NCBI GenBank assembly: GCA_963846545.1
Contig: CAWJWG010000001.1
Location: 2,630,515 to 2,694,514 of the forward strand
DNA: 64,000 bases
Reading direction: 5' to 3'
Source: an uncultured Gemmatimonadales bacterium
Lineage (GTDB): Bacteria; Gemmatimonadota; Gemmatimonadetes; Gemmatimonadales; GWC2-71-9
In this document: positions 1 through 64,000 of the stretch, piece after piece
Layout of the letters: each line of letters opens with the position of its first letter
Numbering within the stretch: the stretch's first letter is position 1
Translations under genes and position numbers: made by a program
Notes under the pieces: model-generated
Databases searched by the model: none
Seen by the model: only the letters and a program-made list of their open reading frames with translations
What the model was told of the DNA's origin: nothing

Positions 1-116
1 GAGGTGCCGGCCGGATCGAACTCGGGCTCCGGAGCGGCGGCATCCTTGCCGCAGGCGGCCAGGGCCGTCAGGGCCAGTGCCGTGAGGGTCCGCTTCGCGA
101 ATTGCGGGACGCGCAT
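1..116 (-). CDS. Lipoprotein, N-terminal part (runs off window edge)
   Basis: Manual translation MRVPQFAKRTLTALALTALAACGKDAAAPEPEFDPAGT; lipobox LAAC; GGAGG upstream. Confidence 0.8.
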   Translation of the reverse strand, partial: MRVPQFAKRTLTALALTALAACGKDAAAPEPEFDPAGT

Positions 117-233
117 GGGTCCAGCCTCCGTACGGCGTGTGCGGGTAGCAGGTCCGAAGTAACTATCGGATAGGGAGATGGAGAGAGGGCCAGGGGCCCT
201 GACTGACCCCTAAGGTGCAACCCGCATGCCGTT

Positions 234-1883
234 CTACTTCGGCACCACCGGCAGTCCCGCCGACTTCCACGCCGTCCACCCGCCCACCAGCGCCTGCGCC
301 TTCTTCCATCCCGCCCGCCTCAGCTCTCGCGCCACACGGGCGCTTGTCGCTTCATCCTGTCAAGTACAGTAGAGGACCAGCGCTCCTCCCTTGTCGAGCT
401 GTTGCTCGCGAGCCAGACGAACCGCGTCCTCGGGGTGCATCCGGATCGCGCCGCGCGCCATCTCCGGATCGTCCCGGTAACTGCGCTCGGTGCGGACGTC
501 GAGCATGGTGACCGGCTCGCCCCGCTCCCACAGCCGGCGCAGCTCGGGGATGGTGATCCGCTCGGGCACCGGCTCGCCGACGTCGATCGTGGCCCCCCGC
601 GCGGCGGGCTCCGCCGGCTCTGCGCCCCCGAACGAGAGCGCCTCCGGCTCCTCGACGCGCGCCGCGGGAGCGGGCGCCGCGTCACTGGTGCCGCTCTTCG
701 GCGCGTTCCGGCGGACGAAGATGGCGATGGCGGCGCCGTGCACGATCACTGACAGCAGCACCACCAGGCAGGTGATCTGGAACAGCCGCACGGCGCCGTC
801 GATTCCGGCGAACACCGGCAGCAGCGCCAGCAGCAGCGCGCTGAGCCCCCGCGGGCCGAGCAGCGCGATGATCCTCCGGTTCGCCGCATCCACGCCGCCG
901 AGGCGGAGCACCGGCAGCAGCACGACGGTCCGGACCGAGAGGGCCACGGCCGCGAAGATCAGCGTGGGCACGTCGGCCACCTCGAAGCCGGTCCAGATGA
1001 TGGACGCCCCGAAGGCGACGAAGGTGAGCAGCAGGAACATCTCGGCCGAGGCCTCCCCGTAGTCGAGGAAGCAGTCGCACAGCTCGACGTCCATCGCGGC
1101 GACGACGAGACCCGCGGCGAACGCGGCCAGGAACCCGCTGCCGCCCACCGCCTCGGCCGCGGCGAAGGCGCTGAACGCCACGCCGAGCGCGTAGAGCGAC
1201 TCGTAGTCGCGCCGGACGCCCATCCGCGACCGCACCCGGTCGAGCAGGGTGATGGCGACGTAGCCGACCACGACGCCGAGCAGCGGGCCGAGGAGGAAGA
1301 GGCCCATCGCCAGGTGACCCACCTCGGCCGCCGTCGCGGCGCCGCCGCTCCGAAGGACCAGCATCGCCAGCACGACCACCGGCAGCAGGATCACGTCGTT
1401 CATCCCGCTCTCCAGCCGGAGCGCGAGCCGCGCGGGCGGCGGGAGAGCGGGGTTCCGCACCAGCGCCCGAAGCAGCACGGGATCGGTCGAGGCGAGCGCG
1501 GCGCCGAGAATCGCGGCCGCCGCGGGGGGGAGGCCCAGCAGGAGACACGCGGCGAGCGCGAGCAGGGCTGCGGGGAGCAGGGTGCCCGGCCCCAGGATGA
1601 GCGCAGCGAGCTTGCGGTGGATCCGCACCTCGCCGATGTCCACCGCGATCGCGTCGGTGAAGAGGACCAGCACCAGGCCCAGGACCGCCAGGACCTCGAT
1701 CGCCTCGGATTCGAGCGTGAGATCCACCACGCCGAGGCCGGCCGGCCCCAGCATGGCGCCGAGGAGGAGGAAGATCCCGACCTGGGGCAAGCCCGACCGC
1801 TCCACGATGCCCGAGAGCAGCGACGCGACGAGGATGACGAGCCCGGTCAGGGCGAGCGCGGCGACGAAGTAGTCGTGGGTCAT
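234..1883 (-). CDS. CPA1 cation:proton antiporter fused to C-terminal rhodanese domain, probable selenocysteine at TGA 360-362
   Basis: Starts MTHDYFVAALAL; motifs ALASTDP and LESGMND; frame continues after VLYCT-TGA as QDEATSARVARELRRAGWKKAQALVGGWTAWKSAGLPVVPK-TAG. Confidence 0.85.
317..362 (-). promoter_or_regulatory. Candidate bacterial SECIS element
   Basis: UGA followed by AGC-GACAA-GCGCC-CGUGU-GGCGC-GAGA-GCU; apical loop 21 nt after UGA with G at loop position 2. Confidence 0.6.
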
Positions 1884-1943
1884 GGAGACAAGTATGAGTC
1901 CGCTCTGGCGGGCTTCGCCAGTCGCGTAGTAACCTGCGGGGAC

Positions 1944-3425
1944 ATGTCCATCAGCGAGCCAGCCGCCACCGCCCTGCTGCTCACGACCTGCGGCATCCTG
2001 CTCGCCGCGAGCGTGCTGTTGAGCCGCGTCTCGCAGCGTGTGGGCGTGCCGATCGCGCTGCTCTTCATCGTCGTCGGCATGCTCGCCGGGTCCGAGGGCA
2101 TCGGCGGGATCGCCTTCTCCGACTACCCATTCGCCTTCCGGATCGGCAGCATCGCCCTGGCGCTGATCCTGTTCGACGGCGGCCTCAACACGCCGATGGA
2201 GGCGGTGCGCCGCTACTGGGCGCCGGCCGGCGTGCTCGCCACGGTGGGCGTGGTGCTCACCGCCGGACTCGTCGCCGTCGCGGCCCACGCCATGGGGCTC
2301 GACTGGCCCGAGGCGATGATCCTCGGCGCCGTCGTGTCCTCCACCGACGCCGCCGCGGTCTTCTCCATCCTCCGGGGCAGCGGGCTCCACCTCAAGCGAC
2401 GGGTGGGCGTCACCCTCGAGCTGGAGTCGGGGCTCAACGATCCCGTCGCCGTCATCCTGACCACCACGCTCACGGCCAACCTGCTGGCCCCCGACGCCGT
2501 GGACGGCTGGGCGCTGACCGGCGAGATCCTGGTCCAGCTCGTGGTCGGCGGACTGGTCGGCATCGCGATCGCGTGGGCCGGGCGCGGGCTGCTCGCCCGG
2601 ATCGGCCTGGTGAGCGGAGGACTCTATCCGCCGCTCACGCTCGCCGTCGCCTTCCTCGCCTTCGGTGTGGCAACGCTCCTGCACGGCAGCGGGTTCCTGG
2701 CGGTCTACCTGGCCGGCCTGCTGCTGGGCAACAGTCCCCTGCCCTACAAGGCCGGCCTGCTCCGGGTGCACGACGCGCTCGCGTGGCTCTCGCAGATCGG
2801 GATGTTCCTGATCCTGGGCCTGCTGGTCTTCCCCAGCCGGCTGCCCGAGGTGGCCGGCATCGGGCTCGCGATCGCGCTCCTGCTCGCGGTGGTGCTGCGG
2901 CCGATCACCGTGGCGCTCTGCCTCCTCCCGTTCCGCTATCCGGCGAAGGAGGTCGCCTTCGTCGGCTGGGTCGGCCTCCGGGGCGCCGTGCCCATCGTGC
3001 TCGGCACCTTCCCCGTGCTCGCTCACGCGCCGGGCGCGGACCGGATCTTTCACCTGGTGTTCTTTCTCGTGGTGGTGAGCGCCTTCATCCCGGGCGGCAC
3101 GGTGGCGTGGGTGACCAGGCGCCTCAAGCTGGAGGCGGCGGAGCCGCCCGCGCCGCGGGGGGTGCTGGCGATCGAGTCGCGCCAGCCGCTCCGCGGCGAG
3201 CTCCATTCCTTCTACATCGATGAGGCACTGGTGGTGGCGGGGCTGTCGCTGGCGGACCTGGATTTCCCGGAGAGCGCGGCAGTGGCACTGATCGTGAGAG
3301 GCGACCAGCTCATCGCGCCCAAGGGCGACACCGTCCTCCGGGTGGGCGACCACGTGTATCTGATCGCCCAGGAGGAGGACCGGCCCTTCGTGCAGTTGAT
3401 GTTCGGGCGGCCGGAGGCTGAATAG
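1944..3425 (+). CDS. Potassium/proton antiporter (NhaP2/CvrA family) with TrkA-C domain
   Basis: MSISEP start; GSEGIGGI, SSTDAAAVF, ESGLNDP, GLRGAVPIVL; C-terminal RCK_C-like region. Confidence 0.9.
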   Translation: MSISEPAATALLLTTCGILLAASVLLSRVSQRVGVPIALLFIVVGMLAGSEGIGGIAFSDYPFAFRIGSIALALILFDGGLNTPMEAVRRYWAPAGVLATVGVVLTAGLVAVAAHAMGLDWPEAMILGAVVSSTDAAAVFSILRGSGLHLKRRVGVTLELESGLNDPVAVILTTTLTANLLAPDAVDGWALTGEILVQLVVGGLVGIAIAWAGRGLLARIGLVSGGLYPPLTLAVAFLAFGVATLLHGSGFLAVYLAGLLLGNSPLPYKAGLLRVHDALAWLSQIGMFLILGLLVFPSRLPEVAGIGLAIALLLAVVLRPITVALCLLPFRYPAKEVAFVGWVGLRGAVPIVLGTFPVLAHAPGADRIFHLVFFLVVVSAFIPGGTVAWVTRRLKLEAAEPPAPRGVLAIESRQPLRGELHSFYIDEALVVAGLSLADLDFPESAAVALIVRGDQLIAPKGDTVLRVGDHVYLIAQEEDRPFVQLMFGRPEAE

Positions 3426-3460
3426 CTAGGAGCTGGAAGCTATTTGCTCATCGAAGAAGG

Positions 3461-6400
3461 TCATCCGGGAGACGAGCGTGGCGCGGAGGCCCGCACGCGC
3501 TCCAGCACCTCGGACACCGTCTGGACCAGCACCTCCGCCGAGAGCGGCTTCTGCAGGAACGGCTCCCGATCGATCCCCATCCCCTGCAGCAGCACCGTGT
3601 CCTTGGGATGTCCCGACATCCAGACTACCGGCAGGTCGGGGAAATCCTCGCGGATGCGCTCGGCGAGATCGCGGCCATCCATGACCGGCATCACCAGGTC
3701 ACTCAGCACCACGTCCACCTCGCCCCGGTGCCGCTCCAGCAGGTCGAGCGCCTCGCGCCCGTTGCGGGCGAGGAGCACGTCATAGCCCGCGGCCACCAGG
3801 GCCCGCTTCATGAGCGAGCGGATGATGTCCTCGTCGTCCACCACCAGGACCGTCGCGGGACTCAGCCGTGCGCGGGGCGCCGCGGCGGCCGACGCCGTCT
3901 GTCCCCCGGGCTCGGTGGCCAGCGGCAGCAGCACGGTGAAGGTGGTGGCCGATCCGGCCGTGCTCTCGGCCCAGATGTGCCCCCGGCTCTGCGCCACGAT
4001 CCCGTGCACCGTCGCCAGACCGAGGCCGGTCCCTTCGCCGATGCCCTTGGTGGTGAAGAAGGGATCGAAGATGTGGGGCATGTCCTCGGGCGAGATGCCC
4101 TCGCCCGAATCGGTCACCGTCAGCGCGGCATAGGGTCCCGCCTCGGCCTCGCGCTCGGGCGCTCCGTTCCAGGTGGCGGTGGCGATGACCAGCTTGCCGC
4201 CGTGGGGCATCGCGTCGCGGGCGTTGATCGCGAGGTTCATCAGCACCTGGAGGAACTGGGCGCGGTCCACCTTCACCCAGCGCGCGCCGGGCGCGAGCTG
4301 CACCACGATCTCGATGTTGCTGCCGATGAGGCGTTGCAGCAGCGACTGGCTGTCCGCCACGGCGGCGTCGAGGTTCACCGCCTCGGGCGACAGCACCTGC
4401 TGCCGGCTGAACGCGAGGAGCTGGTGGGTGAGGCTCGCCATGCGCTCCGACGCCTTCCGCACCTCGTGCAGGTCCTGCAGCGCCTGGGCGCTCAGGCCCG
4501 CATCCCGCTCGACGAAGCTGGTGAAGCCGGCGATCCCCTGGAGCTGGTTGTTGAAGTCGTGGGCCAGCCCGCCGGCCAGCCGGCCGACCGCCTCCATCTT
4601 CGCCGCCTGGCGGAGCCGGTCCTCCGCCTGCCGCTGGTCCTCGATGTCGCTGATGGTGCCGACCCATTCCCTGAGGCGGCCTTCCTCGTCCCGCACGGGC
4701 ACGCCGCGTCCGATCACCTGGCGGTACGCGCCGTCGGCCCGACGGAGGCGGAACCGCATCTCGCCCGGCTGGCCGCTCGCGAGCAGGGCGGACCACTCGG
4801 CCGTGACCCGCTCGAGCTCGGACGGGTGGATGGCCCGCATCGCGCCGCCGTCCTTGTACTCGTCCCAGGTGAGGCCGGTGTACGCCTCGTAGCTGGGCGA
4901 GCGGGTGGTGAAGTTGCCCGCGGCGTCGGTGGTCCAGATGACCTGCGACGTCGCCTCGGCGAGCGAGCGGTAGCGCTGCTCGCTCACCCGCAGCGCGGCG
5001 TTGGCCTCGGCGCGGACCCGCGCCAGGTGCAGCGTGGCGCCCACCCGGGCCTGCAGCTCGCGCGCGGCGAACGGCTTGACCACGTAGTCGTCGGCGCCGG
5101 CCTCGAGGCCCTCCACCCGCGCCTCCTCGCCCGCGCGGGCGGAGAGGAGGATCACCGGGAGGCGCGCGGTACGCGGATCGGTGCGGAGCGCGCGGAGCAG
5201 GCCGAAGCCGTCGAGGACCGGCATCATCACGTCGCTCAACACCAGGTCGGCCCCGCCCTCGTAGGCGATCCGGAGCGCCTCCTCGCCGTTGGCCACCGCG
5301 CGCACATCGTAGCCGTCGTGCAGCAGCCGGCGGACGTAGTCGCGCATGTCGGCGTTGTCGTCGGCCACCACCACGCGGGGCTTCGCCGCCGAGGCCGCGG
5401 GCGTTCCGCCGCCCTCGACCGGCATGGAGGATGCCGGCACCGGCGCGCCGGGGAGCCAGCGGAGCGCCTCCTCGACGTAGGCGTCCGCCTGGGCGGTCGC
5501 GGCCTCGAGCCGGGGCGTGGCGCCGATCCGCTGGGGATCGAGGTGCCCGGTGCCGAGCGGGAGGCGGACGGTGAAGGTGCTGCCGCGCTTCGGCTCGCTT
5601 TCCACGGATACGGTCCCGCCGTGCAGCCGCACCAGCTCCTGCACCAGCGCCAGCCCGATGCCGGTGCCCTCGTGGGTGCGCCCGCGCGCGCCTTCCACCC
5701 GGTGGAAGCGCTCGAAGAGCCGCGGCAGCTCGGCCGCGGGGATGCCGGTGCCGGTGTCGGTCACCGTGACCACGGCCTCGCGCGCGGCGGCGGAGACGGT
5801 CACCCGGATCTCCCCGGCCATGGTGAACTTGAACGCGTTGGAGAGGAGGTTGAGGACCACCTTCTCCCACATGTCGCGGTCCACGTAGACCGGCTCGGGG
5901 AGCGGCGGCGCCTCGACCACGAGCCGGAGTCCCGCGCGGTCGAGCGCCGAGCGGAAGGTCGCCGCCAGCTCGGCCGTGACCGCGGCGAGGTCGGTGGGCT
6001 CGTAGCGCGCCTGCATCCGCCCCGCCTCGATCCGGGAGAAGTCGAGCAGCGTGTTCACCAGCTTGAGCAGCCGGACGCCGTTCCGGTGGGCGGTCTGCAC
6101 CAGGGCGCGCTCGGTCGGCGCGGCGGCGGCGTCCCACTGCGCCAGCACCTCCTCCAGCGGGCCGAGCATGAGGGTGAGCGGGGTGCGGAACTCGTGGCGA
6201 GACGTTGGAGAAGAAGGTGGTCTTGACCCGGTCCAGCTCGGCGAGCGCCTCGACCCGGCGCCGCTCGTCCTCGTAGGCCTGCGCGTTCACCACCGCGCCC
6301 GCGATCTGGGAGACGACCAGCGAGAGAAATCCCTGGTAGCGGTCGTCGTAGAGCCGGTAGGGATTGAGCCCCGCCACGAAGACGCCGGCCTCGACGCCCT

Positions 6401-7247
6401 CGCCCGGCGGTGCCAGCGGCAGGGCGACGGCCTGCGTGGGGGGACGGTCCCAGGCACCGCGGGGGAGGCCGCCGATGGCGGAGAGGTCGGTTATCAGCAG
6501 CGGCCGGCCCACGGCCAGCACCTCCTCGAGCGGCCAGGGCGTGGTCTGCTCGAGGCCGACGCGCAGCGGCGCGCCCGGGTGTCCGGCCGGCAGCCCCGCC
6601 GCCCCGGCGAGGGTCATGCAGCGCCGCTCGGTGTCGAGCAGGTAGATGAGGCCGAACGGGAGGTCGCGCGAATCGCTCTCCAGCGCGCGGGCGCTCAGCG
6701 CGCACGCGTCCTGGACGGTGCGTCCCTGGGCGGCGCGGGCCGCCAGCTCGCGCAGCAGGGCGAGCTGGCGCTCGCTGACGATGCGCACGGTGTCGTCGGA
6801 GTTGGCGCAGAGGATCCCGCCGACGCCGCCCTCGTCGTTGGGCACCGGGCTGTAGGAGAAGGTGTAGTAGGTCTCCTCGGCGTAGCCGTGGCGCTCCATG
6901 ATGAGGAGGAGGGCCTCGTCGTAGGTGCCCTCGTTGCGCTCCATGGCGGAGGCGGCGCGGGGGCCGACGGCGTCCCAGATCTCCCGCCAGACCACGCTGG
7001 CGGGCTGGCCCAGCGCCCGCGGATGCTTGCCGCCGACGATGGTCTTGTACGCGTCGTTGTAGAGATTGATGAGCTGGTCGCCCCACCAGACGAACATCGG
7101 CTGGCGGGAGGTGAGCATGATGCGGACGGCGGTCTTGAGGGCGCGGGGCCACCGGTCCACCGGGCCGAGTGGGGAGGCGGCCCAGTCGTGGCGGCGCATG
7201 AGCTCGCCCAGCTCACCACCGCCGGCGAAGAGATCCTCGGCGGTCAC
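3461..7247 (-). CDS. Hybrid sensor histidine kinase (PAS-like/GAF-HisKA-HATPase-REC-PAS-HisKA-HATPase-REC), split by +1 frameshift near 6196
   Basis: GTG start with GGAGGAG upstream; removing one base restores [21 protein letters not shown]; second H-box LAHDFNN; two receiver domains. Confidence 0.85.
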
Positions 7248-7252
7248 GCCGG

Positions 7253-8116
7253 CTACTCCTCCGCTACGAACCCGATGCTGGGGTCGTCGCCGCAGTCTGT
7301 CCAGGTGATGCGGACGTAGCCCGGCGTCTCGTCGAAGGTGCCGGCCACGCGGAGCTCGCCGTCGTCGAACCGCTGGCCGGTGGCGTCGCAGCTGGCGTCG
7401 TAGTGCAGCGCGGTGGCGGTGGTGACGGTGAGATCGAAGCTCTCGGAGCCGCGGGTCCAGCCCACCGTGCCCGCGACCGTGACCGAGCCGCTGGGGAGCG
7501 GCTGGTTGATCTGGAGCGTGGCCTCGGGGTCGAAGCCGACGGTCCACTGGTGCTCCACCGCCGCGTCGGGCAGGCCGGTGAAGGTGCGCACCACCTGGAG
7601 GTCGGTGGTCTGCTCGAGGCCGGCGGCGCTGCCGGTGAGCGTGACCGTGCCGTTCCGGGTGACGGAGTAGCTCTTGTCGGCGTCGTCGGCGCTGAGGCTG
7701 AAGCGGAGGCCGGTGAGGGTGACGGTGGCGCCGAAGCCGGCGATGTCGGGCGCGGGGTCGGTGATGCGGAGCTGGCCCACCACGTCGAGATTGAACCCGC
7801 GGACGCCCTCGTAGCGGCAGGGCGGCGCGGTGAAGGTGTAGCTCGCGTCGTCGGGCACGCCGTCGCCGTCGGTGTCGGTGGGCGAGCTGGGCGTGACGCA
7901 GGGCTCCACCGCGTTGCCGGTGCTGAAGGGCTGGAGCAGGCGCGCGGGGAAGAAGGCGTCGAGCGAGGCTTCGACGTTGTCGCGCACCGTGAGGCCCACG
8001 GCGGTGGCGGCGTTGTCGGGGAGCGGATCGTCGTCGGGGTCGGTGGAGTCACCGCAGGCGGCTATGGTGAATGCAAGGGCGGTAGCGGTGAACGTATGAC
8101 GGCAAGTGCGGCGCAT
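7253..8116 (-). CDS. Lipoprotein of unknown function
   Basis: MRRTCRHTFTATALAFTIAAC lipobox; Thr-rich beta-type sequence with Cys pairs. Confidence 0.8.
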   Translation of the reverse strand: MRRTCRHTFTATALAFTIAACGDSTDPDDDPLPDNAATAVGLTVRDNVEASLDAFFPARLLQPFSTGNAVEPCVTPSSPTDTDGDGVPDDASYTFTAPPCRYEGVRGFNLDVVGQLRITDPAPDIAGFGATVTLTGLRFSLSADDADKSYSVTRNGTVTLTGSAAGLEQTTDLQVVRTFTGLPDAAVEHQWTVGFDPEATLQINQPLPSGSVTVAGTVGWTRGSESFDLTVTTATALHYDASCDATGQRFDDGELRVAGTFDETPGYVRITWTDCGDDPSIGFVAEE

Positions 8117-8326
8117 GGCCGGGCTCCGGAAGCGAGGTGGTGGTGCAGGGAGCATAGCCCGTAGAGGGGGAGGCCAACAAGACCAACTGAACGGCCAGGG
8201 TCAAGACAAGGGCAGCTCGGCACTTGAGATCGGCTTGACGGTCGAGGGCGAGATCTCTGTTCGAACGCGACGGTGGCCGCCATGGGTGTGTTCGGGGTAG
8301 GCCGCACTCCAACCGAAGAGGGGTAT

Positions 8327-9550
8327 ATGCTGGCACATGTCTGGTGCAGCGGTCGGCCACGCCGGCCCGCAGGGCGGCTCGGCTCCATGCTGGCCCTGGG
8401 CCTCGGGCTCTTCGCGGCGGGCTGTGGCGAAGATGCCGAGTCGCCCACCGGTCCCGGGCTCGACCCGGCCCCCGCCACCGCGGCGGCGAGCGCGCTTGCC
8501 TTTCAGCAGGTCACCGTGGGCTACGGCTTCAGCTGTGGGGTCGCCGCCGACGACCGGGCCTACTGCTGGGGCGAGAACCAGAACGGCTCGCTGGGTGACG
8601 GCACCGGGATCAACCGCACCAGGCCGACCCTCGTGGCGGGCGGGCTGCGATTCCGCAACCTGAGCGCGGGGACCCTGCACATGTGCGGGGTGACCACCGA
8701 CTTCAAGGTGTACTGCTGGGGCTATGGCGCAGAGGGACAGCTGGGAAACGGCACCACCAATCCGGCGCGCCGGAGCCCGGCGCTGGTGGCCGGAGGCCAG
8801 GCCTTCCGCCAGGTGAAGGCGGGGGACGACCACACCTGCGCGATCACCCGCGCGAACGCGGCCTACTGCTGGGGCGCCAACACCGCCGGAGGGCTGGGGG
8901 ACGGCACGACCACCCGGCGGCTCACGCCGGTGAAGGTCAAGGGCGGGCACCAGTGGAGCCAGCTCACCGGAAGCAACGCCTATACCTGCGGCGTGACCCA
9001 GGACGATCTGGCGTACTGCTGGGGCCTCAACACGCTCCCCGACGGCACGGTCATCACTCGGCTCACGCCGACCGCCATCGCCGGCGGGTTGCGGTTCCAG
9101 ATCATCGAATCGGGTGCCGGCCACGTCTGCGCCATCACCACCGCCGACCGGCTCTACTGCTGGGGCTACAACACGGACGGAGAGATCGGGACCGGCGCCA
9201 CCACCAATTACTACCACACGCCAGTCGCGGTCGCCGGGAACCGGCGGTACGCCCAGCTGGGCGCCGGGTATACCCACAGCTGCGCCGTGACGCTGGCCTC
9301 CAAGACCTTCTGCTGGGGATTCAACGGCTCGGGCCAGCTGGGCGACGGGACCGGGACCACGCGAACGGTGCCCACCGCCGTGACCGGCGGCGTGACGTTC
9401 ACCAAGGTGAGTGCCGGCGTCATGCACAGCTGCGGTGTCACCGCGGCGGGCAAGGCGTACTGCTGGGGAAACAATTGGGGTGGCGAGCTGGGGAACGGGA
9501 CGATCAGCTCGGAAGTCCGGAGCCCGGCCGCCGTTGCCCCGCCACTGTGA
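8327..9550 (+). CDS. RCC1/BLIP-II repeat beta-propeller lipoprotein
   Basis: Seven repeats of HxCx(8-9)CWGxNxxGxLG; lipobox AAGC; start could also be 8387. Confidence 0.9.
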   Translation: MLAHVWCSGRPRRPAGRLGSMLALGLGLFAAGCGEDAESPTGPGLDPAPATAAASALAFQQVTVGYGFSCGVAADDRAYCWGENQNGSLGDGTGINRTRPTLVAGGLRFRNLSAGTLHMCGVTTDFKVYCWGYGAEGQLGNGTTNPARRSPALVAGGQAFRQVKAGDDHTCAITRANAAYCWGANTAGGLGDGTTTRRLTPVKVKGGHQWSQLTGSNAYTCGVTQDDLAYCWGLNTLPDGTVITRLTPTAIAGGLRFQIIESGAGHVCAITTADRLYCWGYNTDGEIGTGATTNYYHTPVAVAGNRRYAQLGAGYTHSCAVTLASKTFCWGFNGSGQLGDGTGTTRTVPTAVTGGVTFTKVSAGVMHSCGVTAAGKAYCWGNNWGGELGNGTISSEVRSPAAVAPPL

Positions 9551-10302
9551 CGCACCAGTCAGTGAGGGCCGTGCTCTCGCCCACCAATTGTCACGGCGGG
9601 CGAGAGACAGGGTCCAGGCCTTCGGTCACCACCTGCAGGTCCGCACTGTCCGGCATCCCACGGCGCGCGGCAGGAGTTGAGGACAGGCTGACTGTCCGCG
9701 AACCGGCGCACTCATAGGTACGACAGCCTCCATGCCCCGCTCCGAGCGTTCAGGTCCGCGTACCGCCGGCACAACGGGTACAGCGCCGCGACCAGCCCGA
9801 GTCACACCAGGTAGATCACCGGCAGACCGACCCCGTACCCCTCCGGGAGCCCTTTGGACGCACCGATCACCGAGATCCCCGGGCGACGAGACCGAGGGTC
9901 AGCCGGAGTCACCGAGCGCGTGGCGAAGAGCGCCGCGTCGGTTCGGGCCCAGCCTTACGTGAACGTGGGCTCACTTGCACCGAACCGGAAGGCATTTCCG
10001 GGTAAAGTACCGTGCTCATTGGCGTTCTCCCCTGACCGTAGGGCTCTGCCGACGCGGCGATACCCCTTCGGCGCGCCCTTCCGGCACCGGAGGAGATCGA
10101 TTTCTGCACGGCAACCTTTGCCGTTTGGAACGGTTGAGTCCCGATCTGCCAACCCCTGCGGCGCGACCGTCAAAAAGTTCGACATATCGAGGTTCGGAAC
10201 GCTTGACCCGGACGGGCACGGGACCTTAGTGTGGCAGGCTTCTTCCAGAGATTCGACCGTGTCCCGGAAGCGGAAAGTTTTCCTCTATCCCGCGTGGCCC
10301 CG

Positions 10303-11352
10303 ATGGTCAACAAGTCGGCAACGAACGTCGGCACTCCCTGGCTGGGTTGGGTCGATACGTCGGCCCTCCTGCGGGAGGCGCGCTCGTACGAGCTGGCCGG
10401 GTCGCTGCGCCACGCGGACGCCGCCTACAACGCCCTCATCGTCGCCGCCACCCGGCAGCAGGACCACTCGGCGCTGGCGTCGGCGTTCCGGCACCGCGCG
10501 GTGCTGGCGCACCACGCCGGCGACACGGTGCGCGCGCGGAGCGCGCTGCAGCAGAGCTATGCGATCGCCGCCATGATCGGCGACCGCCGGCTCACGGCGG
10601 AGACGCTCAACACGCTGGGCGGGATCGAGCTGGAGACGCGGAACCTGGTGGCGGCCGAGGTGGCGCTGCTGGAGGCGGAGGCGCTGGCGAGCGAGGATCC
10701 CCTGATCCTGGCGCGGGTGGAGCAGAACCTGGGCATCGTGGCCAACATCCGGGGCCACCACGACACGGCCGAGACCCACTACCGGAAGTCGCTGGCGGCG
10801 TACGAGACGCTGACCGACCCGCACGGCAGCGCGATCGCCCACCACAACCTCGGCATGCTCGCGGCGGACAAGAGCGAGCACCAGACCGCGGTGGGGCACT
10901 TCGATGCCTGCGAGACGCTGGCGGAGCAGAGCCGGGACGCCCACCTGGTGGCGCTGTGCCTGCTGAACCGGGCGGAGGTTCTGCTGGCGCTGGGACGGGC
11001 TGCGGAAGCCCGGCGGGACGTGCGGTCGGCGGAGCTGGGGTTCGAGGCGCTGGGCGCGCATTTCAACGCGGCCGACGTGCGCCGGGTGCTGGGCCTGTGT
11101 GACCTTGCGGACGGGCTCTACGGCCAGGCGGAGACCCGGCTGCTGCAGTCGCGGGAGCTGGCGAAGATGACGGGGGCGCGGCTGACCGAGGCGGAGGCGG
11201 CGCGGGACCTGGGGCGGCTGTATGCACACGAGGGGCGGCTGGGCGAGGCGCAGGAGGCGCTACGGGAGGCGGCGCAGACGTTCGCGGTGCTGGGAGCGGC
11301 GGGGGATGCGGCGGCGGTGGAGCGGGAGATGGAGGGGGTCGTGGCGCAGTAG
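10303..11352 (+). CDS. Stand-alone tetratricopeptide repeat protein
   Basis: TPR patterns TLNTLGGI, VEQNLGIV, AHHNLGML, CLLNRAEV, AARDLGRL; no signal peptide. Confidence 0.85.
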   Translation: MVNKSATNVGTPWLGWVDTSALLREARSYELAGSLRHADAAYNALIVAATRQQDHSALASAFRHRAVLAHHAGDTVRARSALQQSYAIAAMIGDRRLTAETLNTLGGIELETRNLVAAEVALLEAEALASEDPLILARVEQNLGIVANIRGHHDTAETHYRKSLAAYETLTDPHGSAIAHHNLGMLAADKSEHQTAVGHFDACETLAEQSRDAHLVALCLLNRAEVLLALGRAAEARRDVRSAELGFEALGAHFNAADVRRVLGLCDLADGLYGQAETRLLQSRELAKMTGARLTEAEAARDLGRLYAHEGRLGEAQEALREAAQTFAVLGAAGDAAAVEREMEGVVAQ

Positions 11353-11420
11353 CAGCTGTTGAGCAACACGTCGCTTGATTACAAACCGTCAATTGATTCA
11401 GTCTTCCGTCCAAGTTTGAA

Positions 11421-11449
11421 TTGACGAACTCTTGTAGCTCGAGCATAAT
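11421..11449 (+). promoter_or_regulatory. Sigma70-type promoter of BTAD-STAND regulator
   Basis: TTGACG-17 bp-CATAAT, 28 nt upstream of ATG 11478. Confidence 0.65.
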
Positions 11450-11477
11450 CTCGGAGTACCTTGCTCCGAGGTCCTCC

Positions 11478-14400
11478 ATGGACGGCCGCCCCTACCTGAA
11501 ATGCCTCGGTCAACCTGCCTTATTCTCTCCGGCTGGTGAACCCATTCGGATCCGAACCAAGAAGCATCTTGCCCTTCTCGTCTATCTATTCGTCGAAGGC
11601 CGACGAAGCCATCGACGTGATAGACTGGCCGAGTTGTTCTGGCCGGACGTACCCTCTCCCCAAGCTCGCCACTCGTTAGCGACAGCCCTATCGATTCTTC
11701 GCCCGCGATTGGGTACCGGTGCGCTGTCGACAACTCGTGATCACGTCGTTGTTAACGAGAATTGTGTCAGCATGGACATAGATCGACTATTAGCTGGCGA
11801 TGTTGTCGGAACGGCGACGCGGGAAGCACTAGAGGTCACGGAGTTTCTTGAAGGATTCGAGATCCCTGATTCAGCTGAATTCGGCCTTTGGAAGGACCGA
11901 CAGAGGGCCAGGCTCCTTCCGGGTGTCAGAGCCGCGCTGGTACAGCTGATAGATGGGTGCCGGCGAACTGGTGACACTCGTCAAATAGAACACCTTGCAG
12001 ACATGATGCTAGCGCTGGATGAGCTTAGCGAGGAAGCAGTAAGGGCGAAAATGGAGGCTCGCGCATTTGCGGGAGATCGACTGACAGCACTACGGATCTT
12101 TGAGGAGTGGAAAGGGAAGCTTTCTGAAGCAGTTGGTGCTCAACCCTCCGAGCTAATTGAAGGTATGGCGGTCCGGCTTAGGCGCCGGGGATGGGAGCGG
12201 AGTGACCTAGCTGACATACCGACCGTTCGCACCGATCAATGGCGTGACCGATGTTTCATTGGTCGGTCTGTCGAATACCGAACTCTGTACGAGGCGTGGG
12301 AAAGAACAAAAAGGGGCAAGGCATCACACGTTTTGGTTCTAGGAGACTCGGGTGTAGGAAAATCGACTCTGGTAGACCGTCTCATCACGGCCGCTGGATT
12401 GGAGGGAGCTGCCTTTAGTCGGGCACAGTGTTACGACCTAGAGCAGGAGATACCCTACGCAACTCTTGGGAACCTGGTACGAGGGCTTTTAGATAGGCCT
12501 GGAGTCTCCGGCACGCCACCGGAAGCTCTAGCCGAAATTGCGCTTACGATACGAGACGTCCGACGACGGTTTCCCACCGTTCCTGTGGTCGAGGAGAGTC
12601 AAGGAGAGACAGCGCGGCTGAGGTTTACCGAAGCGATCTATCAGATGCTGGAGACCATCGCTGAGGAACACCCAGTCATACTGGTGATCGACGACTTGCA
12701 TTTGGTCGACGAGGCCAGTCTCTCGGTTCTCCATTTGATCGCACACCGGGTTCACAACCAGGCAATAATGCTTGTGCTCGTGGCACGGGAGGGCGAATTG
12801 CCCCGCTCGCAGCGGGCTGCACAGCTTCGTGGTAGTGCACAAACCATTGGTATACGGGAAATCGAACTGCCGCCGCTTTCGGACGAAGAGAGCGCAGAAC
12901 TCCTAGAAGCCCTCCTCAGTCCAGCCCGCCCAGGCGTGGACGCACCCTTGCGCCGGGCCATTATTCGAGCCGCGGGCGGGTTTCCCATGATCCTAGAGCT
13001 GCTGGTCCAGGACTGGGAAGCCAACGGCGATCGCTCCTTGGTGTTGGGCCTCGATGCCATGACGATAGACTTTGCCACTAGCGCAGAAGCACCCCCAGTG
13101 TACAAGCAAGTCTTCGAACGCCTAGCATTTGCCTTGGATCATGGTACGCGACATGTGCTGAACGTCGCCGCAGTATTGGGGCACCGCCTGAACGATCTAT
13201 CGCTATACTCAGTCGCCGATCTTGGCCAAGGTCAGGTCATGGCCGCCATGGCTGATCTTGTCCGCCATCGGGTGTTGCGGGATGGAGGGCGTGGCCTCGA
13301 GTTCGTAAACGAGTTTGTGCGAGCAGCCGCGTATCTAGGAGTACCTTCTCCGGTGCGGCGTGCCCTACACGCATCTGTGGCCGCGCATCTCATGGACGAA
13401 GAGCGGAGGGGAGTCCGCTTCCTCGGATTGGAAATTGCCTGGCATGCAACACGCGCAGGTCGGGTCGCTGAAGTCCCATCGTTTCTTCTCAAAGGGGCTC
13501 AGGAAGCGCTAGCGCAGGGTGCGCTCGACGCGGCTGGTCGGGCACTTGGAACCGCTCTAGGACAGCTGGCAAACGAGGATCGGTGCGCCGCGACCCTACT
13601 GCTAACCGAAGTGTTACAAGAGCAGGGCCGTTGGGGTGAATCAGCCAGAGTGTTGATGGACCAAGAGACCGCTCGGTCCTCCGCCATGGGAACGGTTCTC
13701 TTGATGTTAGCTGAACACCGGACGGCCGCCTCAACCGGAAACACTCTGATAGGTGCCGTACAACGATTGCTCGCAATAGTAGAAGCAGATTCCTCACAAC
13801 GTGTTCGCCTGAAGGCGGCGAACGCGGCGGCGCAACTGATGGGAGATGTACGCGACAGGGCACTCGCACGAGCGGTGCTCAGAGCGCTCGACAGCATGAG
13901 CCGCACTGATTTCACCGAGGACGAAGAATTCCAGTTAGGTCTTTGTCGTACTCAGCTACTGTACTATTCGGGAGAGCACCGAGCAGTCTTGGAAGCGCTG
14001 ACGGCACTCGCCACATCAATGAAGGCGCGCGGGGCCGCCAATTCGACTCTAGTCCGCGTTCACTCAGGCTTAGGCGTCATTCGTTGCTACGATGGCCAGT
14101 ATGACCTGGCCAACGCTGAGTTCTACGCTGCTCGCGCTATAGCAGTTCAGATAGGCAACGAAGCCCAACAGGTTACCTTGGCCGCGAATCTCGCCCTTTG
14201 TTGTCTTCGTCTTGGTAGGTATGACGAGCAGCTGGAGTGGAGCAGAAAGGCTTCAGGAGTGGGATTTTCGAGGTATCAGTGCCTGCAGGTCGCCTACAAC
14301 CAAGCCTTTGCCTTGGCAATGCGAGGGGAACCAAGAGCTGCCTGTGAGGCTTTTGCCAGCGTAGATCCGAATATCCCACCGGACAGCGCTCCTTGGCTCG

Positions 14401-14795
14401 TCCAAGCTTGGAAACTGCACCGCGCAGACATCCTTCGCCTTTGTGGTCAACAAGGCGCCGCAATGAGACAAGCCCGTGAAGCGATCGGCTGGCCAGAACC
14501 CGCGCTTCATGCACATTCGTTTGCGGGGGTCTTTGCTCGCTGGCTCGCGCTTGTCTCGAGGGAGGAAGGTGCGCTCGACCGGGCGCGCGTCATCCTAGAC
14601 GAGTTGGGGCACAGACCTAACGATTTTGATGCGGTCGATCGCGCGGAGATAGGATGCGCAAGATTGATCGTGTACCAGTCTCACAGATCTGAGGCTGAAC
14701 TAAGAGATCTGTTAGCGGAGAATTTGGCCGATTTGCCGTCTGCAGTCGTTACCCATCTCCATAGACTCGGAGTTCTTGAATTTCGTGATGCCTGA
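11478..14795 (+). CDS. SARP/AfsR-like regulator: wHTH-BTAD-AAA (STAND) ATPase-TPR-like
   Basis: RRDRLAELFWPD...ARHSL; BTAD LDELSEEA; Walker A GDSGVGKS; Walker B LVIDDLH. Confidence 0.9.
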   Translation: MDGRPYLKCLGQPALFSPAGEPIRIRTKKHLALLVYLFVEGRRSHRRDRLAELFWPDVPSPQARHSLATALSILRPRLGTGALSTTRDHVVVNENCVSMDIDRLLAGDVVGTATREALEVTEFLEGFEIPDSAEFGLWKDRQRARLLPGVRAALVQLIDGCRRTGDTRQIEHLADMMLALDELSEEAVRAKMEARAFAGDRLTALRIFEEWKGKLSEAVGAQPSELIEGMAVRLRRRGWERSDLADIPTVRTDQWRDRCFIGRSVEYRTLYEAWERTKRGKASHVLVLGDSGVGKSTLVDRLITAAGLEGAAFSRAQCYDLEQEIPYATLGNLVRGLLDRPGVSGTPPEALAEIALTIRDVRRRFPTVPVVEESQGETARLRFTEAIYQMLETIAEEHPVILVIDDLHLVDEASLSVLHLIAHRVHNQAIMLVLVAREGELPRSQRAAQLRGSAQTIGIREIELPPLSDEESAELLEALLSPARPGVDAPLRRAIIRAAGGFPMILELLVQDWEANGDRSLVLGLDAMTIDFATSAEAPPVYKQVFERLAFALDHGTRHVLNVAAVLGHRLNDLSLYSVADLGQGQVMAAMADLVRHRVLRDGGRGLEFVNEFVRAAAYLGVPSPVRRALHASVAAHLMDEERRGVRFLGLEIAWHATRAGRVAEVPSFLLKGAQEALAQGALDAAGRALGTALGQLANEDRCAATLLLTEVLQEQGRWGESARVLMDQETARSSAMGTVLLMLAEHRTAASTGNTLIGAVQRLLAIVEADSSQRVRLKAANAAAQLMGDVRDRALARAVLRALDSMSRTDFTEDEEFQLGLCRTQLLYYSGEHRAVLEALTALATSMKARGAANSTLVRVHSGLGVIRCYDGQYDLANAEFYAARAIAVQIGNEAQQVTLAANLALCCLRLGRYDEQLEWSRKASGVGFSRYQCLQVAYNQAFALAMRGEPRAACEAFASVDPNIPPDSAPWLVQAWKLHRADILRLCGQQGAAMRQAREAIGWPEPALHAHSFAGVFARWLALVSREEGALDRARVILDELGHRPNDFDAVDRAEIGCARLIVYQSHRSEAELRDLLAENLADLPSAVVTHLHRLGVLEFRDA

Positions 14796-14943
14796 GAGAC
14801 ACACCACTGTTTCCTCGCGCTGAACGAGTGTGAGAATGTGAGAGCTTCCGGTGGCCAGCAAACCGCGGGTATGTCCCCTTTTCGGCTGAACCAGCAGCCC
14901 TACTTCGTCCTCCCAATCTGGGGATCTCAATACCCAGTACTCC

Positions 14944-16344
14944 CTAGCTCGCACCACCAGTCTTCCAAAGGCCCGCGACTGGCCAGTTCACCCGACGAGA
15001 CCTGGTCGGTGCGATGTCCCGCCGATCGAGGTCTGCAGTAGGGCCAACTATTAGGCGTCGTACGCCAACAGACGAAACCACCACATCGACTAGGTCGGTG
15101 TCAAACTGTGTTCCCTTGCACTTTTGAAGTTCGGCGATGACGACTTCTAGCGGGAGACGTTTTCGGTAAGGACGATCGGTTGTCATCGCATCGATCGTGT
15201 CGGATATGAGGATGATGCGTGATCCGAGCGGAATGCTCTTGCCGCTAAGGCCAGAAGGATACCCCTCACCATCCCACCGTTCATGGTGATGACGGACCGA
15301 CTCCTGAATAAACCCTCGAAATTTCGAAATGATTCCAACCAGTTCCGCACTTTTTGCGGAATGCGTCTGCATTAGAGCAGTTTCTTCCGGGGTAAGCCGC
15401 CCCTCCTTTCGCAACAATGGTGCGAACTCCTCGTGGATCTTACCGACGTCATGCAAGAGGGCCGCGGTCTCAATCTGCTCAACCTCCTTGGCGGGAAGGC
15501 CAAGCTCCACAGCGATCGTCCGCGAGAGCTCGCTAACTCGGACAGAATGGCCTGAAGTGTAGGGGTCGCGGGCCTCGATTGCCTTTACCATCACCTGCAG
15601 GAGTTCTTGCCCGCTGTCCTGCAATTGATGGTACAGCCCATAAATATGTCGGACGGCGATGATTGGAAGAATTATCCCGATGAGGCCAATAGAACCGAAG
15701 CCCAGCCACAGATCAAACCTCACGTACAGCCAAGCCACAAACACCGCGATAGCACTCGCCCCCAGATCGTAACCGAGTACCCCTCGGGTATTTAGGTTCC
15801 AAACTTCTCTGAGCGCGCGGTCGGAACTCAACGCGACTGCGGTGCTAACCGCAACGGAGTTGACGAGGAAGTACACGGTGGCGAAGAGCAGGAACAGCCC
15901 AAGGTCGCGCTGGACTGCTTCGGACGAGAGCGTTCCATTGGCGCTCAAGTAAGCCGGCGGAAGCTTCCCTCCTGCGACGAGATAAACAGACACAGCCAGG
16001 GAAATCGACAAGATCCGCTGGGAAACATTGAAGACAATCTTGAGCGGAGAGTTAGCGCGTGAAAGTTCCCCAAGGAAGGTGGATACGCCTGCGACCACGC
16101 TCGCCCAAAACCCTCCGAACAGCAAAGCAGCCGCAAGGTGCATGACGAACGACGTCGACCCCCTTGCTGCAACCCTCAGTCTGGTTGTGGTCAGTCCTTC
16201 TAGGAGGGTTGCGACAAGGAGGAAGGTGCCCAGGGGCCACCACCCTGGAAATTGCAAGCGAGAAAAGTACACGGTGTAGCCGGCGATTGCCGCTGCACCC
16301 GCCACCCCAAACACGAAACAATGGACTCTTGCTTCACGCGACAT
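14944..16344 (-). CDS. Membrane-bound HD-GYP cyclic-dinucleotide phosphodiesterase with multi-TM sensor domain
   Basis: About 7 hydrophobic segments, then ARDPYTSGHS, LLHDVGK, HHERWDGEGYP, DAMTTDRPY. Confidence 0.92.
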   Translation of the reverse strand: MSREARVHCFVFGVAGAAAIAGYTVYFSRLQFPGWWPLGTFLLVATLLEGLTTTRLRVAARGSTSFVMHLAAALLFGGFWASVVAGVSTFLGELSRANSPLKIVFNVSQRILSISLAVSVYLVAGGKLPPAYLSANGTLSSEAVQRDLGLFLLFATVYFLVNSVAVSTAVALSSDRALREVWNLNTRGVLGYDLGASAIAVFVAWLYVRFDLWLGFGSIGLIGIILPIIAVRHIYGLYHQLQDSGQELLQVMVKAIEARDPYTSGHSVRVSELSRTIAVELGLPAKEVEQIETAALLHDVGKIHEEFAPLLRKEGRLTPEETALMQTHSAKSAELVGIISKFRGFIQESVRHHHERWDGEGYPSGLSGKSIPLGSRIILISDTIDAMTTDRPYRKRLPLEVVIAELQKCKGTQFDTDLVDVVVSSVGVRRLIVGPTADLDRRDIAPTRSRRVNWPVAGLWKTGGAS

Positions 16345-16385
16345 AGGGCTTTGCAAGCTAAGGGATCCCGATCCCCACCGTCAGA

Positions 16386-16469
16386 CTAGTGCCAAGTCTG
16401 CCCTTCGCCCTTACCAAACAGACCGGCGAGTGCGTTGGCAAAAGTCGCGAGCCAGCTGATCTTCAACAT
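16386..16469 (-). CDS. 27-aa peptide MLKISWLATFANALAGLFGKGEGQTWH
   Basis: Manual translation; ATG preceded by GGGGGTG SD-like sequence; ends 41 nt before HD-GYP start; below ORF-track cutoff. Confidence 0.65.
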   Translation of the reverse strand: MLKISWLATFANALAGLFGKGEGQTWH

Positions 16470-16761
16470 GAGCGTCACCCCCCAGAGAGAAATGCATTAA
16501 ATCGGGAAGTGGCAAGCCTCGCTATGGCCGCCAGACGCTCCGCTCAATCAGTTTTTTCGCTAGTCTCCGCTGTGCTCGTTTGTCCTGCACCTACAGAGAC
16601 CGGGATCCCCTAACCTTGTGTCCTTTCACCGTGAGTTGGCCTGCCGGCGCCGGCCTGGCGCCCCACCGAGAATCGTCCTCCGAAAGAAGCGGTGAGCGCA
16701 CCCAGGGTGCGCCCAGAAGTCTGATCTTAGAATTGGCTCCGAAAACCGGGACCCGGAAGGG

Positions 16762-17532
16762 TCACCCCGGCCGCCGGGCCTCGGTCCACCGGTTGGTCGC
16801 GTCCAGCACGGCGAACACCGCCGCCCGCTCCGCGCTCTCCCGGATCTCCGCCGAGCCGGTCAGGAGCGACGTCTCCCGCCCGCCCAGCCCCTGCACCGCC
16901 ACGAAGGCGAACTCGCGGTCGAAGGCGTCGATGATCTTGGCGCCCTCGAGCGCGATCGAGAAATCGGTCAGCAGGCGGTCGATCACCACCACCGACGCCT
17001 TGGCCGCACCCTCCACCCGGCTCCGCGGCGTGTCCGACGCCTCCTCCTCCGCCGTCTCCGATTGCCCCCGGTACGACAGGGTCACGGTGATGGCGATGCG
17101 GTGCGGCCGCTTGCCCGGCGCCACCGACATGGTCTCGAACAGGATGGCCCGCTGCAGCAGCCGGTCGCGCACCGCGTCCCGCTCCAGCAGCTCGATCGGC
17201 CGCACCTCGGCCGTCTGCGCGATGCTGATCTTCCGGTGGTCCACCTTGAGCCCGAGCTGCGCCAGCAGCGCCGACTCGATGTTCCGCACCAGCTGCTTGG
17301 GCTGGAGCCCGGCGTTGGCCAGGATGTGGACCTCGGTCACCTCGCCCAGCGGCGAGGTCACCACCCGCGCCGAGAGGATGCCCTCGAGGCTGGTCAGCAG
17401 GTTCTCCGCCCGCCTGACGCCCCAGGGATCCGGTATCGCCTCCACCGCCCCGCTGCTCCGCGGGGCCTGACCCGGCAGCGGCGCCTGGCTCACGTTCACT
17501 GGTCCACTCGGTCTTGGACTGAATCCCGTCAC
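16762..17532 (-). CDS. Conserved hypothetical cytoplasmic protein
   Basis: GC-rich codon usage; motif EVHILA...PKQLVRNIESAL...VDHRKISIAQ and C-terminal AVLDATNR. Confidence 0.8.
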   Translation of the reverse strand: MTGFSPRPSGPVNVSQAPLPGQAPRSSGAVEAIPDPWGVRRAENLLTSLEGILSARVVTSPLGEVTEVHILANAGLQPKQLVRNIESALLAQLGLKVDHRKISIAQTAEVRPIELLERDAVRDRLLQRAILFETMSVAPGKRPHRIAITVTLSYRGQSETAEEEASDTPRSRVEGAAKASVVVIDRLLTDFSIALEGAKIIDAFDREFAFVAVQGLGGRETSLLTGSAEIRESAERAAVFAVLDATNRWTEARRPG

Positions 17533-17584
17533 ATCCTACCCCTCTTCCCGGTCTTATCGTTCATGGGCGAAGGAGGTCGCCCTG

Positions 17585-19274
17585 TCACGCCACCGCGTTG
17601 CGTCCGGCCGCCTTCGCGCGGTACAGCGCGCGGTCGGCCGACACCAGCAGGTCCACCTCGGCCGGCTGCCGACGGATCGAACTCCGCCAGGCCGATGCTC
17701 ACCGTCACCATCCCCTGCGGGTAGCCGAGCCGGCGCCCGGTGCCCTCGATCCCCGCCCGGAGCGCCTCCGCCACGCGGACGGCGCCCTGGAGATCGGTGC
17801 GGGTGAGGATCACCACGAATTCGTCGCCGCCGTACCGGGCCGCCACGTCGGAGGCGCGGACCGCGTTCCGGATCTCACCCGCCACGGCGCGGAGAATGTC
17901 GTTCGCCGCCTCGTGGCCGAACTGGTCGTTCACCTCTTTGAACCGGTCGAGGTCGAGGAACAGCACCGCGAAGCCCTCGTTGCTGCGCTTGCTCCGCTCC
18001 ACCTCGAACGCCAACTGGTCCCTGAGCACCCGATAGGTGCTGAGCCCGGTCATCGTGTCCACCGCCGCCGCCCGCTGGGCCTCGTCCGCCCGGCGCTCCT
18101 GGTAGGGCGTGCACTGCCGCATGCTGGCCCGGCCCAGCGCCGCCGCCTCGGCGAACCGCTGGCAGGTCTCGAAGCCGCACGCCCGGCAGTCCCACGGGCG
18201 CCCGTTCGGGCCCTTGCCGATCTGGTCCAGGACGGCGGCCACCGCCGCCGGGTCGGGCTTCATCCGGCGGGGCTTGATGGCGAAGGTGGCGCCGATGCTC
18301 GCCACCACCGCCGCATCCACCACCGGGAACCGGCTCCGCGGCGGCTCGGTGCTCGCCACCAGCTCGCGGCGCCAGTACAGCTCCTCGTGCGGCCCTGAAA
18401 GCGGGTGGTCCAGCGCCCCCTCCGTCGACAGGATATCCACGAAGCCGAGGTCCATCCGGTCCACCGCCACCGCCCGGGCCAGCGCCCGGAGCGCGTCGAG
18501 CCCCCGGATCTTCCGGAACCGCCGGCTGGAGTAGCGCGACTCGTCCAGCAGGGCCAGCGGGAGACCCCCCGCCGTGCTCAGGTGCCGCCGCCGCTCCTCC
18601 GGCACCCGCTCGAAGAAGCTGGGCTGGGCCGCCAGGTTCACCCCGCGGATCCGGAAGATCTGCTCCAGGTCGCCGAAGGTGATCGCCGCGTCCAGGTCGC
18701 CGCTGTCGGCCGGGGGACAGATCCCCGCGTACGCGATGCGCAATCCGGTGCGGTAGAGCGCTCGCAGATATCGCGCCTCGGCCACCGCCGGCAGCGTCAC
18801 CGGCGCCAGGTACGGCACCAGCTCCGGGTACTGGCTCCTCACCGTCTCCACCACGACCGGGTCGGTGGACCGGATCATGGTGCCCCAGGGCTCTTCTTCC
18901 AGCAGTTTAAGATATTCCGCGGCAACGAGTTCGTCGCCTATGACGCCGCGGGTGACCGCCCGGAAGCCGGCGGCGTAGCAGGCGTTGATCAACTGTTCCG
19001 GCGTGGCCGGATAAAAATGGGCGACCGACTCCGGGCTCAGGATCAGGATCCCATCGCCCTGCGAGGCAATGGCGAGAGCCTTGCCGATTTCGCCATTTAC
19101 CTTGACCGCGCCGTGGGGGCACGCCGGCAGACACTGGCCGCAGCGGATGCAGGCCTCGTCCACCACCTGCAGCAGCAGCGGCTCGTCGCCCGCGACGGCA
19201 ATGGCGTCGGTGGGGCACACGCGCACGCATGCCAAGCAGGCGACACAGAGCTCGGCGTCGATCGCGAAATTCAA
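17585..19274 (-). CDS. Diguanylate cyclase with 2[4Fe-4S] ferredoxin, [FeFe]-hydrogenase-like and FeS domains; +1 frameshift near 17670
   Basis: CVACLACVRVCP, CIRCGQCLPACP, DCRACGFETC; RYGGDEF; corrected C-terminus ADRALYRAKAAGRNAVA-stop. Confidence 0.85.
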
Positions 19275-19312
19275 GGGTACCCTGGCCAGGGGGAGTCGGG
19301 GTAAGTACCCGC

Positions 19313-19341
19313 AATTTGACGGCCAGCGGCCGGACTGTCAA
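19313..19341 (-). promoter_or_regulatory. Sigma70-type promoter of FeS-GGDEF gene
   Basis: TTGACA-17 bp-CAAATT on minus strand. Confidence 0.5.
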
Positions 19342-19413
19342 TAGCTGCAATGCTGCAAAACAATGAGTCAGTGGCACTTAGCCGAGGTGCCACCGGCATC
19401 CTCGACAGCTAAG

Positions 19414-20913
<1,500 letters not shown>

Positions 20914-20948
20914 GGGGGGAAAAGTAAGCTAATAGTTAGCTTCCTCCC

Positions 20949-22802
20949 GTGACCCGCGATGTTCAGGAGCAGCTGCAGCGATCGCTGGGAGACGCCTACC
21001 GCATCGAGCGGGAGCTCGGTGGCGGGGGGATGTCGCGCGTCTTCGTGGCGCTGGAGACGGCGCTGCAGCGGAAGGTCGTGGTGAAGGTGCTCCTGCCCGA
21101 GCTGGCGGCGGGGGTGAGCGTCGAGCGCTTCCGCCGCGAGATCTACCTCGCGGCCCAGCTGCAGCATCCGCACATCGTGCCATTGCTCTCCGCCGGCGAG
21201 TCGGAGGGCCTCCCCTATTTCACCATGCCGTACGTGGACGGCGAGTCGCTCCGGGCCCGGCTGCTGCGGGAGCGGGAGCTGCCGGTGGCGGCGGCGGTGC
21301 GCCTGCTCCGCGACGTCGCCGCCGCGCTGGCCTACGCCCACGAGCGCGGCGTGGTGCACCGGGACATCAAGCCCGATAACGTGCTGCTCTCGCGCGGCAT
21401 CGCGGTGGTGACCGACTTCGGGGTGGCCAAGGCGCTCACCGTGTCCAGCGAGTACGAATCCCAGCGGACCTCCCCCGGCCTCACCTCGCTCGGCGTCACC
21501 CTCGGCACGCCGCACTACATGGCCCCGGAGCAGGGCACCGGGGATCCGGCGATGGACCACCGGGTGGACATCTACGCCTTCGGCGCCACCGCGTACGAGA
21601 TCCTGAGCGGCGACCCGCCGTTCACCGGGAAATCGCCCCACGCGATCCTCGGCGCCCACCTCGCCGGCATCGCCAAGCCGATCGCCTCGCTCCGGCCGGG
21701 TCTGCCGCCGCTGCTCGCCCACGTGATCATGCAGTGCCTGGAGAAGCGCCCCGCCGACCGGCCGCAGAGCGCGGACGAGATCATTCGGGTGCTCGACTCG
21801 CTCGCCACGCCGACCGGCGGGACGGTGCCGCTCCCGATGCCGCGCACCCAGGTCCTCAAGGCTCGGGGCGCAGGGGTGCGGCGGTTCGTCCTCCCCGTGG
21901 CGGTCGCGGCCCTCGCGACTGCGGTGGCGATCTTCGCATGGCCCCGGGGAGGGGCGGCGCCCGATCGGACCGAGTCGGTGGCCGAGTCCACCGCCGCTCC
22001 GCCCAAGCCCGAGCCGGCCGTGCCGCCCGCGGCGGTGCCCGCGCCGCCGGCTGGGCCGGCGTCACTCGACACCTTCAGGGCGGAGACCACGCGCGCGCCG
22101 GCGCGGGCGCGCGCCCCCGCCCCCGCCCCCGCGGCCGAGGCGCCGAGCGCGGAGGACCTGGCGCTGCTGGGCCGGCTCCGCGCCGAGGCGGCGGGCGCGC
22201 GCGAGCGCGCCGTGGCCGCGGGCGCGGGCGACTCGATCCTCGCGCGGGGCGACTCCGCGCTCGAGCGCGCGGCGGCCCTCGCGCGCCGGCGGCGGACCGC
22301 GGAAGCGGCGGCGCAGCTCTCGAGGGCGGCGACACAGTGGTCGGCGGCGGCGGCCCGCGCGGCGGTGACCCCGCCCGCACCTCCCGACACCGCGGGATTG
22401 CCGACCACCCAGCCGGCGGCGCGTCCCCGCCCCACCGCCCCGGTCCCTCCGGCTCCGCCCGCGCCGGTCACGCCGCCGGCCGAGCCGCAGATCCGGGCGC
22501 TCTTCACCGAGTACGGCGCCGCGATCGAGTCGCGCAGCGTGGACGCGATCCGGCTGGTCTATCCCGATCTCCCCCAGGAGAAGGCGCGCGAATGGCAGGA
22601 GTTTTTCCGGGGCGTGAGCGACGTGCAGGTGGAGCTGGAGGTCACCGAGCTGCGGGTAGCCGGCGACGCCGCGGACGCGCGGCTCTCGGGGGTCTACGTC
22701 TTCAACAACCCGAGCACGCGGAAGGTGCAGCGGGAGCCGGTCTCGTTCCAGGCGTCGCTGGAGCGGAGCGGCGGGCGCTGGCGGATCGCCTCGCTGAAGT
22801 GA
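20949..22802 (+). CDS. Hanks-type Ser/Thr kinase with TM helix, Pro/Ala linker and SnoaL/NTF2-like C-terminal domain
   Basis: LGGGGMS, VVVK, HRDIKPDN, DFG, YMAPE. Confidence 0.92.
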   Translation: MTRDVQEQLQRSLGDAYRIERELGGGGMSRVFVALETALQRKVVVKVLLPELAAGVSVERFRREIYLAAQLQHPHIVPLLSAGESEGLPYFTMPYVDGESLRARLLRERELPVAAAVRLLRDVAAALAYAHERGVVHRDIKPDNVLLSRGIAVVTDFGVAKALTVSSEYESQRTSPGLTSLGVTLGTPHYMAPEQGTGDPAMDHRVDIYAFGATAYEILSGDPPFTGKSPHAILGAHLAGIAKPIASLRPGLPPLLAHVIMQCLEKRPADRPQSADEIIRVLDSLATPTGGTVPLPMPRTQVLKARGAGVRRFVLPVAVAALATAVAIFAWPRGGAAPDRTESVAESTAAPPKPEPAVPPAAVPAPPAGPASLDTFRAETTRAPARARAPAPAPAAEAPSAEDLALLGRLRAEAAGARERAVAAGAGDSILARGDSALERAAALARRRRTAEAAAQLSRAATQWSAAAARAAVTPPAPPDTAGLPTTQPAARPRPTAPVPPAPPAPVTPPAEPQIRALFTEYGAAIESRSVDAIRLVYPDLPQEKAREWQEFFRGVSDVQVELEVTELRVAGDAADARLSGVYVFNNPSTRKVQREPVSFQASLERSGGRWRIASLK

Positions 22803-22803
22803 G

Positions 22804-23208
22804 CTATGAGACCACGAGCGTGTCGGGTCCGGCGATCTTGTGGACGTGACAGCCATTGGAACCGAATCGATAACGACCGCTGGCCTGATGGCCCCCCGCC
22901 TTCAAGACCACTGCGACCTCGTCGCCCAGCGGGAGGATCTCACCTATGAACTCATCGCTGAAGATCACGACGCCGGGGAGGCCTTCCGCCGGCAGGTTGT
23001 CGGGAGGGAGCAGTGCGGCTACTTCGAGTACAGCCCCGCTCCGAAGGACCGTATCGGTCACGCCGATGCCGGCCAGGGACTGGCCGGTGGCGTTCACGAC
23101 GGCGACATGCAGCTCCTCAAAATTGGGTAAGCAGATGCCCGGGTCGGTTCCACATCCGGCCAAGGCGGCCGTCAGGCCCATCAGGGGTAGCAGCCGATAA
23201 CAGGGCAA
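22804..23208 (-). CDS. Small lipoprotein
   Basis: Lipobox LAGC; C-terminal CHVHKIAGPDTLVV. Confidence 0.7.
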   Translation of the reverse strand: MPCYRLLPLMGLTAALAGCGTDPGICLPNFEELHVAVVNATGQSLAGIGVTDTVLRSGAVLEVAALLPPDNLPAEGLPGVVIFSDEFIGEILPLGDEVAVVLKAGGHQASGRYRFGSNGCHVHKIAGPDTLVVS

Positions 23209-23314
23209 GCGCGAACTCTCAGGCCACAGAGGGTCAAGTTCGAGGTGACGCGGGAGTACACGGTCACGATCCGACGAATAGATGTGTTGGTAGCTATTAG
23301 CTCATAGCTTCTCT

Positions 23315-24649
23315 TCAGAACGTGTATTCCGCCCCCACCGTCCACAGCACATCCGGCCGCATGCCTCCACGATTGAGCGGGAAGGCGCCGTTGGTTACCA
23401 CGGTAACCGCCCGGGGGATGGTAAGCTTGAGGCCGAGCGACGCGTTGATGATGTCGTCGCGGCGGTCGGGGATGGTGGAGGTGCTGATGGTGCGGCGGAA
23501 CGGCTCCTCCAGCACCACGTCGCCGGGGACCGGGATCTCGCTGGTGCCGACCGGGAACTCGGTGATCAGGTCGGCGGCGAGCGTGGCCCATGGGGCGAGG
23601 AGCTGATCGAAGCCGGCCGTGAGCAGGAAGACGTCGGGATCGCGCTCCCGGCCGCGGTACTGGTAGCCCACGTTGGCGTGGGGCGAGAAGTCGCCCAGGC
23701 GGGCGGAGATGATGCCGAGCCCGCGGAGCGCCACCGCCCCCGATCCCCGCAGGTCCTCCTCGCTGCCCGTCGGGAACCGCCCCTCCGCCAGGACCGCGAG
23801 CGACACCGGCGTCGCGTCCCGCAGCTTGACCTTCACCCGCGCCGATACGTCGCCCAGACCCGACGACGTCCCCTCCACGAAGCGGCTGGCCGTGAGGACC
23901 GGCTCGTCCTCGGTGCCGCTGAAGAAGTGCGGCGGCGGGCCGCCGCTTCCGCCGAAGGGGATGATGGTGGCGGTGCTGGTGCCGCGGAGCGAGGTCTTCA
24001 CGAACGGCAGCACCACGCCGAGATCGATCTTGTCGCTGACGCCGTAGGTGAGGGCGAACGCGGTGACGTCCACCGTCACGCCGAGGCCGAGGGTGAAGTC
24101 GATGGTCTCGTTCTCGAACTCGGGGATGCCGTAGCGGGTGCAGTCGCCCCCGAAGATCGCGTCGCAGTTGGGGAAGTCCACGTTGGTGTGGGTGAACGTC
24201 AGCGGGACCGCGTCGAGCGGCACGCCGCGCAGGGTCTCGTAGTGGAGCCCGGTGCGCGAGAGGTTCACGTACAGCCGGCCCGACCCCAGCGTCTGCGCCC
24301 GCTCGGCGTAGATCGGCCCGGGCGAGATCGAGGTGCGCACCGGCGTGGCGCCCTCGAAGCGGAAGGTCTCGCCGCCGCTGGACGCGCTCACCGGAATGTT
24401 GGAGACGTTGCTGCTGATGGAGCTGGTGAGGAACGAGATGATGGTGGCGTTGCCGCTCACGGCCGCGGGCACGAAGTGGTCGCCGTGCACCGAGACCTGG
24501 GGGTTGGCCGCCGCGGCGGAGCCGCCGAGGAAGAGCACCTCGTCACCTTCGCCGAAGATGAAGAGCTGGGTGATCCGGTCTTCCAGGCCCTGGGCCCGGA
24601 GCGGCGAGGCGAGCAACGTCAGCAGGAGAACGCAGCGCGGGAGTCGCAT
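23315..24649 (-). CDS. Putative outer-membrane beta-barrel (MetA-pathway/phenol-degradation-like transporter)
   Basis: Signal peptide ending LRA-Q; GLGDVSARVK, FPTG; terminal YTF. Confidence 0.75.
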   Translation of the reverse strand: MRLPRCVLLLTLLASPLRAQGLEDRITQLFIFGEGDEVLFLGGSAAAANPQVSVHGDHFVPAAVSGNATIISFLTSSISSNVSNIPVSASSGGETFRFEGATPVRTSISPGPIYAERAQTLGSGRLYVNLSRTGLHYETLRGVPLDAVPLTFTHTNVDFPNCDAIFGGDCTRYGIPEFENETIDFTLGLGVTVDVTAFALTYGVSDKIDLGVVLPFVKTSLRGTSTATIIPFGGSGGPPPHFFSGTEDEPVLTASRFVEGTSSGLGDVSARVKVKLRDATPVSLAVLAEGRFPTGSEEDLRGSGAVALRGLGIISARLGDFSPHANVGYQYRGRERDPDVFLLTAGFDQLLAPWATLAADLITEFPVGTSEIPVPGDVVLEEPFRRTISTSTIPDRRDDIINASLGLKLTIPRAVTVVTNGAFPLNRGGMRPDVLWTVGAEYTF

Positions 24650-24780
24650 GGCTCCCAAGCTACCGCCCCGCCCGGCGCGCGCAACCGCGACTTCTGTTCG
24701 CACCTTGCGCTCCTCCGAGTGGTGATCGAGCGCGATGAGGCCACGCGCTCTCACGAGCGTTCGGGCGCCCGGCGTGAGAT

Positions 24781-25269
24781 TCAGTCGTGCGCGGTGCGCT
24801 CGCCGCGGACCAGGTCTACCGCGTGCGCCACGAAGGCGTCGAGCGTGTCCAGGCCGTCGCGGACGCCGCCGGTGCTCCCCGGAAGATTGACGATGAGGCA
24901 GCGGCCGCGGACCCCCGCGGTGCCACGAGAGAGGGCGGCACGGGGGAATCGTGGATACACCGACACGCGGAGCGCTTCGGCGATGCCCGGGGCTTCCTTG
25001 TCGAGGATGGCGCGGGTGGCCTCGGGGGTGACGTCACGCGGGCTGAGCCCGGTGCCGCCGGTGGTGAGAATGAGATCCGCCTCATCGCCGTCGGCCCAGC
25101 CGGCGAGGGTGGTGGCGATGCGGGCCGTCTCATCGGGCACCAGCGTCCGCGCCATCAGCGTGTGACCCTGGGAGACGGCCCAGGCGGCGATGGCGTCGCC
25201 CGAGGTGTCGGCCCGCTCGCCGCGGCTGCCGGCGTCGGAGATGGTGAGGATGGCGACTCGAATCGGCAT
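24781..25269 (-). CDS. mogA: Molybdenum cofactor biosynthesis protein MogA/MoaB
   Basis: ILTISD, DTSG, TTGGTGLSPRDVTPEA, NLPGS. Confidence 0.88.
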   Translation of the reverse strand: MPIRVAILTISDAGSRGERADTSGDAIAAWAVSQGHTLMARTLVPDETARIATTLAGWADGDEADLILTTGGTGLSPRDVTPEATRAILDKEAPGIAEALRVSVYPRFPRAALSRGTAGVRGRCLIVNLPGSTGGVRDGLDTLDAFVAHAVDLVRGERTAHD

Positions 25270-25274
25270 GCCGG

Positions 25275-26384
25275 CTACTTCTTCCGGGCGGATCCCTTGG
25301 TATAGAAGGGGCGCGGCACGACCTCGGCCGCCAGCCGCTCGCCCCGGCATTCGACCTCGAAGCGGGTGCCCGGCTTGGCGGCGGCCGCGGGCAGATACGT
25401 GGTGCCGATCGCCTGGCCGAGCGACGGGCTCATGGTGCCGCTCCGGACCACGTCCACGTCGCGGCCCTCGTGGTACACCGGGTAGCCGTGGCGGGGAAAG
25501 CCGCGGCCCTCGAGCCGGAACCCGACCAGCTTCCGGGTGACGCCGCGGGTCTTCTGCATGCGGAGCGCCTTGTCGCCCATGAAGGGCGAGCCCTTGTCGA
25601 GCTTCACGATCCAGCCGAGCCCTGCCTCGAGTGGGGTGATGGTATCGTCGATGTCGTTGCCGTAGAGCGCGTAGCCCATCTCCAGCCGGAGCGAGTCCCG
25701 GGCGCCGAGGCCGATCGGCTTGGCGCCGGCGGCGGTGATGGCATTCCAGATGGCCACGGTGTCGCGGTCGCGGCAGTAGAGCTCGAAGCCGTCCTCGCCG
25801 GTGTAGCCGGTGCGGGAGATGAAGCACTGCGCGCCGGCGATCTTGCCCACGCCGAAGTGGTAGTAGGCGATGTCGTCGAGCCGGGCGTCGGAGAGCGGCT
25901 GGAGCAGCGCCTGCGCCTCCGGCCCCTGCAGCGCCAGCAGCCCGACTTCGTCCGAGATGTCCTTCAGCCGGACGTTGGCCCCGCCCTTCTGCTTGACGAT
26001 GTGCTCCCACGCCCGGGCCACGTTGGACGCGTTCACCACGATCATGAGCTTGTCTTCGAACCGGTACACGGTGCAGTCGTCCACGAACGTTCCCTCGGCC
26101 GTGAGCAGCGCGGAGTACTGGACGCCGCCCGGCTCGAGCACCGAGACGTCGTTGCAGGTGACCCGGTTCACGAAGGCGTTCCGGTCGGGGCCGGTGACCT
26201 CGAACTCGCCCATGTGGGTCACGTCGAACAGGCCGGCGGAGGTGCGGACCGCGTGGTGCTCGGCGAGAATGCCGGCGGGGTACTGCACCGGCATCTCCCA
26301 CCCGGCGAAAGGCACCAGCTTGGCGCCGAGCGCCTTGTGGGTCTCGTAGAGCGCGGTGCGGCGGAGCTGCGATGCGGTCGTCAT
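25275..26384 (-). CDS. gcvT: Glycine cleavage system aminomethyltransferase
   Basis: FAGWEMPVQY, FDVTHMGE, SRTGYTGEDGFE, GARDSLRLE. Confidence 0.96.
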   Translation of the reverse strand: MTTASQLRRTALYETHKALGAKLVPFAGWEMPVQYPAGILAEHHAVRTSAGLFDVTHMGEFEVTGPDRNAFVNRVTCNDVSVLEPGGVQYSALLTAEGTFVDDCTVYRFEDKLMIVVNASNVARAWEHIVKQKGGANVRLKDISDEVGLLALQGPEAQALLQPLSDARLDDIAYYHFGVGKIAGAQCFISRTGYTGEDGFELYCRDRDTVAIWNAITAAGAKPIGLGARDSLRLEMGYALYGNDIDDTITPLEAGLGWIVKLDKGSPFMGDKALRMQKTRGVTRKLVGFRLEGRGFPRHGYPVYHEGRDVDVVRSGTMSPSLGQAIGTTYLPAAAAKPGTRFEVECRGERLAAEVVPRPFYTKGSARKK

Positions 26385-27289
26385 GTCGTCCCCATCAGCG
26401 TAGCCATCAGAGCCTTCTGTGCGTGCAGGCGGTTCTCCGCCTGCTGCCAGACCTTCGACTGCCGTCCCTCGATCACCCCGTCGGACACCTCTTCGCCCCG
26501 GTGCGCGGGGAGACAATGGAGGAAGATGGCGGCGGGATCGGCGGACGCCATGAGCGCCTCGTCCACGATGTAGCCCTGGAAGGCACGGACCCGCTCCTCC
26601 TGCTCCTCCTCCTGCCCCATCGAGGCCCACACGTCGGTGTTCACCACGTGCGCGCCCCGGGCCGCCTCGCGCGGATCGGCCGTCACCGTGACCCTGGTGC
26701 GCCCGGAGTTGCGCTCGAGGATGGCGCGGTCCGGCAGGTAGCCCTCGGGACAGGCGAGCCGGAGCTCGAAGCCGAGCGTCCCCGCCGCGTTGAGCCAGCT
26801 GTTGGCCATGTTGTTCCCGTCGCCGATCCAGGCGACGACCTTCCCCTCCCAGCCGCCGAGCGTCTCCCGGATCGTGAGCAGGTCGGCGAGGACCTGGCAG
26901 GGATGCAGCAGGTCGGTCAGCCCGTTGATCACCGGGATGGAGGCGAACCGGGCCAGCTCCTCGACGTCCGCGTGGTCGTAGGTGCGGATCATGATGCCGT
27001 CGAGGTAGCGCGAGAGCACGCGGGCGGTGTCGCGGATCGGCTCGCCCCGGCCCAGCTGGATGTCGCGCGCGGAGAGGAAGAGGGCGTGGCCGCCGAGCTG
27101 GTAGGCGCCGACCTCGAAGGAGACCCGGGTGCGGGTGCTGCTCTTGGCGAAGATCATCCCCAGCGTCTTGCCGGCCAGCGGACGCTCGGCGTACCCCGCC
27201 TGCTTCATGCGGGCCGCGAGGTCGAACAGGGCGATCAGCTCGGGACGAGAGAAGTCGGGAATGGCGAGGAAATGGCGCGGGGTACTCAT
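26381..27289 (-). CDS. argF: Ornithine carbamoyltransferase
   Basis: SSTRT, HPCQ, DVWASMG, HCLP. Confidence 0.97.
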   Translation of the reverse strand: MSTPRHFLAIPDFSRPELIALFDLAARMKQAGYAERPLAGKTLGMIFAKSSTRTRVSFEVGAYQLGGHALFLSARDIQLGRGEPIRDTARVLSRYLDGIMIRTYDHADVEELARFASIPVINGLTDLLHPCQVLADLLTIRETLGGWEGKVVAWIGDGNNMANSWLNAAGTLGFELRLACPEGYLPDRAILERNSGRTRVTVTADPREAARGAHVVNTDVWASMGQEEEQEERVRAFQGYIVDEALMASADPAAIFLHCLPAHRGEEVSDGVIEGRQSKVWQQAENRLHAQKALMATLMGTT

Positions 27290-27319
27290 GGCGAGCGGAT
27301 TGTAGTCGCCACCCCGCGG

Positions 27320-28933
27320 CTATGGAAGGCCGACGCTGCGGCGGATGCGCGCGAATCGGCGATCGCCGCGCAGGCGCTCGAGCCGCGGGTCCACGGCGAG
27401 GTAGACCAGCTGCGACGCGCGGTCGGCCACCGCCTCCTCCAGCCAGGCGAAAGCGCGCCGGCTGTCGCCCAACGCCTCGCCGATGGTGGCCAGCAGATAG
27501 GGCGAGACGTAGCGGTCGGCCGAGAGCGAATCGAGCCGGGCGAGCACGCCGCGCGCGTCGTCGGGGCGGCCGCCGAGCGCGTGGGTCCGGCCCAGCGCCG
27601 CGAGCGCCGCGACGTCGTCCTCCGCGCGATCGAGCGCGCCCCGGTAGTGCGACTCGGCGAGCTCGTAGTCGCCCTGGGCCTCGGCCAGGAGGCCGAGCCG
27701 GTAGCGGGTGTCGCTCCGCGTCGAGTCGAGCGCGAGCGCGCGGTCGAGGCTCTCGCGCGCGTCGGCGTAGCGGCCGGCCACGAGATACTGCCAGCCCCGG
27801 TCGGCGATCGTCTCCGGGTCGAGCGGGGTGAGCTCCTCCGCCCGGCGCGCGTGCAGCAGCGCCTCGTTGGTCCGGCCGAGCGCCGCGAACAGGTGGGCGT
27901 ACCCGCGGTGGACCTGGGGCCGGTTGGGGTTGAGAGCGAGGGCCTTCACGAAGGCGGAGTCGGCGCGGTCCCAGTCCCAGTCGTAGACGAAGCGGACGAC
28001 ACCCAGCGTGGCGTGGGCCGCGGCGAGCGTGGTGTCGAGCGCGAGTGCCCGCACCGCGGCGGCGCGTGCGGCCGGCATCGCATCGACCGGCCGGGCGCCG
28101 CCCTCCGTCGCGCGCCGCACGTGCGCGTCGGCCAGCCCGGCCCACGCGGGGGCGAAGCTCGAGTCGCCGGCGATCGCCTCCTGGTAGAGCGCCGCCGCGC
28201 GCGACGGGTCGGCACCCCCGGGACGCCGGCCGGCCTGGCGCGCCCGGAGATACGCGCTGTAGGCGTCGAGGCTGGCCGTGGGTGCCGGCTCCGGCGCGGC
28301 AGGCGTGGCGCCGGGCAGGCGCATCGCCGACACGACCGACCGCGCGATCTCGTTCTGGACGGCGAAGATGTCGCCGGGAAGGCGCTCGTAGGTCTCCGAC
28401 CAGAGGTCGAACCCCTCGCTCACGCTGACCAGGTGGACGGTGATGCGGAGCCGGTCGTTGGCCTGGCGCACGCTGCCCTCCAGCACGGTGCCGACATTGA
28501 GCCGGCGGCCGGCGTCGCGCGGATCCTCGCTGCCCTTGAGCGTGAAGGCGGAGGACGCCGCGGCCACCCTGAGCCCCGGCACCCGGCCCAGTGCGGCGAT
28601 CAGCTCCTCGGTCATCCCGTCGCTGACGTATTCGTTCGCGGTGTCCGGACTGGCGTTGACCAGCGGCAGCACCCCGATGGAGTTCGGCCTCGGCTCGGGG
28701 GTGCGGGCGGCGACGGCGGGGAGAGGCGCGGTGTAGCGGAGCCATAGCGACACGCCGAGCAGTCCCAGCACCGCGGCGGAGAAGAAGATCCACCGCGGCG
28801 ACAGGCGCCGGCGGAGCACCACCCGCTCGCCGGTGGTGAGACCGCGCCCACCGCGCGCCTCGAGCTCCGAGGTGTCGAGCGTCGCGGGCGATTCGCCGGC
28901 CGGATCGGTTGCGGGATCGGTGAGATCTGCCAC
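27320..28933 (-). CDS. Single-TM TolB-like/TPR protein without catalytic domain
   Basis: SIGVLPLVN...SDGMTEELI, VLEGSVR, WSETYER, TPRs; start approximate. Confidence 0.85.
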   Translation of the reverse strand: MADLTDPATDPAGESPATLDTSELEARGGRGLTTGERVVLRRRLSPRWIFFSAAVLGLLGVSLWLRYTAPLPAVAARTPEPRPNSIGVLPLVNASPDTANEYVSDGMTEELIAALGRVPGLRVAAASSAFTLKGSEDPRDAGRRLNVGTVLEGSVRQANDRLRITVHLVSVSEGFDLWSETYERLPGDIFAVQNEIARSVVSAMRLPGATPAAPEPAPTASLDAYSAYLRARQAGRRPGGADPSRAAALYQEAIAGDSSFAPAWAGLADAHVRRATEGGARPVDAMPAARAAAVRALALDTTLAAAHATLGVVRFVYDWDWDRADSAFVKALALNPNRPQVHRGYAHLFAALGRTNEALLHARRAEELTPLDPETIADRGWQYLVAGRYADARESLDRALALDSTRSDTRYRLGLLAEAQGDYELAESHYRGALDRAEDDVAALAALGRTHALGGRPDDARGVLARLDSLSADRYVSPYLLATIGEALGDSRRAFAWLEEAVADRASQLVYLAVDPRLERLRGDRRFARIRRSVGLP

Positions 28934-29118
28934 GCGTAACAATAGGCCCCCGGACGGCGCACTGGCCAGCCGAGCGCCTCGGAGGGCCGCAGGTACCCTC
29001 AGCCTGGGAGGCAGCGATCGCGGCGACGGCGAGGGCGACGGGCAGCCACCGGCGGCGAGCGGGCGCGATGGGTGATGAAGGGAGGACGGTCCACGACTGG
29101 CAGATCTCTCGGCGCAGT

Positions 29119-30258
29119 CTATCGGGACAGTGAGATCGATACGATGTTGCGAAAGAACTCTCGTAGCTCCGCCGGCGCCGCGAGTGGAAACGACCAGGCC
29201 AGCAAGACCTGCCCGGCAATGATCAGCCCTGCGCTCATTTGGACATATCCGAAAGGCCGCCGCGGATCGCGCCCCATCCCCCGGTAGAACTCGTCGGTCC
29301 CGATCACGTAGGCCGGACGGACCTGAGCGAAGACCCCCAACTTCCTCTGCTCCCCTGCGACTACGACCCGGGCATCGACCCCAAGATCGGCGCTGAACGT
29401 CGCCTTGTCGCGCTCGGTTCCCAGTGCCGGTATGTCCAGGCCAAACCTCGGCCAGAAATTGCCGGAGACCACGAGCTCCGACTTTCCAGGGGCCCCGCTC
29501 GCGGCCTGGAAAACGGGAAATACGGATGACACCACCGCGTTGCCGCCTCCGGACAGGAAGCGAGTGACTGCTTTGGCCTGGTCCTCTTCTTCATCATTCG
29601 ATGGGTCCGTGTCTCCGGACGCCGCCAGAACGCCGTCGATAGATGTTCGGAACGGCCCCAGAAAGTCGGTGACGATGGCGATGTTGAGTGCGCCACGGTT
29701 CTCGGTGCCTGAGAGCGTGAGCTGTTGGAGGATGTCGGCGCCGTTGGGATCCCAGTAGCAGCCGGCGCCCTGTGCATTCGCTACCGGCAGGAATCCTGAG
29801 AGGCTGTTCCGCGGCCTCGGCAACGACTTCAGCTTGTTTTCCAGATGTCTTGGGTCGCCGACTTCTCCCGCCGCCCGAGCCTTCCTGATCTCTTCCCTCA
29901 GGTCCCTTCTTGCCTTTCTCGCGCTCTCGCCGACGCGGCGCAAGTGCGCACAGATCGTATCCGCTCGCACTGCCTCCAAGCCCCTGACCGACTGCTCCGT
30001 GATGAAGATCTGGTAGTCGAGCGCGTACTGTTGATCGAGGGACTCCGTCACCTGTCGCTGTCGCTTGAGTGTCTCGAGTCGCCGTCTGACCGCTTCACCC
30101 GCGAACTGCTTTGCGGCCAACCCGGCGGCCTGCTCCCTCGAGACCGAGGGAGGACTCTCCTTACCCGCCAATGGCAGAAACGTCTGACCATGCCCGGGTT
30201 CGGCAATGAGGAGCAGATTGAGAATGCCGAGGCCGCTCAGAACCGATCTGGTGACCAT
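29119..30258 (-). CDS. Hypothetical exported protein (helical N-half, beta-strand-rich C-half)
   Basis: Signal-peptide-like MVTRSVLSGLGILNLLLIAEPGHG; GAGGAGG upstream; start uncertain. Confidence 0.65.
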   Translation of the reverse strand: MVTRSVLSGLGILNLLLIAEPGHGQTFLPLAGKESPPSVSREQAAGLAAKQFAGEAVRRRLETLKRQRQVTESLDQQYALDYQIFITEQSVRGLEAVRADTICAHLRRVGESARKARRDLREEIRKARAAGEVGDPRHLENKLKSLPRPRNSLSGFLPVANAQGAGCYWDPNGADILQQLTLSGTENRGALNIAIVTDFLGPFRTSIDGVLAASGDTDPSNDEEEDQAKAVTRFLSGGGNAVVSSVFPVFQAASGAPGKSELVVSGNFWPRFGLDIPALGTERDKATFSADLGVDARVVVAGEQRKLGVFAQVRPAYVIGTDEFYRGMGRDPRRPFGYVQMSAGLIIAGQVLLAWSFPLAAPAELREFFRNIVSISLSR

Positions 30259-30343
30259 TCGTGGCACGACCTCCTCTTGTGGCGACATGGCGCTCGCACG
30301 AGGGCATTCGACCGCTCCGAAAATGAAGGCGGCCGATTCGGTG

Positions 30344-30628
30344 CTACTTCGGAGCGATGGCGAGCTTTTGCAGCGTGGAGTCGCAGGCGTATCCAGCAAG
30401 CAAGGCGCTACGCCAGGTAGTGAGCGTATCCTCCAGCCACGCCATCAGCAGCGCTGCCACGATCAGGGAGAACAGCGCCGTCGCCACATACGGCCTAACC
30501 TTGTCCCAGAGCACGGCCCAGTCTCTGAATGCCTCCTTGGGCCGTGGCAGGATTGCGCGTATCAAGGGCAGGACCACGCTTACAGCCACGCCGAGCGCCA
30601 CGAAACCGTAGATCTTCCAGTTCCACAT
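30344..30628 (-). CDS. Small 2-3 TM membrane protein (94 aa)
   Basis: GGAGG RBS; hydrophobic segments. Confidence 0.7.
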   Translation of the reverse strand: MWNWKIYGFVALGVAVSVVLPLIRAILPRPKEAFRDWAVLWDKVRPYVATALFSLIVAALLMAWLEDTLTTWRSALLAGYACDSTLQKLAIAPK

Positions 30629-30720
30629 GAGACGTCCTCCGATGCCCCGCGAGGTTATCTCGTGAGCACGCTCGCTCGCCTGCGCTCGTGCGGCAGGGCT
30701 TTACCCGAGCACAGGATGAA

Positions 30721-30969
30721 TCACGGCTTCCTGAACGGCGGCGGTGGAGGTTGGGTCGCATCCTGCGGCGGATCGCCCGTCCCTCCGGATCCACCGCTTG
30801 CCGCCTTCAGGTCGTCCAGCTCGCCGAGCACATCATTGCCCCACTTCTCCAGCTCCTTGCCGTACGTGATCAGCGCGGTGCACAGCTCATCGAGGCTACC
30901 GACGCACGAGACCGACTTGTACGGGCTGGGTGCGCGCTTCTTGGGAGGGGTGGGTTTCTGGCCGGACAT
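30721..30969 (-). CDS. Small protein (82 aa) with Gly/Pro-rich tail
   Basis: GGAGG RBS 6 nt before ATG; central helix with two Cys; ends PPPPPFRKP. Confidence 0.75.
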   Translation of the reverse strand: MSGQKPTPPKKRAPSPYKSVSCVGSLDELCTALITYGKELEKWGNDVLGELDDLKAASGGSGGTGDPPQDATQPPPPPFRKP

Positions 30970-31018
30970 GGTGCGCCTCCATCATCGAAAATGAGAAAGG
31001 TAAGAAACGTGGACAGTG

Positions 31019-33832
31019 CTATCGCCTCAGCGCTTGGATCCGCAACCGCAGCCCTTCCGCGCGACCACGCTGTCCCAGGGCCACAGCCACGCGCTCGCGC
31101 AACGCCAGCGCGGCGGGCAGAAAGGCGAGATGAATGACCGGCTGGGGCGCCTCGAGCCGGCTGGCGACCTGGTCAGCGCGGACGAGATCCCCCTGGGCCA
31201 CCAACAGCCCCGCGAGGGTTAATCGCTCTCCGGCAAGGGACTCCCACGGCTGCCATTCGAGATCCCCGGGCGGGGCATTGGGACTCAGCGCCGCGAGCTC
31301 GCGCAGCGCGGAGGCGGAATCGCCCCGTGCCAGCGTCAGGTGCGCCCCAATGACCTTCGCCAGGAGAGAATCCACACGGGCGCCGGACGAATCCGCGCTG
31401 GCTTGGAGAACCTGCGCGATTGCCGACAGAGCCGGTGCGTCGCCTCGATGTGCGGCCCAGACTCCGAGCGCCCACAGCATCGCCCCACCCATTCCGGAGT
31501 ACTTCGTCCCGAATTCACGGGCGACGGCGGCGGCCCGGTCATCGAGACCCGATGCCGCCGTTGCGTCGATCAGATACAACACGGGCCCACCCAGATCCGC
31601 CGCTTCCGGTGCATCGAGAAGGGTTCGCACTTCACCCAGCCTCCCCTCGGCGATGAGCGCGCTCTGCAATCCCAGCAGCGCACCCCATCGATGACTGGCT
31701 CCGGCCGTCTCGCTCGCGAGCACCGCCCTGAAGCCAGCTCGGGCGCAGGCCGACTGCGCGCCCCCGACCGACAGCAGGCGCGAGGCGAGCAAGACCTGGC
31801 CTGGGTCTCGCCGGGCGGACCGCGTCCAGTCCACTTCCGCTGGTCCGGCTCGCACGCAGCGTAGCATGAGGTCGAGCCGAGCACTGACGGCGGAGTCGGG
31901 CTCAGCCTGCTGAAAGGCCGAGATCATCCGGCTCGCCGCGGTGGTATCGCCCCTCCGAAGGGCGATTTCGGCGAGGTGAAGGAGCGGTGGGGCGAAGGTG
32001 GAGTCGATCTGGCGAGCCCTGGCGAAGGCCGCTTCGGCCAGGGAGTCGGGGGCATTCACCGCCGGGAGCAGGTGGTAGTAGGCCTCGCCAAGTGCGGCCC
32101 AGGCCTCGCTCCACGAGGGATCGAGGTCGATTGCGCGCCTGTACTCAGCGACCGCGGAATCGCCGGCGCCGACGAGGTAGTCGCGGAGGCCTTTGGCAAA
32201 GCTCGCATACCGCGGGGGCAGCCAGTGGCGGGTGTCGAGCGCGACCTCCACCAGCTGGAGCGCCTCCTGGTTCGACTCCCTCCAGTTGGCCGCCTGCGCG
32301 CCTTTGAGCGCCGCGATGGCCAGCGACGAGTCTTCCTTCACCGCCCGCCGGTAATGGTCGAGCGCGCTCGCGAAGCTGACGCGGCGGTAGTCGTGCTCGC
32401 CCTGGAGAAACTCGGCGATCGCGGTGGGCCGGCGTTGGGCGAGCGCGCTCAGATCGACCTGTCTCCCCGGCTCCAGGAGCGCGGGCAGAAGTCCCGCAAC
32501 GGCCTCGAGACCCAGCCGGGGAATCGCGGCCGCCGCCGCCGGGCCTGAGGCGCCGGCTCGCGCGACCACGGAGTCGCCCCGCACGTCGTGCAGCCGCAGG
32601 ACGACGGTCGTGGAATCGGGCTCGCGGACGATCCGGCCGTCGATGTAGTATCGAGCCTTCTGCCTGCGACCGATCGCGTTCGCCTTGCTGCTGGGCAAGG
32701 GCCCGGGCTCGGCACGCTCAGTCTCGTTCAGCCAGTCCCAGCCCTCCAGCCAGCGCAACCCGGGCGCCCTTTCGAGAGCATATCCCACATAGGTGGCCGC
32801 GCCCTCGCCCGCAGCTCCCCCGTCCTCGTCGCTGAGCGGAAACACCACCACCCGCCTGGGATCCAGCGTGTCGCCGGGGCGGATCATCCGGTCCCAGACC
32901 AGCCAGCCACCCCACAGCAGCGATCCGATAACTGCCGCTCCCGCCAGCCAGCGCCGGGGTGGGAACGATTCTCGGCGCGACGCGACGGCATGGGAGGCGG
33001 CCTCGAGCTGCAGGGCGAATTCATCGGTCGTGGCAAAGCGATCCGCGGGCACCTTGGCGAGCGCCTGCTCGATCACCCCCTGCACCGCGATCGGGGTGGT
33101 CGGTCGTACCACTCTCAGTGAGGGGGGTGGCTCATGCAGGTGGCGCGCCAATACCGCCTGAGAGGTGCGACCTCCAAACGGCGGCTCACCGGCAAGCATC
33201 TCGTAGACCACGCAACCCAGCGCGTAGGTATCGGCGCGACCGTCGACGTGGCCGTCGCCACTGGCTTGCTCGGGGCTCATGTAGGAGGGAGTACCGACCG
33301 CCATGCCGGACGCCGTCAGCTCCTGACCTCCGGCTTCGGCCAGGGCCCGGGCCACACCAAAGTCCGCCACCACGGCCTGGGTACCGACGAGCAGGATGTT
33401 GCCCGGCTTGATGTCACGGTGCACGATGTCGTGGCGATGCGCATAGCTGAGCGCATCCGCGACCTGGCAGGCGATGCGGATCGTGTCCGCTATGGGCAGC
33501 TGACGCTCTCGCTCCAGGCGCTGGCGGAGAGACTCACCCTCCACGTAGGGCATGGTGTAGTAGAGAACGCCGTTGATCTCCCCCGAGTCGTGCAATCCCA
33601 GGATGTGCGGATGCTGCAGGCGGGCGGCGATCCGGATCTCGCGGAGGAAGCGCTCCGTGCCCAGCTCCGCGGCGACCTCGGGCCGCAGGACCTTTAGTGC
33701 CACCAGGCGACCCTGCCTGACATCGGTTGCGAGGAACACCACCGCCATGCCCCCGCGGCCCAGCTCGCGCACGAGCTGATAGCGCTCCCCGATGGTGTCC
33801 TGCAACCGATCCAGCAGGGCCAGCTCGGTCAT
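31019..33832 (-). CDS. Receptor-like Ser/Thr kinase (kinase-TM-TolB-like-TPR)
   Basis: LGRGGMA, VALK, HRDIKPGN, DFG, YMSPE; TM WLAGAAVIGSLLWGGWLVW. Confidence 0.92.
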   Translation of the reverse strand: MTELALLDRLQDTIGERYQLVRELGRGGMAVVFLATDVRQGRLVALKVLRPEVAAELGTERFLREIRIAARLQHPHILGLHDSGEINGVLYYTMPYVEGESLRQRLERERQLPIADTIRIACQVADALSYAHRHDIVHRDIKPGNILLVGTQAVVADFGVARALAEAGGQELTASGMAVGTPSYMSPEQASGDGHVDGRADTYALGCVVYEMLAGEPPFGGRTSQAVLARHLHEPPPSLRVVRPTTPIAVQGVIEQALAKVPADRFATTDEFALQLEAASHAVASRRESFPPRRWLAGAAVIGSLLWGGWLVWDRMIRPGDTLDPRRVVVFPLSDEDGGAAGEGAATYVGYALERAPGLRWLEGWDWLNETERAEPGPLPSSKANAIGRRQKARYYIDGRIVREPDSTTVVLRLHDVRGDSVVARAGASGPAAAAAIPRLGLEAVAGLLPALLEPGRQVDLSALAQRRPTAIAEFLQGEHDYRRVSFASALDHYRRAVKEDSSLAIAALKGAQAANWRESNQEALQLVEVALDTRHWLPPRYASFAKGLRDYLVGAGDSAVAEYRRAIDLDPSWSEAWAALGEAYYHLLPAVNAPDSLAEAAFARARQIDSTFAPPLLHLAEIALRRGDTTAASRMISAFQQAEPDSAVSARLDLMLRCVRAGPAEVDWTRSARRDPGQVLLASRLLSVGGAQSACARAGFRAVLASETAGASHRWGALLGLQSALIAEGRLGEVRTLLDAPEAADLGGPVLYLIDATAASGLDDRAAAVAREFGTKYSGMGGAMLWALGVWAAHRGDAPALSAIAQVLQASADSSGARVDSLLAKVIGAHLTLARGDSASALRELAALSPNAPPGDLEWQPWESLAGERLTLAGLLVAQGDLVRADQVASRLEAPQPVIHLAFLPAALALRERVAVALGQRGRAEGLRLRIQALRR

Positions 33833-35268
33833 CCCCCCACCTCCGTCCCGCTAGGCCGGCTCGTCTCCGCTACGAGTTCCGGCTCGACGTTCAAGCCGTT
33901 CCCGATCCGACGCAGGTCCGGCATGATTCCGATGTTCCCGTCCTGCGCGCTCTGCTTCCTGCCGTTCTGGGTCAGGACCGCCCTCATCCCGGCTGCGTCC
34001 AGGCGAGCGTTGTTCGCCAGCACATGCATGTGCTGGGCGAGGATCGCCGCGCCGGCTATCACAGCCGAGGCACCGCTGGTGTCGTGGAAGGCGGCGGTGT
34101 AGGCGCGATTGGCGTTCCCCCCGCCCTGGTCGAGATCGCCCCCACCCGCAGTCACCAGACAGATCCCGGGCGCAAAGCAATCCACCCGGTCCCCATAGTT
34201 GGAACTCCCCAGGCGCTCGTGGGACTTGGCGTTCATGTTCGCGGGCGGGGCCTCGCCGACGGAGGCACCGACCATGATCGCACCCGAGTCGGGGCGGGAC
34301 TTGGGGAAGTTCGGGTCGAGGTTCCGTCCCGCGTTTCCAGCTGCTTCGATGACGATGACTCCCTTGCTGGACGCGGTCTGGATCGCGGTCATTTCCGCGC
34401 CGCCCGCGAGGAGCTCGATCGGGCCATGGCTCGAGGATTGGGTTTCGAGCAGTAGGACGTCGCCGACTGCGAGGTGATGCGCGGCCGTCGCGACGGCATC
34501 GGCCACGTTCGCCGCCGACGTGCCGTCCCAGTGAGACGCGAGGCGCACCGAGGTGACCCCAGGCGCGATACCGACGACACCCTTCGAATTGTCTCTCCCG
34601 ACGACGAGGCCGAGCACACCCGTACCGTGATCGGCATTGGTGGGATCGTTCTGGTGGCACAGGAGCCGAGTACGCAGCTTCGCCTTGAGATCCTGATGCG
34701 ACAGATTCCAGCCCATCTCGACATCCGCGAACCCGATACCGCTGCCGTCCGCGTTCACAGTCCAGGCGAACTTGGCGTCGATCCCGGTCGGCGCCGGATC
34801 GAGGTGGAACTGTTGTTTGGCGTACTTGTCGTTTTGCCAGTTGACCGGCGGAGGCCCAACAGCCTCCTCGAGATGTACCGACTCGAACACGTCGGTCATC
34901 GAGCCCAGAAGCCCGGCGAGCGAAGCCGCACTGGCTCCTGAGATCGCAGGGCCCGGCTCGATGATCCAATAGGCCAACAGGCTGTTCGCCGGACGGTAGG
35001 GGCCGTCCCGAGCCGCGCTTTCCAAGGCGTTGATCTCCGCGGTGCTCAGGCTTCGGAAAGCTCGCATCGTGCGAGCTCCGTACCGTTGAAGCACCTGACG
35101 TAACTGGACGCTTCCCGGGCCGTCGAAGGCATTGAGATCCTTGAACTCGGGCGCACCAGCCGCCGGCGGCTGATGGTTGATCCAGTCCACGACTTTCTGA
35201 TTGAGCACGACCACCAGGCGGCCGGTATGCTGTGCGAGGTGGGTCACGTGCGTGGCGGGTCCTGACAT
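33829..35268 (-). CDS. S8 family serine peptidase without signal peptide
   Basis: Triad FADVEMG / DHGTGVLG / DTSGAS; oxyanion AAGN; ATGA overlap with kinase. Confidence 0.9.
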   Translation of the reverse strand: MSGPATHVTHLAQHTGRLVVVLNQKVVDWINHQPPAAGAPEFKDLNAFDGPGSVQLRQVLQRYGARTMRAFRSLSTAEINALESAARDGPYRPANSLLAYWIIEPGPAISGASAASLAGLLGSMTDVFESVHLEEAVGPPPVNWQNDKYAKQQFHLDPAPTGIDAKFAWTVNADGSGIGFADVEMGWNLSHQDLKAKLRTRLLCHQNDPTNADHGTGVLGLVVGRDNSKGVVGIAPGVTSVRLASHWDGTSAANVADAVATAAHHLAVGDVLLLETQSSSHGPIELLAGGAEMTAIQTASSKGVIVIEAAGNAGRNLDPNFPKSRPDSGAIMVGASVGEAPPANMNAKSHERLGSSNYGDRVDCFAPGICLVTAGGGDLDQGGGNANRAYTAAFHDTSGASAVIAGAAILAQHMHVLANNARLDAAGMRAVLTQNGRKQSAQDGNIGIMPDLRRIGNGLNVEPELVAETSRPSGTEVGG

Positions 35269-35603
35269 GGTTGCCTCCCCTCAATACGGTAGATCACGAG
35301 CGGGAAGGTGCGCCGGCTATGCGCGAGCTCCTTCCGCCGTCGACTCGTGCGGCTGGACTGGCTGGAAGCGCCAGAGGCCGGACCACGGCATCGACACCGT
35401 TGTCCGGCACCAGCTATTGACAAGCTTTGGATGCCTCCGTGAAGAAACCGTGAAACCCGCGGTGGCATGAGTTGGAGAGGTGTTCTTACTATACGGCGCA
35501 ATACCACACCCGGCCAGAGCATCGCGGTGAGCGCGATGACACAACATCGTCCCATTGCCCCGACCAGGAGGCGAAGCGTCCGGCGCAGTCGTACGTTTCG
35601 ATC

Positions 35604-36451
35604 GTGAGCGACGATTTCTTTCTGCGGGCTGCAGGCTCATCTCGGCCAGCCGCTACCGTCTTCACGGCGAGGTCGCTCGCGGAGGCATGGCTAGGGTCTA
35701 CCGGGCCGACGACCTGGTCCACGGCGGGGAGGTCGCCATCAAGGTGCTACGTCCGGAGCTCGCAGCCGCCCTGGGGCACGACCGGTTCCTCCGCGAGATC
35801 CGGATCCTGGCTCGGCTGAACCACCCAAACATCCTGCCCCTGCTCGACTCCCGCGACACCGGCGGGAGCCTCTATTATGTCACCCCGTTCATCGCCGGCT
35901 CGTCACTCCAGCGCCGCCTGGAGCAGGACGGACCGCTGCCGCTGGAGCACCTCGCCAGCATCGCCCGCGACATCGCGGCGGCGCTGGACCACGCCCACAA
36001 GAGCGACGTGATTCACCGCGACGTCAAGCCGGGAAACGTCCTGCTCGACGACGATCGCGCGCTGGTGTGCGACTTCGGCATCGCCCGGGCGGTAGAGCTG
36101 GCGGGAGGAGAGCTTCGCGCCGCGAGCAGTGGCTTCGCCCTCGGGACCCCGGCCTACATGAGCCCCGAGCAAACGATGGGAGGAACCATCGACTCCCGGT
36201 GCGACGTATACGGGCTCGGGTGTGTGCTGTACGAGATGCTGACCGGCGAGCCACCGTTCACCGGCCCGACGGCGCAGGCGGTGCTCGCCCGGTCGCTGGC
36301 GGGGGAGTTTCGGCCGCTTGAAACCGTGCGCTCGGATGCACCCGCAGCGGCCGAGTCCGCGATCCGGTCGGCGCTCGCGAGCGACCCGGACCGGCGGCCG
36401 CGGACAGCCGGCGAGCTGGTGGAGCGGTTCTCAGCCGGCGGCCGGTCCTAG
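35604..36451 (+). CDS. Stand-alone Ser/Thr kinase catalytic domain; two +1 insertions near 35627 and 35646
   Basis: [29 protein letters not shown]; corrected N-terminus MSDDFFLRLQAHL(G/A)SRYRL matches paralogs. Confidence 0.8.
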
Positions 36452-36460
36452 CCTCGTTCG

Positions 36461-37943
36461 CTACAGGATGTAGCGCCGCAAGTCGTCGTCGTTCACGATC
36501 TTGGCGAGACGATCCCGTGACGCCGGCCGCATCGAACCGGATCTGCTTCTCGGGGTGCTCCGGCAGCTCGAAGAGGACGTCCTCCAGCAGCGTCGCCATC
36601 ACCGTGTGCAGCCGGCGCGCGCCGATGTTCTCCATCCGGTCGTTGGCCATGAACGCCACCCGGGCGACCTCGGCGATCCCGTCGGCCGTGAACTCGAGCG
36701 TGGCGCCCTCCGCCGCGACCAGCGCCGGGTACTGCCTGGTCAGCGCGTTCTCCGGCTCGGTCATGATCCGGACGAAGTCCTGCTCGGTGAGCGGCTTCAG
36801 CTCGACCCGGATCGGAAAGCGGCCCTGCAGCTCGGGAATCAGGTCGGACGGCTTGGAGACGTTGAAGGCGCCGGCCGCGATGAAGAGGATGTGGTCGGTC
36901 CGCACGTAGCCGTAGCGGGTCTGGACGGTGGATCCCTCGACGATCGGCAGCAGGTCGCGCTGCACGCCCTCGCGGGAGACGTCGGGGCCGCCGGTGCTGC
37001 CCCGCTCGCCCGCGATCTTGTCGATCTCGTCGAGGAAGATGATGCCGAGGTTCTCGACCCGGTCGAGCGCCTCGTTCACGACGTCGTCCATGTCGACCAG
37101 CTTCTCGAGCTCCTCGTCCACCAGGATGCGCCGCGCCTCGGGCACCTTCACCGTGCGCCGCTTCTTCCGGCGCGGCAGCATGTCCTGCAGCATCTCGGTG
37201 AAGTTGATGTCGATGCCCTCCATCCCCTGGGGCGGCTGGATCAGCTCCATCATCGGAAAGCTCTGCGGCGTCACCTCGATCTCCACCTCGCGGTCGTCGA
37301 GCGCGCCGTCGAGCAGCATCTGCCGCAGCTTCTCGCGCGTGCGGGTGCGGCGCTCGTCCTCCACCGCCGTGCTCGTCTCCGCCCGCGCCTGGCCGCCGCT
37401 CCCCACGACGAACACCGCGGAGCCCTCGCCGGCGTTCCCGTCGGCCCGCTTCGCGGCAACGGGCTGGGGCGGCGGGGGGAGCAGCAGGTCCAGCAGCCGC
37501 TCGTCGGCCCGCTGCTCGGCCTGGGGAAACACCTCGTCCTCGCGCTCGGTCCGCACCATGTCGATCGCGGCGTCCACCAGGTCGCGCACCATGGACTCGA
37601 CGTCGCGGCCCACGTAGCCGACCTCGGTGAACTTCGAGGCCTCCACCTTGATGAACGGCGCCCCGGCCAGGTGCGCGAGCCGGCGCGCGATCTCGGTTTT
37701 CCCGACGCCGGTGGGACCGATCAGGATGATGTTGTTCGGCGAGATCTCGTCGCGGATGTCGTCGGGGGCCTGGGCGCGGCGCCACCGGTTCCGCAGCGCG
37801 ATCGCCACGGCCTTCTTGGCCGCGTCCTGCCCGACGATGTAGCGGTCCAGCTCGGAGACGATCTGCCGCGGCGGCATCTCTTCCAGCCAGGGCGCGGGCG
37901 GCGGAGCGGTCTCGGCTTCGGGGGTCAGCGTGGTCTCGGTCAT
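36461..37943 (-). CDS. hslU: ATP-dependent protease ATPase subunit; +1 frameshift near 36515
   Basis: [14 protein letters not shown]-like [24 protein letters not shown]; corrected end [12 protein letters not shown]. Confidence 0.95.
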
Positions 37944-38506
37944 ACGCGGGTCGAAGGGCCTTTTCCGCTGTCCGGCAGCTCGAGAATCGAGATGTTGCGG
38001 TTGGTGAAGACGCAGATGTCGGCGGCGATCTCGAGGGCGCGCTGCACGATGTCACGCGCGCCTCGGTCGGACACCGGCAGCAGCGCGCGGGCGGCGGCGA
38101 GCGCGTAGTTGCCGCCCGAGCCGATCGCGATGACGCCGTCGTCCGGCTCGATCAGCTCGCCCGAGCCGCTCAACAGGAAGCTGTGGTCGAGGTCCGCCAC
38201 CACCAGCAGCGCCTCGAGGCGGCGGAGAATGCGGTCACTCCGCCAGTCCTTGGCCAGCTCGACCGCGGCGCGGGGAAGGTTCCCCGGATAGCGGTCGAGC
38301 TTCTCCTCGAACTTCTCGTAGAGCGTGAGCGCGTCGGCCACCGAGCCGGCGAATCCCGCCAGCACCTTGCCGCCCTTGAGCGCGCGGACCTTGGTCGAGT
38401 TCGACTTGACGACCGTGTCGCCGATGCTCACCTGCCCGTCGCCGCCGAGCGCGACGCGGCCATCCTTGCGGACAGCGAGGATAGTCGTGCCGTGGAATAG
38501 GGTCAC
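37940..38506 (-). CDS. hslV: ATP-dependent protease peptidase subunit
   Basis: [28 protein letters not shown]. Confidence 0.96.
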
Positions 38507-38543
38507 CGGGCTCCCGTCGAGTGTCTGATCATGTCGTGGCTTC

Positions 38544-38570
38544 GGCTCCTTCGCTTCGCTCAGGATGACA
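38544..38570. repeat. REP-like element, single arm
   Basis: GGCTCCTTCGCTTCGCTCAGGATGACA; 26/27 identical to 39554-39580. Confidence 0.75.
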
Positions 38571-38593
38571 TCCCTGTCTCGGCAAGCGCCGCC

Positions 38594-39499
38594 TCATGCC
38601 CGCGGATGGGCCTGCTGATACACCTTTTTCAGCCGCTCGACACTGGTGTGAGTGTACACCTGCGTCGTGCTGAGCGAGGCGTGGCCCAGCAGCTCCTGCA
38701 CCGCCCGAAGGTCGGCGCCGGCATCGAGCATGTGGGTGGCGAACGTGTGCCGCAGCGAATGCACCCGGAGCCCGTCGCCACCGATCGCGTCGAACAGGGT
38801 GTGGATCAGCCGCTGGACCGCGCGGGGCCCGAGCCGCCGGGCCCGCCGGGTGAGGAATACCGCCCGCCTGTCGCCGCCGATCCGGGAGACCAGATCCTCC
38901 CGGAGGTGAAGATAGCGCCGCATCGCGGCCACGGCCCGGGAGCCGACCGGCACGATGCGCTCCTTCCGCCCCTTGCCGCGGACCTTCGCCTGATCGGAAA
39001 GCAGGTCGAGGTCCTCCAGGTTCATCCCGCTCAGCTCGGAGAGCCGGATGCCCGTGGAGTAGAACAGCTCGAGAATCGCGAGGTCGCGCGTGGGCCCGAA
39101 CTCGTCTCCCGCGGCCCGCCCCTCCGCGAACTCGAACAGCCGATCGGTATGGGCGCGGTCGAGGTAGGTCGGGAGCCGCTTGTCGACCTTGGGGACCTTG
39201 GCCGCACCGGCAGCCGGGTTGGGAACCCCGTGGTGCACCTTGAGATAGCGATAGAAGCTCCGCACCGCCGACAGCGATCGGGCCGCGGTGCGCTTGGACA
39301 GACCCCGCCGCTGCAGCTCACCCAGGAACCCGCGCATGCCGAGCCGGTCCACCGACGCCCACTGCCAGCTGCCACCGTAGTGACGGTCGCAGAACTCAGT
39401 GAACGCCTGCAGGTCGCGGCCGTAGGCCTTCACGGTATGCGGCGACTGGTCCCGCTCCTTCTCCAGGTGGGTGAGAAACTCGTTGACGTGAGGATGCAC
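38594..39499 (-). CDS. xerC: Tyrosine recombinase XerC
   Basis: TGIRLSEL, GKGRKER, HSLRHTFATH, LGHASLSTTQVYT; topA-trmFO-xerC-hslVU synteny; start uncertain (39499, 39553 or 39598). Confidence 0.92.
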   Translation of the reverse strand: MHPHVNEFLTHLEKERDQSPHTVKAYGRDLQAFTEFCDRHYGGSWQWASVDRLGMRGFLGELQRRGLSKRTAARSLSAVRSFYRYLKVHHGVPNPAAGAAKVPKVDKRLPTYLDRAHTDRLFEFAEGRAAGDEFGPTRDLAILELFYSTGIRLSELSGMNLEDLDLLSDQAKVRGKGRKERIVPVGSRAVAAMRRYLHLREDLVSRIGGDRRAVFLTRRARRLGPRAVQRLIHTLFDAIGGDGLRVHSLRHTFATHMLDAGADLRAVQELLGHASLSTTQVYTHTSVERLKKVYQQAHPRA

Positions 39500-39513
39500 G
39501 TGGACCGGCTGGC

Positions 39514-39580
39514 TGTCACCCTGGGCGGATCGAAGGGGCATCTGTCGGCTCATGGCTCCTTCGCTGCGCTCAGGATGACA
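39514..39580. repeat. REP-like imperfect palindrome
   Basis: TGTCACCCTGGGCGGATCGAAGGGGC...GCTCCTTCGCTGCGCTCAGGATGACA. Confidence 0.75.
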
Positions 39581-40895
39581 AGGAGGCAGAGACTTCATCC
39601 GCCGTCAGCCACTCGTGGAAGTCGGCCTGCGCCCGCTCGACCAGCAGCGCCTTCTTCCGATCCTTCGCGAGCCTGCCCGTGTGCTCGAGCGGCGCGACCA
39701 GGCCGAAGTTCGCGTTCATCGGCTGGAAGTGCCGCGGGTCGGCCTCGGCGAGGTAGCGATAGAGGGCGCCCAGCATCGTCGTGGCCGGCGGCACCGTGGC
39801 CGGCAGCCCGATGAGCCGCCGGGCGAGGTTGATCCCCGCCAGCAGACCGGTCCCCAGCGACTCGGTGTAGCCCTCCACCCCCGTGAGCTGTCCGGCGAAG
39901 AAGAGCCGGTCGTCGTCCCGCGCGGCCAGCGCGGGACCCAGCGTGGCCGGGCTGTTGAGATAGGCGTTCCGGTGGATGCTGCCGTAGCGGAGGAACTCGG
40001 CTTCGCCCAATCCCGGGAGCATCCGGAAGACACGCTGCTGTTCCGGAATCCGGAGCCGGGTCTGGAACCCCACCATGTTCCACATCTGTCCCGCGCGGTC
40101 CTCGCGCCGGAGCTGGACCACCGCGTAGGGCTCGCGACCGGTGCGCGGATCCGGGAGACCCACCGGCTTCATCGGCCCGAAACGCAGCGTCTCACGGCCG
40201 CGGCGCGCCATCTCCTCGACCGGGAGGCACCCCTCGAAGTACGGCACCTGATCGAAGTCGTGACCCTGGTGCTGGTCGGCCGCGAGCAGCGCGTCGAGGA
40301 AGGCCTCGTAGCCCTCCCGATCGAGCGGGAGGTTGAGGTAGTCGTCGCCGCCGCCCTTCCCGTAGCGCGACAGGGCGTAGAGCCGCTCACGGTCGAGCGA
40401 ATCGTCGCTCAGGACCGGGGCGATCGCGTCGTAGAAGGCGAGCGCCTCGATCCCCAGTCTCTGGGCGATGGCACCCGCGAGGCGCTCGGACGTGAGCGGG
40501 CCGGTGGCCACCACGCCGGGAGACGGAAGCTCCGATGCCTCCTCGCGCACGATCGTGATACCCGGGTGCGCCGTGAGCCGCTCGTCCACCAGGCGCGAGA
40601 AGATCTCGCGATCCACGGCGAGCGCCGTCCCGCCGGGCACGCGGGCCTCGTCGGCGCAGGGCAGCAGCAGGCTGCCGAGCGCGCGGAGCTCGGCCTTCAG
40701 CAGGCCGTGTGCGTTGGTGAGATCGACCGACTTGAAGGAATTGCTGCAGACCAGCTCGGCGAGGCGGTCGGTGCGGTGGGCCGGGGTCGGCACCACCGGC
40801 CTCATCTCCAGAAGCGTGACGCGCACACCCCGCTCGGCAAGCGCCCAGGCCGCCTCCGACCCGGCGAGCCCGCCGCCGACGACGGTGGCGATCAC
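39570..40895 (-). CDS. trmFO: tRNA m5U54 methyltransferase (folate/FAD-dependent)
   Basis: GGGLAGSEAA, ELVCSNS, YFEGCLP, FGPMKPVGL, GVEGYTES, QPMNANFG. Confidence 0.96.
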   Translation of the reverse strand: MIATVVGGGLAGSEAAWALAERGVRVTLLEMRPVVPTPAHRTDRLAELVCSNSFKSVDLTNAHGLLKAELRALGSLLLPCADEARVPGGTALAVDREIFSRLVDERLTAHPGITIVREEASELPSPGVVATGPLTSERLAGAIAQRLGIEALAFYDAIAPVLSDDSLDRERLYALSRYGKGGGDDYLNLPLDREGYEAFLDALLAADQHQGHDFDQVPYFEGCLPVEEMARRGRETLRFGPMKPVGLPDPRTGREPYAVVQLRREDRAGQMWNMVGFQTRLRIPEQQRVFRMLPGLGEAEFLRYGSIHRNAYLNSPATLGPALAARDDDRLFFAGQLTGVEGYTESLGTGLLAGINLARRLIGLPATVPPATTMLGALYRYLAEADPRHFQPMNANFGLVAPLEHTGRLAKDRKKALLVERAQADFHEWLTADEVSASLSS

Positions 40896-43358
40896 GCCAG
40901 CGCCACCTCCTCGGGCTCGGCGAGGATGATCTTGTGCTTGCACTTGAGGCACGTGCGGGTCTCCCCCTCCGCCTTGCTCACCTTCTTCTCCATGCCGACC
41001 CAGCCGCACTCCGGGCAGGTCTCGATGACCGGGCGATTCCAGGTGGAGAAGTCGCAAGCCGGGTACCGCACGCAGCCCCAGAACGACTTGCCGCGCTTGG
41101 TGCGCCGCTCGGCCAGATCGCCCTCGATGCACTTGGGACACTTCACGCCGATCGGAATCGCGCGGGTGCCCTTGCATGCGGGGTAGGTGGTGCACGCCAG
41201 GAACTCGCCGAAGCGGCCGGTCTTGATGACCATGGGCGAGCCGCAGAGGTGGCACTTCTCGTCGGTCGGCCGGTCGGGCGCGCGCGCCTTGCGCAGCGAC
41301 TTCACGTAGTCGCAGGTGTCCTTGTACTTCACGCAGGCGAGATAGGGACCGAACCGCCCCGTCTTGAGCTCGATCGCGGAGCCGCACTTGGGGCAGCGCT
41401 CCTTGGCGAGATCCTCGGGGTTGAGTCCGTGCGCGTCCGCCACCAATGCCGTCATGTCCACCGCGTCGAGCGCCTTCACGAACGGCCCGTAGAACTCCTC
41501 GAGCACGGACTGCCAGCCGAGCTCCCCGTCCTCGATCCGGTCGAGCTCGTTCTCCATGCCGGAGGTGAACTCGACGTTGAAGATCTCGGGGAACTTGGCC
41601 ACCATGATCTTCTCCACCAGCTCGCCGAGCTCGGTGGGGAAGAACCGGCGCTGGTCCACCTTGACGTACTCGCGTGCCGAGAGCGTCGAGATGATCGCGC
41701 TGTAGGTGGAGGGGCGCCCGATGCCGAGGCGCTCCAGCTCCTTCACCAGACTGGCCTCGGAGAACCGCGGCGGCGGCTCGGTGAAGTGCTGCGAAGGCGT
41801 GATCTCCTTCACGTCCACGCGGTCGCCCTGGGCGAGCGGGGGGATGGGCGGCAGGTCTTCGACCTGGCGTCCCTCCTCCTTCTCGCGGCCCTCGGTGTAG
41901 AGCACGTGGAAGCCGTCGAAGATCATGACCGATCCGGTGGCCCGGAACAGGTACCGGCCGAGGTCGAACTCCACCACCGTCATGTCGTACTGCGCCGGCG
42001 TCATCTGCGACGCCATGAAGCGCTGCCAGATGAGCTGGTAGAGCCGGAACTGATCGGGCGACAGGTAGCGCTGGACCTGATCCGGATGGCGGCGGACGTC
42101 GGTCGGACGGATGGCCTCGTGCGCGCCCTGCACCCGGGCGTTCTTCCGATCGCTGTACGCGTTCGCCTGCTCGGGCAGGTAGGGCTTGCCGTAGCGCTCG
42201 GCGATCAGCTCGCGCGCCGATGCGATGGCCGTCTCCGCCACGCGGACGGAGTCGGTTCGCATGTAGGTCACGAGCCCGACCGCGCCCTCCTCGCCCACAT
42301 CGATGCCTTCGTACAGATCCTGCGCCGCGCGCATGGTGCGCCGGGAGGAGAAGCCGAGCTTCTTGGCCGCCTCCTGCTGCAGGGTGCTGGTGGTGAAGGG
42401 AGCGGCCGGGCGCTTGTTGCGGCGGCGCTGCTCCACCTTGGAGACGACGAACGGCTGGTTGCGGACCGCGTCCACCACCTCGCGCGCTTCGGCCTCGTTG
42501 CCGAGCTGCGGCTTGTGGCCGTCCACCTTCACCAGCGAGGCCTCGAAGGTCTGCCCCTTGCCCTCGCAGAGCGCCTCGATGGTCCAGTATTCCTGCGGCA
42601 CGAACGCGCGTATGTCGCGCTCCCGCTCCACCAGGAGCCGGAGGGCCACAGTCTGCACCCGGCCGGCCGAGAGTCCGGTCTTGATGGTGCGCCAGAGGAT
42701 CGGGCTGGCCTTGTATCCCACCAGCCGATCGAGGATCCGGCGCGCCTGCTGGGCGTCCACCTTCCGCTCGTCGATCTTCTTCGGCGCGTCCATGGCCGCG
42801 AGCACCGCGTCCTTGGTGATCTCCTCGAAGAGCACCCGGTGGACCGGGACCTGGGAGTTGATCTGGTCGGCCACGTGCCAGGCGATCGCCTCGCCCTCCC
42901 GGTCAGGGTCGGTGGCGAGGTAGATCGTGGACGCGGTCTTGGCTGCCTTCTTCAGCTCCGAGAGGGTCTTCGTCTTTCCTTTAATGGTGACGTATTTGGG
43001 CTCGAATCCGCGCTCGACGTCGACCCCCAGCTCGCGGGTGGGCAGATCGCGCAGGTGCCCCACGGTGGCTTTCACGTCGTAGCCGCGACCCCAGGTACTT
43101 CCCGATCGTCTTGGCCTTGGTGGGCGACTCGACGATGACGAGCGCACCCCGGCCTCGGGCCGGGGCGGCAGCCTTGCCCCGGGCTCGCGTCGGCTTGGGG
43201 CTTGGCGCCTTGCCGTCCACGGCCGTCGCCGCGGCCTTGGGGGCGGCCTTGGGGCCGCCGGCCTTGGCCGTCTTTCCCCGGCTCGGGGCCGCGCTCGTGG
43301 CTGCTTCCGCCGCTTCCGGCTTGGCCTTTTTCACGACTCGTTTCGGGGGTGTCGCCAT
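40892..43358 (-). CDS. topA: DNA topoisomerase I with N-terminal Lys/Ala-rich extension; +1 frameshift near 43090
   Basis: IVESPTKAKTI, DPDREGE, SAGRVQ, TYMRTD, GIGRPSTY, zinc ribbons. Confidence 0.95.
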
Positions 43359-43364
43359 ATCAGG

Positions 43365-43395
43365 AGTGTACTCTCCGGTCTCACCGTGAGGTCAA
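43365..43395 (-). promoter_or_regulatory. Candidate leaderless topA promoter
   Basis: TTGACC-19 bp-TACACT, 6 nt before ATG. Confidence 0.5.
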
Positions 43396-43493
43396 TTTCA
43401 GGACCAGCAAGAAAGGGGTGGTGATCGGCGGGCGCAAGACAGTCGCTCGTAAGTCTAACTGGAGGAGGCACTTGCAAATTTGGGCCGGATCGA

Positions 43494-44012
43494 TCACCAT
43501 CCGCCGTGCTTTCGGGCCAGCTCCACCACCCCGGCCACGACCTGGTCCAGGCCGCGCTCCGACGCCATCTCAAAATCAGCGAGCTTGTAAAACGGTTCCC
43601 GGAGCTCCAGCAGCTGCCGCATCATTTCCACCGGATCGGCGCCCTGCAGCAGGGGCCGAACCTCCCCGTCTTCCGACCGCTTGGCGGCCGTGCTGGGCAG
43701 GCAGCGCAGATAGATAAGGAGGGCGAACTCGCGCGCGGCGTGCATCTGGCCCGGCTGCGCCGCCCACCCCCCGCCGGGCACGATCACCGCGGGCTCCTTC
43801 GCTTCGACCGCCGCCAGGACCGCCTTCTGCTCCATCTCCCGGAACCGCTGCTCGCCGACCATCCCGAAGATCTGGGCGACCGGCATCCCCATCTCCCTGA
43901 CCAGCAGGGAGTCGATGTCGAAGAGCGGCGCCCCCAGCTCCTCGGCCACCTGGCGGCCGACGGTGCTCTTCCCCACTCCCGGCGGGCCGACGAGGAGAAT
44001 ATGGCGGCGCAT
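43494..44012 (-). CDS. aroK: Shikimate kinase
   Basis: GPPGVGKS, GEQRFRE, GGG, RPLL, REPFY. Confidence 0.92.
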   Translation of the reverse strand: MRRHILLVGPPGVGKSTVGRQVAEELGAPLFDIDSLLVREMGMPVAQIFGMVGEQRFREMEQKAVLAAVEAKEPAVIVPGGGWAAQPGQMHAAREFALLIYLRCLPSTAAKRSEDGEVRPLLQGADPVEMMRQLLELREPFYKLADFEMASERGLDQVVAGVVELARKHGGW

Positions 44013-45241
44013 CAGCCGGTCCCCGCCCCGGTCCGGCCCTCGATCCAGCGGCCGCCCAGCGCGCCCACATATGCCTGGTAGTTGCGCCGCATCTCGCCCA
44101 GCGAGTCTCCGCCGAACTTCTCCAGCATCGCGTCCGCCAGCGCGATCGCGACCATCGCTTCGGCGATCACGCCCAACGCGGGCACCGCGGTCACGTCGGA
44201 CCGCTCACTCTGCGCGTTGGCCGGCTCGCCCGAGGACAGATCCACGGTGGGCAGCGGCGACATCAGCGTGGAGATGGGTTTCATCGCGACCCGGGCCACG
44301 ACCGGTTCGCCGGTGGTGATCCCGCCCTCGAGCCCGCCGGCGTTGTTGGTGCTCCGGTGGAAGCCGCCCCGGCGGTCGCCCTGAACCGGCGGCGTCCCGC
44401 CTCCCTGGCGGATGGCATCGTGGACTTCGGACCCACGCCGGCGGGCGGCTTCGAATCCCATGCCGATCTCCACGCCCTTCACGGCGGGAATGGACATGAG
44501 CAGTCCGGCGAGCCGACCGTCGAGCTTCCGGTCCCAGCTCACGTGGCTCCCGAGCCCGACCACCACGCCGCGGGCGATGACTTCGACCTCGCCGCCGAGG
44601 GTATCGCCCGCCTTCTTCGCCTCGTCGATCCGGCGGACGATCTCGGGCTCGACCGACGAATCCAGGACCCGGATCTCGGACCGATCGGCCGCGTCGTTGA
44701 GCGGCACGGGGAGGTCGGCCGGCCGGGGGGCGACCACGCCGCCGAGGGACACGACATGACTCCCGATCTCCACGCCGAACTCGTCGAGCAGCCGCTTGGC
44801 GAGGGCGCCGGCGGCGACCCGTGCGGCGGTCTCACGGGCGCTGGCGCGCTCCAGGATGTCGCGCGCGTCGAGCCGGTCGTACTTGAGCACGCCGGCGAGG
44901 TCGGCGTGGCCGGGACGTGGCCGGCTGACGCGGCGGCGGCGCAGCTCGCCCGGCTCGGCCGCCTCGTGCGCCATCACGTCCTCCCAGTTGGCCCAGTCGC
45001 GGTTGGCGATCAGCATCGCCACCGGCGAGCCGAGGGTCTCGCCGGCGCGGATGCCCGAGAGCCACTCGATGGCATCACGCTCGATCTTCATGCGCGCGCC
45101 CCGGCCGTAGCCCTGCATCCGGCGGGCGAGGTCCCGGTTCACCGCACCGGCGTCTACCGGAAGTCCGGCGGGAAGGCCTTCGACGATGGTGACGAAGGCC
45201 TTCCCGTGGGACTCGCCGGCGGTGGTGAAGCGAAGGTGCAT
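44012..45241 (-). CDS. aroC: Chorismate synthase
   Basis: TAGESHG, PRPGHAD, RASARET, GGLEGG, ERSD. Confidence 0.97.
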   Translation of the reverse strand: MHLRFTTAGESHGKAFVTIVEGLPAGLPVDAGAVNRDLARRMQGYGRGARMKIERDAIEWLSGIRAGETLGSPVAMLIANRDWANWEDVMAHEAAEPGELRRRRVSRPRPGHADLAGVLKYDRLDARDILERASARETAARVAAGALAKRLLDEFGVEIGSHVVSLGGVVAPRPADLPVPLNDAADRSEIRVLDSSVEPEIVRRIDEAKKAGDTLGGEVEVIARGVVVGLGSHVSWDRKLDGRLAGLLMSIPAVKGVEIGMGFEAARRRGSEVHDAIRQGGGTPPVQGDRRGGFHRSTNNAGGLEGGITTGEPVVARVAMKPISTLMSPLPTVDLSSGEPANAQSERSDVTAVPALGVIAEAMVAIALADAMLEKFGGDSLGEMRRNYQAYVGALGGRWIEGRTGAGTG

Positions 45242-45353
45242 GGCCTCTCGAAGTCTGGCGGACCGAATGCCGGAACGACGGAACGGCGGAAGGATAACCA
45301 TTCCGCCGCTCCGTCGTTCATTCCCCGGTGCCGGGGCCGGTCAGGCTCCCCGG

Positions 45354-47171
45354 TTACTGCTGTTCGGTCATTCCGTCGTCGGTGATGCGCGGCGTCACCA
45401 GGATGATCAGGTCGCGCCGGTTCTCGACTTCCCGAGTGTAGGAGAAGAGCTTGCCCACGATCGGCAGGCCACCGAGCAGCGGGATGCCGCTGCGGTTCTT
45501 GGTGACTTCGGTGACGGTCAGACCACCGATGACCGCGGTCTCGCCGTCGTTCACCAGCAGCTGGTTGTCGGCCTTCTGCTTCTGGAAGACGAAGCCGAGG
45601 TCCGCCGCCGAGAGGGGCTGGATGGCCGACCGCTCGGTGTGCAGCTGCATCAGGATCTGGCGGTTGTTCGTCACGTGCGGGGTGACCGTGAGACGGATAC
45701 CGGTCTCCTTGAACTGCACGGTGGCGCGGGCCGCCTGGCCCTGGCCGCTACCCGACGACGCGTCGATGACGCGGACCGGAGTTTCCTCACCCACGAGGAT
45801 GTCGGCCTGACGGTTGTCGAGGGTCGAGATGACCGGTTCGGCCTGGATGTCGGCCAGCTCGGTGCGCTCGAGCGCGCTCAGGAACGTCGTCAGCGAGAAC
45901 CCACCGATGCTGGTGGAGTAGATCAGGTCCAGGGCCGAGCCGGTGATGCTGGCGTCGGCGTTCCCGATCGCCGAGACGCTGTTGCCGCCCAGGTTGATGA
46001 CGTTGACGTTCCGGTCGTACCCCTTGCCGTCGGCCGGATTGGTGCGCTGCACCAGCTTGTTGAAGAACTGGTTGCGGTCGCCCAGATCGTACTTGATGCC
46101 CAGCTCTTCGATATCCGTCCGGTCCACGAAGATGATCTTGGCCTGGATGGAGAGCTGCGGCGTCCGGATGTCGAGGCCCCGGACGAAGTCCGTCACATTC
46201 GCCACCCGGGTGCGGGTGTCGGTGATGATGAGGCTGTTGGAGCCGGTGTCGGCCACCACGCGGCCGCGGCCCTTGGTCAGGATGCTCTCGACCGTCTTCT
46301 CCAGCGAGCCGGCGTGGGCGTAGTTGATCCGGACGATGCTGGTCTCCAGCGGCTCGAGCGAGTCGAGCGCGGAGAGGACGCCCGGGGCATCCACGCGGAT
46401 GATCCCGCCCGACATCTCCTGGGCGGAGAGACCCTGGCTCGCCAGGACCGCCTGGAATGCCATCGGCCACGGCTGGTTCTTCACCTCGGCCGTGACTTCG
46501 CCCTTGACGTCCTTGCCGATGATGATGGTCCGACCGCTGAAGGCGGCGAACCCGGCGACGACGTCGGCGATGCTGGCGCGGTCCCACGTGACGGTGATCC
46601 GGGGCTCTTCACGGCCGGTCTGGACCGCGACGGCCCGGTGCATCGACGGCTTCGCCGCCGGCGCCTTGACGGCCTCGGGAGCGGGAGCCGGCTCGGGGGC
46701 CACCTCGGCGACGAGCGCCTGGTGGGCCGCGACCGACGTCCAGGCCTGGAAGCCCTGGGACGCGCCGAAGGTGATCTTGATCGACTCGCCCTGACGGGTC
46801 ACTTCATACTGCTTCGGCCCGTTGAGGTCGATCACGATCCGGACGACGTCCGGGCGGAACTGCGAGTAGCGGAGGTTGAGCACGCCGCCGCGCTCCACGC
46901 CGTCGTACACCGCGGGGGCGGTGTCGCTCAGCTTGGCGCCCACGACATCGAGCACCAGCCGGTCGGGCGAGGAGAGCATGAAGTCGCGCACGTCAACCGC
47001 GCCGCGCACGGCGATCATCACTTCCGCCTTCCCGGCGGAAGGCGCCAGGCTGACCGCCGTGACCTCCCCGCTGCCGGGGCCTTCAGCCCAGGCCGGGGCC
47101 GCCGCCGCGAGACTCGCTGCGAGCAGCGAGAGAGCAGTGGCGTTGAGGATCTTGCGATACAATCCGGTCAT
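45354..47171 (-). CDS. pilQ: Type IV pilus secretin with AMIN domains
   Basis: Signal peptide; PDRLVLD; NDGETAVIGG, GIPLLGGLP, ILVTPRI. Confidence 0.93.
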   Translation of the reverse strand: MTGLYRKILNATALSLLAASLAAAAPAWAEGPGSGEVTAVSLAPSAGKAEVMIAVRGAVDVRDFMLSSPDRLVLDVVGAKLSDTAPAVYDGVERGGVLNLRYSQFRPDVVRIVIDLNGPKQYEVTRQGESIKITFGASQGFQAWTSVAAHQALVAEVAPEPAPAPEAVKAPAAKPSMHRAVAVQTGREEPRITVTWDRASIADVVAGFAAFSGRTIIIGKDVKGEVTAEVKNQPWPMAFQAVLASQGLSAQEMSGGIIRVDAPGVLSALDSLEPLETSIVRINYAHAGSLEKTVESILTKGRGRVVADTGSNSLIITDTRTRVANVTDFVRGLDIRTPQLSIQAKIIFVDRTDIEELGIKYDLGDRNQFFNKLVQRTNPADGKGYDRNVNVINLGGNSVSAIGNADASITGSALDLIYSTSIGGFSLTTFLSALERTELADIQAEPVISTLDNRQADILVGEETPVRVIDASSGSGQGQAARATVQFKETGIRLTVTPHVTNNRQILMQLHTERSAIQPLSAADLGFVFQKQKADNQLLVNDGETAVIGGLTVTEVTKNRSGIPLLGGLPIVGKLFSYTREVENRRDLIILVTPRITDDGMTEQQ

Positions 47172-47785
47172 GGCGTCTCGACCTCCTGCTTCCGCAGTGA
47201 GAGTGTTTCCTGGCGTTCGAACCCGAAATCGCGAATAGTGAACACGGCGTCGCGCGGCCGGATCTGTACCAGCCTGGCGCGTCCCAACTGGTCACCGACA
47301 CGCATCTTGTGACGCTTGGCGGTGGCCTTCTCCCGCAGCACGACGACACTGTTGTCGGTGCTGCGCATATCCTGATACACCCCGACGAGATCCAGATCGG
47401 TGATCTCGGGCCCCGTGGCGGAGCTGTTCATCAGCGAGGCGAACGGGTCGCGGGTGCCCCCGGCATACGCGAAGGTCTCGCGCATGACCTCGATCTCACG
47501 GGCCTTCTGAAGCGAATCGGCCAGCGCGGCCTCGGCGACGGTGACGGTGTCGCTGCGCACGCTGTCGGCCGGCGTGGTCGCGGCCAGGGTGGTGCTGGCG
47601 CCCGAGTCGGGCGCCGCGGCCGGCGCGGCCTCGATGGCGGGACGCGTCTGCCGGATGCTGTCGTTGTGAGCTCGCAGAGCGGCCAGCTGCGCCTCGGCAG
47701 CCTGGGCCTCCGCCTCGTCGCCGGACGGCGAGCAGCCGGCCAGCGTGGCGAGCAGGGCGAACCCGAGCAGAGCGTTACGAGCCAC
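47168..47785 (-). CDS. pilP: PilP-like lipoprotein
   Basis: Lipobox LAGC; RDPF motif; position between pilO and pilQ. Confidence 0.7.
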   Translation of the reverse strand: MARNALLGFALLATLAGCSPSGDEAEAQAAEAQLAALRAHNDSIRQTRPAIEAAPAAAPDSGASTTLAATTPADSVRSDTVTVAEAALADSLQKAREIEVMRETFAYAGGTRDPFASLMNSSATGPEITDLDLVGVYQDMRSTDNSVVVLREKATAKRHKMRVGDQLGRARLVQIRPRDAVFTIRDFGFERQETLSLRKQEVETP

Positions 47786-48404
47786 TGGCCTGTCCCTCCG
47801 GTGTAGAAGACTTGACGAACGTACGGACCTGGAACTTCGCCTCGAGCAGCGAGCCCGTCGTGTCGCCGAGGGCCTTGGCGGAGCTCATGTTCGCCTGGTC
47901 GAGCGTCAGGTCGTAGGGCACGATGATCCGCTGCAGGCTCGCCACGTCGGCGAGGAACTGGCCGATCTGATCGTAGCGGCCGATGACCGACATGTTGTAC
48001 TTGTACGTATCGAACGGCGCAGGACCCGTCTCCACCGGCATCGGTACCACCTGCGACAGCGTGACGCCGCGGATCTTGCCCCGGCTCGAGATGTCGTCGA
48101 GCAGGTTGGGCACCTCGTTCCGCTCGGGCACCAGGCGGCGCAGCAGCGCGAGGCTGCCGCGATAGGTGTCCAGCCGCTTGCGGAGATCTTCCACCGTGCC
48201 GCGCGCCAGCTCGCGCTTGGCGCTGTCGGTGGCCGCTTCGAGCTGCGCGATCGTGTCGCGCATGGCCACCACACGCACCTCGCGCTGGTTGAGTCCGCTC
48301 AGGCCGGCGCTCTCGATGACGGTGCCGGTGTACGCGATGTACCCGGTAATGGCGGCGAGCAGCATCACCAGCACCGGCGTGGACTTCTGCGTAGACAGGG
48401 CCAT
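47775..48404 (-). CDS. pilO: Type IV pilus assembly protein PilO
   Basis: TM, coiled coil, EVPNLLDDI, GRYDQIGQF. Confidence 0.9.
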   Translation of the reverse strand: MALSTQKSTPVLVMLLAAITGYIAYTGTVIESAGLSGLNQREVRVVAMRDTIAQLEAATDSAKRELARGTVEDLRKRLDTYRGSLALLRRLVPERNEVPNLLDDISSRGKIRGVTLSQVVPMPVETGPAPFDTYKYNMSVIGRYDQIGQFLADVASLQRIIVPYDLTLDQANMSSAKALGDTTGSLLEAKFQVRTFVKSSTPEGQASGS

Positions 48405-48409
48405 GGCGA

Positions 48410-49132
48410 CTACCTCACCGACTCGCTGAGGGGAACCGTCCGGATGTACGCCGAATCCGCCTGGCGGTACGTTGCCCGGATGGTGAATGCGGTCACCGGA
48501 CGCTCCTTCTCGACCACCGTCTGCGCCGAGACCGGCGTGACTTCGGTGATCCAGGGCGAGGCCTCGAGCTGCCGGAGGAACCGGGTGTACGCTTGGATGT
48601 CCACCGTGCGACCGTTCACGTTGAAGACCACCGGTGGGCTGACGAACGGCGCGGCCGCGGTGGTGTCCTTCTTCGCGTCGGCGGCGGGGGCCACCTGGGT
48701 CACCGGCGCCACGGCCGGAGCGGCGTGCCCCATGTCCACCAGCCAGGTGTAGGCCGGTAGCGCCTTGGTGACTTCATCCAGCAGGTGCGGCCACACGTAG
48801 CGGTCGCCATCCACGGTGCGGATGACGCCGATCTGGGCCACCAGCGAGTCGCGGATCGTTTCCTGGTGACGCTTCTCGACCAGGAACGCCTTGAAGCGCT
48901 TGTGCTCGACCCGCGCCTGCTCGAGCTTCGGCTCGAGGGCGTTCAGCTCGCGCGTGGTACCCACCACGATGTAGCCGAGCCACCCGATCACGCCCACCCA
49001 GGCCGCGACCGAAGCGAGCAGCAGAGGGTCCTTCACTTTGGTGCCTACGCCGCGCACGCTTTCCATCACGCCCTGGAGAGGCGACCGCGCCCGCTTGCGC
49101 TTGAGGTCCGGACGAAGATTGACGGTGATCAT
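48410..49132 (-). CDS. pilN: Type IV pilus assembly protein PilN
   Basis: N-terminal VNL motif, TM, WPHLLDEV...LPAYTWL. Confidence 0.88.
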   Translation of the reverse strand: MITVNLRPDLKRKRARSPLQGVMESVRGVGTKVKDPLLLASVAAWVGVIGWLGYIVVGTTRELNALEPKLEQARVEHKRFKAFLVEKRHQETIRDSLVAQIGVIRTVDGDRYVWPHLLDEVTKALPAYTWLVDMGHAAPAVAPVTQVAPAADAKKDTTAAAPFVSPPVVFNVNGRTVDIQAYTRFLRQLEASPWITEVTPVSAQTVVEKERPVTAFTIRATYRQADSAYIRTVPLSESVR

Positions 49133-49157
49133 CGGGAGTCGGGTCCGTTGGTCAGGG

Positions 49158-50201
49158 TCACGCCGCGCTGCGAAGCGCGAGGCCGATCGGGAGCATCAGC
49201 AAGGGCGCCACTTCGTCCACCGGCATGGTGTCGAAGACGCCGTCCGCCACCTGCAGCTTCTCGATCGGATTGGCGAGCTGCACGGGAATCCGGAGGCGAT
49301 CGGAGAGCACCTTGTTCAGGCGGGGGATCCGGGCGCCGCCACCGGTGGTGAAGATCCGCGAGATTCCGCCGGCCGAACGGCTGGCCGACTGGAGGAACGC
49401 GGCCGCCCGCTCGATACCGACCGCGAGCTCTTCGCCCCGGCCCTCGAGCAGCGGATCGAGCGCATCGCTCGAGGTGGTGCCGCGCAGCAGGCGATCGGCG
49501 TCGTCCGCGGAGAGACCGCGCTCACGCTGCAGGTCTTCCTTGAACCGGCGCGTGCCGATCGGGATGTCGCGCGTGAGGACCGGAATCCCGTCATCGAGGA
49601 TGTTGATGTTGGTGGTCTCGTGCCCGATGTTCACCAGGCCGACCACACCGACCATCGCCTCGGGGTAGTTGATCTCGAACGCGTTGTGGAGCGCGAAGGC
49701 GTCCACGTCGATCACGCTGGCATCCAGCCCGACGTCGGACAGCAGGGCGACCTTGTGCTCGACCAGCTCGCGCTTGGCGGCGACCAGGAGCACCGTCATC
49801 TGCTGCCCATCGCTCTCGGGATCCAGGATCTGGAAGTCGAGCTCGACGTTGTCCATGTCGAACGGCACGTGCTGCTCCGCTTCCCAGCGGATCACCTCGC
49901 GCGCCTCGGCCTCCTTCATCCGATCCATGCTGATCTTCTTGATGATCACGTCGCGGCCACCCACCGCGGTCACGACCTTCTTCGCCTTGATGCCGGCGGA
50001 CGCCATGAGGTTCTTGATGGCCTCGGCGACGATGCCGGGGTCCATGACTTCGCCTTCGACGATGGCATCGTTGACCACCGAGGTGAACGCCACCTTGGTC
50101 AACACCGGCCCGCCCGAGGCATGCGAGATGGCGACGAGCTTGATCAGGCCGCTCCCGATATCGAGACCGACCGTCGTCGTGTTGCGCCCGAAGAGTCCCA
50201 T
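49158..50201 (-). CDS. pilM: Type IV pilus assembly protein PilM
   Basis: VGLDIGS, EAEQHVPF, TGGGA, IGLALR. Confidence 0.95.
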   Translation of the reverse strand: MGLFGRNTTTVGLDIGSGLIKLVAISHASGGPVLTKVAFTSVVNDAIVEGEVMDPGIVAEAIKNLMASAGIKAKKVVTAVGGRDVIIKKISMDRMKEAEAREVIRWEAEQHVPFDMDNVELDFQILDPESDGQQMTVLLVAAKRELVEHKVALLSDVGLDASVIDVDAFALHNAFEINYPEAMVGVVGLVNIGHETTNINILDDGIPVLTRDIPIGTRRFKEDLQRERGLSADDADRLLRGTTSSDALDPLLEGRGEELAVGIERAAAFLQSASRSAGGISRIFTTGGGARIPRLNKVLSDRLRIPVQLANPIEKLQVADGVFDTMPVDEVAPLLMLPIGLALRSAA

Positions 50202-50259
50202 AGTGTCCGCTTGTTGAAGGGCCGAAGCCGAGGCGTGAGTGTAGCCTGCCTAGATGAGG

Positions 50260-50274
50260 GCAACCGATGTGCCA
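50260..50274 (-). promoter_or_regulatory. Sigma54 -24/-12 promoter of pilMNOPQ
   Basis: TGGCAC-ATCGG-TTGC, exact consensus, about 60 nt upstream of pilM. Confidence 0.8.
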
Positions 50275-50441
50275 CACAAATTGCAGCCCGGTAAGTGGAT
50301 GGGATCATGCCGGTTAAGTCCCGCGCCCCCGGGGCGCTGCAACCCCTGTAGCGCCTACTGCCTGCTCTTTCGCAAGCCGTCTCTCGGGATGCAGCACCTC
50401 GCCGCAGCCTCCGGCCGCCTGCACCCCCCCTCCCCGACCCC

Positions 50442-50888
50442 TCAGAAGGCGGGGACCCACCCGCGCATGAGGGGCACCACGGCCCCGGAATCGGCGCTAT
50501 CGGCGAGGCGGACCACGAGCTCCACCTGGCGGGTGGCGAGCGCCAAGCCATCCGCGTCGCGACGGAATCCGGTGACACCGATCCGGTAGAGCCGCTCGTT
50601 GAGCCGAAGGACGACGGCCTCGTACTCCGTTCGGTCCGGCAGCGACGCGCCCGGCAGCGTGAGGGCCACGCCCGGCGCGAGCGCCTCGAGCCCGAGTCCG
50701 CTCCACCCGCTCACGACGGATCCGATCCCCACGTCCGCCGCGCCCGCGGCCTGCGCCGCGTACATCGCGTTCCGACCCATCCGCAGCTCCAGCCGGGCCG
50801 AGGCGAACACAGCCACGATGAGCGCGGCCACCACGACCAGCGCGAGCATCGCAAGCGGCAACGCCATCCCCCGTCGATCCCCGCTCAC
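50442..50888 (-). CDS. PilX-like minor pilin
   Basis: RRG-MALPLAMLALVVV, AAQAAGAADVG; GTGA overlap. Confidence 0.75.
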   Translation of the reverse strand: MSGDRRGMALPLAMLALVVVAALIVAVFASARLELRMGRNAMYAAQAAGAADVGIGSVVSGWSGLGLEALAPGVALTLPGASLPDRTEYEAVVLRLNERLYRIGVTGFRRDADGLALATRQVELVVRLADSADSGAVVPLMRGWVPAF

Positions 50889-51772
50889 CGGAGCACCGTG
50901 TTGCGCAGCGCGACCCGACTCGCGAGCGCGAAGGTATCCACCCGCACCGGCGCGTCCGTCACGCCCACGACGCGGATCTCGATCTCGCGCACCAGGGCGG
51001 GATCGGCCGTGATCTCCCCGGCCATGTCCCGGTAGGTGAGCGTGAGTCCGCGTACCGTGGCGGTGCTGTCGGCCAGCGGCCCGGCCACCGGTGTGATCGC
51101 CTCTCCGGTGCTGATCGAGCGCATGCCGAACCACGACGCACCGCCCGAGCCGTAGTACCGCATCTGCATCACCTCGGCGAGGCGCACCGGGGCGCCGGGC
51201 ACCAGCCGCGGGAGCAGGACGGCGAGATCGAGCGGCGGCGGCGGCGCCACCCGCACGATCAGCGCTGCCGAACCGTCGGGACACGAGCCCGCCGCCACAC
51301 CGCCGACGCCGAAGTGGATCCAGACATCGTCCGCGGCGGTGGCGGGATCGCCCTCGAGGTACACAAGCAGCGAGTCCGTGGTGCGAGGGGCGCGTGCCGC
51401 CCGCCACGTTGAGGCCGCGAGGTGGATCTCGGCCGGCGCGAGCGACGCTCCGCACGCGAGGCCCGCTCCGCGAACCGCCCGGTAGGTGACCGCCCCCGGC
51501 GCGATCGCGACCAGGTCGCTGCTGATCCCGGCTGGCAATCCCGTCGCCGCGGCTGCCTCCGGCGTGATCTCCTCGCGAGCGATGCCACCGAGCTCACCCG
51601 CGAGCACCAGCCCGACGGTGCGCACGTTGTCCTGTACCGCCATGCGCTCGAATTGCTCGCGGGTGATCCGGAGCCCGCCCGCCAGCAGGCGGTGCACCGC
51701 TGCCCCAACTACGAGGGAAAGCACCAGCGCCACCAGCAGCTCCAGCAGGGTGAACCCGCGCATGGTCTTCAC
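50885..51772 (-). CDS. PilW-like minor pilin
   Basis: RG-FTLLELLVAL; C-terminal VALRN. Confidence 0.82.
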   Translation of the reverse strand: MKTMRGFTLLELLVALVLSLVVGAAVHRLLAGGLRITREQFERMAVQDNVRTVGLVLAGELGGIAREEITPEAAAATGLPAGISSDLVAIAPGAVTYRAVRGAGLACGASLAPAEIHLAASTWRAARAPRTTDSLLVYLEGDPATAADDVWIHFGVGGVAAGSCPDGSAALIVRVAPPPPLDLAVLLPRLVPGAPVRLAEVMQMRYYGSGGASWFGMRSISTGEAITPVAGPLADSTATVRGLTLTYRDMAGEITADPALVREIEIRVVGVTDAPVRVDTFALASRVALRNTVLR

Positions 51773-52149
51773 GGAGCCCCGCAGAGCACCGCCGTGACGA
51801 CGGTATCGTCGGACCATCCGGCGGCGGTTCGGCTGCGGAGAACGACGTCGGCGCGGCGCGCCGGTCCGGCGGCGTCGAGGATGCGCCATTCCTCGGTGAG
51901 TCCGTGTGTCGCGGCACTCCCACCACCCCACTCGGGACCACCGCACGCGGGGACCGAACTCGCCGCGACCCGGTGCAGCCAGTCCACCCGCGACACCGCG
52001 GCGGACGCCGCGACGGTTTCATGACGACCGCGGCCGATCATGCGAGCCGCCTGTGCCCACGATCCCGCCAGGGCGAGGAGGCCGACCGCCAGCACCACGA
52101 CCGCCACCATGACCTCAGCGACGGTGAATCCTCGACGACTCGCGCACAT
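51769..52149 (-). CDS. PilV-like minor pilin
   Basis: RRG-FTVAEVMVAVVVLAVGLL. Confidence 0.82.
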   Translation of the reverse strand: MCASRRGFTVAEVMVAVVVLAVGLLALAGSWAQAARMIGRGRHETVAASAAVSRVDWLHRVAASSVPACGGPEWGGGSAATHGLTEEWRILDAAGPARRADVVLRSRTAAGWSDDTVVTAVLCGAP

Positions 52150-52268
52150 GCCGATGCTCCCCCTCCGAAGGGGAGCAGTCTACGGCCGCTTCTCGGCGCT
52201 CAGCGTATCGATATGGGCAGGACGGGGGCCTGGTACCGCCGCGCGTGAGGCGGGGCGGTACAGGGGAC

Positions 52269-53642
52269 TCAGGTGTGAACCGGCAACCGCCGCATCTTGT
52301 AGAACAGCGTGCGCAGGCTGATGCCGAGCAGCGATGCGGCCTGACGGCGGTTGCCGCCCGACGCTTCGAGCGCGCGCAGGATGGCCTGGCGCTCGACCGC
52401 TTCGACCTGGGACTTGAGGTCGAGACCGGTGGGCACGGCGCCGTTGTTATGACCGTTGCCGTTCCCATTGCTGTTTCCGTTGCCGTGCCGGCTCACGCCG
52501 AAGTCCTTCACGTCGAGCGGCCCGTCACCCGCCAGCGCGGCGGCGCGATCCACCGCGTGCCGCAGCTCGCGGACGTTGCCGGGCCACGAGTGGTGACTCA
52601 GCGCGGCCAGCGCGCCCGGCGTGACGCTCACCGGGTGGCCGAGGCGGTGGGCCGCCTGGCCGGCGAAATGGGTGAGCAGCGCCGGAATGTCCTCCGGCCG
52701 CTCGCGGAGCGGCGGCAGGTGGATCCGGACGGCATTCAGCTTCTGGAACAGGTCCGCGCGGAACTCGCCCCGCGCGACCGCGTCCTCGAGGGAGCGGGAG
52801 GACGCCGCGATCACGCGCACATCGACGGGGCGGCTGTCATGGCCACCGGTCCGGGCGACGGTACCGTCTTCGAGCACGCGAACCAGTGTGGCTTGCAGCG
52901 CGGGCGGCAGCGCGCCGATCTCGTCGAGGAACAGCGTGCCCTGGTGTGCCAGCTCGAAGAGCCCGGCATGGTCGCTGGAGGCGCTCGGCGCGTTACCGGC
53001 CACGTGACCGAACAGCTCCGACTCCAGCAGGTGCGAGGGCACCGCGCCGCAGTCGAGCGCCGTGAAGCTCTGCTCGCTTCGCGGGCTCATCCGATGGATG
53101 GCGCGGGCGAAGGCTTCCTTCCCGGTGCCGGTTTCGCCGGTCAGCAGGACCGGTGTATGGTGGCGGGCGATTCGGCTGGCCATCTCGACGCTGTCGCGCA
53201 TGATCCGGCTCTCACAGACGAGGAGGTCGTGCGTCGTCCCGGCGCCGACGCTCGAGCGCAGAGCCTCGACCTCGCGGCGCAGTTTGTCGTGCTCTTCCGC
53301 TTTGCGGATCATCATGGTCACCTCGTCCACACGGACCGGCTTCTGGACCCAGTCATAGGCACCCTCACGCAGGGCCGCGATCGCGCCTTCCTCGTTGCCC
53401 ACGCCGCTCAGCATGATCAGCGGGGCGGATCCGCCCTCGGCGCGATAGCGCCGGAGGAACGTCACGCCGTCGATGCCGGGCATCCGAACATTGCACAGAA
53501 TCAGACCGTAGTCGCCCGCGGCGGCACGCTGGAGGGCGCGTTCGGCGTCGGCTTCGATCGAGACCTGGTGGCCGGTCTCCTCGAGCGTCTGCCCGAGAGA
53601 ACGGCGGATATCGGCGTCGTCGTCAACGATCAGCACATGCAT
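52269..53642 (-). CDS. Degenerate NtrC/PilR-like regulator (REC-AAA-HTH)
   Basis: [22 protein letters not shown], Fis HTH; GAFTGA and phospho-Asp missing. Confidence 0.9.
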   Translation of the reverse strand: MHVLIVDDDADIRRSLGQTLEETGHQVSIEADAERALQRAAAGDYGLILCNVRMPGIDGVTFLRRYRAEGGSAPLIMLSGVGNEEGAIAALREGAYDWVQKPVRVDEVTMMIRKAEEHDKLRREVEALRSSVGAGTTHDLLVCESRIMRDSVEMASRIARHHTPVLLTGETGTGKEAFARAIHRMSPRSEQSFTALDCGAVPSHLLESELFGHVAGNAPSASSDHAGLFELAHQGTLFLDEIGALPPALQATLVRVLEDGTVARTGGHDSRPVDVRVIAASSRSLEDAVARGEFRADLFQKLNAVRIHLPPLRERPEDIPALLTHFAGQAAHRLGHPVSVTPGALAALSHHSWPGNVRELRHAVDRAAALAGDGPLDVKDFGVSRHGNGNSNGNGNGHNNGAVPTGLDLKSQVEAVERQAILRALEASGGNRRQAASLLGISLRTLFYKMRRLPVHT

Positions 53643-53831
53643 CGATCATCACCCGCGAAAAGGCAGGGGGACTCACTACCGCGCTCTACCCGGAAAACTG
53701 CGGACTGCATCGCGGCGACCGGCCACCCAAAGGGGCTCAGACGCCGCAACCGCCCGCGCGGGATGCGCTTGGCCGGCTCCAGCGAGGAGCCGCACGGTCC
53801 TCTAACGCAAAGGACGGACCGAAGCCGCGAA

Positions 53832-54227
53832 TCACGTGCAGGCGACTGCAGCGTCGACCTTGGCCGGTGGAATGGCCGGGACGGTCCCGTAGAAGATGGC
53901 GCACGTCTGCGCCGTGAGTCCGGGCGCGGTCGCGTTGGCCGACCAACCAGCCGGAGTGGCGTCCACGATCGTGACCGTCACGCCCTGCGAGGGCTGGTAG
54001 GCGAAGTTCGGAAGGTCGGGGATCACGGCGCCGTAGTACGTCTGGTTGGCGTTCCAGTACGTCTCCTGAGCGCCGGCCAGATTTCGCAGGTCAGAGCGCA
54101 TCGACGCCACGATCGCCTTCTCCTTCGTGTTCCCGAACTTGGGGATCGCGATCGCGGCCAGGATGCCGATGATCACGACGACGATCAACAGTTCGATGAG
54201 CGTAAAGCCCTGCCGATTCCGGCGCAT
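53832..54227 (-). CDS. Type IV pilin, second copy
   Basis: QG-FTLIELLIVVVIIGILAAIAIPKF; C-terminal Cys pair. Confidence 0.92.
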   Translation of the reverse strand: MRRNRQGFTLIELLIVVVIIGILAAIAIPKFGNTKEKAIVASMRSDLRNLAGAQETYWNANQTYYGAVIPDLPNFAYQPSQGVTVTIVDATPAGWSANATAPGLTAQTCAIFYGTVPAIPPAKVDAAVACT

Positions 54228-54287
54228 TGCTGCCTCCGCGCTGTCCTGCGATGCCCTGTCGGGCGATGAAGTAGGGAGCTGGATCTC

Positions 54288-54317
54288 AAGAAAAGGGGCG
54301 GCAGTTGCCCGCCGCCC
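54288..54317 (-). terminator. Intrinsic terminator after first pilin
   Basis: GGGCGGC-8 nt-GCCGCCC followed by CTTTTCTT. Confidence 0.75.
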
Positions 54318-54350
54318 GCTCTTCCTCACTTGCACTGCGGACTGCTGGGC

Positions 54351-54776
54351 TTAGTAGCAGCCCGGCGCGCCCTCGGTCTTGACGGCGGCATTCGGCGCCG
54401 CGGCGGTGCCGACGAAGATGCCGCACTCGTCGCTGGTGGGGCTCTTCACGGCCGGGTTGGTCACCGTGGCCGACCAGCCAGCCGCGCTGCCGTACTTCAC
54501 TGCCAGCACGTTGCCGGCGGACGAGCCGAACGCGACCTTGCCCGCGCCCGCGGCGCCGTTGGTCTGCGTGGTCGGATCCACCGAACCGGCGTAGTCCTGG
54601 TTGTCGGAGAAGAAGCTCTCCTGCGCGGTGACGAGGTTACGCAGGTCCGACTTCATCGACGCCACGACCGCCTTCTCCTTCGTGTTCGCGAACTTCGGAA
54701 TCGCGATGGCGGCCAGGATGCCGATGATCACGACCACGATCAACAGCTCGATCAGGGTAAAGCCCTTGCGGTTCAT
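54351..54776 (-). CDS. pilA: Probable major type IV pilin
   Basis: MNRKG-FTLIELL; GGAGGT RBS, own sigma54 promoter and terminator. Confidence 0.88.
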   Translation of the reverse strand: MNRKGFTLIELLIVVVIIGILAAIAIPKFANTKEKAVVASMKSDLRNLVTAQESFFSDNQDYAGSVDPTTQTNGAAGAGKVAFGSSAGNVLAVKYGSAAGWSATVTNPAVKSPTSDECGIFVGTAAAPNAAVKTEGAPGCY

Positions 54777-54858
54777 TCTACACCTCCGAGAGAGTGAGCG
54801 GCGACGTGGACGTGGCCGAGCCGACACCGGGAGTTTGGTCGGACTGGTGAGGGGTAAG

Positions 54859-54873
54859 GCAACACATATGCCA
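54859..54873 (-). promoter_or_regulatory. Sigma54 -24/-12 promoter of pilin
   Basis: TGGCAT-ATGTG-TTGC. Confidence 0.8.
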
Positions 54874-55192
54874 CCCCCCGACCCTCGCCGATAACACGTA
54901 TCGCGTGAACTGCTTAGACGTGGCGACTCGGGCACGCTGCAATCGCTGGTGAGCGACGCGGACGCGTGTTTTGCAAGTCGATGAATCCCCGCCGCCGGTT
55001 GCCGCTCCTCAATAGAAGGTGACGTCGCGCGCTCACCGGGACCGCGGGCCGACGAGCCGGTTCGCTTCCGCGCCGCGACGTCGGTAGATCGCACTGCAAA
55101 GGCGTGCACGGTTCTTGCCGCTCCGACCCAGACACCGCTCTCCGGGGGCTGTCTCTCCGGATTCCTGCGGGCGATCCGCATGGAGGTCGTGC

Positions 55193-58100
55193 ATGTCACG
55201 CGTGCTCTATCTGCTCTTCATCCTGTCCGGCGCCGCGGGCCTGATCTACGAGTCGATCTGGACCCGCTATCTGGGCCTGTTCGTCGGCCATGACGCCTAC
55301 GCGCAGATCATCGTGCTGGTGATCTTTCTCGGCGGGATGTCCGCGGGTGCCATGCTGGTGAGCCGGTACACCGACCGGCTCAAGAATCCGTTGCGCGGCT
55401 ACGCGCTGATCGAGCTGGCGGTAGGCCTCATCGGGATCGTCTTCCATGACGTGTTCCACTGGGCCACCAACCTCGCCTACACCTCCATCTATCCGATGCT
55501 GGCCGGAACGCCGTTTCTGACCGCGGCCAAGTGGAGCATGGCGAGCGCATTTATCCTGCCGCAGTCGGTCCTGCTCGGCGCCACCTTCCCGCTCATGAGC
55601 GCGGGCGTCCTTCGCCTCCACCGCGGACGTCAGGGTCAGTCTCTCTCTCTGCTCTATTTCGCCAACAGCCTGGGTGCCGCCGCCGGCGTCCTGGTCGCGG
55701 GCTTTTACCTTGTCTCACTGTCGGGCTTGCCCGGCACCCTGCTGGTCGCCGCGATGCTGAACCTCGCGGTCGCGCTCGGCACATTCGCCGTGATCGCCGC
55801 TACGCGTGGCAACACGCGCGCCAACGGAAGCGCCCCGGCAGCCGTCGAGTCACCCGCGCCGGTGTACCCCGGCCGACTGGCGCCCGAGGCCCTGGGACCG
55901 CTGCTCCTCTTTACCAGCTTCGGCACCGCCGCCGCCTCGTTCATCTACGAGATCGACTGGATCCGCATGCTCTCCCTGGTGCTGGGCGGAGCGACGCACG
56001 CGTTCGAATTGATGCTCTCGGCGTTCATTCTGGGTCTCGCCTTGGGCGCCTTCTCCATCAGGTCGAGAGTGGACCGGCTGCGGAATCCGGTGCGGACCCT
56101 GGGGATCGTGCAGTGGACCATGGGCCTGCTGGCGCTCGCGACGCTGCCGATCTACCTGGCGTCGTTCGAGTGGATCGCCACGCTCATGGCGACGTTCGCC
56201 CGCACCGATCTCGGCTACGCCGGCTTCACCGCCGCGCGCTACGCCCTCTGCCTGCTGATCATGCTCCCGGCCACGTTCTGCGCCGGCATGACCCTCCCCA
56301 TCATCACGCGCACGCTGATCCGCGCGGGGGCCGGCGAGCGGGCCATCGGCCGGGTGTACGCCTGGAACACGTTGGGCTCGATCGTGGGTGTGGTCGTGGG
56401 CGGGATGGTGCTGCTGCCACTGATCGGCGTGAAGGCGATGCTGGTGGTAGGCGCCACGCTCGACATGGCCATCGGCGTCCTGCTGGTGCTCCGCTCGAGC
56501 GACCGGCGGGTCGGCGCCGGTTGGCTGGCGGGTCTCTCGCCGCGGACGCTGGCCGCGGGCCTTGCTCTCGGGACCATCGCGGTCTGCGCCCTGGTACTGG
56601 GCCGGGTCCAGCTGCACCAACGGCTGCTCGCGTCGGGCGTCTACCGGCACGGGCTGATCACCGACCCGAATGCGTGGGACATGCGATACTACCGCGACGG
56701 GCGCACGGCGACGGTCTCCTCGTTCCTGGTCCGCGCCACCCAGGGGGTCACGCTCGCCACCAACGGGAAGCCCGACGCCTCGCTCGGCCCCGAGTGGTTC
56801 CGGACATGCGACGCCGGCGCCCCGCGCACCACCCTCACCGGCGACGCTGCCACCCAGGTGCTGATTCCGCTCATTCCGCTGGCCTACGCGCCGAAGGCCA
56901 CGCAGGCTGCGGTGATCGGCTACGGCTCGGGCATGACATCTCACATGCTGCTGGGAGACCCGAGCATCAAGGAAGTCGTCACCATCGAGATCGAGCCGCA
57001 GATGGTGCAGGGCGCCCGCGTCTTCTACCCCGCCAACCGGCGGTCGTACGACGACCCTCGCGCCAGCCTCGTGATCGACGACGCCAAGTCGTACTTCGCC
57101 TCCGCCCATCGCAAGTTCGACCTGATCCTGTCCGAGCCGTCCAATCCATGGGTGAGCGGCGTCTCCGGCCTGTTCACCACCGAGTTCTACGGACGAGTCG
57201 GCCAGTATCTGACCGACGACGGCGTGCTCGGCCAGTGGATCCATACCTACGAGCTGAGCGACGGCCTGGTGCTGAGCGTCCTGGCGGCGCTGCACGAGAA
57301 CTTCCGCTCGTACGAGATCTACATCACCTCCGCCGGCGACCTGCTGGTGGTCGCCTCCAACCGCGCGGAGCTGCCGACCCCGGACTGGTCGGTCTTCGAG
57401 CAGGCGGAAGTGCAGACCGACCTCTGCCGGTTTCTGCCGATGACGCGTGAGGCGCTGGAGGGGTCCCGGCTGGTGGGACGGAAGGAGCTCGCACCGGTGC
57501 TCGCCGAGTTCGGGCAGCCGAACTCCGACTACTACCCGGTGCTCGACCTTGGCGCTGAGCGCCGCCGGTACCTGCGGGACGTGGCGCGCGGGTTCAATTC
57601 GCTGTCGTTCGAGTGGTACAACCTGCTTTCGTCGGTCTCCGGCGCGCGGCGCGGGCCGGGACGGGACACGCTCGCGGCCATGCCGGAGACGCCACGCATC
57701 AGAGTGTCGACGCTCTCGGCGCGCCTGCGCCGCTGGTACAGCATGCCGCGCGACTCGATGCCCGGCGATCTCGAGCTCCAGCAGGCGGCCTATCAGACCG
57801 ACCATTGGCGGGCGCGGTTGAATGACGGGAGGGCCCCGGGCAGCTGGCAGCTGTGGCTCAACGAGATGTGGCGGGTGAATCGCTACTGGTCCGGCGGCCT
57901 GGCCGGTGTCGCCGACACGGCGTTCTTCCGGTCGGCCCAGCGATACGCCGACCGGTTCGACGCGCCGCAGGCGGTAAAGGACGTCGTGGCGTTCCGCCAT
58001 GCGCTCGCCGCGTGGGACTTCCCGGCCGCCGCGGGCGCCTCCGACCGGCTGCTCCCGGTGGTGGTGAAGGAGAACCAGTGGATCTCGGGCGACGAGCTCC

Positions 58101-58270
58101 GCGACGGCGCGGTGATGGCCAAGCTGCACCTGGGCGACGCGGCCGGAGCCCGCGTGGCGCTCGACAGCCTGCGGCGCTTCTCATCCCGGAGTGCGGACGA
58201 CCTTCGCTCGCGCATGCTGGAGGCCTACGTGACGACCGCGGAGAGCCGCCAGGCCACCGCCGCGCGCTGA
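55193..58270 (+). CDS. Membrane-fused spermidine-synthase-like SAM-dependent transferase
   Basis: Duplicated TM module (SGAAGLIYE / ASFIYE), NGKPDAS, IGYGSG, SEPSNPW, LFTTEFY. Confidence 0.88.
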   Translation: MSRVLYLLFILSGAAGLIYESIWTRYLGLFVGHDAYAQIIVLVIFLGGMSAGAMLVSRYTDRLKNPLRGYALIELAVGLIGIVFHDVFHWATNLAYTSIYPMLAGTPFLTAAKWSMASAFILPQSVLLGATFPLMSAGVLRLHRGRQGQSLSLLYFANSLGAAAGVLVAGFYLVSLSGLPGTLLVAAMLNLAVALGTFAVIAATRGNTRANGSAPAAVESPAPVYPGRLAPEALGPLLLFTSFGTAAASFIYEIDWIRMLSLVLGGATHAFELMLSAFILGLALGAFSIRSRVDRLRNPVRTLGIVQWTMGLLALATLPIYLASFEWIATLMATFARTDLGYAGFTAARYALCLLIMLPATFCAGMTLPIITRTLIRAGAGERAIGRVYAWNTLGSIVGVVVGGMVLLPLIGVKAMLVVGATLDMAIGVLLVLRSSDRRVGAGWLAGLSPRTLAAGLALGTIAVCALVLGRVQLHQRLLASGVYRHGLITDPNAWDMRYYRDGRTATVSSFLVRATQGVTLATNGKPDASLGPEWFRTCDAGAPRTTLTGDAATQVLIPLIPLAYAPKATQAAVIGYGSGMTSHMLLGDPSIKEVVTIEIEPQMVQGARVFYPANRRSYDDPRASLVIDDAKSYFASAHRKFDLILSEPSNPWVSGVSGLFTTEFYGRVGQYLTDDGVLGQWIHTYELSDGLVLSVLAALHENFRSYEIYITSAGDLLVVASNRAELPTPDWSVFEQAEVQTDLCRFLPMTREALEGSRLVGRKELAPVLAEFGQPNSDYYPVLDLGAERRRYLRDVARGFNSLSFEWYNLLSSVSGARRGPGRDTLAAMPETPRIRVSTLSARLRRWYSMPRDSMPGDLELQQAAYQTDHWRARLNDGRAPGSWQLWLNEMWRVNRYWSGGLAGVADTAFFRSAQRYADRFDAPQAVKDVVAFRHALAAWDFPAAAGASDRLLPVVVKENQWISGDELRDGAVMAKLHLGDAAGARVALDSLRRFSSRSADDLRSRMLEAYVTTAESRQATAAR

Positions 58271-58274
58271 TCGC

Positions 58275-60080
58275 TCAGCAGCCTCGCGCGGCGGCGCTGT
58301 CGCGCAGCGCGGGCAGGCGACGCAGCTCGGGAAGGAGTGACTTCAGCCGATCGAGCGCTTCGCGGAGCGGGGCGCACTGATGCGCCGGCACCGCCGCCTC
58401 GGCGGTGAGCAGCCAGTAGCGCCAATCCTCGGGGTGGGCCGTGGCCGACTGGTGTCGCAGAGCCAGCGCGCGAGCCACATCGCCCCGGGCCAGCGCAAGG
58501 TGCGACTCGGAAATCTTCAAGTCCACCGAGCCCGGCTGCGCCCGCTCGGCAACCTCGAGGCGTAGCGCGGCCGAGTCGAGCTTGCCCGCCTGCACGTAGT
58601 TGCCGACGGCTCGCGCCGCGTCGATCGCCCGCCCCGAATCCGCCGAGAACGACGACCAGAACGCCCCCGCCGCCTCGCTCCATCGCCGCTGCCGCTCGAG
58701 CACCACCGCGAAGTCGCTCCACATGGCGCCGTTGCCCGCGTAAGCGGTGAAGCCCCGCCGCATGAGGCGCTCACCGGACGTCGAGTCGCCCCGCATATAG
58801 GACAGCATCGCCGCCACCCAGTCCGCCCGGTAGGAGCCGGGAGCGTCCGCCACCAGCTGGGGGAAGAACGTCGCGTCGTCGCGCCAGATCCGGGCGCGGT
58901 TGTAGGTCCGGAGAAACGCCGCCGCCAGGACCACGGCCAGCGCGGCGATCGCGATCGTTCTCCGACGGGCGTAGCCGAGTCCCCAGAGCCAGCCACCCGC
59001 CAGGCAGACGCCGGCCGACGCCAGGTACAGCGTCCGCTCCGCCAGCACCACGCCCGACGGTACCAGCACATTGCTGACGACGAAGACGGCCACGGCCGTC
59101 CACGCGAGACCGGCCGTGACCATCGGCGCCCGGCGCCGCGCGGCGACCGCGATGCCCGCACAGGCGAGGAGCAGCACGAGGCCCAGCCACCCGGATGGAC
59201 CGATCCGAGCCGAGACCGGCAGGAAGCCTGGTGAATACTCGGCGGAGAGTCTGGCGGGATACAGCAGCAGACGCAGATACTCAGGCACGACCGACAGCAT
59301 GATCGCGATCCGGTCGAGCACCCCCGTTCCGGCCAGTCCCGGCGCAGGTGCATCGCCCGCGAGCTCCCCGACGACCACCGTACGCAGCCAGAGCCATCCG
59401 ATCGTGACAACCAGCGCCGCGGCCCAGAGCGGACCGTTCCGGGCCACCCGCGCGACGAAGGGCTGGCCCTCGGCGCGCGCGCGAGCCCAGTCCGTCACCA
59501 GGAGGATGCCGGGGAGGGCGAACGCGGATTCCTTGGAGCCGAGCGCCAGTACCGCCGCGGCGAGCGTCGCCGCGGCGGCGAGCCCGCGAGCGCGAGGCGA
59601 GCGCCCATCCTCAGTCAGATCCCCATACCGGAGATACGCGAGCGCCGAGAGGATCACGAAGAGCGTGGCCAGCACCTCGGCCCTTCCCACGACGTTGGCC
59701 ACCGCCTCGACGTGCACCGGATGCAGGGCGAAGAGAAGCCCCACCGCCAGCGCCGCCGACAGTGGCATGAGCCGCATCGCGAGCAGGCAGAGCGCGGCCG
59801 CGGCCGCGGCGTGCATCAGCACGTTGGTGAGATGGAAGTCGAAAGGTCGGTCCGGTCCCAGCGTCCAGTTGGCGGCGAGCGTGAGGCTGGTGAACGGCCG
59901 GTAGAGTCCGCGGGGCCACCAGGGGCTGGTGACGATCTCGCGCCAGTTGGCGAGGTGATGAAGCCGGGGGTTGGCGACGATGACCGAGAGGTCATCGTAG
60001 ACGAACTGGTGGGACAGCGTGGAGGCGTAGACGGCGAAGGCGGCCAGCGCGGCGAGCGCCGGCGGCAGCGGCCGTCTCAC
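58275..60080 (-). CDS. TMTC-like GT-C glycosyltransferase with TPR tail
   Basis: FVYDD, YRP, FHLTN, HPVHVEAV, GRAE, SKE, AERTLY, IWRD. Confidence 0.85.
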   Translation of the reverse strand: MRRPLPPALAALAAFAVYASTLSHQFVYDDLSVIVANPRLHHLANWREIVTSPWWPRGLYRPFTSLTLAANWTLGPDRPFDFHLTNVLMHAAAAAALCLLAMRLMPLSAALAVGLLFALHPVHVEAVANVVGRAEVLATLFVILSALAYLRYGDLTEDGRSPRARGLAAAATLAAAVLALGSKESAFALPGILLVTDWARARAEGQPFVARVARNGPLWAAALVVTIGWLWLRTVVVGELAGDAPAPGLAGTGVLDRIAIMLSVVPEYLRLLLYPARLSAEYSPGFLPVSARIGPSGWLGLVLLLACAGIAVAARRRAPMVTAGLAWTAVAVFVVSNVLVPSGVVLAERTLYLASAGVCLAGGWLWGLGYARRRTIAIAALAVVLAAAFLRTYNRARIWRDDATFFPQLVADAPGSYRADWVAAMLSYMRGDSTSGERLMRRGFTAYAGNGAMWSDFAVVLERQRRWSEAAGAFWSSFSADSGRAIDAARAVGNYVQAGKLDSAALRLEVAERAQPGSVDLKISESHLALARGDVARALALRHQSATAHPEDWRYWLLTAEAAVPAHQCAPLREALDRLKSLLPELRRLPALRDSAAARGC

Positions 60081-61456
60081 GCCTTCACTTCCACCTGTTC
60101 TTCATAGCGGCTCAGCTTGCGGTAGAGCGTCGAGGGGTCGATCCCGAGCACTTCGGCCGCGCGCGTCTTGTTGCCGCCCTCCGCCTGGAGCACCCACATG
60201 ATGTAGGCCCGCTCGATGACCTCGAGCGTGGGGTTGCGGTACGAGCGCTCGGCGACGAGCGGCTCCTTGCGGCGCTTGGTGATCCGCTCCGGCAGCGCGC
60301 CGGCCTCGATCAGGGAGCCGCGGCTCAGCACCACCGCGTGCTCCAGCGCGTTCTCGAGCTCGCGCACGTTGCCGGGCCATTCGTACACCATCACGGCGTC
60401 GAGCGCGTCGGACGAGAGCGCCTTGGGCTCCCCGCCCGTCTCCGTGCCGAGCGCCTGGAGGAACGCCTCCAGCAGGAGCAGGAGGTCATCCCGCCGCTCG
60501 CGCAGTGGCGGCAGGTTGAGCGCGATCACGTTCAGGCGATAGAACAGGTCCGATCGGAAATTCCCCCGCCGGATCTCCTCCTCCAGGTCGCGGTTGGTCG
60601 CGGCGATGATGCGGACATCCACCGGGATCGCCTCGGTGGCGCCTACCGGGATGGCTTCGCGCTCCTGCAATACGCGCAGCAGCTTGACCTGAAGCGACGG
60701 CGGCATCTCGCCCACCTCGTCCAGGAAGAAGCTTCCACCGCGCGCCGCCGCGAACAGACCCTGCTTGTCCCGCACCGCGCCGGTGAACGAGCCCTTCACG
60801 TGCCCGAACAGCTCGCTCTCCAGCAGGTTCTCCGGCAGGGCGCCGCAGTTGATGGACATGAACGGTCCGTCCGCGCGAGTCGACAGGTTGTGGATGTAGC
60901 GGGCGACCACCTCCTTGCCCGTTCCGCTCTCGCCCTGGATGAGCACGGTGGACTCGGTCGGCGCCACGTGCTCGGCCAGCTTGAGCAGCTCCATGAAGCG
61001 CTTCGACTTGCCGATGGGACGGTTGACGGCGGTCCTGTCCCGCCGGCGGATCTCCTGCTTGAGCTGCTTGTTCTCCACCCGCACCGCCCGGAACTCGCAG
61101 GCCCGGCGCAGGATCGCCACCAGCTCGTCGTTGGAGAACGGCTTCTGGATGTAGTAGAAGGCGCCGGAATTGACCGCGCTGATGGCGCTCTGCAGCGAAG
61201 CTTGCGCGGTCATCAGGATCACCGGGGTCATCGGGTCCTGCTCGCGGGCCGCGGTCAGGATGTCGAGCCCGGAGACCTGGGGCATCCGCACATCGGAGAG
61301 AATCAGGTCGTGCACGCCGGCCCGGATCTGCTCCAGTCCGGCCTTGCCGCCCTGCGCGGTGGTGACCTCGAACCCTTCGTTCCTGAGCAGGATTCTGAGC
61401 GTGTCCAGAATGCCCGACTCGTCGTCGACCACCAGGACCGAAGGCTTCTGCGTCAT
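60077..61456 (-). CDS. pilR: Sigma54 response regulator, PilR-like
   Basis: Intact [31 protein letters not shown]. Confidence 0.8.
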
Positions 61457-63111
61457 GCGGCGTCCTCCGCCAGCGTCTTGGCGGGCAGAAAGATGGTGAA
61501 GGTGGTGCCCGATCCCGATCCGGATTCTACCAGGACGAGCCCCCTGTGCGCCTCGACCGCGCGCTGAACGATGGCGAGGCCGAGACCGCTGCCCCCCGGA
61601 CGTCCCGAGACGAACGGCTCGAACAGCCGCTCGCGGATCTCCGACGGAATCCCGGGTCCGGTGTCCCGCACCTGCAGCCGGATCGCGTGATCCAGGTTGG
61701 TCCCGTGCGGAATCTCCGCGGCGGAGACCGCCCCGACACTCACGGTGATCCGGACCGGCCCGCGCGCGGCCTGCACCGCGTTGAGCACCAGGTTGGCGAT
61801 CACCCGGTGCAGCAGGTCCTCATCCCCATCCATCGTCGTGCGTCCACCCTCGACCACGATGTCCGCGTCGGGGCGGCAATCGGGGTGCGCCCGGATCAGC
61901 CGCACCACGGCGGTGACGGTGGAATGCAGGTCGATCGGCACCAGCTGCGTCGCCCGCACGCGGGCGAAGTCGAGGAACTCGCTCAGCAGCCGGCTGAGCC
62001 GGTCACTCTCCCGGACGATCAGCCCGGCGAGGAAGCGTTCGTCCTCGTCGGCGTGCTTGGAGCGCGCGAGCTGCTCGACGGAGCTCCGGATGGAGGCGAG
62101 CGGATTCCGAATCTCGTGCGCCAGCGAGGCGCTCAAGGCGGCCACCGACTCCAGCCGCTCCGCTCTCGCCTGCAGCTCCTGCACTTCCTTCAGGTCCGAG
62201 ATGTCGGTGAAGATGGCGGTCACCGACGGCGCTTCCTGCGCCTCCTGACGGAATGTGGTCGTACTGAGGCCGATGGGGAATGTGCGGCCTCCCTGGTGCG
62301 AGACCATGCCTTCCCCTCGGCTGATCTTGCGCCCGTTCCGGATTCCGGAGACCACCGCCGCCCACAGCTCCGCCGAGCGCACCTTGAGCTGGTCCAGCAC
62401 GGGCAGCGCGATGAGCGCTTCGCCCTCCAGGTCGAGCAGGCGCTCGGCGGTCGGATTGATGAATGCCAGGCGCCCGAGCCCGTCCACCGTGATCACGCCC
62501 GAGCGGATGTTCCGGAGGATGTCGTCTGCCTCCAGCCGCACCCGCTGCAGCTCGGTGGCGAGCGTCGCCTGCTCCATCCCCGCCTCGCGCAGGCGGTGGC
62601 CCAGGACGGCCACGATCGCGAACACGAGGTTGAACACCAGCATCTGCGCCCAGAAGGCGGCATCGGGCGCCTCGGCGCGGGTCCAGAGCGTGTCGCCGAG
62701 GAAGAGCGCCGAGGCCAGCACGGCGGTGAGGGCCCCGATGGCCGGCGGCATGAGGAGCGCGTAGGCTGCCACCACGAGGACGTAGAGCGCCGGGAAGGCC
62801 GACTGCGGCTGTCCGGCGAAATGCACGACCGTCGTCACCACGCCGAGGTCGACCAGCGCCTGGACCAGGAGGAAGGTCTGTCCGGCCCGGCGCCCGCGCA
62901 GGTGGACGATGTAAAAACCGTAGGCGGTGAACGTCAGGGCGATCACCACCGCGATGCTGACCAGGAACGATTCCTGGGGCCGCACCGTCCACACCAGACC
63001 CGCGCCGATGAGGATGCCGACCGCGAGGATCAAGCGCCCGATGAAGAGCCAGGACAGCAACGTACGCTGATCGGGAAGCGAGCTGCGGCCGGCTCGCTGA
63101 TCGGATGGCAT
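61453..63111 (-). CDS. pilS: Sensor histidine kinase, PilS-like
   Basis: About 6 TM, PAS, LAHEIRNPL, GSGLGL; coupled to pilR. Confidence 0.82.
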   Translation of the reverse strand: MPSDQRAGRSSLPDQRTLLSWLFIGRLILAVGILIGAGLVWTVRPQESFLVSIAVVIALTFTAYGFYIVHLRGRRAGQTFLLVQALVDLGVVTTVVHFAGQPQSAFPALYVLVVAAYALLMPPAIGALTAVLASALFLGDTLWTRAEAPDAAFWAQMLVFNLVFAIVAVLGHRLREAGMEQATLATELQRVRLEADDILRNIRSGVITVDGLGRLAFINPTAERLLDLEGEALIALPVLDQLKVRSAELWAAVVSGIRNGRKISRGEGMVSHQGGRTFPIGLSTTTFRQEAQEAPSVTAIFTDISDLKEVQELQARAERLESVAALSASLAHEIRNPLASIRSSVEQLARSKHADEDERFLAGLIVRESDRLSRLLSEFLDFARVRATQLVPIDLHSTVTAVVRLIRAHPDCRPDADIVVEGGRTTMDGDEDLLHRVIANLVLNAVQAARGPVRITVSVGAVSAAEIPHGTNLDHAIRLQVRDTGPGIPSEIRERLFEPFVSGRPGGSGLGLAIVQRAVEAHRGLVLVESGSGSGTTFTIFLPAKTLAEDAA

Positions 63112-63174
63112 TGTGCCTCGGGACGGGTCGGGCTGAGCGTGGGGATTCTGGCCGAAGATAGAAAGGCGGGCGTA

Positions 63175-63418
63175 TCAAAACAATCCATGGCGTCCGTTGA
63201 GCCACGACACTGGCATCCCTGCCGCCCACGACGTGGATGACATTGTTCGCCGTCCCCGCCACGGCGAAGTTCCGGCTGGCGGGGATCGAGGTCTTCGGGG
63301 GCGGTCGGCGACCGGGGCGAGCGCCACCTCCGGACCCGTGAGCTCCCGCGTCGCGCCGTTGTCGCACGCGGCGAGCACCAGGCAGAGGGTGAACAACATC
63401 GATGAGTTGACTTGGCAT
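63175..63418 (-). pseudogene. Possible remnant of Kelch-repeat lipoprotein
   Basis: Lipobox LVLAACD in one frame, Kelch-like SIPASRNFAVAGTANNVIHVVGG in another; no continuation. Confidence 0.35.
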
Positions 63419-63540
63419 GGACTACCCTTTAGATGGCCCCCTCGCGGGGGCGACCAGGACGACGAGCGAGTGAGCGGGGCGATGACGGTCGGCGAGCGCT
63501 TCGGGGGCGGCGTCCTCGCGCCCACGGCAGGGCGAATGTC

Positions 63541-64000
63541 GTGACCTGGTCGGTCTACGTCGCGCGTTGCGCCGACGGCACCTTCTACACCGGCGTCACC
63601 ACCGACGTGGCGCGCCGCGAGCGGGTCCACAACGCCGGCCGCGGCGCCGCATACACCCGGTCGCGGCGTCCGGTGACGATGATCCATGTCGAACCGGCAG
63701 TTGATCGGGGAGCCGCGCTCCGCCGGGAGCTGGCCATCAAGCGACTGAGTCGTGCGGAGAAAGAGGCGATGGTGTCAGGCGAGGCCGCGCAGCCGGGGTT
63801 CAGGAATTTCCGCCCCGAGGCACTGAAGTTTCTGCGGAAGCTGGCGAGGAACAATCGCCGCGACTGGTTCGAGCGGCATCGCGGGGTCTACGAGATCGAG
63901 GTCCGGGACCCGATGCGAGCGCTGGTGGAGGAGATGGACGTCCGGCTCGCGCGGATCGCCCCCGAGATCACCGGTGACCCGAAGCGGTCGGTGTTCCGGA
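63541..64000 (+). CDS. GIY-YIG (UPF0213-like) nuclease fused to DUF2461-like domain, partial
   Basis: Manual translation MTWSVYVARCADGTFYTGVTTD...HNAGRGAAYTR...KRLSRAEKE then FLRKLARNNRRDWF...DPKRSVFR with no stop. Confidence 0.85.
   Translation, partial: MTWSVYVARCADGTFYTGVTTDVARRERVHNAGRGAAYTRSRRPVTMIHVEPAVDRGAALRRELAIKRLSRAEKEAMVSGEAAQPGFRNFRPEALKFLRKLARNNRRDWFERHRGVYEIEVRDPMRALVEEMDVRLARIAPEITGDPKRSVFR

Follow-up and report, generated by a model that had tools for sequence, protein, structure and literature searches.

The gene running from position 1883 to position 234 on the minus strand of the window (the whole stretch of 64,000 nucleotides analysed) very probably encodes a 549-residue selenoprotein, in which a CPA1-type antiporter is joined by a flexible linker to a cytoplasmic rhodanese domain that carries selenocysteine at residue 508 (Sec508). 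This reading rests on sequence comparison. The gene, its parts and its neighbor are as follows.

234-1883, minus strand: complete coding sequence of the predicted antiporter-rhodanese selenoprotein, 549 codons including Sec508, plus TAG (translation with TGA read as U, Pfam, orthologs)
711-1829, minus strand: CPA1 membrane domain (Na_H_Exchanger), residues 19-391 (PF00999; TDP at 133-135, ND at 162-163, GPRG at 343-346)
1068-1082, minus strand: invariant motif L-C269-D-C271-F in an acidic loop between hydrophobic segments 9 and 10 (alignments, topology count)
546-710, minus strand: variable linker rich in Ala, Pro and Glu, residues 392-446, about 55 residues (no conserved columns and many gaps in the alignment)
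261-545, minus strand: rhodanese domain, residues 447-541, with the loop U508-Q-D-E-A-T-S (PF00581, NF041203, AlphaFold2, Foldseek)
366-368, minus strand: TGT codon of Cys506, two residues ahead of Sec, a candidate resolving cysteine (invariant in homolog alignments)
360-362, minus strand: UGA codon 508, probably read as selenocysteine (column conserved in orthologs, Cys in homologs, agreement among contigs)
317-356, minus strand: predicted SECIS element, with upper stem 343-339/333-329, loop 338-334, an internal loop and lower stem 356-349/324-317
1944-3425, plus strand: divergently transcribed paralog, a CPA1 antiporter with a TrkA_C tail (PF00999, 172.9 bits; PF02080, 41.1 bits), not part of the selenoprotein

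The gene starts with ATG (1883-1881) and ends with TAG (236-234). Under translation table 11, the ORF ends in ...VLYCT, followed by TGA at 362-360. As the earlier note had observed, this stop falls inside a domain, and reading on in frame gives 41 further sense codons before the TAG: QDEATSARVARELRRAGWKKAQALVGGWTAWKSAGLPVVPK. This extension completes the rhodanese domain. The PF00581 match to residues 447-541 spans the TGA and scores 34.4 bits (cut-off 22.2), and it is obtained only when the UGA is read through. The protein is 60-77% identical to full-length orthologs and, over its whole length, 47-56% identical to homologs with cysteine in place of Sec (Cys forms). The GC3 of the gene is 0.80 upstream of the TGA and 0.67 in the SECIS codons.

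Contigs from three public runs, belonging to three studies, cover positions 360-362, and all show TGA with no differing letter listed. They span 150-570 (run X1, record 1, no differences; this run may be the source sample of the genome assembly), 206-375 (X2, record 7) and 224-485 (X7, record 13).

The TGA is conserved far beyond this genome. A single TGA was found in every match that covers the column, and 33 of 36 congeneric genomes have such a match (32 of 35 without the unpublished genome G003). Among the 30 loci retained for alignment, 28 have TGA at the identical column and the other two end before it; counted by congener, all 27 examined at the DNA level have it there. The motif around Sec is VLYC[AT]U[KQA][DE]EATS. 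The fused gene was also found in 34 of 400 sampled other genomes of the phylum, with one TGA each (33 without the unpublished G106), and all 29 loci aligned from this sample have the TGA at the Sec column. In a GTDB-wide scan, TGA occupied the column in 78 of the best 80 loci, a sense codon in none, and the contig ended too early in two; because these loci were ranked by likeness to a Sec-form query, no ratio of Sec to Cys forms can be derived from them. Across phyla the motif is [YF]C[AT]U.

Orthologs of several phyla, down to roughly 50% identity, retain both the TGA and the 41 codons that follow it, with a pattern of purifying selection. Beyond residue 522, A524, G525, A529, L532, G534, G535 and G543 are invariant among orthologs, each through three to four synonymous codons. 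These patterns indicate that the tail after the UGA is translated and under protein-level selection. The same genomes use TGA as an ordinary stop as well, including at the ends of several orthologs about 45 codons further on, so the codon has not been reassigned.

Cysteine, the residue expected to alternate with Sec, occupies the Sec column in homologs. It was found there, as C-x-C, in 26 of 26 aligned full-length rhodanese homologs, and both C506 and C508 are invariant in 14 of 14 full-length CPA1-rhodanese Cys forms. The 120 public gene calls for the family include 27 CxC forms. All of these Cys forms come from protein collections only; among the 401 Gemmatimonadota genomes sampled, there was no Cys form of the antiporter fusion. 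Five phylum-level rhodanese matches without the TGA (L117-L121) were rejected as Cys forms, being MoeB/MoeZ-type adenylyltransferase-rhodanese fusions with CRSG-type loops.

The genome contains the machinery to use selenium in this way. It has tRNA-Sec (selC; 69 bits), selA (530 bits), selB (312 bits) and selD (379 bits), all above curated cut-offs, and selA was found in five of five carriers of other genera. A second Sec-type gene of the genome is formate-dehydrogenase-like (FdhA-like); its frame contains a TGA (...SCNRTUHAPSV...), which a hairpin loop follows at a distance of 19 nt. The recoding of the UGA as Sec that the earlier note proposed is supported by the TGA of the orthologs, the Cys homologs, the Sec machinery and the conservation of the hairpin described below.

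A hairpin, GCGCC-CGUGU-GGCGC, had been proposed as the recoding signal. It lies at 343-329, with a 5-bp upper stem of GCGCC (343-339) and GGCGC (333-329) and the apical loop CGUGU (338-334), which reads CGGGU in most orthologs. The hairpin begins 16 nt past the UGA, and its loop lies 21 nt past the A. Bacterial SECIS searches of the bSECISearch type look for a stem-loop closely following the UGA whose apical loop contains a G and lies some 16-37 nt away, a range that includes this distance. The conservation of the hairpin and its compensatory changes bear out its proposed role, but not its size: in most orthologs a lower stem extends the SECIS element to about 40 nt. In the window copy this lower stem is weak, with three consecutive pairs and scattered others in a per-pair table.

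The significance of the hairpin derives from comparison among orthologs and not from the single sequence. Folded alone, 290-365 has a z of 0.53 and is equalled or bettered by 136 of 200 shuffles, as expected at a G+C content of 69%; single-sequence folding was therefore dropped as stand-alone support. No Rfam family came anywhere near its gathering score over 150-600. Across 78 sequences from the best 80 loci, 389 of the 390 upper-stem cells are paired. G-C has become A-U in 10 of 78 and C-G has become U-A in 1 of 78, both compensatory, and at pair 33-51, C-G (15) alternates with G-C (11). Two-sided changes occupy 26 cells, compared with 6.5 in shuffles, and none of 500 shuffles reaches 26; since many members of the ortholog sample are close kin, these cell counts exaggerate the number of independent events. 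Pairing amounts to 72%, versus 21-41% when the partners are slid, and RNAalifold independently recovers the identical upper stem.

The codons themselves bear the same mark. The minimum of synonymous-codon entropy in the whole gene falls at residues 505-519 (0.20 bits; the gene averages 0.96), and the rare codons ACA and CGA are invariant within this segment. In two cases, a change that preserves a base pair comes at the price of two amino-acid replacements. The SECIS core is almost invariant across phyla while overlapping a conserved protein segment, which makes it a clean example of dual coding constraint. Following the established SelB mechanism, a complex of SelB, GTP and Sec-tRNA(Sec) would bind the hairpin and deliver Sec at the UGA. 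When Sec is not inserted, the product would end at residue 507, and its rhodanese fold would be short of one core helix and one core strand.

The rhodanese domain appears structurally complete when read through. An AlphaFold2 model of the domain has a pLDDT of 97.8, and its part after the UGA consists of helix 68-82, strand 88-91, helix 94-100 and strand 105-107 (domain numbering). Foldseek matched the model to many rhodaneses with a probability of 1.00. In ungapped alignments with PDB 1tq1 and with both domains of 6mxv, U508 falls on the sole Cys of each active-site loop. By these alignments, Sec508, and not Cys506, occupies the canonical catalytic Cys position of rhodaneses. The rest of the loop (Q-D-E-A-T-S) is unlike the C-x-x-G-x-R-type loops of these two structures. 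The loop is acidic and has none of the basic residues that thiosulfate sulfurtransferases usually carry, a feature that speaks against this one classical activity only. Cys506 is invariant in three homolog alignments and is encoded by TGT in 27 of 28 orthologs.

The membrane domain matches PF00999 with 134.5 bits (gathering score 26.2) over profile positions 2-374 of 375, and a simple hydropathy count gives about 13 hydrophobic segments. TD and ND are ion-binding motifs, and ND marks electroneutral CPA1 members. Both TDP (133) and ND (162) are invariant in two family alignments, and the predicted activity is sodium/potassium-proton exchange. The LCDCF motif occurs in 63 of 65 family members in one set and in 119 of 120 in another, and is absent from the adjacent TrkA_C paralog. 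By segment count from simple hydropathy, the LCDCF loop and the rhodanese tail both come out cytoplasmic.

The paralog lies head-to-head with the selenoprotein gene across a 60-nt intergenic region (1884-1943), and it adjoins the ortholog in many congeners (for example G032:C61, G025:C44 and G029:C380). There are no sulfur, selenium, redox or metal-resistance genes near the antiporter-rhodanese gene.

Several known systems resemble parts of this protein. NhaP2-type CPA1 K+(Na+)/H+ antiporters with TrkA_C (RCK_C), of which the paralog is an example, share the PF00999 fold and the plan of a transporter with a cytoplasmic C-terminal domain. The paralog is 29-34% identical in the membrane domain, whereas it has TrkA_C in place of the Sec-rhodanese and no LCDCF. 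KefC and KefB are glutathione-gated K+/H+ antiporters of the CPA2 type, whose cytoplasmic C-terminal domain reads thiol chemistry (glutathione versus glutathione adducts). They provide a functional precedent for a thiol-reading cytoplasmic tail on a cation/proton antiporter, with no homology of the tails claimed. They differ in belonging to another CPA subfamily and in using a KTN/RCK sensor with a non-covalent ligand, with neither rhodanese nor Sec.

Single rhodanese domains attached to the membrane also occur, as in E. coli YgaP, whose membrane anchor is a pair of helices. YgaP structures (PDB 5hbl, 5hbo) match the model with a Foldseek TM of 0.62-0.63, and their entry titles describe the catalytic Cys as S-nitrosylated or S-sulfhydrated; YgaP has Cys instead of Sec, another active-site loop and no transporter. 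The closest solved structure is the rhodanese-like domain of Anabaena Alr3790, a structural-genomics entry (PDB 3hix, 3ilm, 2kl3, 3k9r; E 2.4e-8, TM 0.79-0.80). It has a ...DE.TS... loop in common with our protein, but lacks the redox pair, since Gly and Ala stand at the positions of Cys506 and Sec508.

For the tail itself, the best-scoring NCBIfam family is NF041203, the rhodanese 'LYCAU' family; the whole protein scores 84.7 bits and the isolated domain 88.8 bits, neither reaching its curated threshold of 115 bits. The two have the C-x-U motif (LYCAU in most orthologs, LYCTU in the window copy) and Sec/Cys alternation in common. NF041203 models a stand-alone protein of 126 residues; in our gene the module forms the C-terminal domain of an antiporter 549 residues long. 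Stand-alone relatives of 123-124 residues from the same bacterial family (L110, L111) have the same motif and a near-identical SECIS core, and stand-alone and DedA-fused CxU relatives likewise fall below the NF041203 cut-off, at 60-84 bits. As the earlier note stated, CxU rhodanese-like selenoproteins are on record, both as NF041203 and as 'form 3' in the matched passages of PMC13188914. In the available passages of PMC13188914 and PMC9312934, the function of the family is a bioinformatic prediction only.

What might a Sec-rhodanese do on an antiporter? Tentatively, we suggest that Cys506-x-Sec508 forms a reversible selenenylsulfide, or accepts sulfane sulfur, and in this way reports the redox or reactive-sulfur state of the cytoplasm and gates the antiporter; we hold this as the likeliest function, though one that falls somewhat short of an even chance. 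Where the neighboring paralog has TrkA_C as its regulatory tail, this protein has the rhodanese. This regulatory reading is favored because the divergent paralog has a TrkA_C tail at the equivalent position, and because LCDCF is invariant in the family, absent from the paralog and cytoplasmic like the tail. The tail possibly acts together with the LCDCF loop through a putative contact. In a broader and more doubtful form of the regulatory reading, the Sec508/Cys506 pair and the LCDCF loop would constitute a four-chalcogen switch or relay in a widespread family of selenium-dependent secondary-active ion transporters, making cation/proton exchange, and with it the pH and K+/Na+ balance of the cytoplasm, dependent on the redox, reactive-sulfur or selenium status of the cell. 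If true, the CPA superfamily would gain its first selenoprotein, and antiporter gating a new mode.

The same residues would also suit chemistry of another kind. The rhodanese tail could be a catalytic, membrane-tethered sulfur (or selenium) transferase and not a sensor, with Sec508 holding a persulfide-type intermediate, Cys506 and/or the LCDCF cysteines acting as a relay, and the reaction coupled to movement of an ion or substrate. Sec coincides exactly with the catalytic residue of active rhodaneses, the single-domain fold is complete and near those of GlpE, TSTD1 and YgaP by Foldseek, and the four invariant Cys/Sec residues are suited to a relay; a CxU module that is also found stand-alone and fused to DedA/VTT fits a module with its own chemistry. 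Yet the loop U-x-D/N-E-A-T-S offers no basic residue for anionic sulfur donors, the membrane domain has kept the TDP and ND motifs of CPA1, and sulfur-metabolism genes are absent nearby. We consider a transferase rather unlikely. A soft-metal or metalloid site formed by the C-x-U pair, alone or with the LCDCF loop, is less probable again; it would make the protein a metal-sensing or metal-gated antiporter. Two conserved C-x-C/U motifs with acidic flanks are compatible with it. In addition, the available passages of PMC13188914 link the majority of predicted transporter-type selenoproteins to resistance against heavy metals or metalloids and name Sec as a possible metal ligand. Against this, metal-resistance genes are absent nearby and a rhodanese fold would be unusual for metal binding.

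These alternatives and the regulatory reading all take the UGA to be Sec. A more basic objection is that the TGA is a real stop, in a truncated or decaying gene or through an assembly error, or that read-through occurs but involves no selenium, as by near-cognate insertion of Cys or Trp. The public gene calls, which all end at the TGA, agree with a stop. However, the TGA and its tail are kept across phyla under a pattern of purifying selection, the compensatory changes of the hairpin have each cost two amino-acid replacements, the Sec machinery is present, TGA is still an ordinary stop in these genomes and so not reassigned, and independent contigs agree on the TGA. On this comparative evidence a stop or selenium-free read-through is already contradicted, and we regard it as highly improbable.

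According to record titles, the Sec antiporter-rhodanese occurs in Gemmatimonadota, Acidobacteriota, Chloroflexota, Desulfobacterota-type lineages, Binatia, Eisenbacteria and Planctomycetota, and the records include MAGs of Gemmatimonas sp. The hidden selenoprotein is found in many bacteria of soils and sediments. Since the CxU rhodanese family has already been catalogued (NF041203; 'form 3' in the matched passages of PMC13188914), novelty is confined to the fusion with an antiporter and to how widely it occurs. The earlier note knew of no characterised antiporter-rhodanese fusion, and none turned up in the titles, abstract openings and matched passages searched; titles and abstract openings likewise contained no such fusion as a selenoprotein, although supplements might list such genes. 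The search returned no paper on a rhodanese-NhaP combination, and the papers listed on selenocysteine in gemmatimonads include none on such a protein by title and abstract opening. The available text of PMC13188914 has no mention of 'antiporter', 'exchanger' or 'Gemmatimon', and that of PMC9312934 none of 'antiporter' or 'Gemmatimon'. The transporter-type selenoproteins listed in the available passages of PMC13188914, a 2026 review, are related to metals or metalloids. A Sec-bearing cation/proton antiporter would tie selenium use to ion and pH homeostasis. The paralog pair, with its TrkA_C and Sec-rhodanese tails, and the natural Cys forms of other lineages provide a ready-made experimental contrast for the role of Sec and for rhodanese control of a transporter.

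The way in which these genes are called has kept the family out of sight. Among public protein matches, 64 of 65 cover at most 66% of the queried region. Five of seven retrieved public proteins end in ...YCT or ...FCT, directly before the Sec column, and 92 of 120 public gene calls end at that column. Because the calls end at the UGA, many soil and sediment genomes are annotated without the rhodanese domain and without the predicted selenoprotein, and the selenoproteomes of these phyla are undercounted.

We conclude with high confidence that the gene under study encodes a selenoprotein in which UGA is read as selenocysteine (Sec).

ATG 1883-1881 to TAG 236-234, minus strand: antiporter-rhodanese selenoprotein gene (translation with TGA read through)

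The table 11 ORF ends in ...ALVLYCT, followed by TGA at 362-360 (minus strand), and 41 sense codons continue in the same frame between this TGA and the TAG, as the earlier note had described for an ORF halted at VLYCT-TGA in mid-domain. The read-through product has 549 residues, with Pfam matches to Na_H_Exchanger (residues 19-391, 134.5 bits) and Rhodanese (residues 447-541, 34.4 bits, cut-off 22.2). The TGA is residue 508, midway in the rhodanese match. The genome holding the window measures 3.82 Mb at 69% G+C. This architecture appears to be new within a selenoprotein domain family that is already known, and it is widespread and mis-annotated.

The TGA agreed with independent sequence and was conserved among relatives. 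Contigs covering positions 360-362 in three public runs from three studies, one of which may be the source sample of the genome, list no other letter there. In a six-frame search of 60 relatives, 33 of the 36 congeneric genomes (32 of 35 without the unpublished G003) had a match covering the Sec column, with exactly one TGA each. For the other three congeners, one contig ends at residue 377 and two genomes (G019 and G026) have only paralog-level matches. Thirty loci extracted from this search share 60-77% identity with the window protein; TGA occupies the identical column in 28 of them, within the motif VLYC[AT]U[KQA][DE]EATS, and the other two stop short of it. One congeneric MAG (G014, 63% complete) holds three ortholog copies on C53, C52 and C14, each with the TGA; either a mixture of strains or a genuine duplication could account for them.

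A further 400 genomes sampled across the phylum were searched, and 34 of them (33 leaving out the unpublished G106) carry the fused gene, in every copy with one TGA. These carriers come from two families of the order. For three additional TGA-bearing matches the fusion could not be shown. Scanning one genome per GTDB species with a pattern built from the window protein and six orthologs yielded 251 relatives. Among the best 80, TGA stands at the column in 78 and a sense codon in none, while two contigs end earlier; these 80 were ranked by likeness to the Sec-form query and thus say nothing on how common Cys forms are. The 78 TGA loci are named in their records as Gemmatimonadota, Pyrinomonadaceae, Thermoanaerobaculaceae (Acidobacteriota), Chloroflexia/Chloroflexaceae, Syntrophobacteraceae, 'delta proteobacterium', Binatia, Eisenbacteria and Gemmataceae. 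Mis-binning cannot explain this spread, since several of the loci sit on contigs of 0.36-8.7 Mb. A 2.6-kb 'Chloroflexota' contig, Gemmatimonadales-like in look, may be mis-binned.

The Sec machinery for which the earlier note proposed a search was found in the window's genome. selA (530 bits), selB (312 bits), selD (379 bits) and tRNA-Sec (selC; 69 bits, cut-off 47, also found by ARAGORN) all score above curated cut-offs. Five of five carriers from five other genera possess selA, above the cut-off in four and split in two pieces in the fifth. TGA is not reassigned, since ordinary genes in these genomes end in TGA; several orthologs of the antiporter-rhodanese gene stop at a TGA some 45 codons beyond the Sec codon. 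The recoding can be accounted for by established SelB/SECIS biology and the sequence data here. The genome has another candidate:

G000:C1:2319860-2320423, minus strand, outside the window: formate-dehydrogenase-alpha-like gene (L105/L108) with an in-frame TGA

Judged from its sequence, this is a probable second selenoprotein. Its TGA sits in ...NVDSCNRTUHAPSVVGL..., and a 10-bp hairpin, whose loop GUCUGG begins 19 nt past the UGA, has a geometry comparable to that of the antiporter gene; the TIGR01553 score is far below the cut-off. ARAGORN also called an unusually long 'tRNA-Ala(cgc)' of 95 nt (G000:C1:1181691-1181785) and 'tRNA-Gly(gcc)' of 94 nt (G000:C1:1711787-1711880), which could be intron-containing tRNAs or false calls.

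The hairpin claimed by the earlier note is present, with 21 nt between UGA and loop in the window copy.

GCGCC 343-339, loop 338-334, GGCGC 333-329, minus strand: upper stem and loop
356-349 with 324-317, minus strand: lower stem, with 84% of cells paired, in most congeners (27-sequence alignment)

Folded as a single sequence, the window hairpin is no better than chance (136 of 200 shuffles fold as well), and the case therefore rests on comparison with other genomes. In 28 orthologs, synonymous variation along the gene is lowest at residues 505-519 (mean codon entropy 0.20 versus a gene mean of 0.96 bits), and ACA Thr and CGA Arg, codons rare at this G+C, are invariant there in 28 of 28 sequences. 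In nucleotide alignments of 27, 51 and 79 sequences, a 5-bp upper stem closes a loop CG[G/U]GU, with 135/135, 255/255 and 389/390 cells paired, respectively. Among 78 distinct sequences, pair 37-47 is G-C in 67, A-U in 10 and G-U in one, and pair 38-46 is C-G in 76 and U-A and U-G in one each. Pair 33-51, beneath a one-base mismatch, is an A·A mismatch in most, C-G in 15 and G-C in 11. Each A-U or U-A variant costs two amino-acid replacements (SARVA to STRVV or SVRVT). Cells changed on both sides numbered 26 versus 6.5 expected from shuffles, none of 500 reaching 26; kinship inflates such counts, so weight lies on the distinct pair types rather than the figures. Overall pairing was 72% versus 21-41% with partners slid by 1-3 columns, and RNAalifold, unprompted, recovered the same upper stem. 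In the window's own copy, the lower stem pairs only in part. Rfam contained no family matching the hairpin region. Cys506 (codon 366-368, minus strand) is encoded by TGT in 27 of 28 congeners, even though the genome is rich in G+C, a bias that could reflect recoding context or chance; RNAalifold pairs CUGU at Cys506 with bases about 50 nt downstream.

Past about residue 522, the codon alignment of 28 orthologs contains residues that stay the same while three or four synonymous codons encode each of them (A524, G525, A529, L532, G534, G535, G543 and others), the signature of selection on a protein. The earlier note's claim that the post-TGA codons complete the rhodanese fold agrees with an AlphaFold2 model of residues 442-549 (35-row alignment, mean pLDDT 97.8), in which they supply a long helix, a central strand, a second helix and a final strand. 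Going by this model, a rhodanese domain could not fold from a product that stops at 507. Foldseek matched the rhodanese-domain model to Alr3790 (TM 0.79-0.80), GlpE (0.74), TSTD1 (0.69) and YgaP (0.62-0.63).

We looked at the Sec column among relatives of the tail, where the earlier note had proposed a check for Cys/TGA pairing. The rhodanese-tail query found 1,877 relatives among 1.84 billion representative proteins. Of the 150 matches listed, 34 were aligned: 26 span the whole query and eight end, with their own C-terminus, at query residue 65-66. The column reads C-x-C in every one of the 26 full-length rows, typically within YC[TSA]CP[ND]E.TS, and the eight short rows end in ...YC[TA], as expected for truncated Sec forms. 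Some Cys forms are themselves antiporter fusions, such as P0085 (PF00999 and PF00581). Among 120 listed longer relatives of P0085, 27 are full-length C-x-C antiporter-rhodanese proteins, 92 are gene calls that end in ...C[AT], just one residue short of the column, and one is something else. Some of the 27 bear the JGI name 'NhaP-type Na+/H+ or K+/H+ antiporter/rhodanese-related sulfurtransferase', and NCBI names among the Cys fusions include Bryobacteraceae, Gammaproteobacteria and Capsulimonas. Fourteen full-length Cys forms align with the window protein from end to end at 47-56% identity, and C506 and C508 are the same in all of them. Two ortholog gene calls in public collections (P0031 and P0065) overrun the Sec column in shifted frames, with tails like ...WSSTV.E.TKRQAP.WRES, probably through assembly indels; they illustrate how gene callers mishandle the Sec locus.

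By hydropathy count the antiporter crosses the membrane 13 times, from an outside N-terminus to an inside C-terminus, which agrees with NhaP structures. TDP (133) and ND (162) are invariant in family alignments. So is an L-C269-D-C271-F motif (LCDCF) in an acidic loop, cytoplasmic by segment count; 63 of 65 and 119 of 120 family members have it, and the adjacent TrkA_C paralog lacks it. The LCDCF loop region (1068-1106, minus strand, residues 262-275) has the lowest synonymous entropy outside the SECIS (0.52 bits), which may reflect strongly biased two-fold codons alone or a second nucleotide-level constraint. The genes nearby are as follows, the last three named from their domains and with approximate start codons:

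1944-3425, plus strand, head to head, 60 nt apart (intergenic 1884-1943): divergent CPA1 antiporter with a TrkA_C regulatory tail
3461-6169, minus strand: hybrid histidine kinase with two HATPase_c domains, two receiver domains and PAS
8273-9550, plus strand: RCC1-repeat protein
10231-11352, plus strand: TPR protein

The pairing with the TrkA_C paralog recurs in many congeners, and with only 60 nt between the two genes their promoters must overlap. The neighborhood gives no hint as to which functional reading of the tail is right; it holds the histidine kinase, subunits a and b of the F0 ATP synthase and a lipoprotein that matches no Pfam family.

In ungapped alignment with both domains of PDB 6mxv and with 1tq1, U508, not C506, falls on the single active-site Cys. 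Sec therefore replaces the catalytic Cys, with C506 two residues ahead of it, where the central strand ends (strand 60-64, C65, T66, U67 and helix from 68 in model numbering). The active-site loop, U-[KQP..]-[DN]-E-A-T-S, is acidic, without Arg or Lys. The tail might be a tethered catalytic sulfur or selenium transferase, which we consider unlikely, and that the Cys/Sec pair is a soft-metal site seems more doubtful still. We tentatively prefer to read the tail as a regulatory module in which the Cys506/Sec508 pair would act as a switch, with a selenol/thiol state on one side and a selenenylsulfide (or sulfane-adduct) state on the other, and would gate the exchanger, possibly via the LCDCF loop. 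Such regulatory logic would be analogous to the glutathione gating of KefC.

CxU rhodanese-like selenoproteins exist, as the earlier note said, and are listed as 'form 3' in PMC13188914. The best rhodanese-type NCBIfam match for the tail is NF041203 (rhodanese_LYCAU, 'rhodanese-related (seleno)protein'), at 84.7-88.8 bits and thus below its cut-off of 115, and a 2022 review lists the same CxU form (PMC9312934). Neither selenoprotein review (PMC13188914, PMC9312934) mentions an antiporter, and literature searches, with supplements outside their reach, returned nothing on a Sec antiporter-rhodanese fusion. Since the module is catalogued and found elsewhere and the fusion is absent from the literature searched, selenoprotein status is nothing new for the domain. 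What appears new is a selenoprotein in which this domain is fused to an antiporter, together with how broadly that fusion is spread over lineages and how systematically public gene calls cut it short.

The module also occurs outside antiporters in Gemmatimonadota, again with a SECIS core that is nearly identical, in five loci that all score below the NF041203 cut-off (L110-L114, 60-84 bits). L110 (G252:C40) and L111 (G214:C54) are stand-alone rhodanese genes of 123-124 residues with ...[FL]YCAU[KQ]DEATSARAAR..., a SECIS core almost identical to that of the antiporter (loop CGGGC versus CGGGU) and a genuine TGA stop followed by a Ser/Thr-kinase-like ORF. L113 (G433:C29) and L114 (G102:C11) are DedA/VTT-family membrane proteins of 310 and 327 residues with the same rhodanese module, the TGA in ...VVLYC[ST]UPNE.TSAR... 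and a similar hairpin core. The CxU rhodanese is therefore a module carried by more than one kind of membrane protein, and the DedA/VTT fusion also exists in Cys form (P0090, VTT_dom and Rhodanese). L112 (G362:C27, 152 residues) combines a lipoprotein-like leader, ...GGAIACGG..., with a rhodanese domain whose TGA lies in ...IVLYCTUPADESS...; were this protein exported, the module family would have a periplasmic member. A small rhodanese-like ORF (L115, G034:C9:366900-368100) has an in-frame TGA elsewhere in the loop, ...VVYCASPTUHAAENAAREL..., and could be a further form of rhodanese selenoprotein, or its TGA could be there by chance.

Follow-up and report, generated by a model that had tools for sequence, protein, structure and literature searches.

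The locus described here raises the question of whether a 27-codon ORF lying between a conserved hypothetical gene and a gene for a membrane HD-GYP protein is a real gene and, if so, what its product does for the adjacent enzyme. The locus belongs to a stretch of 64,000 nucleotides (the window) from an uncultured Gemmatimonadales bacterium, and its features are listed in Table 1. In the available part of the paper by the authors of the MASE9 domain, which forms the membrane portion of the HD-GYP protein, MASE9 is an orphan membrane sensor of which a single member has been studied, and that one poorly, and ligand binding inside the membrane is proposed (10.1101/2021.11.05.467447).

Table 1. Features of the MASE9 locus (positions in the window)
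Feature	Position	Strand	Remarks
BTAD–AAA_16–TPR STAND ATPase	11421..14795	+	Convergent, adjoins the HD-GYP gene; conserved in the genus
MASE9–HD-GYP c-di-GMP phosphodiesterase (predicted)	14944..16344	-	Likely start ATG 16344; longest ORF from TTG 16356
Structured leader RNA around the small ORF	16362..16611	-	Long-range helix 16597-16611 with 16362-16376
Small ORF, 27 aa + stop, MLKISWLATFANALAGLFGKGEGQTWH	16386..16469	-	Member of the MASE9-associated mini-protein family in the window
Leader core with five AGCG motifs	16470..16572	-	Motifs at 16567-16571, 16558-16561, within 16534-16545, and 16520-16524
SD-like GGGGGG	16478..16483	-	8 nt upstream of ATG 16469; predicted pairing with anti-SD CUUCCC 16504-16509
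Terminator-like hairpin and U-rich tail	16683..16715 (hairpin 16715..16693)	-	After P256, before the leader; consensus scan only
P256, conserved hypothetical, 256 aa	16762..17532	-	No Pfam or NCBIfam match
Fe-S/[FeFe]-hydrogenase-like sensor fused to GGDEF diguanylate cyclase	17529..19274	-	4-nt overlap between its stop and the start of P256

The original prediction, an ORF with an SD-like sequence in the same orientation as the flanking P256 and HD-GYP genes, was correct in its coordinates and in the SD-like sequence, which is a GGGGGG run; all three genes are on the minus strand. The listed ORF begins at a GTG (16386..16478, minus strand, 30 aa), and its internal ATG at 16469 yields exactly the peptide given in Table 1, with TAG (16386-16388) as the stop codon. 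The predicted translation product is shorter than 50 aa, contains one TM-like helix according to the hydrophobic-window rule, and is of moderate hydrophobicity, with only one Lys in the N-terminus. No Pfam or NCBIfam family was found for the mini-protein peptides (sub-threshold noise only), and the same profile searches found no similarity to known small membrane proteins or subunits. A peptide query of the ESM Atlas returned only unnamed clusters of 29-30 aa at 0.89, which provide a lead only, and a collection of 15 billion proteins holds just 4 of 10 peptides tested, one of these 4 being named. The longest ORF of the downstream gene (14944..16356) encodes 470 aa, in which residues 68-233 match MASE9 (PF20972; 44.6 bits, Pfam cut-off 24.3) and a match to HD_5 (121.2 bits) is accompanied by the motifs HDVGK and GEGYP, predicting enzyme activity. 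ATG 16344 is more likely to be the start of this gene than TTG 16356, because the resulting N-terminus, MSREARVH (MSRxxR), is conserved in relatives.

The family was counted with a fixed rule, i.e. a short hydrophobic ORF just upstream of the MASE9 gene with a terminal or near-terminal Trp, which was devised after viewing the first sets. Such an ORF was present at 17 of 25 MASE9 loci in Gemmatimonadales (more by eye), 29 of 30 in Deinococcota, and 28 of 30 in Thermotogota (30 of 30 by eye), and the rule was satisfied at 82/95 loci on the sense strand vs 1/95 on the reverse strand. Out-of-sample sets, counted after the rule had been fixed, gave 17/29 in Bacillota (reverse strand, 0/29) and 10/28 in Actinomycetota, where three additional family-like ORFs are encoded on the divergent strand. 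Among control HD-GYP genes without MASE9, the rule was satisfied in 4 of 48 cases, two of which combine a membrane part with GGDEF and HD-GYP, and one of these two has a MASE9 match below threshold; the ORF thus follows MASE9 and not HD-GYP. An ORF satisfying the rule is missing upstream of many MASE9 genes (18/28 in Actinomycetota and 12/29 in Bacillota), and the peptide partner is thus not universal. The peptides share a basic N-terminus, a hydrophobic stretch of ~15-20 residues, many of them small, a short polar tail, and a near-terminal Trp, and this Trp was present in all ORFs of two sets (29/29 and 27/27) collected with a filter that did not require it. The statement in the original prediction that other phyla, too, have short ORFs ending in Trp before their MASE9-type HD-GYP genes was thus borne out by the counts for Deinococcota, Thermotogota, Bacillota, and Actinomycetota. 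With Gemmatimonadota, this is, as far as sequences can tell, an unannotated mini-protein family whose genes lie immediately before those for MASE9 proteins in at least five phyla.

Orthologous small ORFs are present in the genus and in the order Gemmatimonadales. The scan of homologues for small ORFs, proposed as a check of the original prediction, revealed positional conservation in relatives: at all 14 f1 loci (relatives), the frame is intact although its length varies (24-29 aa), and indels in the ORF keep the frame. The in-frame pN/pS ratios were 0.36 in Deinococcota, 0.36 in Thermotogota, and 0.53 in Gemmatimonadales, vs 0.86-2.08 for the shifted frames of all sets (0.89 and 1.18 in Gemmatimonadales). 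Because of this positional conservation, the in-frame purifying selection, the recurrence beside MASE9 genes in other phyla, and the nearly empty reverse-strand and non-MASE9 controls, 16386..16469 is, judged by its evolution, a genuine gene and not a chance ORF. Actinomycetota contain tandem copies (loci L121 and L215) as well as divergent copies of the peptide gene, indicating that the mini-protein gene is an independent one.

The third conserved component, P256, is predicted to have a disordered N-terminal segment followed by a ferredoxin-like domain (33-108) and a regulatory domain of the LeuA/citramalate-synthase type (128-251), with a pLDDT of 89; it matches LeuA (E 9e-7) and the LiCMS regulatory domain (Z 9.5). 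By its modelled fold, P256 is probably a regulatory, non-enzymatic protein. Its family comprises 1536 representatives (clusters), and an ESM Atlas query returned unnamed Gemmatimonadota clusters. The three-gene neighbourhood assumed in the original prediction holds for Gemmatimonadales (24/25 loci), Bacillota (21/30), and some Actinomycetota but not for Thermus and Thermotoga (0/60), where P256 is dispensable, a point not seen in the original prediction. The P256 homologues of Thermotogota adjoin unrelated genes (Jag/R3H, IspD, and DegT), which offer no hint of a function. P256 and the peptide gene are probably on separate transcripts, since a terminator-like hairpin lies between them; the signal is weak, with 2 sites in the consensus scan vs 2.5 expected in shuffles. 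Upstream of P256, the gene for the Fe-S sensor–GGDEF protein is conserved in the genus, and the STAND ATPase gene was found within the fetched DNA of 13 of 25 Gemmatimonadales loci. A recent genomic island (a 56% GC block at ~11350-16650, with the cassette straddling the insertion) was considered and rejected because the gene order and the GC drop are identical in every f1 relative. As a separate observation, one metatranscriptome run contains 5% of the words of the window; its short contigs (3 at ≥99%, 18 at 95-99%, and 32 at 90-95% alike) fall on the leader core (e.g. 16455-16528) and P256, and they neither rank genes nor prove transcription, just as uncovered parts carry no meaning.

The small ORF is embedded in a conserved structured leader RNA, which the original prediction overlooked. 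The long-range helix contains 12 pairs, of which 10 changed on both sides, and the whole structure is 92.1% paired vs 83.5% in shuffles (0 of 500 shuffles reach this value; fold z -2.6). Within the core, GAGCGGAGCGUC (16534-16545) pairs with GACGCUC (16470-16476), and a hairpin at 16510-16533 with the loop AUAGCGA shows compensatory changes in 5 of 7 pairs; the GG.GACGC.C columns are invariant in leader alignments. In predicted folds, the SD-like sequence and the bases through to the ATG of the small ORF are paired. The leader carries 3-5 short AGCGRA repeats, whose enrichment is strand-specific, and the AGCG motif is also present in Bacillota leaders. With regard to an attenuation-type leader peptide, the small ORF lies inside the conserved helix and its SD is paired; it contains no regulatory codon run, and the peptide sequence is maintained in phyla with unrelated leaders. 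No Rfam 15 match, to a c-di-GMP riboswitch or any other, was obtained in 16357-16761 at E up to 10, and a scan of 18 related loci at gathering scores identified tRNAs only. The possibility of a multi-copy motif or regulon was rejected, since model R1, which is too clade-specific for scoring Bacillota or Thermotogota leaders, matches this locus only in the genome; in two Thermotogota genomes, the triple AGCGRAG pattern occurs in the MASE9 leader only. CsrA recognises a GGA motif, and CsrA sites are unlikely here because many repeats are AGCGAAG, without GGA. The link between P256 and the leader repeats consists only of their co-occurrence in four clades.

Co-folding of MASE9 residues 1-246 with the peptide yielded ipSAE values of 0.49, 0.50, and 0.54 vs 0.00 for the best of three controls, which were unrelated 30-mers rather than TM helices, so that a generic helix might score equally. 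The pLDDT of the partner was at least 64, and the runs share at least 95% of contacts. Of the 80 solved complexes in the calibration, 58 reached the mark, as did 2 of the 110 mismatched pairs, and scores of 0.60 or below were obtained by only 7 of the 80 solved complexes and by both mismatched pairs. The co-fold suggested for the original prediction thus separates the peptide from its best control (0.50 vs 0.00) and weakly supports a contact with the MASE9 membrane domain. The claim that the peptide is a ligand or intramembrane regulator survives in part, as a possible contact rather than as a quorum-sensing ligand.

As a whole, the data are best explained, at what we consider even chances, if the peptide spans the membrane once as a partner of MASE9 and tunes c-di-GMP hydrolysis. 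Whereas the sequences show that the gene is real and establish its family, its linkage, and the RNA structure, we infer the membrane topology, the binding, and the effect on the enzyme as follows. The peptide would be produced from the same structured leader and mRNA as the HD-GYP gene and would insert as one helix in an N-in/C-out orientation, with the Trp at the outer membrane interface. It may then pack on the bundle of eight TM helices formed by MASE9 and, in the role of a dedicated subunit or of a regulator, set c-di-GMP hydrolysis by the HD-GYP domain. In this genome, the leader RNA, with the SD and the bases through to the ATG paired, would gate translation of the peptide; as the HD-GYP start, which has no SD, is preceded by the 3' arm of the long-range helix, itself located after the peptide stop, translation of the peptide should also open this start. 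P256 would be a linked but optional cytoplasmic regulator.

A serious rival, which we consider possible but somewhat doubtful, is that the peptide is a processed, secreted signal. After export, signal peptidase or a site-2 protease would cleave it, and the C-terminal 4-12 residues including the Trp would act as an extracellular cue for MASE9, forming an autoinducer loop wired to c-di-GMP and resembling ComX–ComP, AgrD–AgrC, or SHP. The peptides of Thermus, Bacillota, and Actinomycetota resemble typical Sec signal peptides in that a site of the A-x-A type, which fits cleavage, lies 4-5 residues from the end; small residues (AGA, SGA, and AVG) occupy this position in Deinococcota, Bacillota, Actinomycetota, and Thermotogota, and the signal-peptide-like layout extends to all four phyla. 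The tail is variable except for the Trp, which recalls the ComX pheromones, in which an invariant, modified Trp lies near a variable C-terminus, and both the tandem gene copies and the adjacency to a gene for a polytopic membrane receptor would suit a pheromone. However, the A-x-A-like sites of the four phyla have no clear counterpart in the peptide of the window. No protease, prenyltransferase, ABC exporter, or other gene for processing, modification, or export was found in the conserved cassette, whose only conserved third gene, P256, belongs to no enzyme or transporter family and has a regulatory fold. Diversifying selection on the tail was not seen by pN/pS (0.62 in Deinococcota and 0.29, neither above 1), and the N-terminal and TM parts (0.28-0.36) are better conserved than the tail, a pattern unusual in a sequence that serves export alone. 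The quorum-sensing ligand of the original prediction is not supported, given this lack of a processing or export enzyme, the fold of P256, and the lack of diversifying selection on the tail.

A more elaborate version, which we regard as quite unlikely, would be a pan-phylum three-part module in which export and trimming of the Trp-ended peptide yield an oligopeptide autoinducer, and MASE9 senses this autoinducer in the membrane and thereby sets c-di-GMP hydrolysis. P256 would be a TRAP/HutP-like RNA-binding protein, gated by a ligand, that controls the synthesis of both peptide and enzyme through the AGCGRA repeats of the leader. If true, quorum sensing wired to c-di-GMP would be common to Thermus, Thermotoga, Bacillota, Actinomycetota, and Gemmatimonadota.

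It is likewise improbable that the ORF acts only in cis, its translation remodelling the leader and coupling ribosomes to the HD-GYP start while the product has no role. The location of the ORF within the covarying helix, the position of the 3' arm between its stop and the HD-GYP ATG, and the pairing of its SD are as expected for such a uORF, as are the lack of an SD-like run before that ATG and the distance (4-119 nt in Deinococcota, Thermotogota, and a smaller set of other phyla) from the peptide stop to the first candidate MASE9 start. However, selection at the amino acid level and the invariant Trp are maintained across phyla with unrelated leaders, the peptide is retained at Thermus loci, which have no AGCGRA-repeat leader, and the divergent and tandem copies of Actinomycetota cannot couple translation. 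That the ORF is untranslated and conserved through the leader RNA alone is hardly credible: a strongly conserved structured RNA overlaps its 5' end in Gemmatimonadales, but RNAalifold found no conserved pairs in the ORF body, substitutions are frame-specific, indels keep the frame, and the peptide type also exists in phyla without a leader RNA of this kind.

The HD-GYP protein of the window is, by its predicted domains, a bona fide MASE9–HD-GYP protein like TM1467 of T. maritima, and the available part of the paper on the domain mentions no associated small ORF, P256, or leader RNA, while its Figure S5 and supplements could bear on priority (10.1101/2021.11.05.467447). Literature on MASE9, TM1467, HD-GYP, and c-di-GMP small proteins, covered through listings apart from this paper, yielded no description of the small ORF. 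The sequences point to a partner of the orphan sensor MASE9 that has escaped notice and is encoded by a widespread gene overlooked by annotation. What this domain 'senses' or needs may be the dedicated, deeply conserved mini-protein encoded beside it, which is a concrete candidate. It can be addressed in tractable organisms such as Thermus thermophilus and Thermotoga maritima, in both of which control searches found MASE9, and, if correct, it would add to the small proteins that control the turnover of a second messenger. Linked to it are an undescribed leader RNA motif and, in P256, a large protein family without an assigned function.

The locus can be compared with several known systems. Repeat leaders are bound by TRAP at GAG/UAG, by HutP at UAG, and by CsrA at GGA sites; like these and SD-sequestering riboswitches, the present leader has short strand-specific repeats and a paired SD, but its repeat word is AGCGRA, many copies being AGCGAAG without GGA, and it belongs to no Rfam family. 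As in AgrD–AgrC, ComX–ComP, and SHP/XIP, a short precursor-like gene lies beside a gene for a polytopic receptor, and the peptide has a basic N-terminus, a hydrophobic core, and a key Trp near a variable C-terminus. Unlike those cassettes, the present one has neither an enzyme dedicated to processing or modification nor an exporter, no diversifying selection was seen, and the predicted output is c-di-GMP hydrolysis rather than phosphorylation or transcription. MgrB–PhoQ, SafA–PhoQ, and MzrA–EnvZ are small membrane-protein regulators of sensors, and KdpF and CydX are small subunits. The MASE9-associated peptides resemble all of these in being shorter than 50 aa, in having one hydrophobic helix, and in being usually missed by annotation, and the proposed packing of the helix on a polytopic membrane protein would be common to them as well. 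They differ in that a sensor domain of a c-di-GMP phosphodiesterase takes the place of a histidine kinase or transporter as the putative partner, and in that the pairing, confined to one lineage in those systems, is kept with MASE9 across at least five phyla together with an invariant near-terminal Trp.

The small ORF between P256 (a conserved hypothetical protein of 256 aa) and the gene for a MASE9 membrane sensor with an HD-GYP c-di-GMP phosphodiesterase domain is very probably a genuine, MASE9-linked gene. All genes of the finding (GGDEF, P256, the small ORF, and MASE9–HD-GYP) are carried on the minus strand of the window, and the conserved HD-GYP start codon (MSRxxR in relatives) lies 41 nt past the small ORF. 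For the small ORF itself, a GTG start at 16478, which abuts the GGGGGG run, is unlikely.

Features of the peptide–MASE9 locus and its neighbours
Feature	Coordinates	Strand	Remarks
BTAD–AAA_16–TPR STAND gene	11421..14795		Converges on the HD-GYP gene
MASE9–HD-GYP gene	start ATG 16344	-	MASE9, 44.6 bits; HD_5, 121 bits; HD and GYP motifs present
Small ORF	16386..16469	-	ATG; GGGGGG upstream at 8-nt spacing
Terminator-like hairpin after P256	16715..16693	-	Consensus scan only; 2 sites vs 2.5 expected
P256	16762..17532	-	No Pfam or NCBIfam match
Ferredoxin/[FeFe]-hydrogenase-like/GGDEF protein	17529..19274	-	Stop overlaps P256 start by 4 nt

The order STAND, HD-GYP, small ORF, P256, and GGDEF is retained within the genus, and HD-GYP adjoins P256 across the order; the underlying tally counts one unpublished genome, G003, from which no sequence was taken. 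GC content drops from ~70% to ~56% between about 11350 and 16650, a block containing the STAND and HD-GYP genes and the leader. This block is old and not a recent island, because the gene order is kept in relatives and the same drop is present in every relative of the f1 set (HD-GYP, 0.52–0.65; P256, 0.68–0.74); a recent insertion straddled by the cassette is ruled out on the same grounds. The diguanylate cyclase, fused to a 2x[4Fe-4S]/[FeFe]-hydrogenase-large-subunit-like/FeS sensor module, is translationally coupled to P256 and kept upstream of it in the genus; it may sense redox state and make c-di-GMP as the counterpart of the phosphodiesterase encoded downstream. Judged by translation alone, the next gene, at 19414–20913 (-), looks like one for a sigma-54-type enhancer-binding response regulator (with a GAFTGA-like motif), and the one after it, at 20949–22802 (+), resembles a Ser/Thr protein kinase gene. 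In several metagenome-assembled relatives (loci L025, of genome G014, L018, L019, and L136) the MASE9/HD-GYP frame is broken by an internal stop or gives a tblastn match in two pieces, which may reflect assembly errors or pseudogenes; these rows were omitted from the co-fold alignments.

The original prediction had placed a peptide gene in this gap, and a scan of the intergenic gaps bore it out: almost all loci in the order have a hydrophobic ORF there on the same strand; tblastn with the peptide found matches in five relatives. The f1 peptides have the form ML(K)…LFG.(S/G)EGQxWx and those of the f3 set FDFGWFAAII…GGDVSW, and the f2 forms are shorter, ending in …NWG, …TWD, or …GWA. All 14 f1 ORFs are intact (24–29 aa), with a pooled pN/pS of 0.53 in frame (shifted frames, 0.89 and 1.18). 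By these sequence measures, the small ORF is a conserved coding gene in Gemmatimonadales.

Similar ORFs beside MASE9-type HD-GYP genes in other phyla, also put forward in the original prediction, were indeed found in Bacillota, Actinomycetota, Thermus, and Pseudothermotoga, in loci collected by searching with the HD-GYP protein. A PF20972 search identified MASE9 in 36 of 81 genomes from each of Deinococcota and Thermotogota. When ORFs were filtered by length and hydrophobicity alone, MKMKKLIAKVLALLGSLVALGLAAGASxxWx-type ORFs were present in 29/30 Deinococcota loci and MKKLWKILLIAGSFLAMLISAVGNIEVW-type ORFs in 27/30 Thermotogota loci, and every one of these ORFs (29 and 27) contains Trp, which the filter did not require. 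A fixed rule (15–50 aa; a 13-residue window with KD >=1.5; Trp within the last 8 residues), chosen after inspection of the Gemmatimonadales, Deinococcota, Thermotogota, and other-phyla sets, selected a sense-strand ORF in 82 of 95 loci and a reverse-strand ORF in 1 of 95 (sense by group: Gemmatimonadales, 17/25; other phyla, 8/10; Deinococcota, 29/30; Thermotogota, 28/30); it misses L037, L043, L177, and L178, where a peptide is present by eye. Out of sample, the rule gave 17/29 (sense) vs 0/29 (reverse) in Bacillota, with the consensus …LILAGGAxF(K/R)W, and 10/28 (sense) in Actinomycetota, where three further ORFs resembling the family are divergently oriented. Of the Bacillota loci in the other-phyla set, two or three come from genomes that recur in the Bacillota test (L048 is L119; L058 and L223 share the same peptide), and the Actinomycetota genome tally counts four unpublished genomes that contributed no loci. 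HD-GYP genes without MASE9 from the HD-GYP protein search had a rule ORF at only 4 of 48 loci, and two of these four encode membrane–GGDEF–HD-GYP proteins, one with a MASE9 score of 21.8 bits, below the cut-off; the small ORF therefore tracks the MASE9 domain. In-frame pN/pS was 0.36 both in Deinococcota (18 unique ORFs) and in Thermotogota (14 unique), vs 0.86–2.08 in shifted frames. Two Actinomycetota loci carry two tandem peptide genes before one MASE9 gene (L121, 997–1333; L215, 1185–1369, with identical copies). Thermus peptide genes have a conserved promoter-like pair (TTGACA…TAAAGT) and a GC hairpin (CGGGGCC…CCCCCG) about 40–110 nt upstream (e.g. L118, 1180–1295), which suggests that the peptide and MASE9 genes are expressed there from a promoter of their own.

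In an alignment of 71 peptides, the sole invariant column is Trp, partly by construction for rule-selected rows. The common plan is a basic N-terminus, a hydrophobic stretch of 15–20 residues in which small ones recur at i, i+3 or i+4 spacing, and a polar tail of 4–9 residues containing the Trp. No family in Pfam or NCBIfam matched the peptides; of 10 exact sequences, only 4 were present in a collection of 15 billion proteins, one of them named ('hypothetical protein'), and the literature searched does not describe a small ORF beside MASE9. A processed, secreted signal, the second-ranked reading, is rather unlikely, though a serious rival. Bearing on it are an A-x-A-like site 4–5 residues before the end in four phyla, of which the window's own peptide has no clear example, and pN/pS by part in Deinococcota and Thermotogota, where neither tail nor helix shows any sign of diversifying selection: the N-terminal and helix part is constrained (0.28–0.36), the last five Deinococcota codons are laxer (0.62), and the Thermotogota tail is likewise constrained (0.29).

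The P256 family has 1536 representatives at E <=0.001. The AlphaFold model (pLDDT 89) shows two domains after a disordered N-terminus: a ferredoxin-like one at residues 33–108 (Z 8–9 to CDF-transporter C-terminal domains, scores of a common kind), and one at residues 128–251 that matches the regulatory domain of LeuA/citramalate synthase (Foldseek E 9e-7; Z 9.5 and rmsd 3.2 over 110 residues to the citramalate-synthase domain). Because of these matches, the modelled P256 resembles a regulator that binds small molecules rather than a processing enzyme. It adjoins MASE9 in 24/25 Gemmatimonadales, 5/10 other-phyla, 21/30 Bacillota, and 0/60 Deinococcota and Thermotogota loci; among Bacillota loci, 16 have P256 and peptide, 1 peptide only, 5 P256 only, and 7 neither. 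The Actinomycetota genome G288 has P256 next to MASE9, and in G335 it is a neighbour in divergent orientation. A homologue lies elsewhere in 3 of 4 Thermotogota genomes, and none was found in the 6 Deinococcota genomes searched. In Thermotogota genome G162 (L183/L188, C1:696979–697933), a pair of adjoining P256-like ORFs, 204 and 165 aa long, lies far from the MASE9 gene, beside a DegT-type aminotransferase gene.

The DNA upstream of the small ORF contains invariant blocks across 18 f1 and f3 loci. RNAalifold pairs 16597–16611 with 16362–16376 in a long-range helix enclosing the small ORF and GAGCGGAGCGUC with GACGCUC abutting the ATG, and predicts a hairpin with loop AUAGCGA and anti-SD/SD pairing. 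Pairing was retained in 92.1% of cells vs 83.5% after shuffling (0/500 shuffles as high), 15 pairs changed on both sides vs 8.6 expected, and slid controls were 37–48% paired; the window's own leader fold agrees (z -2.6). No Rfam family matched, and a covariance model matched the genome at this locus only. Within the 200 nt upstream of the peptide start, the repeat word AGCGRA occurs on the sense strand only (means: Gemmatimonadales, 2.69; Thermotogota, 2.62; Deinococcota, 0.38; antisense, 0.00 in each), and in two Thermotogota genomes the triple repeat is confined to the MASE9 leader. Bacillota leaders have the same GAGCGGAGCG and a hairpin with a UAGCGGA loop, and no such words were found in Bacillota loci lacking peptide and P256. 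P256 and the repeats co-occur by clade, and since the P256 clades have repeats and Thermus has neither, the four clades give no more than a hint that P256 reads them. Short contigs of one metatranscriptome lie on the leader core and P256 and neither prove nor rank transcription. A purely cis-acting uORF, to be weighed with this leader on one side and the in-frame constraint on the other, is improbable, and a non-coding ORF, given that constraint, is scarcely credible.

In co-folds of MASE9 residues 1–246 (71-row alignment) with the 30-aa peptide form from the GTG start (own alignment), ipSAE was 0.49, 0.50, and 0.54 vs 0.00 for the best of 3 controls; these were not TM helices, and a generic helix might score equally well. 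The partner's pLDDT never fell below 64, and runs shared at least 95% of contacts. Of 80 solved complexes, 58 pass the ipSAE mark, as do 2 of 110 mismatched pairs, and scores <=0.60 come from only 7 of the 80 and from both mismatches; the co-fold tool rates the predicted contact as weakly supported. The reading we favour, with about even confidence, is that the peptide is an uncleaved single-pass partner of MASE9, because of its constrained helix, its small-residue face, the weak co-fold support, and the ligand site inside the membrane that was proposed for MASE9 by its authors (10.1101/2021.11.05.467447).
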